64,000 nt of DNA from an uncultured cyanobacterium. GTDB lineage: Bacteria; Cyanobacteriota; Cyanobacteriia; PCC-6307; Cyanobiaceae. Position 1 is the stretch's first letter, and every line of letters begins with the position of its first letter. The position numbers and the translations under genes were made by a program. The notes beneath the pieces were generated by a model, which was not told the origin of the DNA, ran no database searches, and was given only the letters and a program-made list of their open reading frames with translations. This document shows positions 1 through 64,000 of the stretch, piece after piece. The DNA lies in NCBI GenBank assembly GCA_963765575.1, contig CAVXWZ010000002.1:416001-480000 (forward strand), read 5' to 3'.

Positions 1-1
1 C

Positions 2-190
2 TGCCTGGAGGCCACGGCGGTGCTCGGAGCCGAGCTGCTGCAGCGCCTCGCCCACCCCAGGCTGGGGCCCGAGCTGCGGGTTCGGCTGAGGGCCGAGGCC
101 GCCGAGCGCATCGGCGCCGCCGGTGGCAGCGAGCGCCTGGCGGCGGCGATCATGGACCTGCTGGCCCTCCAGAGCGGCATGTCCGCCTGA
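2..190 (+). CDS. 3' end of a CDS (partial), probably lipid-A-disaccharide synthase-related protein
   Basis: Open frame from the window edge, CLEATAVLGAELLQRL...ERIGAAGGSERLAAAIMDLLALQSGMSA*. The RIGxxGGSxRLA ending resembles GT-B/LpxB-like C-termini. Confidence 0.5.
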   Translation, partial: CLEATAVLGAELLQRLAHPRLGPELRVRLRAEAAERIGAAGGSERLAAAIMDLLALQSGMSA

Positions 191-222
191 CGCCGCACTG
201 CCCGCGAAGCCCCCTGCGATCC

Positions 223-486
223 ATGTCCGAAACCCCACCGATGCCGATGCTGCAACGGCTCAAGGCGGGCCTCGATGGGCTGCTGGTGGCCAATGTGTTC
301 CTGGTGATCGCCGGAGCCCTGTGGTTTGCCGTGGCGGTGGTGTGCCACACCCGCCAGGTGGAGGCACCGCTGGAGCTATTTCAGCGGCTGTGGGAGCCGC
401 TGTTCACGCCGGCCATCGGCCTGCTGATGGGCGCGGCGCTGATCAGCGGCCTGCTGGGCTGGTGGCAGCGGCAAGGGCAGCGCTGA
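223..486 (+). CDS. small conserved hypothetical membrane protein (2 TM)
   Basis: 87 aa ORF with two hydrophobic helices and a LWEPLFTPAIG motif. Confidence 0.75.
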   Translation: MSETPPMPMLQRLKAGLDGLLVANVFLVIAGALWFAVAVVCHTRQVEAPLELFQRLWEPLFTPAIGLLMGAALISGLLGWWQRQGQR

Positions 487-1378
487 GCTCGCCGTATTGA
501 AAGGGGAACTGCTGGCCCAGCAGGCGTTCGGGCAGCACCTGCTGACCCTCCAGCACCACCTGCGCCCCATCGCCCAGCAGCAACTGCAGCACCGGCGCCG
601 GCACCGGCAGCAGGCTGGGGCGGCCGAGGGCACGGCCCAGGCCGGCGGCAAACTCGGCCATGGTCACCGGCTCGGGGGCCACGGCGTTGTAGGTGCCGCG
701 GTAGCTGTCGTCCTCGAGGGCGGTGGCAATCAGGCGGCAGAGGTCAAGGCGATGGATCCAGCTCATCCACTGCTGCCCGCTGCCCACCGGTCCTCCGAAC
801 CCCAGCCGGAACACCGGCAGCATCCGGCCCAGCGCTCCGCCATCGGGCCCCAGCACAATGCCGATGCGCAGGATCACCAGGCGCGTGGCGGCCGGGAGCG
901 CGGCCGCGGCCCCCTCCCAGCGCCTACAGATCTCAGCCAGGTAGTCCTGTCCCGGCGGGGAGTCCTCCCGGAAGCGGGCCGTGCTGCTGGTGCCGTAGAA
1001 CCCCACCGCCGAGCCGTTGATGAGCACCCGCGGTGGGTGATCCAGCCGCTGCAGGGCCTGCACCAACTGCTCGGTGGTGGCCACCCGGCTGGCCATCAGC
1101 AGGGCCCGGTGGGCTGCGGTCCAGCGCTTCTCGGCGATCGGTTCACCTGCCAGGTTGACCACGCCTTCGGCCGCGGCCAGGGCCTGCAGCAGGCCGTCCT
1201 GCTCCCAGCTGGCGGGCTGACTGGGATCGAGCTGAAGGCAGGCCAGACGAGAGCCCACCAGCTGGGGGAAGGGCCGGGCCTGCCTGCTCACCAGGGTGAG
1301 GCTGTGGCCGAGCGCCAAGAGGTAGGGCACCAGCTCGCGCCCCACGAATCCAGAACAGCCCAGCAGCAGCAGACGCAC
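443..1378 (-). CDS. TIGR01777-family NAD-dependent epimerase/oxidoreductase (ThyD-like)
   Basis: GTG start VRLLLLGCSGFVG (Rossmann), VVNLAGEPIAEKRWT, GSAVGFYG, GPVGSGQQWMSWIH. Confidence 0.9.
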   Translation of the reverse strand: MRLLLLGCSGFVGRELVPYLLALGHSLTLVSRQARPFPQLVGSRLACLQLDPSQPASWEQDGLLQALAAAEGVVNLAGEPIAEKRWTAAHRALLMASRVATTEQLVQALQRLDHPPRVLINGSAVGFYGTSSTARFREDSPPGQDYLAEICRRWEGAAAALPAATRLVILRIGIVLGPDGGALGRMLPVFRLGFGGPVGSGQQWMSWIHRLDLCRLIATALEDDSYRGTYNAVAPEPVTMAEFAAGLGRALGRPSLLPVPAPVLQLLLGDGAQVVLEGQQVLPERLLGQQFPFQYGELSAALAAATSPAGR

Positions 1379-1406
1379 GCCTTGATCTCCCTTTGCTGGG
1401 GGGAGG

Positions 1407-2637
1407 CTAGGCCCGCTCGGTGAGCCCCAGACGCTTGGCCATGGGCACCAGGGCGAAGCCCTGCAGCCCCAGCCCCAGCAGCACCACCCCCAGGGCCAGG
1501 GGCGGCATCCCACCGCCCCAGGGGATCGGTGAGGCGGCCGCCTGGATCGCCAGGGCGATCTGGCACGGCACCCCGCAGGCCGGAGCAGGCCACGAAGAGC
1601 TTCTCGGAGCGATCGAAACCCGACTGCGCCAGTAGCAGCTGCACCATCAGCCAGCGCACCAGCAGCATGGCCGCGAACAGCAACACCGCCCAGACCACCT
1701 CCCGCACCACATCCTCGGGCTGAACCACCAGCCCCATGCAGAGGAACAGCATCAGTTCAGCCATCTTGGCGAAACCGGCATGGGACGCCTCCAGCACAGG
1801 CCGGTCGCAATCGCCGGAATTGCCCAGCACCAGCCCGGCGATGTAGGCCGCCAGCAGGCCCGAGCCCCCCAGCAGCTGGGTGGCACCCACCAGCAGCAGC
1901 AGCACCGCCAGGCTGATCACCGGCAGCAGCGGCCCTGCGGCGGTGGAGCGGTCGGCCAGCAGCTGGCGGGCGAGGCTGCCACCCAGAAAGCCCAGCAGGG
2001 CGCCGAGCAGGAACTGACGGCTGACCGCCGCCACCAGGTCGGCCGGGCTGCCTGAGGCCTGGCCGGATGCCATCGCCATGGCCAGGCCGGCCAACACCAC
2101 CGCCACCGGATCATTGAAGGCCGATTCGGTTTCAATCAGATCGATCAGGCGGCGGGGCAGGTGGCCCGTGAGGGGCCGCAGCAGGGCGATGACCGCGGAG
2201 GCGTCGGTGCTGCAGACCATCGCCCCCACGAACAGCGCCAGGGGCAGGCCCAGGGGGCCGGTGGAGATGGGCAGGGGCACGCTCGCAAGTGCCAGCACCA
2301 ACGCCGTCAGCAGCAGGGCCGTGAGCAGCGAACCGAGGATCGACAGGCGCAGCGCCGGCCGCAGCACCGGGCGCAGCTCCCGCCAGTTGGTGGTGAGCCC
2401 ACCGAAGAAGAGCACCAGCACCAGGGCCACCTGGGCGATCTGATCGGCGTGGGTCAGCGACAGCAACGGCGGTGCCTGGCCCGGGATCTGTTCAAGGGGG
2501 TTGTCGGTGAGCAGCCCGAGCACGAGCACCAGAAGGATGCCGGGGATGCGGATGCGCGCGGCGATGTCATCCAGCAGCACCGCCACCAGCAGCAGCGCCC
2601 CGAACACCGTGAGAAACAGGGCAAGGGTGGAATTCAA
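1407..2637 (-). CDS. CPA1 cation:proton antiporter (NhaP2/CvrA-like membrane domain), with one +1 frameshift at ~1560
   Basis: STDASAV, ETESAFNDP and GLRGAVP motifs. After an extra base (CCA-G-ATC) the family continuation IALAIQAAAS...GLGLQGFALVPMAKRLGL runs in another frame to TAG at 1407-1409. Confidence 0.85.
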
Positions 2638-2700
2638 GGGCGAGGGTCCGCTGCACGGGCCCTAGCCTGCCTGCAGCCCATCGCCACCGCACTGCACGTC

Positions 2701-2952
2701 ATGGCCGAAACGCCGAAGGAGGCCGCCCCAGCCAAGCCGGCCCTCAAGAAGGGTGCCCTGGTGCGGGTCAACCGCCAGACCTATGCGGGCAGCCTGGAGG
2801 CCGCCGCCAGCGACAGCGAGGCGCCTGACTACATCTTTGATGGGCCCGGCGAAATCCTGGCTCTCAGCGGGGCCTACGCCCAGCTGCGCTGGCGCCGACC
2901 AGTGCCCGATGTGTGGCTGCGGCTCGACCAGCTTGAGGCCTTCCCCTCCTGA
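2701..2952 (+). CDS. ndhO: NAD(P)H-quinone oxidoreductase subunit O
   Basis: LKKGALVRVNR...SLEAAASD..PDYIFDGPGE...PVPDVWLRLDQLE. Confidence 0.92.
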   Translation: MAETPKEAAPAKPALKKGALVRVNRQTYAGSLEAAASDSEAPDYIFDGPGEILALSGAYAQLRWRRPVPDVWLRLDQLEAFPS

Positions 2953-2954
2953 AA

Positions 2955-3662
2955 TCAGCGCTGCAGCCGCCGCCGGCTCCCGTGCAGCTGCCGGCGCCGC
3001 AACCGGGCCTTGCGCAGCAGCTCGCGGCCATCGCGCAGGTAGGAATCCACGTAGCCCATGGTGAAACGCTCCAGATCAAGCAGGGCGTCTTTCACCAAGC
3101 TCAGGCAGTGATAGAGCTCCAGGCTGAATTCCTGCAGACCGGCAGGCGTGGGCTGGGAACGGTAGAGGCTCTCCACCCGGGCCATGCGCCCCTGGCCCTG
3201 CTCGAGGAAGGTGCAGAACGCCTCCATGATCGCGTCGTCGTAGGGGTCGGCCGCCAGGGCGCGCAACTGGGCGGGGAAGGGGTTCACCACCTGGCCGAGC
3301 AGGCGATCGATCGGGACATAGACCTGTCGCAGCCAGGCCAATCGCTGCTCCTCGCCGGCAGTGGCTCTCGAGCCGGCGCGGGCAGCTGATGGGCCCGGAG
3401 CCCGTGAAGCCCCTGCCGGGCTGCTGACGCCGGCATGGGCGCTGCGCTGGCGGTCGTGGAGGCGGCGGCGCTCCGGGTCGCCGAGCTCTTCCCAGGCCGC
3501 GTTCAGCGCCAGGATCGTGGTGTCGTCGCCGCCGGCATCGGGGTGGTGCTGCTTCACCAGACGGCGGTAGGCCGCCTTGATTTCGGCGCCGCTGGCCTCG
3601 GGCGTCACCCCCAGCACCCGGTAGGGATCCAGCGTGGCGGCTTCGACCGTGAAGAGACCCAA
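2955..3662 (-). CDS. DnaJ (J-domain) protein
   Basis: DPYRVLGV...IKAAYRRLVKQHHPDAGGD (HPD motif); cyanobacterial C-terminal region LAADPYDD. Confidence 0.9.
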   Translation of the reverse strand: MGLFTVEAATLDPYRVLGVTPEASGAEIKAAYRRLVKQHHPDAGGDDTTILALNAAWEELGDPERRRLHDRQRSAHAGVSSPAGASRAPGPSAARAGSRATAGEEQRLAWLRQVYVPIDRLLGQVVNPFPAQLRALAADPYDDAIMEAFCTFLEQGQGRMARVESLYRSQPTPAGLQEFSLELYHCLSLVKDALLDLERFTMGYVDSYLRDGRELLRKARLRRRQLHGSRRRLQR

Positions 3663-3733
3663 GGCGTGGCGGCAGCGGCTGCAGGCGTTCTCAAGCTAAG
3701 GGACGCCCGCCAGCGAGTCACACCCAGGCCAAG

Positions 3734-3758
3734 AAAAAACCCCGGCCGAAGGCCGGGG
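3734..3758 (-). terminator. rho-independent terminator of the porin transcript
   Basis: Minus strand CCCCGGCC-UUC-GGCCGGGG followed by UUUUUU. Confidence 0.85.
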
Positions 3759-3904
3759 CGAGAGGAGGACGACGACGCTGTAGCGAGGACGTGAAGGAGT
3801 GCAGAACCAGGGAGTCGGAACGACTGCAGCCTGGGAAGGAAGTGCCGGACCTGGAGAGGTGTGAGGAACCAGGTCCGGACAAATGGGAAGAACTGATCGG
3901 AGGA
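3734..3904 (-). ncRNA. structured porin 3' UTR / candidate Yfr1-family sRNA
   Basis: Perfect 10-bp stem 3845-3854/3869-3878 presenting (G)UUCCUCACAC; second ACUCCUUCAC at 3791-3800; further hairpin; ends in a terminator. Confidence 0.55.
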
Positions 3905-5362
3905 TCAGAACTTGAAGGTGGTCTTGACCAGGCCGCCGTAGGTGTCGTCGACGACCGGTGTTCTGCAGGTAGAAGAAGGCAGGGGTCACGCTGATGTTGT
4001 CGGTGACCTGCCACTTGTACCAGAGCTCGTAGGCGAGGTTGTCGTCGCCGGCACCGCCGTCAACCCAGAGGCTGGCGGAGCAGCGTGGCGTTGGCACAGT
4101 TGCCACGATCCACCTGGCCGACGCTGCCAAGGGCCATGCCCAGGGCGTTGCCCTGCATGAACATGTCAGCCCACTGCAGGCCAACCATCCAGCTCCAGGC
4201 CGAATCGTTGTTGCGACGGTCGATGTCAGACCAGCCGAAGCCGGCGCTGATCGAGGGAGCCCAGCCGGCCTCCATCGGGCGACCAGTAGCCACTGATGCC
4301 AACGTTGTTGCTGGAGCGGGTGGGGAAGACAATGTTGCTGTAGTCAGCGTAGGTGTAGGCGATGGCGCCACCCCAGTTCTCACCGGAGTAACCACCCTGG
4401 GCGGTGATGGTGTAGTCCTCACCGGCACCGATGCGGGAGTTCTCGGCGGCATCCCGGTCGGAGACATAGTTCCAGGCTGAAGGCCCAGCCCTGGTCCTGC
4501 CACCAGATACCGGCACCGGCACCCTGGTTCAGGTTGTAGGCAGCCTGGGCACCCGCGTAGGTGAAGATGTCCAGGATGGTGTCAGCCGGGTAGGCGCTGG
4601 GCCAGATGGCCAGCATGTCGTCCTGGCGGACGTTGGCACCCACGGTGGCGGTGAAGTTTTCGCCGATGGGGAACTGGTAGAAGAGGCGGTTGAGCTCGAC
4701 TTGGACCGTTCGAAGTCTTCTTCGCCGGAAGGCGATCTCGAGCAGGGTGTTGCCGTTGCCGAACACCGAAGTCAGCGAAGTTGCCGGCCCGCAGGCGGGT
4801 GCGCAGCAGGTCCTTGCCGGTGAAGCTGGTGTCGAAGTTCAGCTGAACGTCGTAGTTGACGCGTGACGTCGCCGCCGAAGCCGGTGTTGCCGGCGCCGCC
4901 CAGCACCATGGTGGCCTGACCGTTGAGCTTGGTGGTGGTGGAGAACTGGTTGGCCTCCAGCTCACCCACCTTGGCCTCGAGGCCATCGACGCGGCCCTTG
5001 AGGATGGCGAGTTCCCTCTCGAACTCGGCCATCAGGCGCTTGAGCTCGTCGGTCACCTCGGTGACGCGGTCGAGACAGGCGTTCAGGAGGGCGGCGGCCT
5101 CGAAACGGGTCATGGCCCGCTGGCCCTTGAAGGTGCCGTCGGGATAGCCGGCGACGCAGCCGTAACGCTCGATCAGGTTGGAGAGCGCCTGGTAGGCCCA
5201 GTCCGTCGGGAAGACGTCGGGGAACTGGGAGATGCTGGTGACCTGTTCTTCGGAGGCGTACTGATTGACGCCATCCAGGTTGACCTCAGCGGCGGAGACG
5301 GCCACGGGGGCCAGCAGTCCGAGTGCCGCAGGGGCAACCAGCAGTTGCTGGAAAAGTTTCAT
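3905..5362 (-). CDS. som: Som-type outer-membrane porin with N-terminal SLH domain; reading frame broken by multiple 1-nt insertions
   Basis: MKLFQQLLVAPAALGLL signal peptide, SLH (DVFPTDWAYQAL..LIERYGCVAGYPDG), QFSTTTKL, DTSFTGKDLLRTRLRAGNF, YKWQVTDNISVTPAFFY, C-terminal KTTFKF*; spread over six ORF fragments. Confidence 0.9.
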
Positions 5363-5368
5363 GGGGGT

Positions 5369-5379
5369 GTTCCTCACAC
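5369..5379 (-). promoter_or_regulatory. porin RBS / Yfr1-type sRNA target site GUGUGAGGAAC
   Basis: Lies 7-17 nt upstream of the ATG (5362) and contains GAGGA; complementary to the Yfr1 core UCCUCACAC. Confidence 0.7.
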
Positions 5380-5591
5380 AAATGGCGCAATGCGCCGAGC
5401 ACAGTGTGTGACCAGGGATCACCCCCCTCCAGCCCGGGTGTGCCAGAGCGTGCAATGGCCTCGGACAACGGGCCCCGCCAGCCACGCTGCCAAAACGATG
5501 CCCCCGGTATCCCTGGAAGGGGACGCCGGGGGCTCTCGCCGGGTCCGCATCGGTCGCGGAACCGTTTGATCAGGGTTGAGGCGCCGTAATC

Positions 5592-5767
5592 AGGCGGCGT
5601 TCTCCGCGATCAGCAGACCCTTGGTGAAACAACTGGAACTCACGGGCACCTCCTCCTTTGGGGATGGGGCCAGCCGGCAACGTCTTCGGCTGGAGCCCCT
5701 GGAACAGAGTCCCGGGGGGTCCAGCCACGTCACTGCTGACAGAACTGCTGGATCTTAGGACCGCTTT
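5592..5767 (+). ncRNA. ssrS: ~180-nt rod-shaped structured RNA, probably 6S RNA
   Basis: Nested end-to-end pairing AGGCGG/CCGCTT, GATCAGCAG/CTGCTGGATC, GGTGA/TCACT, CTGGA/TCCAG, apical CCAGCCG/CGGCTGG; size fits 6S; -10-like CGTAAT at 5585-5590. Identity and strand not verified. Confidence 0.55.
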
Positions 5768-5902
5768 CCGGGCTGGCGCGAACGGCGCTGGTGGGCGGGG
5801 AGGGATCGCCGGGGGCACCACAGGCAGGGCCGGGGGAGCGATTCCGAGCGCTGCCTAGGGTCGAGTCGTTCCTCAGCAAAGTGCGCCGTCCGCCGCCGCC
5901 CG

Positions 5903-6700
5903 ATGGCCGAGCCCCCCCGCCCGCAGCCCAGCCCTACGCCGGATCCGCGCCGGCGGCACTGGACGTTTCCAGCCAGATCCCGCAAAGCCAGGCTGCGGCG
6001 CGCCCTCCATGGCGGGCTGGAACAGCTGGTGGGGTGGTTCTCGATCCCCGGCGATCGGCCGGTGTTCGCCGTTGCCCAGTTCCCCTGGATCCGGCGCGTG
6101 GAGGCCGACTGGCAGGGGGTGAGGCAGGAACTGGATGGGCTGATGGAGCACCGGGCGGCGATGCCCAACTTCCAGGACATCCTCCGGGAGGTGGGCGCGA
6201 TCCAGAAGGACGATGACTGGAAGACCTTCTTCCTCAAGGGAGTGGGGATGGACTGCAGCGAGAACGCCCGCCGCTGCCCCCAGACCATGCGGGTGCTGGC
6301 GGCGATCCCTGGCTGCACCACGGCCTTCTTCTCAATTCTCTCGCCCCACAAGCAGATCCCCCCCCACCGCGGCGCCTGGGCGGGGGTGCTGCGGTTGCAC
6401 CTCGCCCTGCTGGTGCCGGAGCCGGCCGAGCGCTGCCGGATCCGGATCGCCGATGAGCTGCACACCTGGCGCGAAGGCCGTTGCCTGGTCTTCGACGACA
6501 CCTACAACCACCAGGTGTGGAATGACACTGACGGCTACCGGGTGGTGTTGTTCGTGGACTTCGAGCGGCCGCTGCGCTGGCCGCTTTCGGTGTTCAACCA
6601 CGGGCTCTTGAACCTGGCGGCGCTGGCCCCCTTCCTGCGCGAGGCCAACACCCGCCAGCAGGCGGCCGAACGCAGCTTCTGGAGTCGGGTGGGGCCATGA
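5903..6700 (+). CDS. aspartyl/asparaginyl beta-hydroxylase-family 2OG-Fe(II) dioxygenase (AspH/LpxO-like)
   Basis: WKTFFL, AFFSILSP..IPPHRG, LRLHLAL.VP, W.EG..LVFDDTYNHQVWN, RVVLFVDFERP. Confidence 0.88.
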   Translation: MAEPPRPQPSPTPDPRRRHWTFPARSRKARLRRALHGGLEQLVGWFSIPGDRPVFAVAQFPWIRRVEADWQGVRQELDGLMEHRAAMPNFQDILREVGAIQKDDDWKTFFLKGVGMDCSENARRCPQTMRVLAAIPGCTTAFFSILSPHKQIPPHRGAWAGVLRLHLALLVPEPAERCRIRIADELHTWREGRCLVFDDTYNHQVWNDTDGYRVVLFVDFERPLRWPLSVFNHGLLNLAALAPFLREANTRQQAAERSFWSRVGP

Positions 6701-6723
6701 AAAAGCGCCCCCTGAGGGGCGCT
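6700..6723 (-). terminator. rho-independent terminator downstream of psbD
   Basis: AGCGCCCC-ctga-GGGGCGCT stem next to an A-run (U-run on minus); second hairpin at 6741-6767. Confidence 0.75.
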
Positions 6724-6780
6724 GAACTGACCAATTGGGGGCCATGGAACCGGCTCGGTCCCATGGCTGGATCAGCTTGA

Positions 6781-7839
6781 TCAGAGGGCGTTGCCCCGGG
6801 GCAGAACTTCCTCAGGGAAGACGAAGTTTTCGTGCGGCTGGTCAGCCGGTGCCATCCAGGCCCGGATGCCTTCATTGAGAAGGATGTTCTTCGTGTAGAA
6901 GGTCTCGAACTCGGGGTCCTCAGCGGCGCGGATTTCCTGCGACACGAAGTCGTAGGCGCGCAGGTTGAGGGCGAGGCCGATGATGCCGATGCTGGCGGTC
7001 CACAGACCCATCACCGGCACGAAGAGCATGAAGAAGTGCAGCCAGCGCTTGTTGGAGAAGGCGATCCCGAAGATCTGGCTCCAGAAGCGGTTGGCGGTGA
7101 CCATCGAGTAGGTCTCTTCTTCCTGGGTGGGCTCGAACGCCTTGAAGGTGTTCGACTGTTCACCGTCTTCAAAGAGGGTGTTCTCCACCGTGGCGCCGTG
7201 GATGGCGCAGAGCAGGGCACCGCCCAGGATCCCCGCCACACCCATCATGTGGAAGGGGTTGAGGGTCCAGTTGTGGAAGCCCTGCAGGAAGAGCAGGAAG
7301 CGGAAGATGGCCGCCACCCCGAAGCTGGGGGCAAAGAACCAGCTGCTCTGGCCCAGCGGGTAGATCAGGAAGACACTGACGAACACCGCGATCGGGCCGG
7401 AGAAGGCGATGGCGTTGTAGGGGCGGATGCCCACCAGGCGGGCGATCTCGAACTGACGCAGCATGAAGCCGATCAGGGAGAAGGCACCGTGCAGGGCCAC
7501 GAAGGGCCAGAGGCCGCCGAGCTGCACCCAGCGCACGAAGTCGCCCTGGGCCTCGGGGCCCCAGAGCAGGAGAAGGCTGTGGCCCATGGCGTCAGCGGGG
7601 GTGCTGACGGCGGCCGTGAGGAAGTTGCAGCCCTCCAGGTAGGAGCTGGCAATGCCGTGGGTGTACCAGGAGGTGGCGAAGGTGGTGCCGGTGAGCCAGC
7701 CGCCCAGGGCCAGGTAGGCCGTGGGGAACAGGAGCAGGCCGGACCAGCCGACAAAAACGAAACGGTCGCGCTTGAGCCAGTCGTCGAGGACGTCAAACCA
7801 TCCCCGGCCCGCTGGCGCGCGCCCTACTGCGATCGTCAT
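6781..7839 (-). CDS. psbD: photosystem II D2 protein, monocistronic copy (psbD2 type, no psbC downstream)
   Basis: MTIAVGR...[21 protein letters not shown]...[12 protein letters not shown]. Confidence 0.99.
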
Positions 7840-7980
7840 GGAAAGCTGACTTCATGAAGCGTTACACCTCCGATCCTATGGGGTGGGGGCCCGAACCGAG
7901 ACCCGCGACCAAGCCGTTGAGTAGATGCACCTAAGAACCCCATTCGCCAGAGTGGCGTGCAGGTTCCCCATGCCCCCCTG

Positions 7981-8244
7981 ATGTACGTCGTCGAGCTGTC
8001 GATCAAGCTCAGCCCCCTGCCGATCGCCGTGCAACGCAAGGAGCTGGCCGATGCCCAGGCCCTCTACGCCAGCGTGCGTGCCGCCATGGACAGCGGCAGC
8101 CCGCGGCTGCTGGAGCTCAGCTGTGAGAAGGACGCCGAGAAGAAGGTGAGCCTGATCAGCAGCGAGGTGGTGGCGGTGCAGATGTATGAGAAGTCGGCCA
8201 CCGCCACCGGCAGCCGACGGCCCGGCTTCAGTTTCGACAGCTGA
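7981..8244 (+). CDS. conserved cyanobacterial hypothetical protein
   Basis: [21 protein letters not shown]...LLELSCEK...RRPGF; typical codon usage. Confidence 0.8.
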
Positions 8245-8303
8245 GACCGGACAGGTTTTCGGGCTCCAGTGCGGCCCGCCGCCGCTCCTCTTGCCCCGAT
8301 CCC

Positions 8304-8993
8304 TTGGCCGCCCCCAGCCCCATCTCCGGCTCCCTCCCAGCGCTGGTGGCTGAAGGGCTCGAGCACACCTGGCCCGACGGCCGGGTGGCCGCCCTGCGTG
8401 ACTGCCGGCTGCAGGTGCCGCAACCCGGCCTCTGGATGCTGGTGGGCAGCAATGGCAGCGGCAAGAGCACCCTGCTGCGCCTGATCGCCGGACTGCTGCC
8501 GCTGCAGCAGGGCCGGATCCGCTGCCAGCTGCGCTGCGCCCTGGTGTTCCAGAACCCCGACCACCAGCTGCTGCTGCCCAGCTGCGGCAGTGAGCTGTTG
8601 CTGGCCATCGACCCCGGCCTGGACCAGGGGGTCCGCGAAAGGCGCCTGGAGCGGGCCCTGGAGCAGGTGGGTCTGGCCGGGTTGGCCGATCGCCCCATCC
8701 ATGCCCTCAGCGGTGGCCAAAAGCAACGTCTGGCGATCGCCGCGGCCCTGGCCAGCGAGGCCGAACTGCTGCTGCTGGATGAACCCACAGCCCTGCTTGA
8801 CCCCCACAGCCAGCGGGAGGTGTTGGACCTGATCCGGCAGCTCACCAGCCGGGGGGATCGGCCGCTCACGGCCCTGTGGATCACCCATCGGCTCGAGGAA
8901 CTGGCCAGCTGCGACGGTGCCGCCCTGATGCGGGAGGGACGGGTCGGCGCCTGGCAACCGGGGCCAGCCCTGGCCCGCCAGCTGGCCGGCTGA
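8304..8993 (+). CDS. ABC/ECF transporter ATP-binding protein (CbiO/EcfA-like)
   Basis: Walker A GSNGSGKST, VFQNPDHQ, LSGGQKQRLAIA, LLLDEPT, ITH; start uncertain. Confidence 0.9.
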   Translation: MAAPSPISGSLPALVAEGLEHTWPDGRVAALRDCRLQVPQPGLWMLVGSNGSGKSTLLRLIAGLLPLQQGRIRCQLRCALVFQNPDHQLLLPSCGSELLLAIDPGLDQGVRERRLERALEQVGLAGLADRPIHALSGGQKQRLAIAAALASEAELLLLDEPTALLDPHSQREVLDLIRQLTSRGDRPLTALWITHRLEELASCDGAALMREGRVGAWQPGPALARQLAG

Positions 8994-9099
8994 GCACAGC
9001 CGCTGCCCTTGCCCTGGGGGACAGCTGGCCGGTAAGGTCTGAGGCTGTCAGCGCCAATGATGCTGACAGTTCATTCCGGGAGCGTCCCGCGAATGGCAT

Positions 9100-9171
9100 T
9101 CCTCGGTAGCTCAGTGGTAGAGCGGTCGGCTGTTAACCGATTGGTCGCAGGTTCGAATCCCGCCCGGGGAG
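9100..9171 (+). tRNA. tRNA-Asn (GTT), CCA not encoded
   Basis: TCCTCGG/CCGGGGA acceptor stem, TAGCTCAGTGGTAGAGC D-arm, GTCGG-CTGTTAA-CCGAT anticodon arm, GGTTCGAATCC T-arm. Confidence 0.97.
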
Positions 9172-9173
9172 TT

Positions 9174-9214
9174 TTGATCACCAAGACATCGTCTTGATCA
9201 GCAAGACATTCGTC
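9174..9214. repeat. imperfect ~20-bp tandem repeat immediately 3' of the tRNA
   Basis: TTGATCACCAAGACATCGTC / TTGATCAGCAAGACATTCGTC. Confidence 0.8.
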
Positions 9215-9231
9215 GCGGGGCCTCCGGCGGC

Positions 9232-9263
9232 GCTGTCGAGCGCTGGGGCTGTCGAGCGCTGGG
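9232..9263. repeat. exact 16-bp tandem repeat
   Basis: GCTGTCGAGCGCTGGG x2. Confidence 0.9.
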
Positions 9264-9457
9264 CATGTCCTCTCCGGCGCCGGTCCTTGCCCCGTGGCGG
9301 TGGCCAGCCTGCCGGGGGATCCCCGCCAGACCCAATCCCGACGTCCGGGCACCGCCGCTGATCCGGCCGCTGGCGACGAGAATGGCGGCAGCTCAGGGCT
9401 CTCCATAGGGCCACGGGCCGCGTCGAGCTTCCCCATCGCTCTGTCCCCCCATCCGAC

Positions 9458-10210
<753 letters not shown>

Positions 10211-11117
10211 ACGTAGGCGCGCAGCTGGCGGCGCAGGCGCTCCAGCCGCTGCAGCACCGCCGGCCCACACTGTCGCCGCCAGAGCCAGAGCTGCCACCAC
10301 CCCAGCAGCCAGAGCTGCTGCTCGCCATCCAGTGCTTCGCAGAGATCGCGGGCCAGGGCGAGGGCCACCAGCGGATCGCCGGCCGCCGGCAGGTCCTGGA
10401 GACGGTCGGCGAGCTCGGGTGGCAGGGCCTGCCATTGACGGCGGTGGTGGAGCAGGGCCCCGGGGGAGCCTGCGGCCAGCTCGAGCAGTTCGGGTGGATC
10501 AGCCGGGTCGGGCGGGTCGGGCGGAGCCAACGGCAGGCGCGCCAGCACCTGGGCCACCTCGGCGGCTGCCAGGCGGCGGAATGGGATCAACTGGCAGCGG
10601 GAGCGAATCGTGCTCAGCAGCTGCTCCGGTGCCGCGGCCATCAGCAGCAACAGCCCCTCACCGGGCTCCTCCAGGGTCTTGAGCAGGGCATTGGCGGCCG
10701 CCTCGGCCATCGCTTCGGCCTGCTCCAGCACCACCACGCAGCCCGGTGCCTCCACCGGCCGGCGGGCCAGGAAGCGGGCGATCGGTCGAATCTGCTCAAG
10801 GCGCAGCTGGGGCGGGCTGCGCCGGTTCACCCCCTCCTCCTCGCTGCGGGAGAGGGGCACCAGCTCGCCACGGTGCAGGTAGGTGGGCTCCACCCAGAGC
10901 AGGTCGGGGTGGTTGCCCTCAGCCAGGCGGCGGCGCAGGTGCGCAGAACCCTGCGGCCCGGCCAGCACCCCTTCCAGAAAGCGCAGCGCCGCCAGCCGGC
11001 GCCCCACCCCCTGCGGCCCGGCGAAGAGGTAGGCGGGGGCGATGCGGCGGCCCTCCAGCGCGGCCAGCAGCAGCGCACGGGCCTGCTGCTGGCCCACCAG
11101 ATCGGCGAACAGGTCGC

Positions 11118-11825
11118 TCACCGGCGCTGCCGCAGCTGGCTGATCAGGGCCTGGCAGGCGGCGGTGACCAGGCCGGGATCGGCGGCGGCGTCCACCCGGC
11201 ACCAGCGGCGGCGGGCGGCCAGCTCGGTGAAGCCGCGGGCCACCGCCGCCAGGAAGGCGTCGCCAGCGGCTTCGATGCGGTCGTCGGCGCGGCCATCGCG
11301 GCGCTGCCGACTCAAGGCCAGGGGCAGATCCAGCCAGAGGGTGAGATCCGGTTGCAGGCCGCTGGTGGCCACCTGCTCCAGCTGCTCGATCAACGCCAGG
11401 GGCAGGCCGCGGCCGTAACCCTGGTAGGCGGCGGTGGAACCGCTGAAGCGGTCACTCAGCACCCAGTGCCCCGCCGCCAGGGCCGGCCGGATGGTCTGCT
11501 CCACGTGCTGGGCCCGATCGGCGGCGTAGAGCAGCAGTTCAGCCCGACTCACCGGCGCCGCCTCCCCGGGGGGATGCAGCAGCAGCTGTCGCAGGGCCTG
11601 GCCGAGGGGCGTGCCGCCCGGCTCGCGGGTGACCACCAGGGCCGAGCCCTCGGGCATCAGACCGCTGCGGGGCAGCCACTGGCCGAGGGCCGCGAGCTGG
11701 GTGGTCTTGCCGCAACCATCGATGCCCTCCAGCACCAGGAAGCGGCCTGGCTGCAGATCAGGCGGCACGGTGGCGGTGTTGGGGCTCAGGGATGGCCTGC
11801 CGTTGGCTGGTGCTGATGTCGCCAT
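11118..11825 (-). CDS. tmk: thymidylate kinase
   Basis: FLVLEGIDGCGKTTQ, TREPGGT, ELLLYAADRAQH, SDRF, YQGYGRG; start uncertain. Confidence 0.95.
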   Translation of the reverse strand: MATSAPANGRPSLSPNTATVPPDLQPGRFLVLEGIDGCGKTTQLAALGQWLPRSGLMPEGSALVVTREPGGTPLGQALRQLLLHPPGEAAPVSRAELLLYAADRAQHVEQTIRPALAAGHWVLSDRFSGSTAAYQGYGRGLPLALIEQLEQVATSGLQPDLTLWLDLPLALSRQRRDGRADDRIEAAGDAFLAAVARGFTELAARRRWCRVDAAADPGLVTAACQALISQLRQRR

Positions 11826-14163
11826 CCTGCAGCAGTAGGGCATTGACCACCACGGTGATGGAGCTGAGCGCCATCAGCAGGGCGGCCAGCGGCGGACTGA
11901 GCAGCACGCCGAAACCGGGCAGCAACACGCCCGCGGCGATCGGCAGCACGATCAGGTTGTAGCCAAAGGCCCAGACCAGGTTCTGGCGCACCTTCGCCAT
12001 CGTGCGGCCCGCGAGGGTGAGGGCCGTATCAATGCCGCCCAGCCGCTCCCCGAGGACCACCACATCGGCCGTGTCCTGGGCGATGGCGGTGCCGGTGCCC
12101 ACGGCGATGCCGAGGTCGGCGGCGGCCAGGGCGGGGGCGTCGTTGATGCCATCCCCCACCATCGCCACCGGCGCCGCCTCCCGATGCCAGCGCTGCAGGG
12201 CCTGGAGCTTCTGCTCAGGGGACTGCTGCCAGGCCAGTTCACTGGGTTCCAGACCCAGGGCCTGGCCCAGGTGCAGCACCGGCTGGCGTCGGTCGCCGCT
12301 CAGCACCCCCAGGCGCAGCCCCCGGGCCCGCAGGGCGGACAGCAGGGCCGGGGCATCGGGCCGCAGCTGGTCCTGCACCGCGATCAATCCGACCGGTCGG
12401 CCCTCGATGGCCAGGGCGAGCACGGTGGCGCCCTCGGCCTCCAGCTGCTCCAGGCGCTGGCCGGCCAGCTCGGGCAGCACGGCAGGAGGGGCCCCGGCAG
12501 GAGTGGCGGTGGCGCAGGCCCAGTCCAACCGCCCCAGCCGGCAGACCTGGCCATCGATGCGAGCGCTGACCCCGGCACCGGCCACGGTTTCCGCCTGCTC
12601 CACAGCCGTGGGCTGCAGACCCCGGGCCTCGGCCTCCTGCAGCAGAGCGTGGGCCAGGGGGTGGCGGGTGGAGGTCTCCAGGCTCGCGGCCAGCTGCAGC
12701 AGCCTGTCGGGGGCCACCGCCGCCAGCGGCACCACGGCGCTCACCAGGGGGCGCCCGCGGGTGAGGGTGCCGGTCTTGTCGAAGAGCACGGTGCGCAGTC
12801 GGGCGGCGGTCTCGATGGCGTCGCCACCGCGGAACAGCACGCCGGCCCGGGCGGCCCGACCGGTGCCCACGGTGATCGCCGTGGGGGTGGCCAGCCCGAG
12901 GGCACAGGGGCAGGCCACCACGAGCACGGCGATGGCCAGCTGCAGGGCCAGGGCCAGGGGGGTGGTGGCGCCGGCGCCGAGCAGGCCATGGCTGCCATGG
13001 ACACTCTGGTGCAGGGGGATCGCCAGCACCTGGGGCCAGCGGGCTGCGCCCCACAGCCACCAGAACAGGAAGGTGGCCGCCGCCAGGGCGAGCACCCCCA
13101 GGGTGAAGCGTCCGGCCACCAGGTCGGCCAGGCCCTGGATCGGCGCCTTGCGGGCCTGGGCCTGCTCCACCAGGTGGATGATCCGGGCGATGGCGCTGTT
13201 GGCGCCGCTGCGGCGCACCTCCAGCAGCAGCGGACTCTGCAGGTTGAGGCTGCCGGCGGCCAGCTCAGCCCCCGGCGCCACCTCCTGGGGGAGCGGTTCG
13301 CCGGTGAGGGTGGACACATCCACGCTGGAGTGCCCCTCCAGCACCTCGGCATCCACCGGCAGCCGGTCACCCGGCAGCACACGGATGCGGTCGGCGGGGC
13401 GCAGGCCGCCGACCCGCACCTCGCGAGGGGGGCCGTCATCCATCACCAGCAGGGCGGTGTCGGGCTGCAGGGCCGCGAGTTGCTCGAGGGCCAGGCCGGT
13501 GCGGAAGCGGGCCCGCTCCTCGATGAAGCGGCCGAGCAGCACGAAGCCGAGCAGCATCACCGGCTCGTTGAAGAAACAGGGCAGGCCCGTGGCTGGCCAC
13601 AGCAGGCCGACGAGGCTGGCGCCATAGGCGCTCAGCACCCCCAGGCTGATGAGGCTGTCCATGCTGGGCATCCCGCCAGCGGCGGTGCGCACGCCGGCGA
13701 TCAGGATCGGGCGACCGGGGCCGACAAGGGCCACCGTGGCGATCAGGGCATGGAGCCAGAGGGGGCCGGGCTGGCCGCCCAGGTGCCCCACCGCCGACAC
13801 CAGCAGCAGGGCCAGGGCCACCATCAACTGCCGCCAGCGCTGCCACCAGCTGCGCTGCTGCTGCTGCAGCCTGGAGCTGGAGGCCACCAGGGCCCCATCC
13901 CGCAAGGAAGCCTGAAAGCCCAGCGTGGCCAGGGCCGTCTGCAGGGGGGAGGCCAGATCCGCAGGGGCCGCGGCGTCGGGCTGGGCGGGGTCCAGCTCCA
14001 CCCAGGCGGTGCGGGTGAGCAGGTTGACGCTCACCTGGAGCACCCCCGGCTGGGCGCGCAAGCGCTGCTCCACAGCCCGCACGCAGCCGCCGCACTTCAT
14101 GCCGTCGATGGTGAGCAGGAGCGGCTCGCGGGGGAGCGACTCCAGCGGGAGCGGCTCAGCCAA
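11758..14163 (-). CDS. copper-type P1B heavy-metal ATPase (CtaA/PacS-like)
   Basis: [45 protein letters not shown]. Confidence 0.93.
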
Positions 14164-14243
14164 GGCGCGGGCGGCGGGTCATGGCGCTCAACCTAGGGGG
14201 ATCCGTCAGGATGGACCACTCTCCCCGCTCGCCAGGTCCGCCG

Positions 14244-14765
14244 GTGCCCCGCTCCCAGCGCAACGACAACTTCATCGACAAGAGCTTCACGGTGATGGCC
14301 GACCTGATTCTCAAGGTGCTGCCCACCAACCGCCGGGCGAAGGAGGCCTTCGCCTACTACCGCGACGGCATGAGCGCCCAGGCCGACGGTGAATACGCCG
14401 AGGCCCTGGAGAACTACGAGGAGGCCCTCAAGCTCGAGGACGACCCCAACGACAAGGCCTTCATCCTCTACAACATGGCCCTGGTGTTCGCGTCCAATGG
14501 AGAGCACGACAAGGCCCTCGACTTCTACGGCCAGGCCCTGGACCTCAACAGCAAGATGCCCCAGGTGCTCAACAACATGGCGGTGATTCACCACCACCTG
14601 GGCGCCCAGGCCGAGGAGCGGGGCGACCCCGACGAGGCCGACCGTCGCTATGACCGGGCCGCCGACTACTGGGGCAAGGCCATCCGCATGGCGCCCAACA
14701 ACTACATCGAGGCCCAGAACTGGCTCAAGACCAGCGGCCGCGGCAGCGTAGACGTGTATTTCTGA
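14244..14765 (+). CDS. ycf3: photosystem I assembly protein Ycf3
   Basis: GTG start [20 protein letters not shown]...TPR repeats...[10 protein letters not shown]. Confidence 0.97.
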
Positions 14766-14804
14766 ACGATTCGTGCTGAACGACTCGTTCTGAGTGGGGG
14801 CCGT

Positions 14805-16247
14805 TCAGGCCTCGCCATCAGCAGGATCCACCCCCAGGGCCGCCACCAGGGCCTCAGCCACCGTGGCGGCCTCCAGCAACTGCACGCCAGCGGCCGCCGC
14901 GACACGCCCCAGGCCGCTGCCGCGGGGCACCACGGCCCGATTGAATCCCAGCCGTCCCGCCTCCTGCAGGCGCAGCTCCAGCTGGCTCACCGCCCGCAGC
15001 TGGCCGCCCAGGCCCAGCTCCCCCACCAGCACCGTGCCCGGGGGCAGGATCAGATCCCGATGGCTGGCGACCACGGCGGCGGCCACACCGAGATCAGCGG
15101 CGGGCTCCTCCACCTCGAGGCCACCGGCCACCGCCAGGTAGCAGTCGAATCGGGAGAAGGGCAGGCCCAGGTGCTTCTCGAGCACGGCCAGGATCTGGTG
15201 CAGGCGGTTCACCGGGATGCCGGTGGCGCTGCGGCGGGGGCTGGCGTAACTGGTGCTGCTCACCAGGGCCTGCAGCTCCACCACCAGGGGCCGGGTGCCC
15301 TCACAGGCGGCGATCGTGGCCGTGCCGCTGCTCGGCTCGCTGCCCCCCAGGAACAGCTCACTGGGATTGCTCACCTCCGCCAGGCCGCGGGCGCGCATCT
15401 CGAACACCCCCAGCTCATGGGTGGCCCCGAAGCGGTTCTTCACCGCCCGCAGCAGGCGGTGGCTGGCGAAGCGGTCGCCCTCGAAGGTGAGCACCGCATC
15501 CACCAGGTGTTCCAACACCTTGGGTCCGGCCAGCATGCCCTCCTTGGTCACATGGCCCACCAGCAGCAGGGCTGTGTCCTGGCGCTTGGCGATGCGCGCC
15601 AGAGCGGCGGCACACTCCCGCACCTGGGCCACCGAGCCGGGGGCACTGCTGAGCTGATCGTCGTGCAGGGCCTGGATGCTGTCGATGATGGCCACGGCGG
15701 GCCGCAGGCTCTCCAGCTCCTGCAGCACCAGCTCGAGGTCGGTCTCGGCGAGCAGCTGCACATCAGCCACCGCCGCCGCCCCCTCCTCGCCGTTTTCATC
15801 GCCGACCTCAGCCAGCCGACGCCAGCGCAGCTTCACCTGCTGGGCTGACTCCTCGGCGCTCACGTAGAGCACCGAAGCCCGGCCGGCCATGGCCCGGGCG
15901 CTCTGCAACAGCAGGGTGCTCTTGCCGATGCCGGGATCACCGCCGAGCAGCACCAGCGAGCCGGGCACCAGGCCGCCGCCGAGCACCCTGTCGAATTCGC
16001 CGTAGCCACTGCCCAGGCGCTGCAACGGCCGGTCCCCCACCGCCGCGATCGAGGCCGAGCGGCGGGGCCGGGCGGCGGCGGGCTGCTGGCTCAGCGGTCG
16101 GCGGCGGCGGGCGTCGACGGCCGGGCTGGTCGCCTGCAGCTGTTCCACCAGGGTGTTCCAGCTGCCACAGCCGCTGCAGCGGCCGAAGAACTGGCGGGTC
16201 TGGGCGCCGCATTGGCTGCAAACGTAGACGGTGACGGACTTGGCCAC
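14805..16247 (-). CDS. radA: DNA repair protein RadA/Sms
   Basis: C4 zinc finger, GGDPGIGKSTLLLQ, KNRFG motif, Lon-like C-terminus. Confidence 0.97.
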   Translation of the reverse strand: MAKSVTVYVCSQCGAQTRQFFGRCSGCGSWNTLVEQLQATSPAVDARRRRPLSQQPAAARPRRSASIAAVGDRPLQRLGSGYGEFDRVLGGGLVPGSLVLLGGDPGIGKSTLLLQSARAMAGRASVLYVSAEESAQQVKLRWRRLAEVGDENGEEGAAAVADVQLLAETDLELVLQELESLRPAVAIIDSIQALHDDQLSSAPGSVAQVRECAAALARIAKRQDTALLLVGHVTKEGMLAGPKVLEHLVDAVLTFEGDRFASHRLLRAVKNRFGATHELGVFEMRARGLAEVSNPSELFLGGSEPSSGTATIAACEGTRPLVVELQALVSSTSYASPRRSATGIPVNRLHQILAVLEKHLGLPFSRFDCYLAVAGGLEVEEPAADLGVAAAVVASHRDLILPPGTVLVGELGLGGQLRAVSQLELRLQEAGRLGFNRAVVPRGSGLGRVAAAAGVQLLEAATVAEALVAALGVDPADGEA

Positions 16248-16371
16248 GGGGGATGGGGGAGGGCCGGAGCGACGACGATGGCGCGTGAACTATGAAGAAA
16301 GATGGCGTTGCATGAATCCTGAGCCCTTCGACCTTTTCAGTAGGGGCCGTCTGATGTAGCCCCACGGCGGC

Positions 16372-17130
16372 ATGACGGCCTCCCTTCCCAGCCCCAGCAA
16401 AGAGAAAGAGACGATCCTGGTGGTCGATGACGAGGCCAGCATCCGCCGGATCCTCGAAACGCGCCTGTCCATGATCGGCTATCAGGTGGTCACCGCCAGC
16501 GATGGCGAGGAGGCGCTGGAGGCCTTCCGCGACAGCCAGCCCGATCTGGTGGTGCTCGACGTGATGATGCCCAAGCTCGATGGCTACGGCGTCTGCCAGG
16601 AGCTGCGCAAGGAATCGGATGTGCCGATCGTGATGCTCACCGCCCTCGGTGACGTGGCCGACCGCATCACCGGCCTCGAGCTCGGCGCTGACGACTACGT
16701 GGTGAAGCCCTTCAGCCCCAAGGAGCTGGAGGCCCGCATCCGCTGCGTGCTGCGGCGGGTGGAGAAGGAAAGCGCCGCCGGCATCCCCAACTCCGGGGTG
16801 ATCGGCATCGCCGACCTGCGCATCGACACCAACAAGCGCCAGGTGTACCGGGGCGATGAGCGCATCCGCCTCACGGGCATGGAGTTCAGCCTGCTGGAGC
16901 TGCTGGTGAGCCGCAGTGGCGAGCCCTTCAGCCGTGGCGAGATCCTCAAGGAGGTGTGGGGCTACACCCCCGAACGGCACGTGGACACCCGGGTGGTGGA
17001 TGTCCACATCTCCCGGCTGCGCTCCAAACTGGAGGATGATCCGGCCAACCCCGAGCTGATCCTCACGGCTCGTGGCACCGGCTACCTGTTCCAACGCATC
17101 GTCGAGCCCGTTGCCTCCGAAGGAGCCTGA
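16372..17130 (+). CDS. rpaB: OmpR-family response regulator RpaB
   Basis: ILVVDDEASIRRILETRLSMIGY...WGYTPERHVDTRVVDVHISRLRSKLEDDP. Confidence 0.97.
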   Translation: MTASLPSPSKEKETILVVDDEASIRRILETRLSMIGYQVVTASDGEEALEAFRDSQPDLVVLDVMMPKLDGYGVCQELRKESDVPIVMLTALGDVADRITGLELGADDYVVKPFSPKELEARIRCVLRRVEKESAAGIPNSGVIGIADLRIDTNKRQVYRGDERIRLTGMEFSLLELLVSRSGEPFSRGEILKEVWGYTPERHVDTRVVDVHISRLRSKLEDDPANPELILTARGTGYLFQRIVEPVASEGA

Positions 17131-18466
17131 GAAGCGCACCAAGCCCAGCCGCACGATCCGGCGGCTGGTGATCTGGTATCGGCGCAACGCCGCCGTCACC
17201 AGCCTGGTGGGAACGGCGACCAGCGCCGGAACCATGGCCGGTTCCGTGGCCGGGGCGGCGGTGTCCGGGGCTGGCTCGGTGGCCGGAGCCGCCACCAGCG
17301 CCGCCCACACCGTGCTGCAGCCGCTGGTGTTCGATCCCCTGCGCCGCCTGCAGCGCGGCCTCGGCGGCCCCGACGAAGACACGCCGATCCAGGAGGCCGA
17401 CCGCCTCTGGGTGGCGGTGGACGGCATGGGCGGAGACCACGCCCCGGGGCCGATCCTCGAGGGCTGCCTGCAGGCCGTCGCGCGGCTGCCCCTGCGCGTG
17501 CGCTTCGTGGCCGAGACAGGTCCGCTGCGGGCCGCCGTGGTGGCCCTGGGGCTGCAGGAGCAGCTCGATCAGGCGATCGCCAGGGGCTGGATCCAGCTGG
17601 TGCCCAGCGGCCCCTCGGTGGGCATGAACGAAGAGGCCACGGTGGTGCGGCGCAAGCGTGACGCCAGCATCAATCTGGCCATGGACCTGGTGAAGCAGGG
17701 CCAGGCCACGGCGGTGTACTCGGCCGGCAACTCCGGGGCCGTGATGGCGGCGGCGATCTTCCGGCTGGGTCGGCTGCGGGGCATTGATCGCCCCGCCATC
17801 GGCGCCATCTTCCCCACCCGCGACCCGGAACAGCAGGTGCTGGTGCTCGATGTGGGCGCCAACATGGACTGCAAGCCCGAATGGCTGCTGCAGTTCGCCC
17901 TGCTGGGCAACATCTACAGCCACGATGTGCTGCAGGTGGCCCGGCCGCGCATCGGTCTGGTGAACATCGGCGAGGAAGAGTGCAAGGGCAACGACCTCTG
18001 CCAGCGCTCCTACCGGCTGCTGGCGGCCGAGCAGCGCTTCGCCTTCGCCGGCAACTGCGAGGGGCGCGACATCCTCTCCGGCAAGTTCGATGTGGTGGTG
18101 TGTGACGGCTACACCGGCAACGTGCTGCTCAAGTTCCTGGAGAGCGTGGGCAGTGTGCTGCTCGATGTGATCAAGGTGGAGCTGCCCCGGGGGCGACGCG
18201 GCAAGGTGGGATCGGCCTTCCTGATCAACAATCTGCGCCGCATCAAGAAGCGGCTCGACCATGCCGAGCACGGCGGCGCCCTGCTGCTCGGGGTGGACGG
18301 GGTCTGCGTGATCGGCCACGGCAGCAGCAAGGCGCTCTCGGTGTTGAGCGCCCTGCGGCTGGCCCATTCGGCCGCCAACCACGGCGTCATGGACGATCTG
18401 CACGCCCTCAGCGACCAGAGCAGCCGCGCCGATGGCGCCACGACCGGCGCCATCGCCTGTGGTTGA
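17111..18466 (+). CDS. plsX: phosphate acyltransferase PlsX with N-terminal extension
   Basis: VAVDGMGGDHAP, SAGNSGA, IDRPAI, LDVGAN, NIGEEECKG, IGHGSS; TTG start inferred. Confidence 0.93.
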   Translation: MPPKEPEKRTKPSRTIRRLVIWYRRNAAVTSLVGTATSAGTMAGSVAGAAVSGAGSVAGAATSAAHTVLQPLVFDPLRRLQRGLGGPDEDTPIQEADRLWVAVDGMGGDHAPGPILEGCLQAVARLPLRVRFVAETGPLRAAVVALGLQEQLDQAIARGWIQLVPSGPSVGMNEEATVVRRKRDASINLAMDLVKQGQATAVYSAGNSGAVMAAAIFRLGRLRGIDRPAIGAIFPTRDPEQQVLVLDVGANMDCKPEWLLQFALLGNIYSHDVLQVARPRIGLVNIGEEECKGNDLCQRSYRLLAAEQRFAFAGNCEGRDILSGKFDVVVCDGYTGNVLLKFLESVGSVLLDVIKVELPRGRRGKVGSAFLINNLRRIKKRLDHAEHGGALLLGVDGVCVIGHGSSKALSVLSALRLAHSAANHGVMDDLHALSDQSSRADGATTGAIACG

Positions 18467-19548
18467 CTGAGCCACGATTCAGGGCCTTCTGCGTGCCCCA
18501 CGGCGTGTCCCTCAGCCTCACAGGATCCGCGGGCGGGTCCGGTGCCACGGCCGGCATGGCCCTGGTGGGCTGTGGCAGCGCCATGCCGGCCGTGAGTGTC
18601 AGCAACGCGGATCTCAGCCGCAGGGTGGACACCAACGACGACTGGATCCGCAGCCGCACCGGCATCGCCGCACGGCGGGTGTGCGGCGCCGATGAACCGC
18701 TCTCCGTGCTGGCCACCCAGGCCGCGGAGCGGGCGCTCCGCCAGGCCGGCTGGGAGCCGGGCGACCTCGACCTGATCCTGTTGGCGACCTCCAGTCCCGA
18801 CGACCTCTTCGGCACCGCCCCCCGCATCCAGGCCGCGCTGGGGGCCAGCGGAGCGGTGGCCTTCGATCTCACCGCCGCCTGCAGCGGCTTTCTGTTCGCC
18901 CTGGTCACCGCCAGCCAGTACATCGCCAGCGGCGCGGTGCGGCGGGCCCTGGTGATCGGGGCCGACCAACTCAGCCGCTGGGTGGACTGGGACGATCGCC
19001 GCACCTGTGTGCTGTTCGGCGATGGAGCCGCCGCCGTGGCGGTGGAGGCCTGCGCAGCGGCCGACAGCGGCCTGCTGGGCTTTGAGATGCGCTCCGACGG
19101 CAGCCGCAACGCCTGCCTCACCCTGGCGCAGCACGACGGCCGAGCCCACCTCCTCAACGACGTGTCGACCCAGAGGGGGGGATTTGCACCCATCCACATG
19201 AACGGCCAGGAGGTGTACAAATTTGCTGTGCGTGAGGTGCCGGCTGTGCTTGCCGACCTGCTCAACAACACCGGCATCGGGGCCCATCAGCTCGACTGGC
19301 TGCTGCTGCACCAAGCCAACCAGCGCATCCTCGACGCGGTGGCGGAACGCTTCGACGTGCCCAGCGAGCGGGTGCTGAGCAACCTCGCCCAGTACGGCAA
19401 CACCTCGGCGGCCACGATCCCGCTGATGCTCGATGAGGCGGTGCGCGACGGCCGCGTGCAGCCCGGCCACCTGCTGGCCAGCAGCGGCTTCGGGGCCGGA
19501 CTCAGCTGGGGTGCGGCGCTGCTGCGCTGGCACGGCCCGCGCACTTGA
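18463..19548 (+). CDS. fabH: 3-oxoacyl-ACP synthase III
   Basis: WIRSRTGI, DLTAACSGF, LFGDGA, HQANQRI, GNTSAA, GFGAGLSWG; true start may be up to ~90 nt later. Confidence 0.95.
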   Translation: MTEPRFRAFCVPHGVSLSLTGSAGGSGATAGMALVGCGSAMPAVSVSNADLSRRVDTNDDWIRSRTGIAARRVCGADEPLSVLATQAAERALRQAGWEPGDLDLILLATSSPDDLFGTAPRIQAALGASGAVAFDLTAACSGFLFALVTASQYIASGAVRRALVIGADQLSRWVDWDDRRTCVLFGDGAAAVAVEACAAADSGLLGFEMRSDGSRNACLTLAQHDGRAHLLNDVSTQRGGFAPIHMNGQEVYKFAVREVPAVLADLLNNTGIGAHQLDWLLLHQANQRILDAVAERFDVPSERVLSNLAQYGNTSAATIPLMLDEAVRDGRVQPGHLLASSGFGAGLSWGAALLRWHGPRT

Positions 19549-19611
19549 GCGCCGCCGGAGGCTGCGGGCCCGAGGCCTAACCTCCAGGCCGATCCAAACT
19601 GCAGCAACGGC

Positions 19612-20502
19612 ATGGCGATTGCCTGGGTGTTTCCTGGCCAGGGGTCCCAGAAAGCGGGCATGGCCGATGGCCTGCTCGACCTGGGCGGAGCCCGGGAGCG
19701 GTTTGCGCGCGCTTCGGCCCTGCTGGGCCGCGACCTGGTGGCCATCTGCAGCGGCCAGGGGGAAGGGGAGCTGGCCGATCTCAACGACACCCGCAACACC
19801 CAGCCGGCCCTGTTTGTGGTTGAGAGCCTGCTGGCGGATGCGCTCAGGGCCCAGGGCCGGCGCGCCGACCTGGTGGCCGGCCACAGCCTCGGCGAGCTGG
19901 CGGCCCTCTACGCCGCAGGGGTGTTCGATGCCGACACCGGCCTGGCCCTGGTGCGGCGCCGTAGCGAACTGATGGCAGCGGCGGGCGGCGGCGCGATGAC
20001 GGCGGTGATGGGCTTCGATCGCAGCGAGCTGGAGCGCCTGGTGGCGGCCAGCGATGGGGTGGTGATCGCCAATGACAACAGCAGCGCCCAGGTGGTGCTC
20101 TCCGGCACCCCGGAGGCGGTGGCGCGGGTGAGCGACGCCCTGGCCTGCAAGCGCGCCGTGCCCCTGGCGGTGAGTGGAGCGTTCCACTCACCCTTCATGG
20201 CCGAGGCCGCTGCGGCCTTCGCCGCTGAGCTGGAGGCGGTCCCCTTCGCCGACGCCGAGGTGCCGGTGCTCAGCAACGCCGACCCCGTGCCGGCCACCAG
20301 CGCTGCGGTGCTGAAGGAGCGGCTGCGGCGGCAGATGACCACCGGCGTGCGCTGGCGGGAAACCATGGACGGTCTGGCTGCCGCCGGCATCGACACCGCC
20401 GTGGAGATCGGCCCGGGCAGCGTGCTCAGCGGTCTGATCAAGCGCAGCGGCGCGGCCATCGCCACCGCCCGCATCGCCAGCACCGCCGACCTGGGGGGAT
20501 GA
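19612..20502 (+). CDS. fabD: malonyl-CoA:ACP transacylase
   Basis: FPGQGSQ, TQPAL, GHSLGE, VSGAFHS, EIGPG. Confidence 0.96.
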   Translation: MAIAWVFPGQGSQKAGMADGLLDLGGARERFARASALLGRDLVAICSGQGEGELADLNDTRNTQPALFVVESLLADALRAQGRRADLVAGHSLGELAALYAAGVFDADTGLALVRRRSELMAAAGGGAMTAVMGFDRSELERLVAASDGVVIANDNSSAQVVLSGTPEAVARVSDALACKRAVPLAVSGAFHSPFMAEAAAAFAAELEAVPFADAEVPVLSNADPVPATSAAVLKERLRRQMTTGVRWRETMDGLAAAGIDTAVEIGPGSVLSGLIKRSGAAIATARIASTADLGG

Positions 20503-21266
20503 ATCGATCCGTCGCCGCGGTGAAACGGGTGCTGCGCCGACGTCGGCGCAGCGAGCCACCAGCCCTCATCCGCACCCCCAGGCCCAGCCTCACCTACCGG
20601 GCGATCAGCTATCTGCTGGTGTTCCCCATCTTTCGGCTGCTGTTGCGTGGCCGCACCTGTGGGGGTGAGCAGGTGCCGAGGGACGGGGCCCTGGTGGTGG
20701 TGGCGAACCACGGCTCCCACCTCGATCCACCCCTGCTGGGCCATGCCCTGGGGCGCCCTGTGGCCTTCATGGCCAAGGCGGAACTGTTCCGGGTGCCCCT
20801 GCTGGGGCCGATCATCCGCGCCTGCGGGGCCTACCCCATCACCCGCGGCGCCAGCGACCGCGAGGCGATCCGCACCGCCGGTGATCGCCTCGAGGAGGGC
20901 TGGGCCGTGGGGGTGTTCATCGACGGCAGCCGCCAGGCCGACGGACGCGTCAACCATCCCCTGCCCGGTGCAGCCCTGCTGGCCGCCCGCGCCGGCGTGC
21001 CCCTGCTGCCGGTGGCGATCGTCAACAGCCACCGGGCCCTGGGTCCCGGCCAGAGCCGGGTGCGGGCCGTGCCGGTGCACATCCGCATCGGCACGCCGAT
21101 TCCGCCGCCGGCCTCCCGGCGCCGGGTCGATCTCGACGCCAGCACCGCCGCCTGCCAGCTCCAGATCAATGCCCTTCTCGACCAGGGATTGATCGCAGCA
21201 CCCGCTCTGTCCAGCGCCCGGGTGCCAGACGCTCTGCCGCCCAGTGGCGCAGATCCCGACCGCTGA
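20499..21266 (+). CDS. plsC: 1-acyl-sn-glycerol-3-phosphate acyltransferase
   Basis: NHGSHLD (HX4D), FMAKAELF, FIDGSR. Confidence 0.9.
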   Translation: MNRSVAAVKRVLRRRRRSEPPALIRTPRPSLTYRAISYLLVFPIFRLLLRGRTCGGEQVPRDGALVVVANHGSHLDPPLLGHALGRPVAFMAKAELFRVPLLGPIIRACGAYPITRGASDREAIRTAGDRLEEGWAVGVFIDGSRQADGRVNHPLPGAALLAARAGVPLLPVAIVNSHRALGPGQSRVRAVPVHIRIGTPIPPPASRRRVDLDASTAACQLQINALLDQGLIAAPALSSARVPDALPPSGADPDR

Positions 21267-21897
21267 CCACCCACAGCGCCGCCCGCAGGCCATCGCCCCA
21301 CACCTTGCGACGGCGCTCGGGAACGCACTGGTCGCCACAGTCCACCGACTCCGGGGTGAGATGGATGCCGCGACTGCCGGCCACGATCCGGCCCACCAGC
21401 AGGGCACGGTCCATGTGGTCGCTGCTGGTCACCAGCAGCGCATGGCGCACCCGGGCCTGGCGCAGGTCATCCACCAGGGAGGTGAAGTTGGTGAGGGTGT
21501 CGGTGGCGCGGTAGTCAAGCTGCACCTGGCGGGAGGGCAGGCCCTGGTGCTGCTCGAACAGCCAGTGGGCGTACTCGGGATTGCTGCCGCCGCTCACCAC
21601 CACCGGCAGGCCCCGCTCGCGGGCGATCGCGGCGGCATGGCGCTCCCGCTCCAGATCGCCGCCCAACACCAGGATCACCTGGGCCGGCGGGGGCGGCGGC
21701 CACCACCAGCCGCGCGACAGCCACACCCAGGTTCCGGCCAGTGCCAGCAGCAGCGAGAGCCGCCAGGGCAGGGACCGACGGCGGCGCGGCGCAGGGGGCC
21801 GGGGCGGGCGCGCCGCCGTCGGGGAACGCCGGCCGACCGGCGGGCGCTGCGGCCGGGGACGACGGCGACCAGGCGCACCGGGGGGACGGGCCTGCAT
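21166..21897 (-). CDS. YdcF/DUF218-family protein
   Basis: ILVLGG..RE, VSGG, DYRATDTLTNF, LVTSSDHMDRA. Confidence 0.85.
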   Translation of the reverse strand: MQARPPGAPGRRRPRPQRPPVGRRSPTAARPPRPPAPRRRRSLPWRLSLLLALAGTWVWLSRGWWWPPPPPAQVILVLGGDLERERHAAAIARERGLPVVVSGGSNPEYAHWLFEQHQGLPSRQVQLDYRATDTLTNFTSLVDDLRQARVRHALLVTSSDHMDRALLVGRIVAGSRGIHLTPESVDCGDQCVPERRRKVWGDGLRAALWVVSGRDLRHWAAERLAPGRWTERVLRSIPGREGH

Positions 21898-22541
21898 CAG
21901 CCCACCCCCACCGGCGAGCTGGGGTAGAGGGGCAGCACCGGCTGCCAAGGGGCCGCCACGCCGCCCCCTCGGGCTTGCTGGGACAGGGCCAGCAGCTCGC
22001 CCACATCGGCGGCTACGGCCACCGTGGCCTCCAGCCGGGGGGCTGGATCAAGGGCGTCCAGGGTGGCCGCATCGGCGTGCAGCCGCGGCGCCAGCAACTC
22101 CACCACGGCCGCACCGGGCCCAGCGCCGCCGTCGGTCCCGGGACCGGGTCCGTAAAGCCCGGCCACCAGCCCGCGGCGCGGCAGCTCCTGAACCAGCCAG
22201 GTGGGGGCAGTGAGGCCCAGGCGGCGGGCCACCAGCAGAAAGCTGCCCACCCCGTCAAGGGGCAGCTTGAGCTGCTGGGCCAGGGTGCGGGCCATCACCA
22301 CGGTGAGACGGGTGCCGGTGAACCCCCCCGGGCCGGTGGCCACCGCCAGCCGCCCCAGGGCCGGCCAGTCGGCGGCGGGCAGCACCTCCTCCACACAGCT
22401 GAGCAGCTGGTTGGAGAGGCCGCGGCCCAGGGGGAAGGTGGCGATGCGATCGGGCACGCCACCCTCGAGGTGGCGCAGACCTACCCCCAGCTCGGCGGTG
22501 GAGCTGTGCAGGGCCAGCAACCAGCAGCCAGCCGGCGTCAT
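21897..22541 (-). CDS. tsaB: t6A biosynthesis protein TsaB
   Basis: LLALHSST, LAVATGPGGFTGTR, C-terminal LPLYP. Confidence 0.88.
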   Translation of the reverse strand: MTPAGCWLLALHSSTAELGVGLRHLEGGVPDRIATFPLGRGLSNQLLSCVEEVLPAADWPALGRLAVATGPGGFTGTRLTVVMARTLAQQLKLPLDGVGSFLLVARRLGLTAPTWLVQELPRRGLVAGLYGPGPGTDGGAGPGAAVVELLAPRLHADAATLDALDPAPRLEATVAVAADVGELLALSQQARGGGVAAPWQPVLPLYPSSPVGVG

Positions 22542-22789
22542 CGGGGCAGGGCGGCGCCGGGGCGCAGCCGTCGCCAGCGGCCGGGCTCGGCCAGGAAGCT
22601 GCCGCAGGCCCGCACGTCCCACTCCACGCCCACGCCGCCGCCGACCAACTCCATTACTTGCACATGGATGCGCGGCTCATTGGGCCGGAACTCGGGGTGG
22701 GGATTGAGGTGCTCGGCGCCATGCTGACGCTCCACCGCGTGATAGGCCTGACAGCGGTCGACCCAGCGGCAGTCCACGCAGATGCACAT
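22538..22789 (-). CDS. ycf34: Ycf34 family Fe-S protein
   Basis: MCICVDCRWVDRCQAYHAVERQH...EWDVRACGSF. Confidence 0.93.
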   Translation of the reverse strand: MCICVDCRWVDRCQAYHAVERQHGAEHLNPHPEFRPNEPRIHVQVMELVGGGVGVEWDVRACGSFLAEPGRWRRLRPGAALPR

Positions 22790-24102
22790 CCCGGCCAGTT
22801 CGCGCCAGGCCCCCATTGTGGGGGTCCTGGCAAGCGGCGGTGAGCTGGAGCGCCGCCTCTGGCAGCGGCTGGCGCCACAGCACTGGCCGATTGATCCCCG
22901 CGACCTGCCCGCTGGCAGCGCCCTGGTGGGGGGGGCCGTACGCGATGCCCTGCTGGGCCGGCTGAGCGGGCAACCCGATCTGGACCTGGTCGTCCCAGCC
23001 GGTGCCATCGCCCTCGGCCAGCAGCTGGCCCGGCAGCGGGGGGAGCTGCGTGGTGCTGGATCGGCAGCGGGACATCGCCCGGGTGGTGCTGGCGAGCTGG
23101 ACGATCGACCTCGCCCGCCAGGAGGGACGGACACTGCGCGACGACCTGGGCCGGCGGGACTTCAGCGCCAATGCCATCGCCCTGCCCCTGGCCCCGGGAG
23201 CAGGGCTGCTCGATCCCACCGGCGGTCTGGCGGCCCTGCGGCAGGGCCGGTTGGTGGCGGTGTCGGAGGCCAACCTGCTCGACGATCCGCTGCGCCTGCT
23301 GCGCGGCATCCGGTTGTGCTGGCAGCTTGAGCTGCAGCTGGAGACCACCACCGCCGGCTGGATCGCCACCCACGCCTCGCGGCTGGCCGACGTGGCGGGG
23401 GAGCGGGTGCTGAGTGAGTTGCAACGCCTGGCCGAGGCGGCCGAGGGTGGGCGCGGACTGCTGCAGGCCCTGGAGCTGGATCTGCTGCGTCCCTGGACCA
23501 CGGAGGGAGGGACCACCCAAGGCGGGGCCACCGAGGGCTGGGCCGCCGGCTGGCTGGCCCTGCTGGATGCCGGCGCCACCGGGCGACTGGGGCTGAGTGC
23601 CGCCGAGAGCGCCGCAGCCCTGCCCCTGGCCCGTCTGGCCGCCCTGCTGCCCCCGCAGGCGGTGTTGGCCCTGCGCGGCAGCCGGCGGCTACAGCGCCAG
23701 TGCGCAGTGCTGCGCCACTGGTGGCAGCGCCTGCAGGACAGCGGCGGCGCAACGGCCGCAGGCGAACGGCGGCCATTGCCGCTGGACGCCCTTGATGAGA
23801 CCGCGCGCCTGCAGCTGCAGCACGAGCTGGAGCCAATCCTGCCCGCCCTGCTGCTGGCCCTGCCGGCAGCCCCGGCCCGCCTCGCCCTGCAGCGCTGGCG
23901 CGATGCCGAGGATCCCCTGTTCCATCCCCGTTCAGCGCTGAACGGCGACCGCCTGCGGCAAGAGCTGGGGATGCCGGCCGGGCCTGAACTGGGAGAGCTG
24001 CTCGGGCACCTGAGCCACGAACGGGCCTTTGGCCGTCTGCCGGCGGGCGGCACGCAGGAGGCCCTGGCCGCCGCACGCCTGTGGCTGGAGCAACGCCGCT
24101 GA
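22782..24102 (+). CDS. tRNA nucleotidyltransferase/poly(A) polymerase family, frameshifted in a G run at ~23038-23043
   Basis: LVGGAVRDALLG..DLDLV in the first ORF; DL.RRDFSANAIA, DPTGGL and DDPLRLLRGIR in the second; start uncertain. Confidence 0.85.
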
Positions 24103-24212
24103 CCAGCCCACGCCGTGGTTAACTGCATGGAGCGATGGCTTGAGATGAGTGAGTCCTGTCTTCGCCTGCTTCCCCTTCAGCTGAAGTATTCCATTTTCTG
24201 AATTTCCCCTCC

Positions 24213-24632
24213 ATGAGCGTTCGTCTCTACGTCGGCAACCTGCCGCAGTCTTTTGATGCCAAGGAGCTCGAAGCTCTGTTCACCGGCGTTGGAGAAGGGG
24301 TCCGCTTCAAAGTCGTCAACGACCGCGAGACCGGCCTCTGCCGGGGCTTCGGCTTCGCCAACGTCGACGATCAGGCCAAGGCCGACGCGGTGATCTCCCA
24401 GCTCAACGGCAAGGACTTCGGCGGCAACACCCTGCGCATCGAAGTGTCCGAGCGCCGCGACAGCCGCCCCACCGGCGGCACCGAGCGCCGCGGGCAGAGT
24501 GCCCCGCAGCGTCAGGCCACCAAGAAAGTGGTGCATGCCGACCAGGTGGACAGCGAAGCCCCCGACCCCCGCTGGGCCGGCGACCTCGCCAAGCTGAAGC
24601 AACTGCTCGACAGCCAGAAGGCTGCCGTCTGA
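24213..24632 (+). CDS. RRM RNA-binding protein (long Rbp3-type)
   Basis: RNP2 LYVGNL, RNP1 RGFGFA, C-terminal PDPRWAGDLAKLK. Confidence 0.92.
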   Translation: MSVRLYVGNLPQSFDAKELEALFTGVGEGVRFKVVNDRETGLCRGFGFANVDDQAKADAVISQLNGKDFGGNTLRIEVSERRDSRPTGGTERRGQSAPQRQATKKVVHADQVDSEAPDPRWAGDLAKLKQLLDSQKAAV

Positions 24633-24678
24633 TCCCACCGCCCCCGGTCCGCTGATTCAGGCCCCCTCTCAGCTCTGG

Positions 24679-25611
24679 TTGTGGCGGGGCCACACGGTCG
24701 GCGTGCGCCGAAGCGGCGAGGCATCGGCCGCCGAGAAGGTGCTGCTGATCCACGGCTTCGGGGCCTCCTCGGCCCACTGGCGCCACACCCTGCCCGCCCT
24801 GGCCGACATCGCTGAGGTGATCGCCCTCGACCTGTTGGGTTTCGGGGCCAGCTCCAAGCCGCGCTCCCGCCTCGCCGACGAGCCTGAGCAGCCGCAGGCG
24901 GTGCGTTACTGCTTCGATCTCTGGGCCGCGCAAGTGGCCGACGCGGCTGCTGAGCTCCTGCGCATCGGGGAGCAACCCTGTCGGCTGCATCTGGTGGGCA
25001 ACTCGATCGGCGGCATGGTGGCCCTCAACGCCGCCCGGCTGCTGCGCGCTCGCGGCCTGCCTCCCCAGCAGGTGGTGCTGCTGGACTGCGCCCAGCGGGC
25101 CCTTGATGACAAGCGGCTGGCGCAGCTGCCGGGTTGGCAGCGTCCATCACGCCCCCTGCTCAAGGCCCTGGTGCGCCAGCGCTCCCTGGTGGCACCCCTG
25201 TTCCGCCTGCTGGCGCGGCCGGCGGTGATCCGCCGGGTGCTGAGGCGGGCCTACCCCAGCGGCGCCCACGTGGATCAGGAGCTGGTGGATCTGCTGTTCC
25301 AGCCCAGCACCGACAGCGGGGCCGTGGAGAGCTTCCGGGGTTTTGTGAACCTGTTCAACGACCACCTCGCACCGGAGCTCCTCGCCGAGCTCAGCGCCCC
25401 GGACGCGGCCGGCCGGGAGCTGGTGCCGGTGCGGCTGATCTGGGGGGAGGCCGATCCCTGGGAAGACCCCGCCGAGGCGAGGCGCTGGGCGGAGTGTTTC
25501 GCCTGCATCCAGGAGCTGGTGGTGCTGCCCGGGGTGGGACACTGCCCCCACGACGAGGCCCCGGAGCTGGTGAACCCCCTGCTGCGCCGCTGGATCACTG
25601 GCGAGACCTGA
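24679..25611 (+). CDS. alpha/beta-fold hydrolase
   Basis: LIHGFGAS, DLLGFG, GNSIGG nucleophile elbow, GHCPHDE; start uncertain. Confidence 0.9.
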   Translation: MWRGHTVGVRRSGEASAAEKVLLIHGFGASSAHWRHTLPALADIAEVIALDLLGFGASSKPRSRLADEPEQPQAVRYCFDLWAAQVADAAAELLRIGEQPCRLHLVGNSIGGMVALNAARLLRARGLPPQQVVLLDCAQRALDDKRLAQLPGWQRPSRPLLKALVRQRSLVAPLFRLLARPAVIRRVLRRAYPSGAHVDQELVDLLFQPSTDSGAVESFRGFVNLFNDHLAPELLAELSAPDAAGRELVPVRLIWGEADPWEDPAEARRWAECFACIQELVVLPGVGHCPHDEAPELVNPLLRRWITGET

Positions 25612-25648
25612 GCGTTCAGCGGAGCTGAGCGTTCAGCCGGCCAGGCGC

Positions 25649-29198
<3,550 letters not shown>

Positions 29199-29215
29199 CC
29201 GCCTGAGCGGCCCGC

Positions 29216-30238
29216 TCAGGCTCCGGCCGTGGCGGCGGCCTCGGGTGCCTCTGGCTGGGGGCCGGCCTCTGACTGGTTGGCGGCCGCAGGCTGGGCGGGA
29301 CGGCGCAGGGGGCTGTCGGCGCTGGCGAACACGGGCAGCACCTCCCGGCGGAAGGCTTCAGCCGCCCGGGAGCAGTAGCGGGCCGGGTGGCTGATCAGCT
29401 TCAGCTGACGGCGCACGACCAGGTCGGAGACCTGGGGCCGGTGCAGGCTGCCGGAGGCCAGTTCGCGCTCGATCGACACCACCGGCAGGAAGGCCGCACC
29501 CAGGCCCGACTGCACGGCGTTCTTGATCGCCTCGAAGGAATTGAGCTCCATCTCGATCTTCAGCCTCGACAGCTCCAGGCCGGAGCGGGCCAACAGATGG
29601 TCCACCATCTTGCGGGTGGTGGACTGGGCATCGAGACAGACGAAACCGAGCCGATAGAGGTCGTCCTTGGTGAGCTCGGGCAGACGGGCCAGGGCGTGCT
29701 TGGTGGGCAGCACCAGGGCCAGGTCGTCCACCCCATAGGGCACCACCTGCAGCAGCTCATTGAGTTCGCTGGGCAGCTCGCCGCCGATGATCGCCAGGTC
29801 GATCTGGCCGTTGGCCACGCTCCAGCCGGTGCGGCGGGTGCTGTGCACCTGCAGCTGGACCGCCACATCCGGGTACTTCTGGCGGAACAGGCCGATCATG
29901 CGCGGCATCAGGTAGGTGCCCGTGGTCTGGCTGGCACCCACGATCAGGGAACCACCGCGCAGGTTGTGGAGGTCTTCCAGGGCCCGGCAGGCCTCCTGAC
30001 ACTGGCTGAGGATGCGGTCGCAGTAGCTCAGCAACAGGTGGCCGGCCTCGGTGAGCTGGGCTTTGCGCCCACCCCGATCGAACAGCGACACACTCAGCTG
30101 CTTCTCCAGGTTCTGGATCTGCAGGCTCACCGCCGGCTGGGTGACGTAGAGGCTGTCGGCGGCTTTCTTGAAGCTGCCTTCACTGGCGATGGCCCGCAGG
30201 ATGCGCAGCTGGTCGAGGGTGAACGGCAGATCTGCCAT
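29216..30238 (-). CDS. rbcR: LysR-family regulator RbcR/Ycf30 type
   Basis: [14 protein letters not shown]...[37 protein letters not shown]. Confidence 0.88.
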
Positions 30239-30342
30239 GGTTCGGCCTGCAAGCCCGCAGGCCAGCGCCAGCAGGGGGCCCAAACTCTAGGGGCCGCCAC
30301 CGGCGGCCAGAATCGCTGCCTTCACAACTCCCCATCCAGCCC

Positions 30343-31095
30343 GTGTTCGCCAGCTTCAGCCCGCCGGTTGGCAACCACCACAGCAGCTGGGTGATGCTGG
30401 CCCTGTTGCTGGTCTTCGCCGTGATCCACAGCGGGGGGGCCTCCCTGCGCGCCGCAGCTGTGGAGCGGATCGGCGAGCGGGCCTGGCGGCTGATCTTCGC
30501 CGGGCTGAGCATCCCCGCGGCCGTGGTGCTGGTGGGCTATTTCCTGGCCCACCGCTACGACGGCATCCGGCTCTGGGACCTGCAGGACCAACCCTGGATC
30601 GTGCCGCTGGTGTGGATCGGCACGGCCATCAGCTTCGTGTTTCTGTATCCGGCCACCTACAACCTGCTGGAGATCCCGGCCCTGCTGAAGCCCCAGGTGC
30701 GGCTCTATGCCACGGGCATCATCCGCATCAGCCGCCATCCCCAGGCGGTGGGGCAGGTGCTCTGGTGCGCCACCCACCTGCTCTGGATCGGCAGCAGCTT
30801 CATGGTGGCTGCCAGCATCGGCCTGATCGCCCACCACCTGTTCGCCGTCTGGAACGGCGACCGGCGGCTGCACAACCGCTTTGGAGCGGCGTTCGAGGAG
30901 CTGCGGGCCACGACCTCGGTGATCCCCTTCAAGGCCGTGCTCGACGGCCGCCAACAGCTGGTGGCCTCAGAATTTCTGCGGCCGGCCCAGCTGGGCATCG
31001 CCATCGCCATCGGCCTGTTCTGGTGGTCCCACCGCTACATCGGTGTGGGAGCCACCGGCTTTTCCCGTACCCAGCTGGCCCACTGGCTCGGTTGA
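30343..31095 (+). CDS. NnrU-family protein / probable 15-cis-zeta-carotene isomerase (Z-ISO)
   Basis: FAVIHSGGASLR, FLYPATYNLLE, GIIRISRHPQ, TSVIPF; lies near crtB/pds. Confidence 0.85.
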   Translation: MFASFSPPVGNHHSSWVMLALLLVFAVIHSGGASLRAAAVERIGERAWRLIFAGLSIPAAVVLVGYFLAHRYDGIRLWDLQDQPWIVPLVWIGTAISFVFLYPATYNLLEIPALLKPQVRLYATGIIRISRHPQAVGQVLWCATHLLWIGSSFMVAASIGLIAHHLFAVWNGDRRLHNRFGAAFEELRATTSVIPFKAVLDGRQQLVASEFLRPAQLGIAIAIGLFWWSHRYIGVGATGFSRTQLAHWLG

Positions 31096-31187
31096 GGCCT
31101 CAGCCAGCAGTCGTGCTGTCAATCCCCCATCCCTGAGCGGCGCCGCAGGCAGCACTGCCTACACTCGCCCCAGCCCGTGCCCGCCGG

Positions 31188-33197
31188 ATGCCCTCAGCCG
31201 CTCAACTTGCCTGGTTGATCCCGGCGCTGCCCCTGGCGGGTGCCTGCCTGGTGGGCCTCGGCCTGATCAGCTTCAACCGCACGATCAACCGTCTGCGCAA
31301 ACCGGTGGCCTGGCTGCTGATCAGCTGTGTCGGTGCGGCAGCGGTACTCAGCTTCGCCGTGCTGGCCGAGCAGCTCGCCGGTGCGGGGCCCACCGAAATT
31401 CTCTTCAACTGGGCCAGCGCCGGCAGCTTCAACCTGCAGATGGGCTTCCGCGTGGATGCCCTGGCCGCGGTGATGCTGGCGTTGGTGACCACCATCGCCC
31501 TGCTGGTGATGGTCTATTCCGATGGCTACATGGCCCACGACAAGGGCTATGTGCGTTTCTTCACCTATCTGGCCCTGTTCAGCAGCTCGATGCTGGGGCT
31601 GGTGATCAGCCCCAACCTGCTCGAGATCTACGTGTTCTGGGAGCTGGTGGGCATGTGCTCCTACCTGCTGGTGGGCTTCTGGTACGACCGCGACGGTGCT
31701 GCCAACGCTGCCCAGAAGGCCTTTGTGGTGAACCGGGTGGGTGACTTCGGCCTGCTGCTGGGAATCCTGGGGCTGTTCTGGGCCACGGGCAGCTTCGGCT
31801 TCGAGGAGATCGGTGCCCGGCTGCAGGAGGCCGTGGCCGGCGGCAGCCTCAGCAGCACGGTGGCCGTGATTCTCTGTCTGCTCGTGTTCATGGGGCCGAT
31901 GGCCAAGTCGGCCCAGTTCCCCCTGCACGTGTGGCTCCCCGATGCGATGGAGGGCCCCACGCCGATCTCAGCCCTGATCCATGCCGCCACCATGGTGGCC
32001 GCCGGGGTGTTCCTGGTGGCGCGGCTGCAGCCGGTGTACGAACCCTTCGCCGCGGTACAGCTCACGGTTGCGGTGATCGGCACGATCACCCTGGTTCTGG
32101 GGGCCTCGATCGCCCTCACCCAGATGGATCTCAAGAAGGGGCTGGCCTACAGCACGGTGAGCCAACTCGGCTACATGATGCTGGCCATGGGCTGCGGCGC
32201 CCCGGTGGCCGGCATGTTCCACCTGGTGACCCACGCCTTCTTCAAGGCGATGCTCTTCCTGGGCTCCGGCTCGGTGATTCATGCCATGGAAGAGGTGGTG
32301 GGCCATGAGCCGGTGCTGGCCCAGGACATGCGGCTGATGGGCGGCCTGCGCAAGTTCATGCCGGTGACCAGCATCACCTTCCTGATCGGCTGCGTGGCGA
32401 TCGCCGGCATCCCGCCCCTGGCCGGCTTCTGGAGCAAAGACGAGATCCTCGGCCAGGCCTTCAACAGCTATCCCCTGCTCTGGGTGATGGGCTTCGTCAC
32501 CGCCGGCCTGACGGCCTTTTACATGTTCCGGCTCTACTTCCTCACCTTCGAGGGCGAGTTCCGCGGCAACGACACGGACCTCCAGGCCGAGCTGCTCTCA
32601 GCCGCCGGCGGGGGCTCCAGTGAGGGCGGGGATCATGGCCATGCCCACGCCGAGCATCCCCACGAATCCGGATGGCAAATGGCCCTGCCCCTGGCCGTGC
32701 TGGCGGTGCCCTCGGCCCTGATCGGCCTGCTGGGCATCCCCTGGAACAGCCGTTTTGCTTCCCTCCTCGACCCCCACGAGGCCGCCGAGATGGCCGAGCA
32801 CTTCAGCTGGGCGGAGTTTCTGCCCCTGGCGGGCCTGTCGGTGGCGATCTCGGTGACAGGGATCACCGTGGCGGTGCTGGCCTACGGGCTGCGCAAGCTT
32901 GATCTGGCCACGGCCGTGGCCGGCCGCTTCCCCGCCCTGAACGCCTTCCTGGCCAACAAGTGGTACCTCGACCAGCTCAACGACAAGCTGTTCGTGCGGG
33001 GCAGCCGCAAGCTCGCCCGCTCGGTGCTTGAGGTGGATTCCAAGGTGGTGGACGGCGTGGTCAACCTCACCGGTCTGATGACCCTGGGCAGCGGTGAGGG
33101 CCTCAAGTATTTCGAGACCGGCCGGGCCCAGTTCTATGCGCTGATCGTGTTCGGGGGGGTGATCGCCCTGGTGGTGCTGTTCGGCTCCCTGGGCTGA
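31188..33197 (+). CDS. ndhF1: NAD(P)H-quinone oxidoreductase subunit F (NdhF1)
   Basis: KSAQFPLHVWLPDAMEGPTPISALIHAATMV, THAFFKAMLFL. Confidence 0.95.
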   Translation: MPSAAQLAWLIPALPLAGACLVGLGLISFNRTINRLRKPVAWLLISCVGAAAVLSFAVLAEQLAGAGPTEILFNWASAGSFNLQMGFRVDALAAVMLALVTTIALLVMVYSDGYMAHDKGYVRFFTYLALFSSSMLGLVISPNLLEIYVFWELVGMCSYLLVGFWYDRDGAANAAQKAFVVNRVGDFGLLLGILGLFWATGSFGFEEIGARLQEAVAGGSLSSTVAVILCLLVFMGPMAKSAQFPLHVWLPDAMEGPTPISALIHAATMVAAGVFLVARLQPVYEPFAAVQLTVAVIGTITLVLGASIALTQMDLKKGLAYSTVSQLGYMMLAMGCGAPVAGMFHLVTHAFFKAMLFLGSGSVIHAMEEVVGHEPVLAQDMRLMGGLRKFMPVTSITFLIGCVAIAGIPPLAGFWSKDEILGQAFNSYPLLWVMGFVTAGLTAFYMFRLYFLTFEGEFRGNDTDLQAELLSAAGGGSSEGGDHGHAHAEHPHESGWQMALPLAVLAVPSALIGLLGIPWNSRFASLLDPHEAAEMAEHFSWAEFLPLAGLSVAISVTGITVAVLAYGLRKLDLATAVAGRFPALNAFLANKWYLDQLNDKLFVRGSRKLARSVLEVDSKVVDGVVNLTGLMTLGSGEGLKYFETGRAQFYALIVFGGVIALVVLFGSLG

Positions 33198-33444
33198 GGG
33201 GGCTTCGGCGCCGCAACCGAGCAACACACCTGGCTCGCCAGCTCACCCCCTCGTGGCTGTCGCGGCGGGGGTGGCCAGGCCGACCAGCAACACCTGCCGG
33301 CCGTGAGTGGATCTCAGGCCGCGTTGGGTGCACAGCGCCAGGGATGGCCGGGCTCCAGTCACGGCCGGCCCACAACGGACTGTGTGCCTACCCCCACCGG
33401 CGATCGGGGCGGCGGGGAGGTATTTCTACACTCCTGCCAACAGA

Positions 33445-35058
33445 ATGCCCGACTTCGTGCCCTTCCCCTGGCTGAGCGCCGCGATCCTGTTCCCGATCGG
33501 AGCAGCACTGCTGATTCCCTTCGTCCCCGACAAGGGCGATGGCAAGCAGGTGCGCTGGTACGCCCTCGGCATCGCCCTCACCACCTTCCTGCTCACCGTG
33601 GGGGGCTACCTCAACGGCTATGACCCCGCGATTGAGGGGCTGCAGATGGTGGAGCGGATCGACTGGCTGCCCCAGCTGGGGCTGGCCTGGTCGGTGGGCG
33701 CCGACGGCCTGTCGATGCCGCTGATCCTGCTCACCAGCTTCATCACCTCCCTGGCGGCCCTGGCGGCCTGGCCGGTGACCTTCAAGCCGAAGCTCTTCTA
33801 CTTCCTGCTGCTGGCCATGGATGGCGGCCAGATCGCCGTGTTCGCGGTGCAGGACATGCTGTTGTTCTTCCTGGCCTGGGAGCTGGAGCTGATCCCGGTG
33901 TACCTGCTGCTGGCCATCTGGGGGGGCAAGAAGCGTCAGTACGCCGCCACCAAATTCATCCTCTACACCGCCGGCAGTTCGCTGTTCATCCTGCTGGCCG
34001 GCCTGGCGATGGCCTTCTATGGCGACAACATCAGCTTCGAATACACGGCCCTGATGGCCAAGGACTTCCCGGCGAAGTTCCAGCTGCTCTGTTACGCGGG
34101 TCTGCTGATCGCCTTCGGTGTCAAGTTACCGATCGTGCCGCTGCACACCTGGTTGCCGGACGCCCACGGCGAGGCCACCGCACCCGTGCACATGCTGCTG
34201 GCCGGCATCCTGCTGAAGATGGGCGGCTACGCCCTGCTGCGCTTCAACGTGCAGCTGCTGCCCCAGGCCCATGCCCAGTTCGCGCCCCTGCTGGTGGTGC
34301 TGGGGGTGGTGAACATCATCTATGCGGCGCTGACCTCCTTCGCCCAGCGCAACCTCAAGCGCAAGATCGCCTACAGCTCGATCAGCCACATGGGCTTCGT
34401 GCTGATCGGGGTGGGCAGCTTCAGCGCCCTGGGCACCAGCGGCGCCATGCTGCAGATGATCAGCCATGGCCTGATCGGCGCCAGCCTCTTCTTCCTGGTG
34501 GGCGCCACCTACGACCGCACCCACACCCTGCAGCTCGATGAGATGGGCGGCGTGGGCCAGAAAATGCGCAAGATGTTCGCCCTCTGGACCGTGTGCTCCC
34601 TGGCATCCCTGGCACTGCCGGGGATGAGCGGTTTCGTGAGTGAGTTGATGGTGTTTGTGGGTCTGGTCACCAGCGAGGCCTACACCCTCACCTTCCGGGT
34701 GGTGATCGCCAGCCTGGCTGCCATCGGCGTGATTCTCACGCCCATCTACCTGCTCTCGATGCTGCGCGAGATCTTTTTCGGCAAGGAGAATGTGGAGCTG
34801 GCCTCCCACTCCAACCTGGTGGATGCCGAACCCCGCGAGATCTATGTGATCACCTGCCTGCTGGTGCCGATCATCGGCATCGGGCTCTATCCGCGGATCA
34901 TGACCGACAGCTACCGGGCCTCGATCGAGGCGCTGGTGCGCCGCGAAACCTCAGCGATGGCGCTGGTGATGCCCACGCCAGCCGGCAGCCTGATCCGCCA
35001 GGCGGGGCTGCAGGCCGGCCTGGAGCCAGGCCTGCAGGCCCCGGCCCTGACGGGTTGA
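33445..35058 (+). CDS. ndhD1: NAD(P)H-quinone oxidoreductase subunit D (NdhD1)
   Basis: [34 protein letters not shown]. Confidence 0.93.
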
Positions 35059-35134
35059 CCCCGGCCCTGAGGCGGTGATCGAGCTGACGGGCTGAGCAAC
35101 TGGTCTTACGCTCGCTGGCCGCAGCGACGACGTC

Positions 35135-35518
35135 ATGAAACAGCTGAATTTCCTGCTGATCTTCAGCTTCGGCCTGGCGATGGTGATGTTCACCCTCGAG
35201 AACACGGCCCCCACCACGGTTCATTTCCTGCCGGGCATGAAGAGCACCCTGCCGCTGGCGGCCCTGCTGCTGCTGGTGGGAGGGATCGGGGCCACGGCGG
35301 CCTGGGTGTTCGCCGTCTGGAGCGGCGTCACACGCACGGTGGAGACGACCCAGCGGCAGGGGGAAGCCGACGCCCAGGAGGTGCGCATCCAGGAACTGGA
35401 AAACGACCTGCAGCGCTACCGGGCCACGGTGGACGCCCAGCTGGGCCTGCTACCGGCCGCCGGCCAGAGCTCCGCCCAGGCCGCAGCGCTGGCCAGCGGC
35501 GAGCCCAGTGACGGCTGA
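35135..35518 (+). CDS. LapA/DUF1049-like membrane protein
   Basis: TM, FTLEN...V.F, second TM, coiled-coil C-terminus. Confidence 0.75.
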   Translation: MKQLNFLLIFSFGLAMVMFTLENTAPTTVHFLPGMKSTLPLAALLLLVGGIGATAAWVFAVWSGVTRTVETTQRQGEADAQEVRIQELENDLQRYRATVDAQLGLLPAAGQSSAQAAALASGEPSDG

Positions 35519-35570
35519 GGGTGGCGACGGTTGAGGGCGGTGCTGGTCTCTCCGGCTCAAGATCGGTACG

Positions 35571-36527
35571 GTGAGCCCACCGCTGGCCGCAGGAGGAGTG
35601 ACGCAAGCAGGCGCCAGGCTGGCCATCCGACTGCTCCAGGACGCCGCCGAGCGGGGGGAGATCGACCCCTGGGATGTGGATGTGATTGCCGTGGTGGACG
35701 GCTTTCTCGATCAGCTGCGCCAGCGCATCACGGTGCCGCGGCTGGTGGCGGCGGCCCGGCCCGGCCGGGGGGGCAGCTACGAGCAGGAACTGGCCGACAC
35801 CAGCGAGGCCTTCCTGGCGGCGGCGGTGCTCGTGAGCCTCAAGGCCCAGCTGCTCGAGGCCAGCACCCTGCCGCCGGAACCCTTGGTGGAGCCGGACGAC
35901 TGGGCAGGAGATGCTGAAGAGGCCTGCTGGGGCCTCGACGCTGGCCCGGCCCTGCCGCGCCGGCCGGAGCGCCACCTGTGGCGGCGACCGGTGGCCCCAC
36001 CGCCACTGCAGCGGCCGGTGACCCTCGGGGAACTGATCCGCCAGCTGGAGGACATCGCCGAGCAGCTCGAAAGCGACGAGGGGCAGGGGCGGTCGCGGAA
36101 GCGGCGGCGGCGCTTCAGCGAGCGGGAGGCGATCGAGCAGGTGGCCACCCTGGCCCACCGCGAAAAACTGCCGGAAACCACCGCCGCCCTGAGCCGCTTC
36201 CTGCAGCACTGGAGCCCGGCCCAGGCCTGGGTGGGTTTCGACAGCCTGGTGGCGGCCTGGACTGATGCGGTGGCGAGCGGACCCGGGGAGGCTGATCTGG
36301 ACTGCGACCGGGTGGGCGTGTTCTGGGCCCTGCTGTTCCTCTGCCACCAGGGCTGCCTGGAGCTCCACCAGCGCGATGGCCTGTTCGGCCCCCTGGCCCT
36401 GCGGCGGCTCAGCCAGGGCAACCAGCTCAGCCAGGGCAACCAAGGGGAGCCGCCATTGCCGCTGGCCCTGGCGGCAACAGCGGCGCAGTCAGATGGGCTG
36501 CCGGCCGCGGCGCGGCTCGCCGCCTAG
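35571..36527 (+). CDS. scpA: segregation and condensation protein A
   Basis: AERGEIDPWDVDVIAV, FLAAAVLVSLKA, FWALLFL..QG...L.Q..LFG. Confidence 0.9.
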   Translation: MSPPLAAGGVTQAGARLAIRLLQDAAERGEIDPWDVDVIAVVDGFLDQLRQRITVPRLVAAARPGRGGSYEQELADTSEAFLAAAVLVSLKAQLLEASTLPPEPLVEPDDWAGDAEEACWGLDAGPALPRRPERHLWRRPVAPPPLQRPVTLGELIRQLEDIAEQLESDEGQGRSRKRRRRFSEREAIEQVATLAHREKLPETTAALSRFLQHWSPAQAWVGFDSLVAAWTDAVASGPGEADLDCDRVGVFWALLFLCHQGCLELHQRDGLFGPLALRRLSQGNQLSQGNQGEPPLPLALAATAAQSDGLPAAARLAA

Positions 36528-36572
36528 AGCACGGCCTAGTCTTGGTCCTCGGAACCAAGCGAGCGCGTGCCG

Positions 36573-37754
36573 ATGAAGGCGATGATCCTGGCGGCCGGCA
36601 AGGGCACCCGGGTGCGACCCATCACGCACACGATCCCCAAACCGATGATCCCCATCCTGCAGAAGCCAGTGATGGAGTTTCTGCTGGAACTGCTGCGGCA
36701 GCACGGCTTCACCGAGGTGATGGTGAACGTGTCCCACCTGGCCGAGGAGATCGAGAACTACTTCCGGGACGGCCAGCGCTTCGGGGTGGAGATCGCCTAC
36801 AGCTTCGAGGGCCGCATTGAGGATGGCGAACTGATCGGTGCCGCCCTGGGCTCGGCCGGCGGACTCAAGAAGATCCAGAACTTCCAGCGCTTCTTCGATG
36901 ACACCTTCGTGGTGCTCTGCGGCGATGCCCTGATCGACCTCGACCTCACCGAGGCCCTGCGCCGTCACAAAGAGAAGGGGGCAATGGCCAGCCTGATCAC
37001 CAAGCGCGTGTCCCGCGAGCAGGTGAGCAGCTACGGCGTGGTCGTCACCGACGACAACGGACAGGTGCTCTCGTTCCAGGAGAAGCCGGCGATGGAGGAG
37101 GCCGGCAGCGACATGATCAACACGGGCATCTACATCTTCGAGCCCGAGGTGCTCGACTTCATCCCCAGCGGCGTGCCCTTCGACATCGGCTCCGACCTCT
37201 TTCCCCTGCTGGTGGACAGCGGCGCCCCTTTCTACGCCCTGCCGATGGAGTTCGAGTGGGTGGACATCGGCCGCGTGCCCGACTACTGGCAGGCCATCCG
37301 CAGTGTGCTGCTGGGTGAGGTGCGCCAGGTGCAGGTCCCCGGCAAGGAGGTGATGCCCGGCGTCTTCACCGGCCTCAACGTGGCGGCCAACTGGGACCGG
37401 ATCAAGGTGGAGGGCCCGGTGTATGTGGGCGGAATGACCCGCATTGAGGATGGCGTCACCATCATCGGCCCGGCGATGATCGGGCCCAGCTGTCAGATCT
37501 GCGAGGGCGCCACGATCGACAACTCGATCATCTTCGACTACTCACGCATCGGCCCCGGGGTGCGGCTGACGGAGAAGCTGGTGTTCGGCCGCTACTGCGT
37601 GGATCGCAACGGCGACCACTTCGACCTCCAGGAGGCTGCCCTCGACTGGCTGATCACCGACGCCCGCCGCCAGGACGTGATCGAGCCGTCGCCGCACCAG
37701 AAGGCCCTGGCCGAGCTGCTCGGCACCGACCTCAGCGTCAGCCAGGCGAGCTGA
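36573..37754 (+). CDS. cugP: NDP-sugar pyrophosphorylase (cyanobacterial UDP-glucose pyrophosphorylase CugP type)
   Basis: MKAMILAAGKGTRVRPIT..PKPMIPILQKPVMEF, FQEKP, C-terminal left-handed beta-helix. Confidence 0.85.
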   Translation: MKAMILAAGKGTRVRPITHTIPKPMIPILQKPVMEFLLELLRQHGFTEVMVNVSHLAEEIENYFRDGQRFGVEIAYSFEGRIEDGELIGAALGSAGGLKKIQNFQRFFDDTFVVLCGDALIDLDLTEALRRHKEKGAMASLITKRVSREQVSSYGVVVTDDNGQVLSFQEKPAMEEAGSDMINTGIYIFEPEVLDFIPSGVPFDIGSDLFPLLVDSGAPFYALPMEFEWVDIGRVPDYWQAIRSVLLGEVRQVQVPGKEVMPGVFTGLNVAANWDRIKVEGPVYVGGMTRIEDGVTIIGPAMIGPSCQICEGATIDNSIIFDYSRIGPGVRLTEKLVFGRYCVDRNGDHFDLQEAALDWLITDARRQDVIEPSPHQKALAELLGTDLSVSQAS

Positions 37755-38682
37755 GCAGGGGTTCAGCAACCCCGGCAGCCAGCCCGGCCTGCTGGAGGAT
37801 CAGGGGAATGCGCTCCTCGGCACGGATCGCCATCAGGTGCACGCCCTGGGCGATGCCGACGTAGTCAGCCACCTGCTCGGCGGCGATGGCGATGCCCTCA
37901 GCTGCCGGGTCCGGCGCCGCCGCCAGCCGGTCGATCACCGCCTGGGAGATGTTGGCGCCCGGCACCACCCGGTTGATGAAGGCCGCGTTGCGCGCGGATT
38001 TGAGCAGGAACACCCCAGCCAGCACCGGCAGGCCCAGGGGTGCGGCGATCTCCTCCACGAAGCGCCGCAGCGCCGCCCCATCGGAGACCATCTGGGTCTG
38101 CAGGAAGCGGGCGCCGGCCTGCTGCTTGCGCCGCACCCGGGCCCGCAGCCCCGCCCAGCTGGGGCACTGGGGGTCGGCGGCGGCACCGGCGAAGAAGGCC
38201 GTGCCGCCATCGGGCAGGCTGCCGTCCACCGGGTCGAGCCCGCGGTTGAGCTCGTCCACCAGCTGCAGCAGGCGCACCGACTCCAGCTCATGCACCGGCC
38301 TGGCCGTGGGTTGATCCCCGGCCCGCACCGGATCGCCGGTGAGGCAGAGCAGGTTGCGCAGGCCAAGGGCGTGGGCGCCGAGCAGGTCGGCCTGGAGGGC
38401 GATGCGGTTGCGATCGCGGCAGGCCATCTGCAGCACGGGCTCAAGGCCCTCCTCCCGCAGCAGCCGGCACACCGCCAGGCTGCTCATGCGCATCACGGCG
38501 CGGCTGCCATCGGTGACGTTGATGGCATGGACCCAACCGCGCAGCTGGCGCGCGGCGGCCAGGGTGCGCGCCGGATCTCCACCCCGGGGCGGGGTGACTT
38601 CAGCGGTGATCGCCGTGCGGCCCTCGGCCAGGGCCTGTTGGAGCAGCAAGCCGGGCTTGGGCAGAGAGATCCCATCATGCAC
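37738..38682 (-). CDS. metF: methylenetetrahydrofolate reductase
   Basis: TAEVTPPRG, NVTDG, CRDRNRIALQ, LTGD, GARFLQTQ. Confidence 0.93.
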   Translation of the reverse strand: MHDGISLPKPGLLLQQALAEGRTAITAEVTPPRGGDPARTLAAARQLRGWVHAINVTDGSRAVMRMSSLAVCRLLREEGLEPVLQMACRDRNRIALQADLLGAHALGLRNLLCLTGDPVRAGDQPTARPVHELESVRLLQLVDELNRGLDPVDGSLPDGGTAFFAGAAADPQCPSWAGLRARVRRKQQAGARFLQTQMVSDGAALRRFVEEIAAPLGLPVLAGVFLLKSARNAAFINRVVPGANISQAVIDRLAAAPDPAAEGIAIAAEQVADYVGIAQGVHLMAIRAEERIPLILQQAGLAAGVAEPLLSSPG

Positions 38683-38729
38683 CGGTGCTCTCGCTGCCTA
38701 CAGTGGTTCGACTGGGCAGCGGCGCCGGC

Positions 38730-39068
38730 ATGGGTCGAGACTCTCACCAAAGAGCGCCGCAGGGTCAGCAGGCCGGCAACGGTGCCGTTCCGGAGCGCCA
38801 GCCTCCAGAGCGCCACCTGTCAGAGCGGGAGCTGGAGATCATCGCCCTGGTGGCCGAGGGCCTGACGAACCAGGAGATCGCCGACCAGCTGACGATCAGC
38901 AAGCGCACGGTGGACAACCACGTGAGCAACATCTTCACCAAGACCGGCTCAAAAAACCGCGTCGCCTTGCTGAACTGGGCCATGGACCACGGCAAGATCT
39001 GTCGCGATGGCGTCAACTGCTGCGCCCTGGAGCCCGATGCGTCGGCAACGGCGACGCGGCTGAGCTAG
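38730..39068 (+). CDS. small LuxR-type HTH regulator (PedR-like)
   Basis: LSERELEII.LVAEGLTNQEIA..L.ISKRTVDNHVSNI..K; C-terminal ICRDGVNCC cysteines. Confidence 0.85.
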   Translation: MGRDSHQRAPQGQQAGNGAVPERQPPERHLSERELEIIALVAEGLTNQEIADQLTISKRTVDNHVSNIFTKTGSKNRVALLNWAMDHGKICRDGVNCCALEPDASATATRLS

Positions 39069-39085
39069 AGCCCCAGGCCCGTTGA

Positions 39086-39124
39086 AACGCCGCACCCCTG
39101 GGAAGAACGCCGCACCCCTGGGAA
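39086..39124. repeat. 19-bp direct repeat with 20-bp period
   Basis: AACGCCGCACCCCTGGGAA x2. Confidence 0.9.
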
Positions 39125-39127
39125 CAC

Positions 39128-39295
39128 CTAGAGCGTGGCCGGCTCAGCGGCGGCCAGGTTGATCAGCCGCACCACCAGGGGCTCCAGGCTGTAGGCGGCC
39201 TCCTCGAGGCCGAACAGCTCGGCGTAGGCCAGGCAGTCGGCCCGGTCGCGGCCCGCGTAGCGGAGAACCCCTTGGCCGTCGTAGAGACCCAGCAA
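39128..39295 (-). CDS. 55-aa small hypothetical protein (below the ORF-track cutoff)
   Basis: TTG start, MLGLYDGQGVLRYAGRDRADCLAYAELFGLEEAAYSLEPLVVRLINLAAAEPATL*; strong GC3 bias; 10 nt after the CYTH stop. Confidence 0.7.
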   Translation of the reverse strand: MLGLYDGQGVLRYAGRDRADCLAYAELFGLEEAAYSLEPLVVRLINLAAAEPATL

Positions 39296-39305
39296 GGCGA
39301 AATCT

Positions 39306-39932
39306 TCAGAAATTCTTTCGTTCAGATCCTAGGGCCTGGAGCAGCGGCTGACGCCGCTCCCCGGGCCAGCTGGCGAAGGGTTCGTGGGCCAGGGCGGCAT
39401 TGCTGAGCTGGTGGCGACCGGTGAGTTCGATGCCGCACCAATCGGGCACGGCCACGCACTGATCCGGCCGCTCCAGCTCCACCTCGGCCACCACCAGCGG
39501 CGCATTTGCCCCGGCGAAGACATCCACCACCCAGTCGCCACCAGCCAGGTCGAGCCCATGGCGGCGCTTGTTCAGCTGGCTCACCGTGAGCGCCAGCAGC
39601 GCCCTGGCATCGGTGGGGGGGATGGGGTACTCAAACTCCTGCCGCACCAGACCCGCCAGAGCCCCCGGCTCCATGGCCAGCGCCGAGGCCGGAGCGGGAG
39701 CGATGGCCGGGGCTGGAGCTTTCAGGGTGAGCCAGGCCCGCTCGTCGGCGCCAGCATCCAGCACTGCAGCGTCCAGCTCTGCGGCAGCGGCCTCGCGGCT
39801 GAGACGCACGCGCACGGTGAAGCCCCCGGGGGTGCTGGTGAGGTAGCCCTGAAGCAGATCCGCCTGCCAGGCCACGTGGCGCTGCCAACCCGCACCGATC
39901 ACCAGGAAGCGGCGCTCAATCTCCAGTCCCAT
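39306..39932 (-). CDS. CYTH domain protein
   Basis: MGLEIERRFLV (EXEXK-like), QGYL, TVRVR, RQEFEY.IP, VDVF, VAEVEL. Confidence 0.9.
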   Translation of the reverse strand: MGLEIERRFLVIGAGWQRHVAWQADLLQGYLTSTPGGFTVRVRLSREAAAAELDAAVLDAGADERAWLTLKAPAPAIAPAPASALAMEPGALAGLVRQEFEYPIPPTDARALLALTVSQLNKRRHGLDLAGGDWVVDVFAGANAPLVVAEVELERPDQCVAVPDWCGIELTGRHQLSNAALAHEPFASWPGERRQPLLQALGSERKNF

Positions 39933-39951
39933 GGGCTCCCGCTGCGGCTGC

Positions 39952-40887
39952 CTAATTGTGCGACGGCTGGGCCGCCATCAGGCTGCCGGCCCAGTGCAGC
40001 TTGTGGGTGAGGGTGCGGTAATAGGAGGGACTCTGCTCCAGTTGCACCATCAGCGCGGGGTGCTCTGCGCGGCGGACCACCACGCGGTCACCGGGTTCGA
40101 CGCTGGTGGCGTGGGCACCGTCCTTCCAGAGCCTCACGCGACGGTTGCTCCCGCCCAGGGGCCAGAGCGTGAGTTCGGCCCGCGGCGGCACCACCAGGGC
40201 ACGGCTGGAGAGGCTGATCGGACAGATCGGATTGACCACGATGGCCTCGATCCCCGGATGCAGGATCGGCCCGCCCGCCGCCATCGCGTAGCCCGTGGAG
40301 CCGGTGGGGGTGGCGATGATCAGGCCATCGCCCCGGTATTGGTCCACCACCTCGCCATCGATCTCCAGCTCCAGCACACAGGTGGGTGGCAGATCTTCGG
40401 AGACAGGCCGCACGTAGAAGTCGTTGAGGGCCACATGGTGGTCGTGCAAATCGCCCTCCACGCCATCGCCACGATGGATGCAGGCCTGCAGCATCATGCG
40501 GCTCTGCAGGGCAAAGCGGTCCTGGCGCAGGCGCTGCCAGAGGCTCGGCTCAGCGCCGGTGGTGGGGCGCTCCAGCCGCAGCAGGCGGCGGTCGTGGGTG
40601 AGAAAGCCCAGGTTGCCGCCCACGTTGAAGCAGAGGATCGGCACCGCCAGCGGGGCCAGGTGGCGGGCGGCGCCGAGCACGGTGCCATCGCCACCGAGCA
40701 CCACCGCCAGGTCGGGACGCTGCTCTTCCGTGGCGAACAGGCCGGGGAAGGGGTCGGCGGCCGCACCCGACTGGGCGGTGACCACAGCCACGCCCTGGCG
40801 GCGCAGGTCGTCGGCACAGAGGCGCAGCTGCCGCTGGGCGGCCTGACTGCCGGCTCGGGCGATCAGCCAGACACGCTCCAGGCGCAT
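39952..40887 (-). CDS. nadK: NAD kinase
   Basis: [32 protein letters not shown]. Confidence 0.95.
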
Positions 40888-40894
40888 GGACGGG

Positions 40895-41224
40895 CTACCA
40901 GCGCAGCAGGTTGAAGCGCTCCATGTCCACCGTGTCGCGGTTGCGGTAGAGGGAGAGCAGGATCGCCAGGCCCACGGCGGCTTCGGCGGCGGCCACAGTG
41001 ATCACGAAGATCGCGAACACCTGACCGCGGATCAGCTGCCCGTCGAGGTAGCTGGAGAAGGCCATCAGGTTGATGTTGACGCCATTGAGCATCAGCTCGA
41101 TGCTCATCAGCACGCGCACGGCGTTGCGGCTGTTGATCAGGCCCCAGACACCGGTGCAGAACAGCAGCGCCGCCACCACCAGGAAGGCCTGCAGGGGGAT
41201 GGCGGAGGAGAGGGAGAGGTCCAT
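40895..41224 (-). CDS. ndhE: NDH-1 subunit E (NuoK)
   Basis: [30 protein letters not shown]. Confidence 0.97.
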
Positions 41225-41274
41225 CGAGGGTGGAGGCGGCGCTGGTGGGCTGGGCTGAGGTGGCGGGGCTGAAA

Positions 41275-41892
41275 TCAGCGGGGGCTGGGATCAGCGGGGG
41301 CTGCGGTCTCGAGCAGCAGGGGGGTGCGGGCCTTCTCGATCAGCCCCTGGTCCACAGCTTCACCGGTGCCGATGTCTTCGCTGAAGACGTCGCGGCGGGC
41401 CAGCACGATCGCACCGATCATGGACATCAGCAGCAGCACCGAGGCCAGCTCGAAGGGCAGCAGGTAGTCGGAGAAGAGGTGCTCACCGATGCGGATGGTG
41501 GCCTCCTCCCCCACCGGCTCGGGCCCAGTGCCCCAGGGGGTGGTGAAGGCGACGCGGATCAGCAGCGCGAACAGGCCGCCGCAGACCAGGCCCGAAAGCA
41601 CACGGCGCAGCGCCAGGCCGGGAATCGCCGCCAGGTCCTCACGCTTGTTCACGAGCATGATCGCGAACAGGATCAGCACATTCACCGCGCCCACGTAGAC
41701 CAGCACCTGGGCGGCGGCCACGAAGCTGGCGTTGAGCATCAGGTAGAGCCCCGCCACCGAAAGGAACACCCCGCCCAGCAGGAAGGCGGCATAGACCACA
41801 TTGGGCAGCAGCACCACGCCCAGGGCCCCGCCCACGACCGTGACCGCAAGGATGGCGAAACAGATCTGCTGGGTGGTGGAGGCGATCGTCAT
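41275..41892 (-). CDS. ndhG: NDH-1 subunit G (NuoJ)
   Basis: [32 protein letters not shown]. Confidence 0.97.
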
Positions 41893-42500
41893 CAGCCCTT
41901 CTCCTCAGGGGTGGCGGACTTGGGCAGGGTCTCGAGCACCTGCTCGGGCAGTCTGCCCGCCCGGGGCTCGCTGTCCGGCACCCCGTGGGGATCGACGGCG
42001 CCCTTGGGCAGGTAGACCAGCTCACGCAGGGGCACCACCGCTGGATCGCTGGTGACGCTGGTGGGCAGGCGGCCCAGGGCCACGTTGTCGTAGTTGAGGC
42101 TGTGGCGATCGAAGGCGGCCAGCTCGTATTCCTCGGTCATCGACAGGCAGTTGGTGGGGCAGTACTCCACACAGTTGCCGCAGAAGATGCAGACCCCGAA
42201 GTCGATCGAATAATTGCGCAGCTCCTTCTTCTTGGTGGCTTTGTTCATCACCCAGTCGACCACCGGCAGGTTGATCGGGCAGACCCGCACGCAGACCTCG
42301 CAGGAGATGCACTTGTCGAGCTCGTAGTGGATGCGGCCGCGGTAGCGCTCCGAAGGGATGAGCTTCTCGTAGGGGTACTGCACCGTGACCGGACGGCGGC
42401 GCAGGTGGTCAAAGGTCACCGCCAGGCCCTGGCTCAGGTATTGGGCCGCACCAGCCGCGTCACGGGTGTAGTCGCCGACTTTCTTGAGGAATCCGAACAT
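41892..42500 (-). CDS. ndhI: NDH-1 subunit I
   Basis: TVQYPYEK, two 4Fe-4S motifs [12 protein letters not shown] and [12 protein letters not shown]. Confidence 0.98.
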
Positions 42501-42553
42501 GGCTGCTCAGGCGGTGATTGGGATCATGATGGCGCCCCTGGCGGGAACGCTGG

Positions 42554-42593
42554 CCGAAACGGGGACACAAGCCCACCGAAACGCGGACACAAG
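42554..42593. repeat. 18-bp direct repeat (17/18 identical) with 22-bp period in the ndhA-ndhI spacer
   Basis: CCGAAACGGGGACACAAG / CCGAAACGCGGACACAAG. Confidence 0.85.
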
Positions 42594-42612
42594 GGCCCCG
42601 GCCCGCTCCGGC

Positions 42613-43773
42613 TCAGCCCCCGAAGAAGAGGGGGAAGGCCAGCTTGAGGCCAGCGGTGACGAGCAGGTTGACCAGGGCGAGGGGCAGCAGAAACTTCCAG
42701 CCCAGGTCGAGCAGCTGGTCGATGCGCACCCGCGGGGTGGTCCAGCGCAGCAGGATCGCCAGGAAGACCAGCAGGTAGGCCTTCAGCACCGTCATGACGA
42801 TGCCCACCGAGGCCGTGATCACCTGCACCGCCGGCGCATCGATGGGCTGGCCCAGCCAGCCGGCCAACCACTCCACCGGCAGGGGGAAGCCCCAGCCGCC
42901 GAGGTAGAGCACCGACACCAGCAGCGCCGAGAGCACCAGGTTGATGTAGCTGCCCAGGTAGAAGAGGGCGAACTTCATGCCGGCGTATTCGGTCTGGTAG
43001 CCGGCCACCAGCTCCTCTTCGGCCTCGGGCAGGTCGAAGGGCAGGCGCTCGCACTCGGCCAGGGCGCAGATCCAGAAGATCAAAAAGCCCACCGGCTGGC
43101 GCCAGATGTTCCAGCTGAGGATGCCGGCACCCGACTGCTGGTTGACGATGTCGACGGTGCTGAGCGAGTTGCTCATCATCACCACCGCCAGCACCGCCAG
43201 CGCCAGGGGAATCTCGTAGCTGATCGACTGGGCCGCGGCCCGCAACCCCCCCAGCAGGGAATATTTGTTGTTGGAGGCGTAGCCGCTCATCAGCAGCCCG
43301 ATCGGCTGGATCGAGCTGAGGGAGATCCAGAGGAAGATGCCGATGCCCACGTTGCTGATCAGGAGGTGTTGCCCGAAGGGCACCACCAGCCAGCTGAGGA
43401 TCACCGGGATCAGCACCAGCACCGGCCCGAGGGTGAACAGCAGGCCATCGGCGCGGGCCGGAATGATGTCCTCCTTGAAAACCAGCTTGAGGCCGTCGGC
43501 GATCGGCTGCAGCACCCCCAGGGCGCCGGCGTATTCCGGACCGATGCGCTGCTGCACGGCGGCCGAGATCTTGCGCTCCAGCCACACGTTCACCAGCACG
43601 CCCACCACGGCCGCCACCAGCACCAGCACCATCGGCAGGGGCAGCCAGAGCAGGTGGGCTGCACCGGCGCTGAGGCCAAAACCCTGCAGCAGGGTCTCAA
43701 AACTGGCCTGGAGGTCGAGGCCTGGGGCCGCATCGAGACCCGGCGCGCTGCCGGGGGCCAGGGTGCTCACCAT
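42613..43773 (-). CDS. ndhA: NDH-1 subunit A (NuoH)
   Basis: [46 protein letters not shown]. Confidence 0.98.
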
Positions 43774-43797
43774 GGGCACTGCTCAGATTGGGGAAAC

Positions 43798-44976
43798 TTA
43801 GCGGGCTTCGAGCGACTGCCACTGGCGCGGCAGCGGACCGGTGTAGATCTGCGAGGGCCGGAAGATGCGGTTGGCGCCCAGTTGCTCCTTCCAGTGGGCC
43901 AGCCAGCCGGCGGTGCGGGCGATGGCGAAGATCGGCGTGAACAGGTCGCGGGGGATGCCGAGCTTGCGGTACACCAGCCCGGAGTAGAAATCGACGTTGG
44001 GATAGATGCCCTTGGGCCCGAGCCGCACGGCGGCCGCCGCCTCAAGGTCGAGGGCCAGGTCGTAGAGGGGATCGGGGCCGAAGCGCTCGAACAGCTGCTC
44101 GGCCAGGCTCTGGAGGATCACGGCGCGGGGATCCTTGACCTTGTATTCGCGGTGACCGAAGCCCATGATCTTCTGGCGTTCGGCGATCGCCCGGTCCAGC
44201 CAGGGCTCCACCTGGTCGGCCGTGCCGATGGTTTCCAGCATGGTCAGCACGTCTTCGTTGGCGCCGCCGTGCAGGGGGCCGGCCAGGGTGCCCACGGCCG
44301 AAGCGACCACGGCGTAGGGGTCGGTGAGGGTGCTGGCGGTGACCCGGGCACTGAAGGTGCTGGCGTTGAGGCTGTGCTCGGCGTGGATGATCAGACAGGC
44401 ATCAAAGATGCGGGCCGCCAGGGGATCGGGCTCCCGCTCCGTGAGCATGTAGAGGAAGTTGGCGGCGTAGGGCAGGTCGTCGCGGGGCTGGATCGGATCC
44501 TGGCCTTTGCGGATCAGCTGGAAGGCCGCCACCATCGTGGGGATCTTGGCCAGCAGGCGCACCACGGCCCCGTAGATGTATTCGGGGTTGTCGAGGGCGC
44601 GGCGGGAATAGAAGAGGCCCAGAGAGGCGGCACTGGCCTGGAGCGCATCCATCGGATGGCCCTGGGCCGGGTAGCTCTTCATCATGTCGCGGATGCGGAA
44701 GCTCACCCGCCGGTGCATCTGCACCTCATGTTCAAATTCGCGCAGCTGCTCGGCGGTGGGTAAGTCGCCCCAGATCAGCAGGTAGGCGGTTTCCAGAAAG
44801 GTGCTCTGGGCCGCCAGGGCCGCGGTGTCGAAACCTCGGTAGGTGAGTTGGCCATCGCGCCCCTTGATGTCGCAGATCGCCGACTGGGTGGCCGGAACCC
44901 CCTCCAGCCCGGGGCGGAAGGGTGGGGCCGCCGCCGCGGGCGCCGTGGGGTCAACGCCTTGGCCAGCGCTGTGCAT
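43798..44976 (-). CDS. gltA: citrate synthase
   Basis: GLEGV, HAEHSLNASTF, GPLHGGAN, MGFGHR.YK..DPR, YPNVDFYSG; start uncertain. Confidence 0.96.
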   Translation of the reverse strand: MHSAGQGVDPTAPAAAAPPFRPGLEGVPATQSAICDIKGRDGQLTYRGFDTAALAAQSTFLETAYLLIWGDLPTAEQLREFEHEVQMHRRVSFRIRDMMKSYPAQGHPMDALQASAASLGLFYSRRALDNPEYIYGAVVRLLAKIPTMVAAFQLIRKGQDPIQPRDDLPYAANFLYMLTEREPDPLAARIFDACLIIHAEHSLNASTFSARVTASTLTDPYAVVASAVGTLAGPLHGGANEDVLTMLETIGTADQVEPWLDRAIAERQKIMGFGHREYKVKDPRAVILQSLAEQLFERFGPDPLYDLALDLEAAAAVRLGPKGIYPNVDFYSGLVYRKLGIPRDLFTPIFAIARTAGWLAHWKEQLGANRIFRPSQIYTGPLPRQWQSLEAR

Positions 44977-45053
44977 CGCGGTGTCACTCACGGGGCGGCG
45001 GACAGACAGGGCTCGGGCGACCCTACGGCCAGCCAAGGGCAGGCGCCGTAGCG

Positions 45054-45542
45054 CTAGCTGCCTGCCAGCAGCTGCCGGGGGCCCATCAGCAGCAGCAGCC
45101 GCCCCCGGGACCGCGCGTCGCCGGGGGAGCCCGCCAGTTGCAGCACGGCCACGCCAGCCTTCTTGAGCTGCAGCGCACCGGGCTCAGCGCCGATCAGCGC
45201 CGCCGCCAGCAGGCCCAGGTCGGGCTCATGACCCACCAGCGCCCACCGTTCCTGCCCCATCGCCTTGCGCAGCAGGGGCCAGGGGTCGCCGCCGGGAGCC
45301 AGTCCATCGGCCAACTGCAGGGCCGGCGCCAGGCCCCCGGCGCAGGCCAGCTCGGCGGTCTGGCGCGCCCGCTGGAGTGGACTGCTGAACAGGGCGGTGC
45401 AACCGAGATCGAGGCGCCGCAGCCGCTCCACCACCGCCTCGGTGCGGGTGCGGCCGGCGGGCGTGAGGGCCCGTTCGGCGTCGGGGCGCTCGGGGCTGCG
45501 CTCCTGGGCGATGCCGTGACGCAGCAGCAGCAGTTCAGCCAT
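45054..45542 (-). CDS. sixA: phosphohistidine phosphatase SixA family
   Basis: LLRHG, R.LT..G, SSPLQRARQTA, LVGHEP. Confidence 0.88.
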   Translation of the reverse strand: MAELLLLRHGIAQERSPERPDAERALTPAGRTRTEAVVERLRRLDLGCTALFSSPLQRARQTAELACAGGLAPALQLADGLAPGGDPWPLLRKAMGQERWALVGHEPDLGLLAAALIGAEPGALQLKKAGVAVLQLAGSPGDARSRGRLLLLMGPRQLLAGS

Positions 45543-47160
45543 AGCTCAGCCGGACCCGCAGGTGCACGGCCCCATCCTCGCCCTGCAGCGCCAGCGCCAG
45601 GCCCTGCACCGGCTCGGCCAGGGGCTGGCCGGCCAGGGCCGAGAGCAGGCGCCAGGGCAACCAGCCCGGCAGCAGCTCGCGGGCCGGCTGGGCGGCCAGG
45701 GCCCAGCGCAGCGGCGCGGCGGGGAGATCGAGCGCCGCCAGACGCTCCAGCAGCGGGCGGGGCACCTGGCGGGTCTGGCGCTGCTGGGCCAGGGACTCGA
45801 GGGAATCCGACCACCAGGCCCGCCCGTCCTGCTCCCGGCGGGCCGCCACCAGGGTGGCCTGGAGCTGGTCGGCGGGGGCGGCGCTGCGGGCGGCGGCGGC
45901 CTGCAGCCGAGTCCACACCTGCACGCTGTCGCCGTCCAGGTCGAGTGGGGCCGCGATCAGCCCATCGCCGGCCAGGCCCGCCTCCAGGCTGGCCGGATCG
46001 GGGGAGGTGGCCGGACTGCCCAGCAGCCAGCCGCCGGCCGAGCGCAGCACCAGCAGCGGCCCTTCCGCGGCCGCGGCCACCTGGGCGGGCAGGGGTTCGA
46101 GGCGCTGGTCGGCCCCGCCGAGCAGCCAGGGTTGCAGGCGGGCCAACCAGGGAGCGGGCCAGTGGGCCGGTTCGCGCAGCAGGGCCAGGCTGAGGCCCTC
46201 ACCGCGCACCGCCGCCAGGAGGGCCTCGCCATCGGCGCCACTGGCCCCGCTATCGCCCCTGGCCCCGCTGGCGCCAGCGCTGGCCGGGGGGAAGCCGGCG
46301 GAGAGCTCGTCGCCGGATCCAGGCGGCGGCGGCTCCAACCAGCCATCGAGCAGCAGATGCGGCCCGTCGGGGCGCAGGGCCGCCACCAGGGAGCCGCTGG
46401 AGGGCAGGGCCGGGCCCAGCCAGTCGGCCAGGGCCGGGGGCCGGCCCGTGAGCAGCAGCACCCCCTCCCCCAGGCGCTCGAGGGAGCGCTGGAAGGCCGG
46501 ATCGGCGGCCTGGTTGAGGTCGTCGATCTGGGACACATCGAGGGCCTGCTCCAGCGGCCCCCGGCCGGAGGCCAGCAGCACCAGGTCGTCGTCGATGAGG
46601 GCGGTGGCGATCGGCACCGGCCGGCTGCCCAGCAGGGCGCCGCGGCCGCTGATCAGGCCCATGCCCCGATAGCTGCTGACCTGCAGATCGGTGCCGGCCA
46701 GGCTGCGGGTCTGCCAGAAGCGCTGCAGGAAGCGGCGGGCGCCGTCGCCGTCGCGGCTGCTCAGGGCCAGCACCCAGCCAGCGGGGCGGCCCTCCTCGCC
46801 CGCCAGCACCCAGAGGCCGGTTTCAGGCCCCAGCCAGCCAGCCAGTTCGCCCGGATAGTCGAGGCCGGCGGCGGCGAAGGCACCATCGCGGAGACCGGCC
46901 AGGGCCGCCTGGGCGGCGGCGCGGCGGCGCGCTGGGGCCACGGCGCGGGCGTAGGCCAGGGGCTGGTCGGCGTCGCTGAGCAGGTAGAGGCTGAGGTCCA
47001 CATCCCGGGGCACGAAGCGCGCCGACCGCGGCAGCGTCAGGGCCCGGTGCTGCAGTTGCAGGGGGGAGCGCTGCCACACCAGCCACCAGGCCGCTCCGCC
47101 CAGGCCGAGCAGCACCAGGACCACCGTCAGCACCACCGCCAGAAATCGGCGGGCCTTCAT
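45535..47160 (-). CDS. DUF3352-like membrane-anchored protein
   Basis: MKARRFL, N-terminal TM, LPRSARFVP, FLQRFWQTRSLAG, SYRGMGLISGRG. Confidence 0.75.
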   Translation of the reverse strand: MKARRFLAVVLTVVLVLLGLGGAAWWLVWQRSPLQLQHRALTLPRSARFVPRDVDLSLYLLSDADQPLAYARAVAPARRRAAAQAALAGLRDGAFAAAGLDYPGELAGWLGPETGLWVLAGEEGRPAGWVLALSSRDGDGARRFLQRFWQTRSLAGTDLQVSSYRGMGLISGRGALLGSRPVPIATALIDDDLVLLASGRGPLEQALDVSQIDDLNQAADPAFQRSLERLGEGVLLLTGRPPALADWLGPALPSSGSLVAALRPDGPHLLLDGWLEPPPPGSGDELSAGFPPASAGASGARGDSGASGADGEALLAAVRGEGLSLALLREPAHWPAPWLARLQPWLLGGADQRLEPLPAQVAAAAEGPLLVLRSAGGWLLGSPATSPDPASLEAGLAGDGLIAAPLDLDGDSVQVWTRLQAAAARSAAPADQLQATLVAARREQDGRAWWSDSLESLAQQRQTRQVPRPLLERLAALDLPAAPLRWALAAQPARELLPGWLPWRLLSALAGQPLAEPVQGLALALQGEDGAVHLRVRLSYG

Positions 47161-47204
47161 GCATCCACAGCAGGATGGGCCCATCCTGCACCGGACCCAG
47201 GACC

Positions 47205-47549
47205 ATGAACACGCCGCTGAGCATCCCGGCCCGCGAGCTGCAGGAGCGGCTGCAGCGGGGTGAAACGATCCAGCTGGTGGATGTGCGCGAGGACCAGGAG
47301 CTGGGCCTGGCCCGGCTGCCCCATCCGGTGCTGCACCTGCCCCTGAGCCGTTCGCAGGAGTGGCTGGCTGGGCTGGAGCTGCGGCTGGAGCGCGACCGGC
47401 CGATCGCCGTGCTCTGCCATGCCGGCGTGCGCAGCTGGCAGTTTGGCTGCTGGCTGCTGGAGCAACAGGGCTATGAGCAGGTGTGGAACCTGCACGGCGG
47501 CATCGACGCCTGGAGCGTGGAGGTGGACCCGGCCGTGCCGCGCTACTGA
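47205..47549 (+). CDS. rhodanese-like sulfurtransferase domain protein
   Basis: LVDVRE..E, active-site loop CHAGVRS, NLHGGIDAWS..VDP.VPRY. Confidence 0.92.
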   Translation: MNTPLSIPARELQERLQRGETIQLVDVREDQELGLARLPHPVLHLPLSRSQEWLAGLELRLERDRPIAVLCHAGVRSWQFGCWLLEQQGYEQVWNLHGGIDAWSVEVDPAVPRY

Positions 47550-47613
47550 TCCCCGGCCCCCGGAGCTGGGCAGGGTCCCTACGATCACACCATCCTCCAC
47601 GTCGGGGCATCCG

Positions 47614-48603
47614 TTGCAGGCCCTCTCCCCTCGACAGCAGGAGGTGCTGAGCCTGGCGGTGCGCCACTACGTGGACACCATGGAGCCGGTGGGCAGCAAG
47701 ACGCTGGTGCGGCGCTTCGGGCTGGCCGCCAGCCCCGCCACCGTGCGTTCGGCGATGGGGGCCCTGGAGCAGCAGGGCCTGCTCACCCAGCCCCACGCCT
47801 CCGCGGGCCGCGTGCCCAGCCAGCAGGGCTACCGGCTCTACGTGGACCGGCTGCTGCCGCCCCCCGGCGCCGCCGCCCTGCAGCTGGAGCGCGACCTGGC
47901 CAACCTCAGCCTGCAGTGGCCGGGCCTCGACGACCTGCTGCTGCAGCTGGGCCGACGACTGACGGACCTCACCGGCCTGCTGAGCCTGATCACCCGGCCG
48001 CGGCGGCCGCAGCCGCAGCCGCAGCTCCAGGCCCTGCGCCTGGTGCCGAGCGGCGAACGGCTGCTGGTGTTCCTGGTGCATGGGGCCACCCAGACCAGCA
48101 GCCACAACCTGCGCCTGCCCGCCGGCGCCGCCATCGAGCTGTCGGTGCTGGAGCGCTGGGCCAACGACCAGCTGCACGGCGGCGGCGCCATCACCTGGCG
48201 GCATCTGCCCCGGGAACTGGCCACCAGCGGCCGGCTGTTGCGGCTGCTGGTGGAATCGCAGCAGGCCGCCGGCCCAGGGCCCGGCGGCGAGGCGGTGGCC
48301 AGCGGACTGGGCAAACTGCTGGCCCAGCCCGACTTCAGCCACACCGCCAGCCTGCGGCCGCTGTTGCAGCTGGTGGAGGAGCAGCCCGAGCAGGTGCTGG
48401 GCCCCAGCCCCAAGGCCGTGTGGATCGGCGATGAACACCCCCATGCGGCGCTGGCGGCCTGCGCGGTGGTGCAGGCCGCCTACCGCAGCGGTGATGGGGG
48501 GGTGGGCCACGTGGCGTTGATCGGGCCGATGCGCATGGCTTACGCCACGGCCACGGCAGCCGTGCGCTCAGTGGCCTCTAGCCTGCAGCGACTGCTGAGC
48601 TGA
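47614..48603 (+). CDS. hrcA: heat-inducible transcription repressor HrcA
   Basis: RQQEVL..V..Y..T.EPVGSK, SPATVR..M..LE..GLL.QPH.SAGRVPS..GYR.YVD, IGPMRM.Y; TTG start inferred. Confidence 0.93.
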   Translation: MQALSPRQQEVLSLAVRHYVDTMEPVGSKTLVRRFGLAASPATVRSAMGALEQQGLLTQPHASAGRVPSQQGYRLYVDRLLPPPGAAALQLERDLANLSLQWPGLDDLLLQLGRRLTDLTGLLSLITRPRRPQPQPQLQALRLVPSGERLLVFLVHGATQTSSHNLRLPAGAAIELSVLERWANDQLHGGGAITWRHLPRELATSGRLLRLLVESQQAAGPGPGGEAVASGLGKLLAQPDFSHTASLRPLLQLVEEQPEQVLGPSPKAVWIGDEHPHAALAACAVVQAAYRSGDGGVGHVALIGPMRMAYATATAAVRSVASSLQRLLS

Positions 48604-48615
48604 GGCCGCAAGCCG

Positions 48616-49446
48616 ATGACCTATTGCCTGGGCTTCCTGCTGGAGGCAGGGCTGGTGATGGCATCGGACTGCCGCACCAATGCTGGCGTGGACTACATCT
48701 CCAGCTACCGGAAGATGCACATCTTCCGGCCCTCCGACGATCGCCTGATGGTGCTGCTGGCGGCGGGCAACCTGGCCACCACCCAGGCGGTGCTGAACCG
48801 CATCCAGCGCGATCTGGACCGGGCCCAGCAGGGCGGGGCAGGGGGCAGTGGCCGTAGCGGCGGAGATGGCGAGAGTGGCAGCGAGCAGAAGCGGGTGGGT
48901 TCGCTGCTGGATGCCGACTATTTATTTGAGGTGGCCGACTACGTGGGGCGGATCAGCCGCGAGGTGCAGGCGGAGTTCAAGCCGGTCCTGTCCCAGGCGG
49001 GTGCCAGCGGTTCGGCATCGTTCATCCTCGGCGGCCAGATCGCCGGCCAGCCCCATGGGCTGTTCATGATCTACCCCCAGGGCAACGCGGTGATGGCCAC
49101 CAGCGAAACCCCGTTCCTGCAGATCGGCGAGAGCAAATACGGCAAACCGGCGCTCGACGGACTGGCCAGCACCGAGCTGTCGCTGGAGGATGCGGCCAGG
49201 CTGTGTCTGGTGTCGCAGGTGATCACCCGGCGCTCCAACCTCACCGTGGGGCCGCCCTTCGATCTGGTGATGCTGCGGCGCGACGAACTGCGCATCGCCC
49301 AGCAGCTGCGGCTGGGCCAGGATTCAGCTGCCCTGCAGAGCTTCATGACCACCTGGGTGGAGGCCCAGCGGGAGGCCCTGGAACGGCTGCCGCGCTTCCC
49401 CTGGGAGCCCGAAGGGCATGGGGGAGACGCCTGGGCGAGCCTCTGA
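48616..49446 (+). CDS. Anbu-family proteasome-type (Ntn-hydrolase) protease
   Basis: MTYC with Thr2, SD.RTNAGVD, AGNLATTQ, ILGGQI, IYPQGN, QIGESKYGKP, SNLTVGPP. Confidence 0.88.
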   Translation: MTYCLGFLLEAGLVMASDCRTNAGVDYISSYRKMHIFRPSDDRLMVLLAAGNLATTQAVLNRIQRDLDRAQQGGAGGSGRSGGDGESGSEQKRVGSLLDADYLFEVADYVGRISREVQAEFKPVLSQAGASGSASFILGGQIAGQPHGLFMIYPQGNAVMATSETPFLQIGESKYGKPALDGLASTELSLEDAARLCLVSQVITRRSNLTVGPPFDLVMLRRDELRIAQQLRLGQDSAALQSFMTTWVEAQREALERLPRFPWEPEGHGGDAWASL

Positions 49447-49490
49447 GAGCAGGGGGGCCCCAGGGCGGGAGGACTGGAGCAGGCGGACCG

Positions 49491-49530
49491 TCGGCAACTG
49501 CCTTTGCTCGGCAACTTGCCTTTGCTCGGC
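49491..49530. repeat. 17/18-bp imperfect tandem repeat
   Basis: TCGGCAACTGCCTTTGC / TCGGCAACTTGCCTTTGC / TCGGC. Confidence 0.85.
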
Positions 49531-49651
49531 TGCTGTGCTCATCAGCGCATTGGCGTTGATGACCGATCTCCACGCCACATTGACGTCTTCTGACAATGGG
49601 CGGCACTGATTGATCACTGGATCACAGTCGCATTCCAGAGACGGAAGATGA

Positions 49652-50926
49652 TCAGGCCTCGCCCAGCCGCTCGGCCACCGTGTTGACATCCTTGTCGCCG
49701 CGGCCGGAGAGGTTGAGCACCACCTCGGTGCCGGGGGCCAGGGTGGGGCAGAGGGCGTCGAGGGCCGCGAAGGCGTGGGCGGTCTCCAGGGCCGGGATGA
49801 TGCCCTCCAGCTCGCTCACCCGCTGCAGGGCCTTGAGCGCCTCGTCATCGCTCACGGCCAGATACTCGGCCCGGCCGATCTCGCGCAGGTAGCTGTGCTC
49901 GGGGCCGACGCCGGGGTAGTCGAGGCCGGCGCTGATCGAGTGGGCTTCCTGCACCTGGCCCTCGGCGTCCTGGAGCAGCAGGCTCATGGCCCCGTGCAAC
50001 ACGCCCACCCGGCCCTCGGTGATCGTGGCGGCATGGCGGCCGCTGGCGACGCCCTCCCCGGCCGCCTCCACACCGATCATCCGCACGCCGGTGTCCTGCA
50101 CGAAGGGATGGAACAGCCCCATGGCGTTGGAACCGCCGCCCACGCAGGCCACCAACACATCCGGCAGGCGGCCGAAGGCTTCCTGGCACTGGGCTTTGGC
50201 CTCCTTGCCGATGCAGGCGTGGAAATCACGCACCAGCATCGGGTAGGGGTGGGGGCCGGCCACCGAGCCGAGGATGTAGTGGGTGCTCTCCACATTGGTC
50301 ACCCAGTCGCGGATCGCCTCACTGGTGGCGTCCTTGAGGGTGGCGCTGCCGGCGGTCACCGGCTGCACCGTGGCGCCGAGCAGGCGCATGCGGAACACGT
50401 TGAGGGCCTGGCGGCGCATGTCCTCGGCGCCCATGTACACCACGCACTCGAGGCCGAAGCGGGCGCAGACCGTGGCGGTGGCCACGCCGTGCTGACCGGC
50501 GCCGGTCTCGGCGATCACCCGCTGCTTGCCCATGCGCAGGGCCAGCAGGGCCTGGCCGAGGGCGTTGTTGATCTTGTGGGCGCCGGTGTGGTTGAGGTCC
50601 TCGCGCTTCAGCCACAGGCGCGGACCACCCTCGGGGCGGGCGTAGTGCTCGGTGAGCCGCTCGGCCTCATACAGCGGTGTGGGCCGGCCCACGTAGGTGC
50701 GCAGCAGGTGGTTGAGCCGATCGGTGAAGGCGGGATCGGCCCAGGCTTCGGCTGCCGCCACCTCCAGCTCCGCCAGGGCGGGCATCAGCGTTTCGGGCAC
50801 GTACTGGCCGCCGTAGCGGCCGAAGCGACCCGCAGGGGTGGGGCGCATCGCCGGCTCCAGGGCGCTGGAAGCTGCGGGCGAGGACGCGCTGGCGGAGAAC
50901 GCGGCGGAGGGAACGGTGCTGGTCAC
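49652..50926 (-). CDS. trpB: tryptophan synthase beta chain
   Basis: [49 protein letters not shown]. Confidence 0.98.
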
Positions 50927-51049
50927 GCGCGGGCCACCGGAACAGATCAGTGGTGCCAGCGTAGGCAGGGAGGCCACCTGGACCGGGCAAAGGCGGCCAA
51001 GGGCAAGCGAGGGGGCTGGGGGAGGATGGCTGCGAACAGGGGCGACGCG

Positions 51050-51379
51050 ATGGGCAGCAAGGGCAGCTGGCAGGAGTTCGGCAGCCTCGGCCGCCCGGCC
51101 AGCCTGGAGCGCCCGGCCGCAGCCCCCACCCCCCGGGCCCAGCAGCGGGTGCGGGTGCAGCGCACCAAGGCGGGCAAGGGGGGGAAGCTGGTGACCGCGA
51201 TCAGCGGGCTGGAGGCGCCGGAGGCCGAGCTCAAGGCCCTGCTGAAGCAGCTCAAGGCTGCCGCCGGCACGGGCGGCAGCGCCAAGGACGGCGTGATCGA
51301 GCTGCAGGGCGACCAGGTGGCGGCTGCACTGGCGGCCCTGGAAGCGGCCGGCTACCGCCCCAAGCAGGCGGGGGGCTGA
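51050..51379 (+). CDS. translation initiation factor SUI1/YciH family
   Basis: [21 protein letters not shown]...GTGGS.KDG.IELQGD. Confidence 0.92.
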
Positions 51380-51425
51380 GGGCTCACAGGGGACAATGGC
51401 CCCCAGCCCGACCGCCGCTGCCCGC

Positions 51426-52043
51426 ATGACCGCCAGCTCCGCCACCAACATCGTTTGGCACCACAGCACGGTGACGCGGGAGGCACGGGCCCACCAGCGC
51501 GGCCACCGCAGCGCCATCCTCTGGTTCACCGGGCTCAGCGGCGCCGGCAAGAGCACCCTCGCCAATGCCGTCAATTCGGCCCTGTTCGAGCAGGGTCTGA
51601 CCTGCTACGTGCTCGATGGCGACAACATCCGCCATGGCCTCTGCACCGACCTGGGCTTCGCCGATGCCGACCGCGAGGAGAACATCCGCCGCATCGGCGA
51701 GGTGGCCAAGCTGTTTCTCGATGCCGGCGTGGTGGTGCTCACCGCCTTCGTGTCGCCGTTCAAGGCCGATCGCGACAAGGTGCGGGCCCTGGTGAGCGAG
51801 GGCGATTTCATCGAGATCTTCTGTGACGCCGGCCTGGAGGTGTGCGAGCAGCGCGACACCAAGGGGCTCTATGCCAAAGCGCGGGCCGGGGAGATCAAGC
51901 ACTTCACGGGGATTTCAAGCCCCTATGAGGCGCCGGATCACTGCGAGCTGCGGGTGCAGACCGGAGCGGCAAGCCTCGACGACTGCGTGGCGCAGGTGCT
52001 GGCACTGCTGCAGAAGCTGGGAATCATTACCCAGGGGGGCTGA
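51426..52043 (+). CDS. cysC: adenylyl-sulfate kinase
   Basis: [44 protein letters not shown]. Confidence 0.97.
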
Positions 52044-53094
52044 CGCGCAGCCGCTCGCCCCAGGCATCAAGAAAGGTCTTGCCGCAGCTCGCCAGCGGCA
52101 CCGCCAGCAGCAACCCGAGCAGGTTCCCGAACCCCAGCAGGCTGCCCAGCCGTGCCCCCATTGGCAGGCAGATCAGCAGCCAGGCCGGCTGCAGGCCCAC
52201 GATCTTGCCCATCAGCCGCGGCTGGATGCCCTGGTCAACGATCTGGCCCACGCCGATGGCCGCCAGCAGCACCTCCAGGCCGGTGCGGGGGTCGTTGAGG
52301 GCCAGCAGTCCGCTCACCAGCACGATCGTGACTGAGCTGGCAAAGGGAATCAGCGTGGTGAAGCCGATCAGCACGGCGAACAGCACGCCGTAGGGAATCG
52401 CCAGCAGCGTGAACACCAGCATCTGCAGGCTGCTGAGAATCAGGGCCAGCAGCACCTGGCCGGCGAAGTAGCCCCGGAAGGTGCGGCCCAGGGTGGCCAG
52501 CACCAGGGCCCGCAGCCCCGGCGCCAGCCACTGGGCCAGGCCGGCAGTGATGCGCTCGCCGCCCAGCAGCAGGAACACCGCCAGCACCAGCACGATCACC
52601 GTGTTCACCGTGAGGCCCACCGTGGCCCCCAGCAGGCTGAGCAGGCGCTGACTCACCTGGCTGGCCAGCTTGCTGAGGCGGGTGAGCAGCTCGCTGCTGA
52701 GGTTGCCGAAGTCGGTGGGGATGCCCTGGTCGCTGGCCCAGCCCTCCAGCGCATCGAGCCACAGTTCACCCCGGGCCAGCCAGCCCGGCAGGGCGTTCAC
52801 CAGGCCGCCCAGCTGCTCGATCAGCAGCGGCACCAGCACCAACAGCGCCAGCACCAACGCCCCCAGGGCCACCCCCAGCACCAGCGCCATGGCCAGGGGC
52901 CGGGGCAGGCCCCGCTGCCGCAGCCAGCGGCTGGGGATGTCGAGCAGGAAGGCGAACAGGGCCGCGGTGACGAACAGGGCCGGGAACGGCGCCAGGGGCA
53001 GCAGCAGCTGGCGCAGCACCCAGAGGTTGAGCACCAGCAGGGGCAGGGCCAGGCCGGCCTTCAGCCAGGGGGGCAGCTCCAGGCGTTCAAGCAT
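52027..53094 (-). CDS. AI-2E family transporter
   Basis: Multi-TM, FRGYFAGQ, LIPF, IQPRLMG..VGL.P, GLLLAVP. Confidence 0.88.
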   Translation of the reverse strand: MLERLELPPWLKAGLALPLLVLNLWVLRQLLLPLAPFPALFVTAALFAFLLDIPSRWLRQRGLPRPLAMALVLGVALGALVLALLVLVPLLIEQLGGLVNALPGWLARGELWLDALEGWASDQGIPTDFGNLSSELLTRLSKLASQVSQRLLSLLGATVGLTVNTVIVLVLAVFLLLGGERITAGLAQWLAPGLRALVLATLGRTFRGYFAGQVLLALILSSLQMLVFTLLAIPYGVLFAVLIGFTTLIPFASSVTIVLVSGLLALNDPRTGLEVLLAAIGVGQIVDQGIQPRLMGKIVGLQPAWLLICLPMGARLGSLLGFGNLLGLLLAVPLASCGKTFLDAWGERLRVSPPG

Positions 53095-53159
53095 GGGGTG
53101 TGTGGCGGTGGGGGCGAGGCGCTTGGCTGTGATGCGCTGAGATCAAAGACTGAGGCGGT

Positions 53160-53702
<543 letters not shown>

Positions 53703-53747
53703 GGGGCAAGGGCGGAGGATGGGGGCATTGTCGTGCCTGCCGCCGCG

Positions 53748-54929
53748 ATGCGCTGGATCAGCAACCTGCGCCTGCCCCGCAGCTCCCGCTGCCGCCACGG
53801 CGCCGACCAGCGCTGGCGGCTGGGCGTGGGCGTCGGCGGGGTGATCCAGGTGCTGGAGCCGATCCCGGCCGGCAGCGCCGCCGGCGGCGAGGACTGGGGC
53901 GGCGACTGGCTCAGCCCGGCCGGGGTGGACCTGCAGATCAACGGCGGCCTGGGCCTGGCCTTCCCCGAACTCACCCCCGCCGACCTGCCGAAGCTGATCG
54001 AGCTGCTGGAGCTGCTCTGGCGCGACGGCGTGGAGGCGATCTGCCCCACCCTGGTGACCTGCGGAGTGGAGCCGCTGCGCCAGGCCCTGGACGTGCTGGA
54101 GCAGGCCCGCCGCCAGCACCGCCCCGGCCGCTGCCGTCTGCTGGGGGCCCACCTGGAGGGGCCGTTTCTGAATCCAGCGCGCCGCGGCGCCCACCCGCAG
54201 CAGCACCTGGCAGCCGCGAGCCTGGCGGCACTGGAGCAGCGCATCGCCGGCCTCGAGGATCAGATCGCCCTGGTGACCCTGGCCCCGGAGCTGGAGGGGG
54301 CCGGCGAGCTGATCGCCGTGCTGCGGCGGCGGCGGATCGTGGTGAGCCTGGGCCACAGCGCCGCCAGCGAAACGCAGGCCGCCGCGGCCTTTGCGGCCGG
54401 GGTGAGGATGGTGACCCACAGCTTCAACGCCATGGGCGGGTTGCAGCACCGCGATCCGGGGCCGGTGGCGGCGGCGGTGCTGCGGGGCGATGTGGCCCTG
54501 GGCCTGATCGCCGATGGGGTGCACGTGGCGCCATCGATGGTGCTGCTGCTGCAGCGGCTTGCCCCCGATCAGGTGGTGCTGGTGAGCGATGCGCTCGGCC
54601 CCTACGGCCTGGGCGAAGGCCGCCACCGCTGGGATGAGCGGCTGCTGCTGGTGGCCGATGGCAGCTGCCGGCTCGAGGACGGCACCCTGGCCGGCGTCAC
54701 CCTGCCGTTGCTGGAGGGCGTGAGGCGGCTGGTGGGCTGGGGGGTGCCGGCGGAGCAGGCGATCGCCGCCGCCACCGTGACGCCGCGGCGGGTGCTGGGG
54801 GATGGGCGCGATGGCGCCGCGCTACTCAGGGGGATAGAGCTGAAGGAGACGTTGCGCTGGAGCCAGGGGACAGGCGGCCTGGGCTGGCAGCGGAGCGAGC
54901 AACCCGGCCAGACCGCCGCCTCTGCCTAG
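53748..54929 (+). CDS. nagA: N-acetylglucosamine-6-phosphate deacetylase
   Basis: [19 protein letters not shown]...RGAH, TLAPE, GHS, THSFNAM, IADGVHV, GTLAG. Confidence 0.93.
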
Positions 54930-54955
54930 GATCCGCGCCACCACGCCCGCACCCG

Positions 54956-55678
54956 ATGGCTGCCGAGCCGCTGCTCGATTCCCCCCAGACCAAAGCCGCC
55001 GAGAAGCAGGAGGTGAAGGGCTATTTCGAGACCACCGGCTTCGAGCGCTGGAACCGCATCTACAGCGAGTCCGGCGAGGTGAACAAGGTGCAGCGGAACA
55101 TCCGCATCGGGCACCAGAAAACGGTGGACAACGTGCTGGCCTGGCTGCAGGAGCAGGGCAACCTGGGCGAGCGCAGCTTCTGCGATGCCGGCTGCGGCGT
55201 GGGCAGCCTGGCGATCCCCTTGGCCCAACTCGGCGCCGGCTCGATCGCCGCCAGCGATCTGTCCGAGGCGATGGCGAGCGAAGCGCGGCGCCGCGCCGAG
55301 GCAGCGGGCATCGGCGCCGGCCAGCTGCAGTTCAGTGCCTCCGATCTGGAGAGCCTCGAGGGCCGCTACGACACCGTGATCTGCCTGGACGTGTTCATCC
55401 ACTACCCCCAGGCCGCCGCCGAGGAGATGGTGCGCCACCTGGCCGGCATGGCCGAGACGCACCTGATCGTGAGCTTCGCCCCCTACACCCCCCTGCTGGC
55501 GCTGCTCAAGGGCATCGGCCAGCTGTTTCCCGGCCCGAGCAAGACCACCCGCGCCTACACCCTCAAGGAAGACGGCATCGTTGCCGCCGCCGCTGAGGCC
55601 GGGTTCCAGCCCGTGCGCCGCAGCCTCAACCAGGCCCCCTTCTACTTCTCACGGCTGATCGCCTTCGAGCGCGCCTGA
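54956..55678 (+). CDS. chlM: magnesium-protoporphyrin IX methyltransferase
   Basis: YFETTGFERWNRIY, CDAGCGVG, CLDVFIHYP, FPGPSKTTRAY. Confidence 0.96.
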   Translation: MAAEPLLDSPQTKAAEKQEVKGYFETTGFERWNRIYSESGEVNKVQRNIRIGHQKTVDNVLAWLQEQGNLGERSFCDAGCGVGSLAIPLAQLGAGSIAASDLSEAMASEARRRAEAAGIGAGQLQFSASDLESLEGRYDTVICLDVFIHYPQAAAEEMVRHLAGMAETHLIVSFAPYTPLLALLKGIGQLFPGPSKTTRAYTLKEDGIVAAAAEAGFQPVRRSLNQAPFYFSRLIAFERA

Positions 55679-56352
55679 AGGCGCACCACCCTGAAGGTGA
55701 GGTTCAGCCGTTCGCCCCCCACCCGCAATCGGCGCGGCACGGCGTGTTGCCACCACTGCTGGCTGGGGGGCGCCATCAGCAGCAGGTCGCCGTGGGCCAG
55801 CTTGAGGTTGAAGGGAGCGCAGGCCTCGCTGGCTGAGCCGTAGCCGGCCGGCGGCGAGCCGCTGGCGCGGGGACTGGGCCGTGGCCGCAGGCGGAAATCT
55901 CTGGACGCCCCAAGGCTCAAGGAGGCGATCGGCGCGGCCGGATCCAGCTCCGGTTCGTCGTCGGCGTGCCAGCCCATGGCATCGCGGCCGTCGCGGTAGC
56001 GGTTGAGCAGCAGGGAGTTGAAGCGCCAGCCGGTGAGCGCCTCCAGGTCGCGGCGCAGCGCCTCGGCGGCGGGCGACCAGGGCTCGATGGGATTCGCCAG
56101 GCCGCTGTAGCGGTAGCCGCAGCCGGGGTCGGCCATCCAGCAGGTGAGTCTCGGCAGCGGGTGGCGCCGGCCGTAGAGGGTGATCGCCTCCTGTTTCCAG
56201 GGCACTTCGGCCCCCAGCCGCGCCAGCCGCGCCTCGGCCTGCGGCGGCGCCAGCCAGCCCACCAGGTGACGCAGCCGCAGCCCAGGCCGCTCGATCAGCC
56301 CCTCGGCCAGCAGCCCAGCATCCAGGGGCAGTTGGCCGCAGGGTTCAGGCAT
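55642..56352 (-). CDS. AlkB-family (ALKBH2/3-like) 2OG-Fe(II) dioxygenase
   Basis: PRLTCW, YRYSG, FNSLLLNRYRDG.D.MGWHADDE, IASLSLG, WQHAVP, RLNLTFR. Confidence 0.92.
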   Translation of the reverse strand: MPEPCGQLPLDAGLLAEGLIERPGLRLRHLVGWLAPPQAEARLARLGAEVPWKQEAITLYGRRHPLPRLTCWMADPGCGYRYSGLANPIEPWSPAAEALRRDLEALTGWRFNSLLLNRYRDGRDAMGWHADDEPELDPAAPIASLSLGASRDFRLRPRPSPRASGSPPAGYGSASEACAPFNLKLAHGDLLLMAPPSQQWWQHAVPRRLRVGGERLNLTFRVVRLQARSKAISREK

Positions 56353-57469
56353 CGTGCGGACCCTGCAACGCCGCTGGCAGGGGAGCCTCCAGCTGCAGCA
56401 GCCCGCCCTCCGGGGTGGCCAGCCGCAGCCGGTGGGCGTGCAGGCGGTAGCCGCCCTGGCCGGGGAGCACCTCGCCACCGGCATCACCCCCGCTGCGATA
56501 CAGCGGATCCCCCAGCAGCGGCGCCCCGGCCGCGGCGGCGTGGATGCGGATCTGGTGGGGGCGGCCGGACGCAATCGTCACCTCCACCAGCCAGGCCTCA
56601 GCAGCGGGATCTTCAGCACCGCCCCCCGCAGCGCCGCCGGTGCCCCCGCCCGCGCCACCGCGCCTGAGCAGACGCAGGACACTGCGCGCCACCAGGGCGC
56701 GGCAATCCTCCGGCTCCGCCGCGGCCCACACCTGGCCGAGCAGCCGATGGCGCCGGCGGCCGATCGGCGTGGTGAGCTCAAGGCTGCCGCCGGACTGCAG
56801 GGCCAGCACCGGCGAACCGGCAGCGGGGGGCTGGAGCAGGGCGCGGTAGGTCTTGCGGCAGCCGGAGCCGGTGGAGCTGCCAGTGGGGAGGCGAGCTTGG
56901 GCATCGGCGGGTGCGGCCGTGCTCTCGCGCAGCAGGGCGCTGAGCCAGGCCCGCGTGGCGGGGCGGCGGGCGCAGAGCAGCAACCCCGAGGTGAAGCGGC
57001 CGAGGCGGTGCACGGGCCGCGGCAGGCCGCTGGCGCCATCGAGCTGGCCGGCGGCCAGCTGCCGCTCCAGCTGCCGCAGCAGGGTGTGCTCGAGGAACCC
57101 GCCGGCCGGCAGCACCGGCAGGCCGCTGGGCTTGTCGAACGCCACCAGGTCGCCGTCGTCGAACAGGGGGCCGGGCAGGGCCGGCACGGCGGCTTCGTGC
57201 CAGGGGGGCCGATGCCAGCTGAGCCGATCGCCGGCGGCGAGGGCCACATCGGCCCGGAGCTGTTGGCCGTTCCTGCAGATCTCGCCGGCGGCGAGCCGCT
57301 GCCGCCACACGTGCTGATCCGAATGCCGGTAGCGCCCGGCGTAGAAGGCGCTCACCGCCAGGCCAGCGGCCGCGGCAGCGACCCTGTCGCGGTAGCAGTG
57401 GCCGCGGTTGGGGCCACTGGCCAGCCAGCCGGCGGGGGGCGGTGGGCCCGGGGCCCGCTCAGGGGTCAA
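56345..57469 (-). CDS. RluA-family RNA pseudouridine synthase
   Basis: DKPSGLPV, HRLGRFTSG, K.YRAL, SGRPHQIRIH, PLLGDPLY, LHA. Confidence 0.85.
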   Translation of the reverse strand: MTPERAPGPPPPAGWLASGPNRGHCYRDRVAAAAAGLAVSAFYAGRYRHSDQHVWRQRLAAGEICRNGQQLRADVALAAGDRLSWHRPPWHEAAVPALPGPLFDDGDLVAFDKPSGLPVLPAGGFLEHTLLRQLERQLAAGQLDGASGLPRPVHRLGRFTSGLLLCARRPATRAWLSALLRESTAAPADAQARLPTGSSTGSGCRKTYRALLQPPAAGSPVLALQSGGSLELTTPIGRRRHRLLGQVWAAAEPEDCRALVARSVLRLLRRGGAGGGTGGAAGGGAEDPAAEAWLVEVTIASGRPHQIRIHAAAAGAPLLGDPLYRSGGDAGGEVLPGQGGYRLHAHRLRLATPEGGLLQLEAPLPAALQGPHDA

Positions 57470-57476
57470 GCCGGGC

Positions 57477-58295
57477 TCACTCCACCAGGGCGTTCTCGAG
57501 CGCAAAGCGCACCAGTTCGGTGCGGCTGGAGGTGCCGGTCTTGATGAACAGCCGGCTCACGTATTTCTCCACGTTGCGGATGGAGGTTTCCAGGCGCCGG
57601 GCGATCTCCTTGTTCATCAGCCCCTCGGCCACCAGCTGCAGCACCGACGCCTCCCGCGGCGTGAAGTTGATCTCCGGGGCACCGGGCGGTTTCCTGGCCG
57701 AGCCGCCGGTGGCCAGCAGGGAGCGGATCTCGGTGATCTGGCGGGCCATCTGACCGATGTCGGCATCGGCGAAGCGGGCGGCCTCAGCCAGCAGCCGCTC
57801 CTGACGGCGCACGGCATTGCGCACCCGCGCCACCAGTTCGTCGGGGTCGAAGGGCTTGGGGATGTAGTCGTCGCAACCCGCCTGGTAGCCAGCGATGCGA
57901 TCAGACGTCATGCCCTTGGCGGTGAGAAAGATCACCGGGGTGCCGCCCAGGCGCTCATCGGCACGCAGCTTGCTGAGCAGCCCGTAGCCGTCGCAGCGGG
58001 GCATCATCACGTCGCTGATCACCACATCGGGCAGCAGCTCCTGGGCCTTCTCCCAGCCCTCCTCGCCGTCGGCGGCGGTGGTCACGGCGAAGCCCTCGTC
58101 CTCGAGGTAGGCGGTGACGGCGGCGCGCAGGCCGGGTTCGTCGTCGACCAGCAGCAAGCGCACGGGGACAGGGCTGGCGGCGGCCTCTGGGTTGCCCTCT
58201 GGGTTGCCCTCGGGGCTGTCCGCAGGGCTGCCTGGGGGGGTGGGGCCAGGGGTTCCGTCTGGGGTGCCTTGGGCGGCGGTGGGATCAGTGCTCAT
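57477..58295 (-). CDS. NarL/LuxR-family response regulator (Ycf29/Rre1-like)
   Basis: LLVDDEPGLR, SDVMMP, FLTAKG, KPFDPDEL, HTH MNKEIAR.LETSIRNVEKYVSRL. Confidence 0.92.
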   Translation of the reverse strand: MSTDPTAAQGTPDGTPGPTPPGSPADSPEGNPEGNPEAAASPVPVRLLLVDDEPGLRAAVTAYLEDEGFAVTTAADGEEGWEKAQELLPDVVISDVMMPRCDGYGLLSKLRADERLGGTPVIFLTAKGMTSDRIAGYQAGCDDYIPKPFDPDELVARVRNAVRRQERLLAEAARFADADIGQMARQITEIRSLLATGGSARKPPGAPEINFTPREASVLQLVAEGLMNKEIARRLETSIRNVEKYVSRLFIKTGTSSRTELVRFALENALVE

Positions 58296-58314
58296 CGACC
58301 CAGTCTGCAGAGCG

Positions 58315-58821
58315 TCAACGGGCCCGTCCAGGCAGCACCTCCTCGGATTCGGGCAGGCCGCCGCTGTAGCCCAGCTCCAGGGCCAGCGCACCCAGGCTGG
58401 CGGGGTCGCGGCCCGCCTGCTCGGGATGGCAGACGGCCCACCACACCAGGTGATCGATGCGGTTGGCGGCGGTGACCAGGCCGCCGGGGTTGAGCCGGCG
58501 CACAACCCAGCGGTCGCCCTCCCGGGTCATGCGCATCGGCGCCGCCGGCGAACAGCCCAGGGTGTCGGCGGTGAGCCGCACATCGCTGCCGTGCTGGCGC
58601 CAGAGCTGCACGCGACTGAGGCTGGGGCTGGCGGGATCGACCTTGACCCCATAGACCCCCAGCACCCGGGGGCCCTCCATGCTGGGCCGTTCCTCCAGCA
58701 CCACCAGCCCGGGTGGCCGATCCGGCAGCGACACCTGGGCCAGCGCTGCCGGCGTCAGCAGCATGGACACGAGCGCTGGCAGGGCCAGCAGGCGCCAGGG
58801 CGGCGGGGGGCTTGTCAGCAT
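58315..58821 (-). CDS. hypothetical exported protein
   Basis: Signal-peptide-like N-terminus (..LLTPAALA-Q), LNPGG, WWAVC.PE.AG; fills the gap between two genes. Confidence 0.65.
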   Translation of the reverse strand: MLTSPPPPWRLLALPALVSMLLTPAALAQVSLPDRPPGLVVLEERPSMEGPRVLGVYGVKVDPASPSLSRVQLWRQHGSDVRLTADTLGCSPAAPMRMTREGDRWVVRRLNPGGLVTAANRIDHLVWWAVCHPEQAGRDPASLGALALELGYSGGLPESEEVLPGRAR

Positions 58822-58842
58822 GGACCGCAGGCAACCACGGCC

Positions 58843-59997
58843 ATGCTCGCCTACCTCGACCACCAGGCCAGCACCCCCTGTGATGCCGCCGTGCTGGCGG
58901 CGATGGGCCCCTGGTGGAGCGAGCAGTGCGCCAACCCCGCCAGCCGCGGCCACCGGGCCGGGCTGGCCGCGGCCGCCGCCGTGGAGCGGGCCCGCCAGCA
59001 GGTGGCGGCGGCCCTGGGGGCCGAGGCCGGCGGCGTGGTGTTCACCAGCGGCGCCACCGAAGCCAACAACCTGGCACTCAAGGGTGTCGCCGAGGCGGCC
59101 CTGGAACGGGGCGCCGCGCGCCGCACCCTGGTGAGTGTGGTGAGCGAGCACCGGGCGGTGCTGGACCCCCTGCGCTACCTGGAGCGCCATGGCTTTCCGC
59201 TGCGCCTGCTGCCGGTGGATCCAGGTGGCCTGGTGCAGCTGGAAGCCCTGGAGGAGGCCCTCGGCCCCGATGTGCTGCTGCTCAGCGTGATGGCGGCCAA
59301 CAACGAGATCGGCGTGCTGCAACCGCTGGCGGCGATCGCCCGCCTCTGCCGCCAGCGCGGCGTGCTGCTGCACGTGGACGCCGCCCAGGCCGCGGGCCAC
59401 ATCCCCCTGGCGATGGCCGAGCTGGGGGTGGATCTGCTCAGCCTCAGCGGCCACAAGTGCTATGGGCCCAAGGGTGTGGGGGCGCTGCTGGTGCGCGAGG
59501 GGGTGGCCCTGGCTGCCCAGCTGCACGGCGGCGGCCAGGAGCAGGACCGGCGCGCCGGCACCGTGGCGGTGCCCCTGGTGGTGGGGCTGGGGGAAGCCCT
59601 GGAGCGCGCCCTGGCCGACCAGCGGGAGCGGGCGGAGCGGCTCGGCGGCCTGCGCGATCGGCTGCTCCAGGAGCTGCTGGCCCTCGGTGGCCTCACGGTG
59701 AACGGGGCCGCCAGTCCGCGGCTGGCCCACAACCTCAACGTGACCGTGCAGGGCGTGGACGGCGCCGCCCTGCACCGGCTGCTGCGCCGCTCGATCGCCG
59801 TGAGCAGCGGCTCGGCCTGCAGCCAGGGGTCCCCCTCCCACGTGCTGGCGGCCCTGGGCCGCAGCCGGGCCGAGGCCGCCGCCTCGATCCGCTTCGGGCT
59901 GGGGCGCAGCACCAGCGCGGCGGAGATCGAGCTGGCCGTCGCCGCGGTGGCCGAGGCCGTGGCCAGCCTGCGGCAGCTCAGCCCAGCACGGTGGTGA
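58843..59997 (+). CDS. cysteine desulfurase (IscS/NifS-like)
   Basis: YLDHQAST, NPAS, FTSGATEANN, NNEIG, DAAQ, SGHK.YGPKG, SSGSAC. Confidence 0.94.
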   Translation: MLAYLDHQASTPCDAAVLAAMGPWWSEQCANPASRGHRAGLAAAAAVERARQQVAAALGAEAGGVVFTSGATEANNLALKGVAEAALERGAARRTLVSVVSEHRAVLDPLRYLERHGFPLRLLPVDPGGLVQLEALEEALGPDVLLLSVMAANNEIGVLQPLAAIARLCRQRGVLLHVDAAQAAGHIPLAMAELGVDLLSLSGHKCYGPKGVGALLVREGVALAAQLHGGGQEQDRRAGTVAVPLVVGLGEALERALADQRERAERLGGLRDRLLQELLALGGLTVNGAASPRLAHNLNVTVQGVDGAALHRLLRRSIAVSSGSACSQGSPSHVLAALGRSRAEAAASIRFGLGRSTSAAEIELAVAAVAEAVASLRQLSPARW

Positions 59998-60529
59998 GCA
60001 CCACGAACCCCACCCCGCCCAGGAGGGCCAGCAGGGCCTGGGCCACCCGGCTCACCAGCATCCCCGCCACCACCGCCAGCCCCACCAGCAGGGAGCGCCG
60101 CAGGCGCAGCAGGCCCAGGGGTCCCAGGGAGGTGGGGGCGCTGCAGAGCTCCCCCAGGGCAGCCCCCAGCAGGGGTCCGCAGAGAGCGCCGAGCAGCGGA
60201 CCGCCGAAGGGCAGCACCGGCAGCAGCCCCAGCAGACCCACCAGCAGCCCCAGCCCGGCACCGATGTAGGCCCAGCGGGTGGCCCGCAGGCGGGCCGGCC
60301 CCAGCACCAGCCCCAGCGCCTCAGCGCCCCAGCCCAGGGCCAGCAGCAGGCAGGCCAGGGCGAAGGGCAGCCAGCCGGCGCTCCAGCCCACCGCCCACAC
60401 CCAAACCCCGGCCCCCAGGGGCAGCAGGGCCAGGCCGGGCAGCAGGGGCAGCAGGGTGCCCGGGATGGCCAGCAGCTGGATCACCAGCGCGATCCACCAG
60501 AAGGCCTCAGGGCCGACGGGGGGCGTCAT
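59978..60529 (-). CDS. DUF456-family membrane protein
   Basis: GTLLPLLPG, GA..GLLVG, GPLLGAALGEL; highly hydrophobic. Confidence 0.8.
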   Translation of the reverse strand: MTPPVGPEAFWWIALVIQLLAIPGTLLPLLPGLALLPLGAGVWVWAVGWSAGWLPFALACLLLALGWGAEALGLVLGPARLRATRWAYIGAGLGLLVGLLGLLPVLPFGGPLLGALCGPLLGAALGELCSAPTSLGPLGLLRLRRSLLVGLAVVAGMLVSRVAQALLALLGGVGFVVLTTVLG

Positions 60530-60783
60530 GGCCGGGGCCGGGCCGTGCTCACAGCGCGATGTTCAGGGAATCGACCTGATGATCGCCAATCCGGCGCCCC
60601 TGGGCAGAGGGGGAATCAGCCCATCCGGGGACAGCCCCATGGTCCGAGGCGGTGTGGGGACGGCGTGGGGTGAGTCTGTGCAGGGGTAGGCGTGGTGCGG
60701 CAGCGGTGTTGCCGTTGACGTCAGTTTGTGGCCACGCCTACAGCGGCCGATAGGTTCGGGTCACTCTTTCCATTTCCCTTCGC

Positions 60784-61530
60784 ATGACGGCAGGCCACGG
60801 CAGCACCAGGCTTCGCGTGGGCCAGGCGGTTGAAGACGGCTGGCAGGCCTTCAGCCGCTCCCCCTGGCCCTTCGTGCTCTTTGCCCTGCTGGTGGGGGTG
60901 CTGTCGGCGATCGTCCAGGCCATCGGCAATGCGGGCATCAACGAGGAGGGCGCGTTGCTCGGCGTTGGTGGAGCGATCGCCGCACTCGTCTCCCTGGTGG
61001 GCAGCGCGATCGTGAGTCTCTGGGGCACCACCGGGCTGGTGCGGGGCGCCTGGATGGCGCTGGAGGGCAGGCGGCCGGTGTTCGCCGACTTCAGCCGCTG
61101 GGACGGCGCCGCGGCCAAGCGCCTGTTTGTGCGTCAACTCACCCTGACGCTGGTGATCCTGGTGATTGCCGCGGTCGCGGCGGTGGTGGCCTTCGGGCTG
61201 ATGCAGATCAATGAGCTGCTGATCTGGATCCCGGCCGTGGTGGCCCTGGCGGTGTTCGTCTACCTGGCCGTGAACCAGAAGTTCATCGCCTACGTGGCGC
61301 TGCTGGAACAGCGCGGCCCCGTGGACACCATCGAGCACGGCAGGCAGGTGGTGGATCCCAACTGGTGGAGCGTGGTGCTGCTGCTGATCGTGGAGTCGGC
61401 GATCATGCTCGTGGGCCTGCTGCTCTGCCTGGTGGGGGTGGTGGCCGCCTTCCCGCTCGCCCTGTGCATCTCCACAGCGGCCTACCGCCAGCTGTTCGGC
61501 AGCGAGGACCAGACCGGGCTGGCCAGCTGA
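60784..61530 (+). CDS. hypothetical integral membrane protein
   Basis: ~6 TM helices, A..DGW..F N-terminus, AYRQL C-terminus; typical codon usage. Confidence 0.8.
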   Translation: MTAGHGSTRLRVGQAVEDGWQAFSRSPWPFVLFALLVGVLSAIVQAIGNAGINEEGALLGVGGAIAALVSLVGSAIVSLWGTTGLVRGAWMALEGRRPVFADFSRWDGAAAKRLFVRQLTLTLVILVIAAVAAVVAFGLMQINELLIWIPAVVALAVFVYLAVNQKFIAYVALLEQRGPVDTIEHGRQVVDPNWWSVVLLLIVESAIMLVGLLLCLVGVVAAFPLALCISTAAYRQLFGSEDQTGLAS

Positions 61531-61556
61531 GCGATCTGGTCTGCTGAGACACCGGC

Positions 61557-62474
61557 TCAGCTGCGCCGGCGGCGGGCCAGACGCCAGCGGGCACTGCGGC
61601 TGCGGGGGTTGCTGGCCTGCTCCTGCTCGTCGGCCTGAACCGCCCTGCGGGTGAGGCGCTCCAGCCGCTCGTCGGCGAGAAAGGCCTGCTTCACCCGCCG
61701 GTCTTCGAGGGAGTGGAAACTGATCACGCCGAACAGGCCCCCAGGCAACAGCCAGTCGGGAGCGTCGGCCAGCAGCCGTTCCAGGGCCCCCAGCTCATCG
61801 TTGACGGCGATGCGCAGGGCCTGAAAGCTGCGGGTGGCGGGATGGATCCGGCCACGGCGGGCCTTGGGGGGATAGCAACCGGCCACCGCATAGGCCAGGG
61901 CCGCGGTGCCGCTGTAGGGGCCATGGGCGGTGAGATCAGCCTTGATGCGGCGCGCGATCCGGCGCGACAGCCGCTCCTCCCCGTAGGCGTAGAGGAGATC
62001 GGCCAGCGCGGTTTCCTCCAGCCGCTCGAGCAGCTCCGCCGCCGTCTCCCCTTGCTCCGGGTTCATGCGCATGTCGAGGGGGCCGTCGTGGCGGAAACTG
62101 AAGCCGCGGCCGGCCACGTCCAGCTGGGGACTGCTCACCCCCAGGTCGGCCAGCACCATCGCCACCGGCTCGCTGGGGCTGAAGGCGGCGAAGTTGGCGG
62201 CCACGATCGTGACGCGATCGCCGAAGCGGGCCAGGTGCTCGGCGGCGGCGGCGCGGGCGCTCGGATCCTGGTCGAGCCCCACCAGGCACAGGCGGGGGTG
62301 GGCCTCGAGCAGCAGGGCGCTGTGGCCGCCGCCGCCGAGGGTGCAGTCGATCAGCAGGCCGCCTTCCGGTCGCTCCGCCAGCAGCTCGGCCAGCGGCGCC
62401 AGGCCCGCCAGCAGCGGCTGGGCCAGCACGGGCCGGTGGTCGAAGGCCTCGGGACTGGCGAGCGCAGTTGCCAT
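61557..62474 (-). CDS. rsmH: 16S rRNA m4C1402 methyltransferase
   Basis: [54 protein letters not shown]. Confidence 0.97.
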
Positions 62475-62658
62475 GGCGCCATCCTGAACCGGCGGGCAGG
62501 GGTCGACGTGAGTCCATACCCACCCTGGCTGGCCCTGGCGGCCAGCGCCCCGTTGCCCCTGCCGTAGTCCCCAGGGGAGCTGTTGGGGCCCCAGGCCCTG
62601 ATCGGCTGGCTCTGCCTTCCTAAGATCCGGCCAACGTTCCGCCCTCGGTGCAGGCCCC

Positions 62659-63843
62659 ATGACCCAGCTGGAGACGCGCACCGAGCCGATGGTGGTCAAC
62701 TTCGGCCCCCATCACCCTTCGATGCACGGGGTGTTGCGGCTGGTGGTGACCCTCGACGGCGAGGACGTGGTGGATTGCGAGCCGGTGATCGGCTACCTGC
62801 ACCGCGGCATGGAGAAGATCGCCGAGAACCGCACGAACATCATGTTCGTGCCCTACGTGAGCCGCATGGACTATGCGGCCGGCATGTTCTACGAGGCGAT
62901 CGTGGTCAATGCCCCCGAACGTCTGGCCGATGTGCCGGTGCCCAAGCGCGCCAGCTACATCCGCGTGTTGATGCTGGAGCTCAACCGCATCGCCAACCAC
63001 CTGCTCTGGCTTGGCCCCTTCCTGGCTGATGTGGGCGCTCAGACGCCCTTCTTCTACATCTTCCGCGAGCGGGAGATGATCTACGACCTCTGGGAAGCAG
63101 CCACGGGCCAGCGGCTGATCAACAACAACTACTTCCGCATCGGTGGCGTGGCGGCCGATCTGCCCTACGGCTGGCTGGATAAATGCCTCGATTTCTGCGA
63201 CTGGTTTGGCCCCAAGATCGATGAATACGAGAAGCTGATCACCAACAACCCGATCTTCCGCAAGCGCATCGAGGGGTTGGGGGTGATCAACCGCGAGCAG
63301 GCGATCAACTGGAGCCTCTCAGGGCCGATGCTGCGCGCTTCGGGGGTGTCCTGGGATCTGCGCAAGGTGGACCACTATGAGTGCTACGACGACTTCGACT
63401 GGTCGGTCGTCACTGCGGAAGAAGGTTGCTGCTTCGCCCGCTACCGCGTGCGCGTGCAGGAAATGCGGGAGTCGCTGAAGATCCTGCGCCAGGCCTGCGC
63501 CATGATTCCCGGCGGCCCCACCGAAAACCTGGAAGCCCGCCGCATGGCCGAGGGCAAAGGCAGCGAGTTTGCCGGCTTCGACTATCAGTATGTGGCCAAG
63601 AAGGTGGCCCCCACCTTCAAGATTCCCGAGGGTGAGCTCTACACCCGCCTGGAATCGGGCAAGGGTGAAATCGGTGTGTTCATCCAGGGCACCAACGACG
63701 TGACGCCGTGGCGGTTCAAGATCCGCGCCGCCGATCAGAACAATCTGCAGATCCTGCCCCACATCCTCAAGGGGCACAAAGTGGCCGACATCATGGCGAT
63801 CCTCGGCTCCATCGACGTGATCATGGGGTCGGTGGATCGATGA
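62659..63843 (+). CDS. ndhH: NDH-1 subunit H
   Basis: [25 protein letters not shown]-terminal [12 protein letters not shown]. Confidence 0.98.
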
Positions 63844-63856
63844 ACAGCCTGGACCG

Positions 63857-64000
63857 CTGAAGCGCTTTCTGCGCCGCCTCCGGCACGCGGGCTTCCTGCT
63901 GCCGGCAGCGCTCACCGGTTATTTGTGGCTGAAGGGCGGCCATCCCGCCCTGCCCGGCTGGCCCTGTCCGCTGCGAACCCTCACGGGCATCCCCTGTCCC
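63857..64000 (+). CDS. 5' part of a DUF2752-like protein (runs off the window)
   Basis: LKRFLRR...LTGYLWLKG...WPCPLRTLTGIPCP; no in-frame ATG, so a CTG start is presumed. Confidence 0.65.
   Translation, partial: MKRFLRRLRHAGFLLPAALTGYLWLKGGHPALPGWPCPLRTLTGIPCP

Follow-up and report, generated by a model that had tools for sequence, protein, structure and literature searches.

The porin locus and its 3′ end

The window analysed here, a stretch of 64,000 nucleotides from an uncultured member of the Cyanobiaceae, carries on its minus strand a som-type SLH-OprB porin gene (3905..5362; ATG at 5360-5362, stop at 3905-3907), assigned by its Pfam SLH and OprB domains and by tblastn against an intact orthologue. 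A DnaJ-domain gene (2955..3662, minus strand) is its syntenic downstream neighbour and lies outside the element described below. With the intact orthologue as reference, the porin copy contains six frame changes, which went unmentioned in the earlier note on this DNA. An antiporter-like ORF (1288-2637, minus strand; cation/proton antiporter-like, a label read from the sequence) changes frame near its C-terminus, probably through an assembly indel, and gaps in the porin region distinguish contigs of related populations from the window. Because a second window gene also changes frame and related contigs differ by gaps, the porin frameshifts are likely to be assembly indels; they are probably assembly errors, and the window copy may instead be a pseudogene.

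The end of the porin mRNA is predicted to be structured (z = -6.4 for the fold of 3725-3910, with 0 of 200 shuffles folding as well) and comprises three minus-strand elements. A small predicted hairpin, CUGAUC/GAUCAG, covers the stop codon (3893..3908). A hairpin with a 10-bp stem and a 14-nt loop, which we call the seed hairpin, begins 26 nt past the porin stop (3845..3878); its arms are CCGGACCTGG (3869-3878) and CCAGGTCCGG (3845-3854), its loop is UUCCUCACACCUCU, and the perfect stem described in the earlier note was recovered in both the MFE and the centroid folds. After it comes a single minus-strand terminator, intrinsic and with a U-tail (3733..3759, stem 3739-3759), supported by the fold and a terminator call and similar in orthologues, which is the predicted 3′ end of the porin mRNA and of any 3′ fragment. 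No promoter consensus was found near the porin 3′ end. Of the sequencing runs compared with the region, 20 shared at most a third of its words, all of them assembled contigs that cannot show ends; in two RNA runs nothing aligned to 3600-3883 at 85% likeness, a result that speaks neither for nor against a transcript.

The loop exposes the sequence UUCCUCACAC (3859..3868, minus strand) at an opening cost of about 0 kcal/mol, and its core CCUCACAC (3859-3866) is common to the small RNAs Yfr1 and Yfr10 and the porin loop. Extended by one base, 3859-3869 reads GTTCCTCACAC on the minus strand. The 5′ G of this 11-mer, G3869, is the closing base of the stem; opening that position costs 3.5 kcal/mol for a gain of 2.6, which leaves a free seed of 10 nt and not 11.

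The leader site

The minus strand at 5369-5379 reads GTGTGAGGAAC, the exact reverse complement of 3859-3869 and the longest such match between 5340-5480 and 3734-3904. This confirms the 11-nt complement claimed in the earlier note, of which 10 nt are free. The leader site, GUGUGAGGAAC, is of the Yfr1 target type and lies over the GAGGA Shine-Dalgarno sequence at -17 to -7 (5369..5379, minus strand); within it, GUGUGAGGAA is complementary to the exposed seed. Among 20,000 random 170-nt stretches of the genome, 14 hold a complement of at least 11 nt to the -23..-1 region and 490 one of at least 8 nt. The site is nearly identical to the 5′ end of Yfr2, and the leader of MED4 PMM1121 carries UGUGUGAGGC (supplement of PMC6778093).

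Just upstream, the leader contains a conserved hairpin, GGCGC-AUU-GCGCC (5384..5396, minus strand), each left-arm base of which is kept in 44 of the 47 leaders holding TGCGCC. We infer that it probably marks the mRNA 5′ end, which suggests a leader of about 35 nt, and in a leader of that length opening the site costs 3.3 kcal/mol, compared with 9 kcal/mol in a longer one. Column conservation points to a possible weak -10 box, CACACT, 6 nt before the hairpin (5403..5408, minus strand; A in 34 of 47 leaders and, four columns further along, T in 28); no sigma-70 consensus was matched at the porin leader. If transcription started further upstream, a G-run and UCACACA within 5363-5428 (minus strand) could fold back over the ribosome-binding site, a fold that is not conserved among the leaders compared.

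Relation to Yfr1 and Yfr10

The earlier note had proposed a Yfr1-family sRNA or a long-range loop in cis, and the first did not hold: a search of 3600-4000 with Yfr1 (RF01116) gave no match even when E-values as high as 10 were allowed, and the Yfr1 of this genome lies on another contig only (C11:602300-602358, 61 bits). At gathering score Rfam returned no family besides a tRNA in the window, and the weak matches of an E-value scan fell far below the gathering scores. Yfr1 (PMC2190773, PMC2796815, PMC6974561) has the same seed core and the same som-leader target site, and represses two som leaders about 3-fold (PMC2796815). Its motif is an invariant ACUCCUCACAC, unpaired between two stem-loops and usually, if not universally, placed between guaB and trxA, whereas the porin tail has GUUCCUCACAC, without the AC start, in a hairpin loop, and is flanked by the porin and the DnaJ-domain gene.

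The element more closely resembles the Yfr10-like sRNAs of Prochlorococcus MED4 (Yfr10, Yfr12 and Yfr18; PMC2518516, PMC6778093), which hold a Yfr1-type motif in a loop atop a stem, followed by a terminator, and for which pairing with som leaders and Yfr2 is predicted, as it is for the porin element. The motif here, UCCUCACAC, matches 9 of 11 Yfr1-motif bases, and Yfr12 is also a variant. In a table that we take, from the order of the files, as the Yfr10 pull-down, som peaks are enriched 5.9-8.6-fold (PMC6778093). The Yfr10-like sRNAs of MED4 are separate transcripts adjoining Yfr2 genes, however, while the porin element lies within the 3′ UTR of the very gene it would target, and neither of two published Yfr10-like probes matched the 159 porin loci. 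The published WH8102 probe falls at L160:1490-1540 (G200), about 210 nt downstream of a sigma-factor gene and not at a porin, where it adjoins CUCCUCACAC as well as a terminator. The porin element is built like Yfr10 and not like Yfr1; membership of an sRNA class would require a demonstrated RNA.

Within this genome the arrangement is confined to som genes and Yfr1. By our own simple rule we predicted 118 terminators, and only three were preceded, at a distance of up to about 130 nt, by CCTCACA or CTCACAC: that of Yfr1 and those of two som genes, the window porin and a porin at C1:187837-189310. Both of these porins have GUGUGAGGA leaders. A third porin (L001), with a UGUGAGGA leader, has no seed, and a fourth (L002) has neither such a leader nor the seed. 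Searching the genome with the covariance model described below gave no further clear copy, the next match having E=0.09. The reading frame of the second som copy (G000:C1:187837-189310) is also split, so both seed-bearing som porins are frameshifted in the assembly, and two other C1 porins are intact.

Conservation across genomes

We took porin loci from the best-scoring rows of a search of 151 genomes, with 496 weaker matches left outside, a set that leans to close homologues. Both flanks were present for 125 of 155 porin frames, which were counted; the broken copy of the window is outside this count. TGTGAGG occurs at most 25 nt from the start in 83 of the 125. Site and seed occur together in 40 porins, the site only in 43, the seed only in none and neither in 42, so that the exact seed follows 40 of the 83 site-bearing porins, is missing from 43 of those 83 and follows 0 of the 42 that lack the site. 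A one-wobble, G-U-compatible variant of the seed is present in 8 of the 43 site-only porins and in 1 of the 42 site-less ones. The site-less porins need about 5 changes on a FastTree tree and represent few lineages, for which reason the Fisher p of 1.5e-9 overstates the association.

In a wider survey, porin-type stops (TGA or TAA) were followed by CCUCAC at a distance of 12-70 nt in 101 of 201 genomes of the family and in 16 of 36 genera, and a reversed-pattern control gave 0 matches in the same 201 genomes. A stricter pattern retrieved 112 stretches from a collection of 185,579 genomes; 99 of them have cyanobacterial record titles, 4 are labelled 'uncultured bacterium' and 9 carry other names. 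Records with non-cyanobacterial titles that match the porin-plus-seed pattern (L176, L177, L180, L244, L255, L268, L269 and L277) are probably mislabelled or contaminated assemblies. Outside the family, where the survey took in TAG stops, the pattern matched 6 of 227 genomes, against 5 reversed-control matches over all 251. Four of the six contain real porins, from two other families and with 33-38% identity; the match in G362 is not a porin. Three of these porins (one genus, 33% identity) have a GUGUGAGGA leader and the seed before the terminator, and the fourth, L331, has the seed and lacks the exact 5′ site.

Several individual loci were of note. In small low-GC genomes the seed follows 2 of the 15 porin-like frames listed (L151 and L157); at L157 (G067:C5, near 293671) the loop of the terminator hairpin contains a perfect ACUCCUCACAC, and a stretch similar to this terminator loop lies at G511:C4:162316. 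The porin 3′ ends L020, L028, L031 and L047 keep the hairpin, have lost the seed from its loop and show a sequence like CACUCC(C)CACAC ahead of the terminator, as though the seed had shifted there. A loose pattern matched 26 of 81 genomes of one genus (g37), but the rows listed are mostly copies of a single stretch that does not look like the end of a porin gene. This conserved AT-rich stretch, which holds GUGUGAGGAA and recurs in about 20 genomes (L339-L349), is possibly another Yfr1 target leader or a Yfr1-motif RNA.

Could the motif be a relic or a chance match in the C/U-rich tail of a decaying gene? The six frame changes and the patchy distribution (16 of 36 genera) would fit such an absence of function. 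Yet an invariant loop sits on fully replaced stems across genera, the reversed pattern yielded nothing in the family, the same seed is present in intact porin orthologues and the second frame change in the window points to assembly indels; we regard this explanation as extremely improbable.

Structure across homologues

We assembled 139 distinct porin 3′ ends with CCUCACA, most of them selected by the motif. The seed lies in a hairpin loop in 94 of the 139, compared with 6 of 104 CCTCACA sites genome-wide, and in 44 of 52 loci not selected by the motif; in many of the remaining 45 ends it is single-stranded before the terminator, as in Yfr1. Its mean unpaired probability is 0.90, against 0.52 at genome-wide CCTCACA sites. 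In these mostly motif-selected ends a C follows CCUCACA in 134 of 139, and the bases before it vary. Loops are mostly 12-16 nt long and stems differ completely between genera. Pairing of the stop codon is predicted in 100 of 139 porin 3′ ends with the seed and in 54 of 112 without it; the hairpin formed there could shield a released fragment at its 5′ end.

A covariance model built from 37 hairpins, with the stem specified by hand, recovered 44 of 58 other chosen loci, some of them near-copies of training loci. In the 44 homologues aligned to this model, compensatory changes were found on both sides at 9 of 9 stem pairs. Paired cells make up 85.6% of the alignment, a value reached by 0 of 500 shuffles and set against 29-55% in slid controls; as the alignment was fitted to the structure, it leans towards it. 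Motif and hairpin are conserved in orthologous porin 3′ UTRs. These 3′ UTRs carry a conserved, structured and exposed Yfr1-type seed that is specific to som porins.

A free stem sequence under a fixed loop is also what might be expected if an RNA-binding protein read CCUCACAC in Yfr1, Yfr10 and som 3′ ends and set mRNA stability or location, the complementarity being incidental. Voss 2007 (PMC2190773) raised this alternative for the Yfr1 motif, and 23 of 139 tails contain two seed-like copies. On the other side, the motif has been shown in published work to act by base pairing, and a protein would leave unexplained the confinement to porins with a complementary leader. Departures from the motif mostly keep G-U pairing too, though these are also the commonest mutations. 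Protein binding is, to our mind, very unlikely as the main function of the loop.

Pairing between the two ends of one mRNA

The longest perfect complement between the 5′ and 3′ regions is 11 nt in the window (10 of them free) and 7-12 nt in 40 homologues. The earlier note had seen, in the GU that replaces the AC of Yfr1, a hint of co-variation with the gene's own ribosome-binding site. The G of this GU closes the stem, and the two positions concerned pair with the leader in 10 and 15 of 40 genes, respectively. Over the 40 genes, the mean longest own complement is 9.30 nt compared with 9.26 nt in shuffled pairs (p=0.38), and duplex energies do not separate the two either (p=0.24). The base of the loop that faces the invariant A of the leader is U in only 26 of 40 genes. 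Since own pairs are no better than shuffled ones, the co-variation claim fails and a private lock in cis gains no support, while the absence of own-pair covariation fits a seed shared in trans.

Such a lock would resemble that of Staphylococcus aureus icaR (PMC3868564), which has an anti-Shine-Dalgarno motif in its own 3′ UTR: once transcription is complete the loop would kiss its own leader, limiting translation to nascent or ribosome-covered mRNA. Besides this precedent, the restriction of the seed, within the family set, to site-bearing porins and its presence on both genes in 15 of 35 multi-porin loci (many of them motif-selected) speak for it. In 14 of the 35, however, only one gene has the seed, and icaR pairs over about 40 nt, forming an RNase III substrate, compared with a match of 8-11 nt on a loop here (10 nt in the window). 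The full-length fold gives the helix between seed and leader a probability of 0, although the model cannot represent kissing loops. Taken with the missing own-pair covariation, these points make a closed loop in cis quite unlikely.

Yfr2 as a competing partner

Yfr2 titrates the Yfr1-type seed (PMC6778093) and, in vitro, out-competes an mRNA target of Yfr1 and Yfr10. The genome has one copy (Rfam Cyano-1; C11:90259-90329), which very probably begins with GUGUGAGGAG, as judged from a -10-like box, and in 29 of the 30 genomes examined the Yfr2 5′ region has either GUGUGAGGAG or GUGUGAGGGG. The loop pairs with this 5′ end and with the leader at the same energy, -15.2 kcal/mol. An apparent preference of the loop for Yfr2 (-23.5 vs -16.4) was dismissed because it drew on bases lying ahead of the probable first nucleotide of Yfr2; the difference disappears once pairing begins at the inferred start. 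The earlier note, which had the gene's own and paralogous som leaders as partners, had missed Yfr2, which pairs just as well.

The variant GUGUGAGGGG occurs in 16 of 201 genomes from 9 genera (L310, L312, L313, L314 and 12 more), and in the four Yfr2-variant genomes checked Yfr1 keeps ACUCCUCACAC, giving a G-U pair.

The loop could accordingly serve as a decoy or binding site that captures the Yfr2 5′ end. In one version, Yfr1 would be freed to repress som, an indirect negative feedback in which a sponge is itself sponged; in the other, Yfr2 would alter the stability of the som 3′ end. The equal energies and the nearly uniform Yfr2 5′ sequence agree with this. So does a hand count in six genomes with a GAGGGG-type Yfr2, where a C precedes CCUCAC in 8 of 12 listed rows, compared with about 30 of 138 elsewhere, with Yfr1 unchanged in the four genomes checked. 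But these six genomes are two genera, and the C is also common in GAGGAG genera. The Yfr2 start is itself inferred, its 5′ end is dearer to open than the short leader (6.3 vs 3.3 kcal/mol), and a decoy would have no need to be restricted to genes with the 5′ site. We consider this possibility rather unlikely. SroC and SkatA (reviewed in PMC9438474) offer a parallel, each being an mRNA 3′ region that binds an sRNA of its parent circuit; they sponge a repressor, a positive feedback, whereas the porin tail would sponge the anti-repressor Yfr2, a negative one.

A trans-acting seed at the porin 3′ end

From the sequence comparisons, the reading that we tentatively prefer, at a little below an even chance, is that the 3′-end seed represses som leaders in trans, in the manner of CarZ, with negative feedback on the porin itself and its paralogues. 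The seed of Yfr1 and Yfr10 is present a second time at the som mRNA 3′ end, where a hairpin loop keeps it open. About 170 nt, from hairpin to terminator, would persist as a stable decay or processing product, or act while still on the mRNA. By forming 8-10 bp with the GUGUGAGGA ribosome-binding site, on its own som mRNA and on paralogous ones, the seed would block initiation. Its supply would rise with som transcription, adding negative feedback on top of the constitutive Yfr1, and the seed, like Yfr1 and Yfr10, would be titrated by Yfr2.

Specificity, co-occurrence with the 5′ site, accessibility, stem covariation and breadth support repression in trans. It is weakened by the 43 of 83 site-bearing porins without the exact seed, by L331 with a seed and no exact site, by the equal pairing of Yfr2, by the frameshifted window copy and by the loop U that faces the invariant leader A in only 26 of 40 genes. 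Ten base pairs within a 14-nt loop are also sterically tight. Repression in trans, a Yfr2 decoy and a loop in cis all lower porin output and are not mutually exclusive.

The closest likeness is to CarZ and OppZ of Vibrio cholerae (PMC7398697), 3′ UTR elements complementary to their own translation start that exert negative feedback; CarZ represses the first 5′ UTR of its own operon. The porin element likewise lies in the 3′ UTR, shares its terminator with the porin gene and is complementary to the porin translation start region. For CarZ and OppZ, release by RNase E and dependence on Hfq have been demonstrated, whereas release of the porin element is putative. They also have seeds of their own, unlike the porin element, whose seed is common to a phylum-wide sRNA and its antagonist. 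We found no description of the seed in porin 3′ UTRs in the literature searched, mostly papers outside subscription, with Yfr104-like RNAs outside the comparison, and the element is apparently undescribed so far.

The full-length, uncut porin mRNA might also be its own repressor, the 3′ loop locking porin ribosome-binding sites in cis or between molecules, and Yfr2, whose 5′ end copies the porin leader, unlocking them. We think this unlikely; were it true, Yfr1, Yfr10 and the tail of the target itself, three kinds of RNA, would all carry one seed and be switched by a single antagonist, and the same layout on the 33%-identical porins of another family would be ancient or repeatedly evolved.

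On the evidence of these comparisons the porin tail is a real, conserved RNA element that would, by the mechanism proposed, extend known 3′-end autoregulation. Yfr1 is close to constitutive, and PMC6974561 names the tuning of its regulon as an open question. If repression by the porin tail is true, a seed supply scaling with transcription of a main target would provide built-in dose control for outer-membrane porins, and the balance of titration between Yfr1 and Yfr2 would be altered in roughly half the picocyanobacterial genomes that were sampled. The 3′ UTR autoregulation described in Vibrio and Staphylococcus would then also operate in cyanobacteria, through a seed borrowed from an sRNA found across the phylum.
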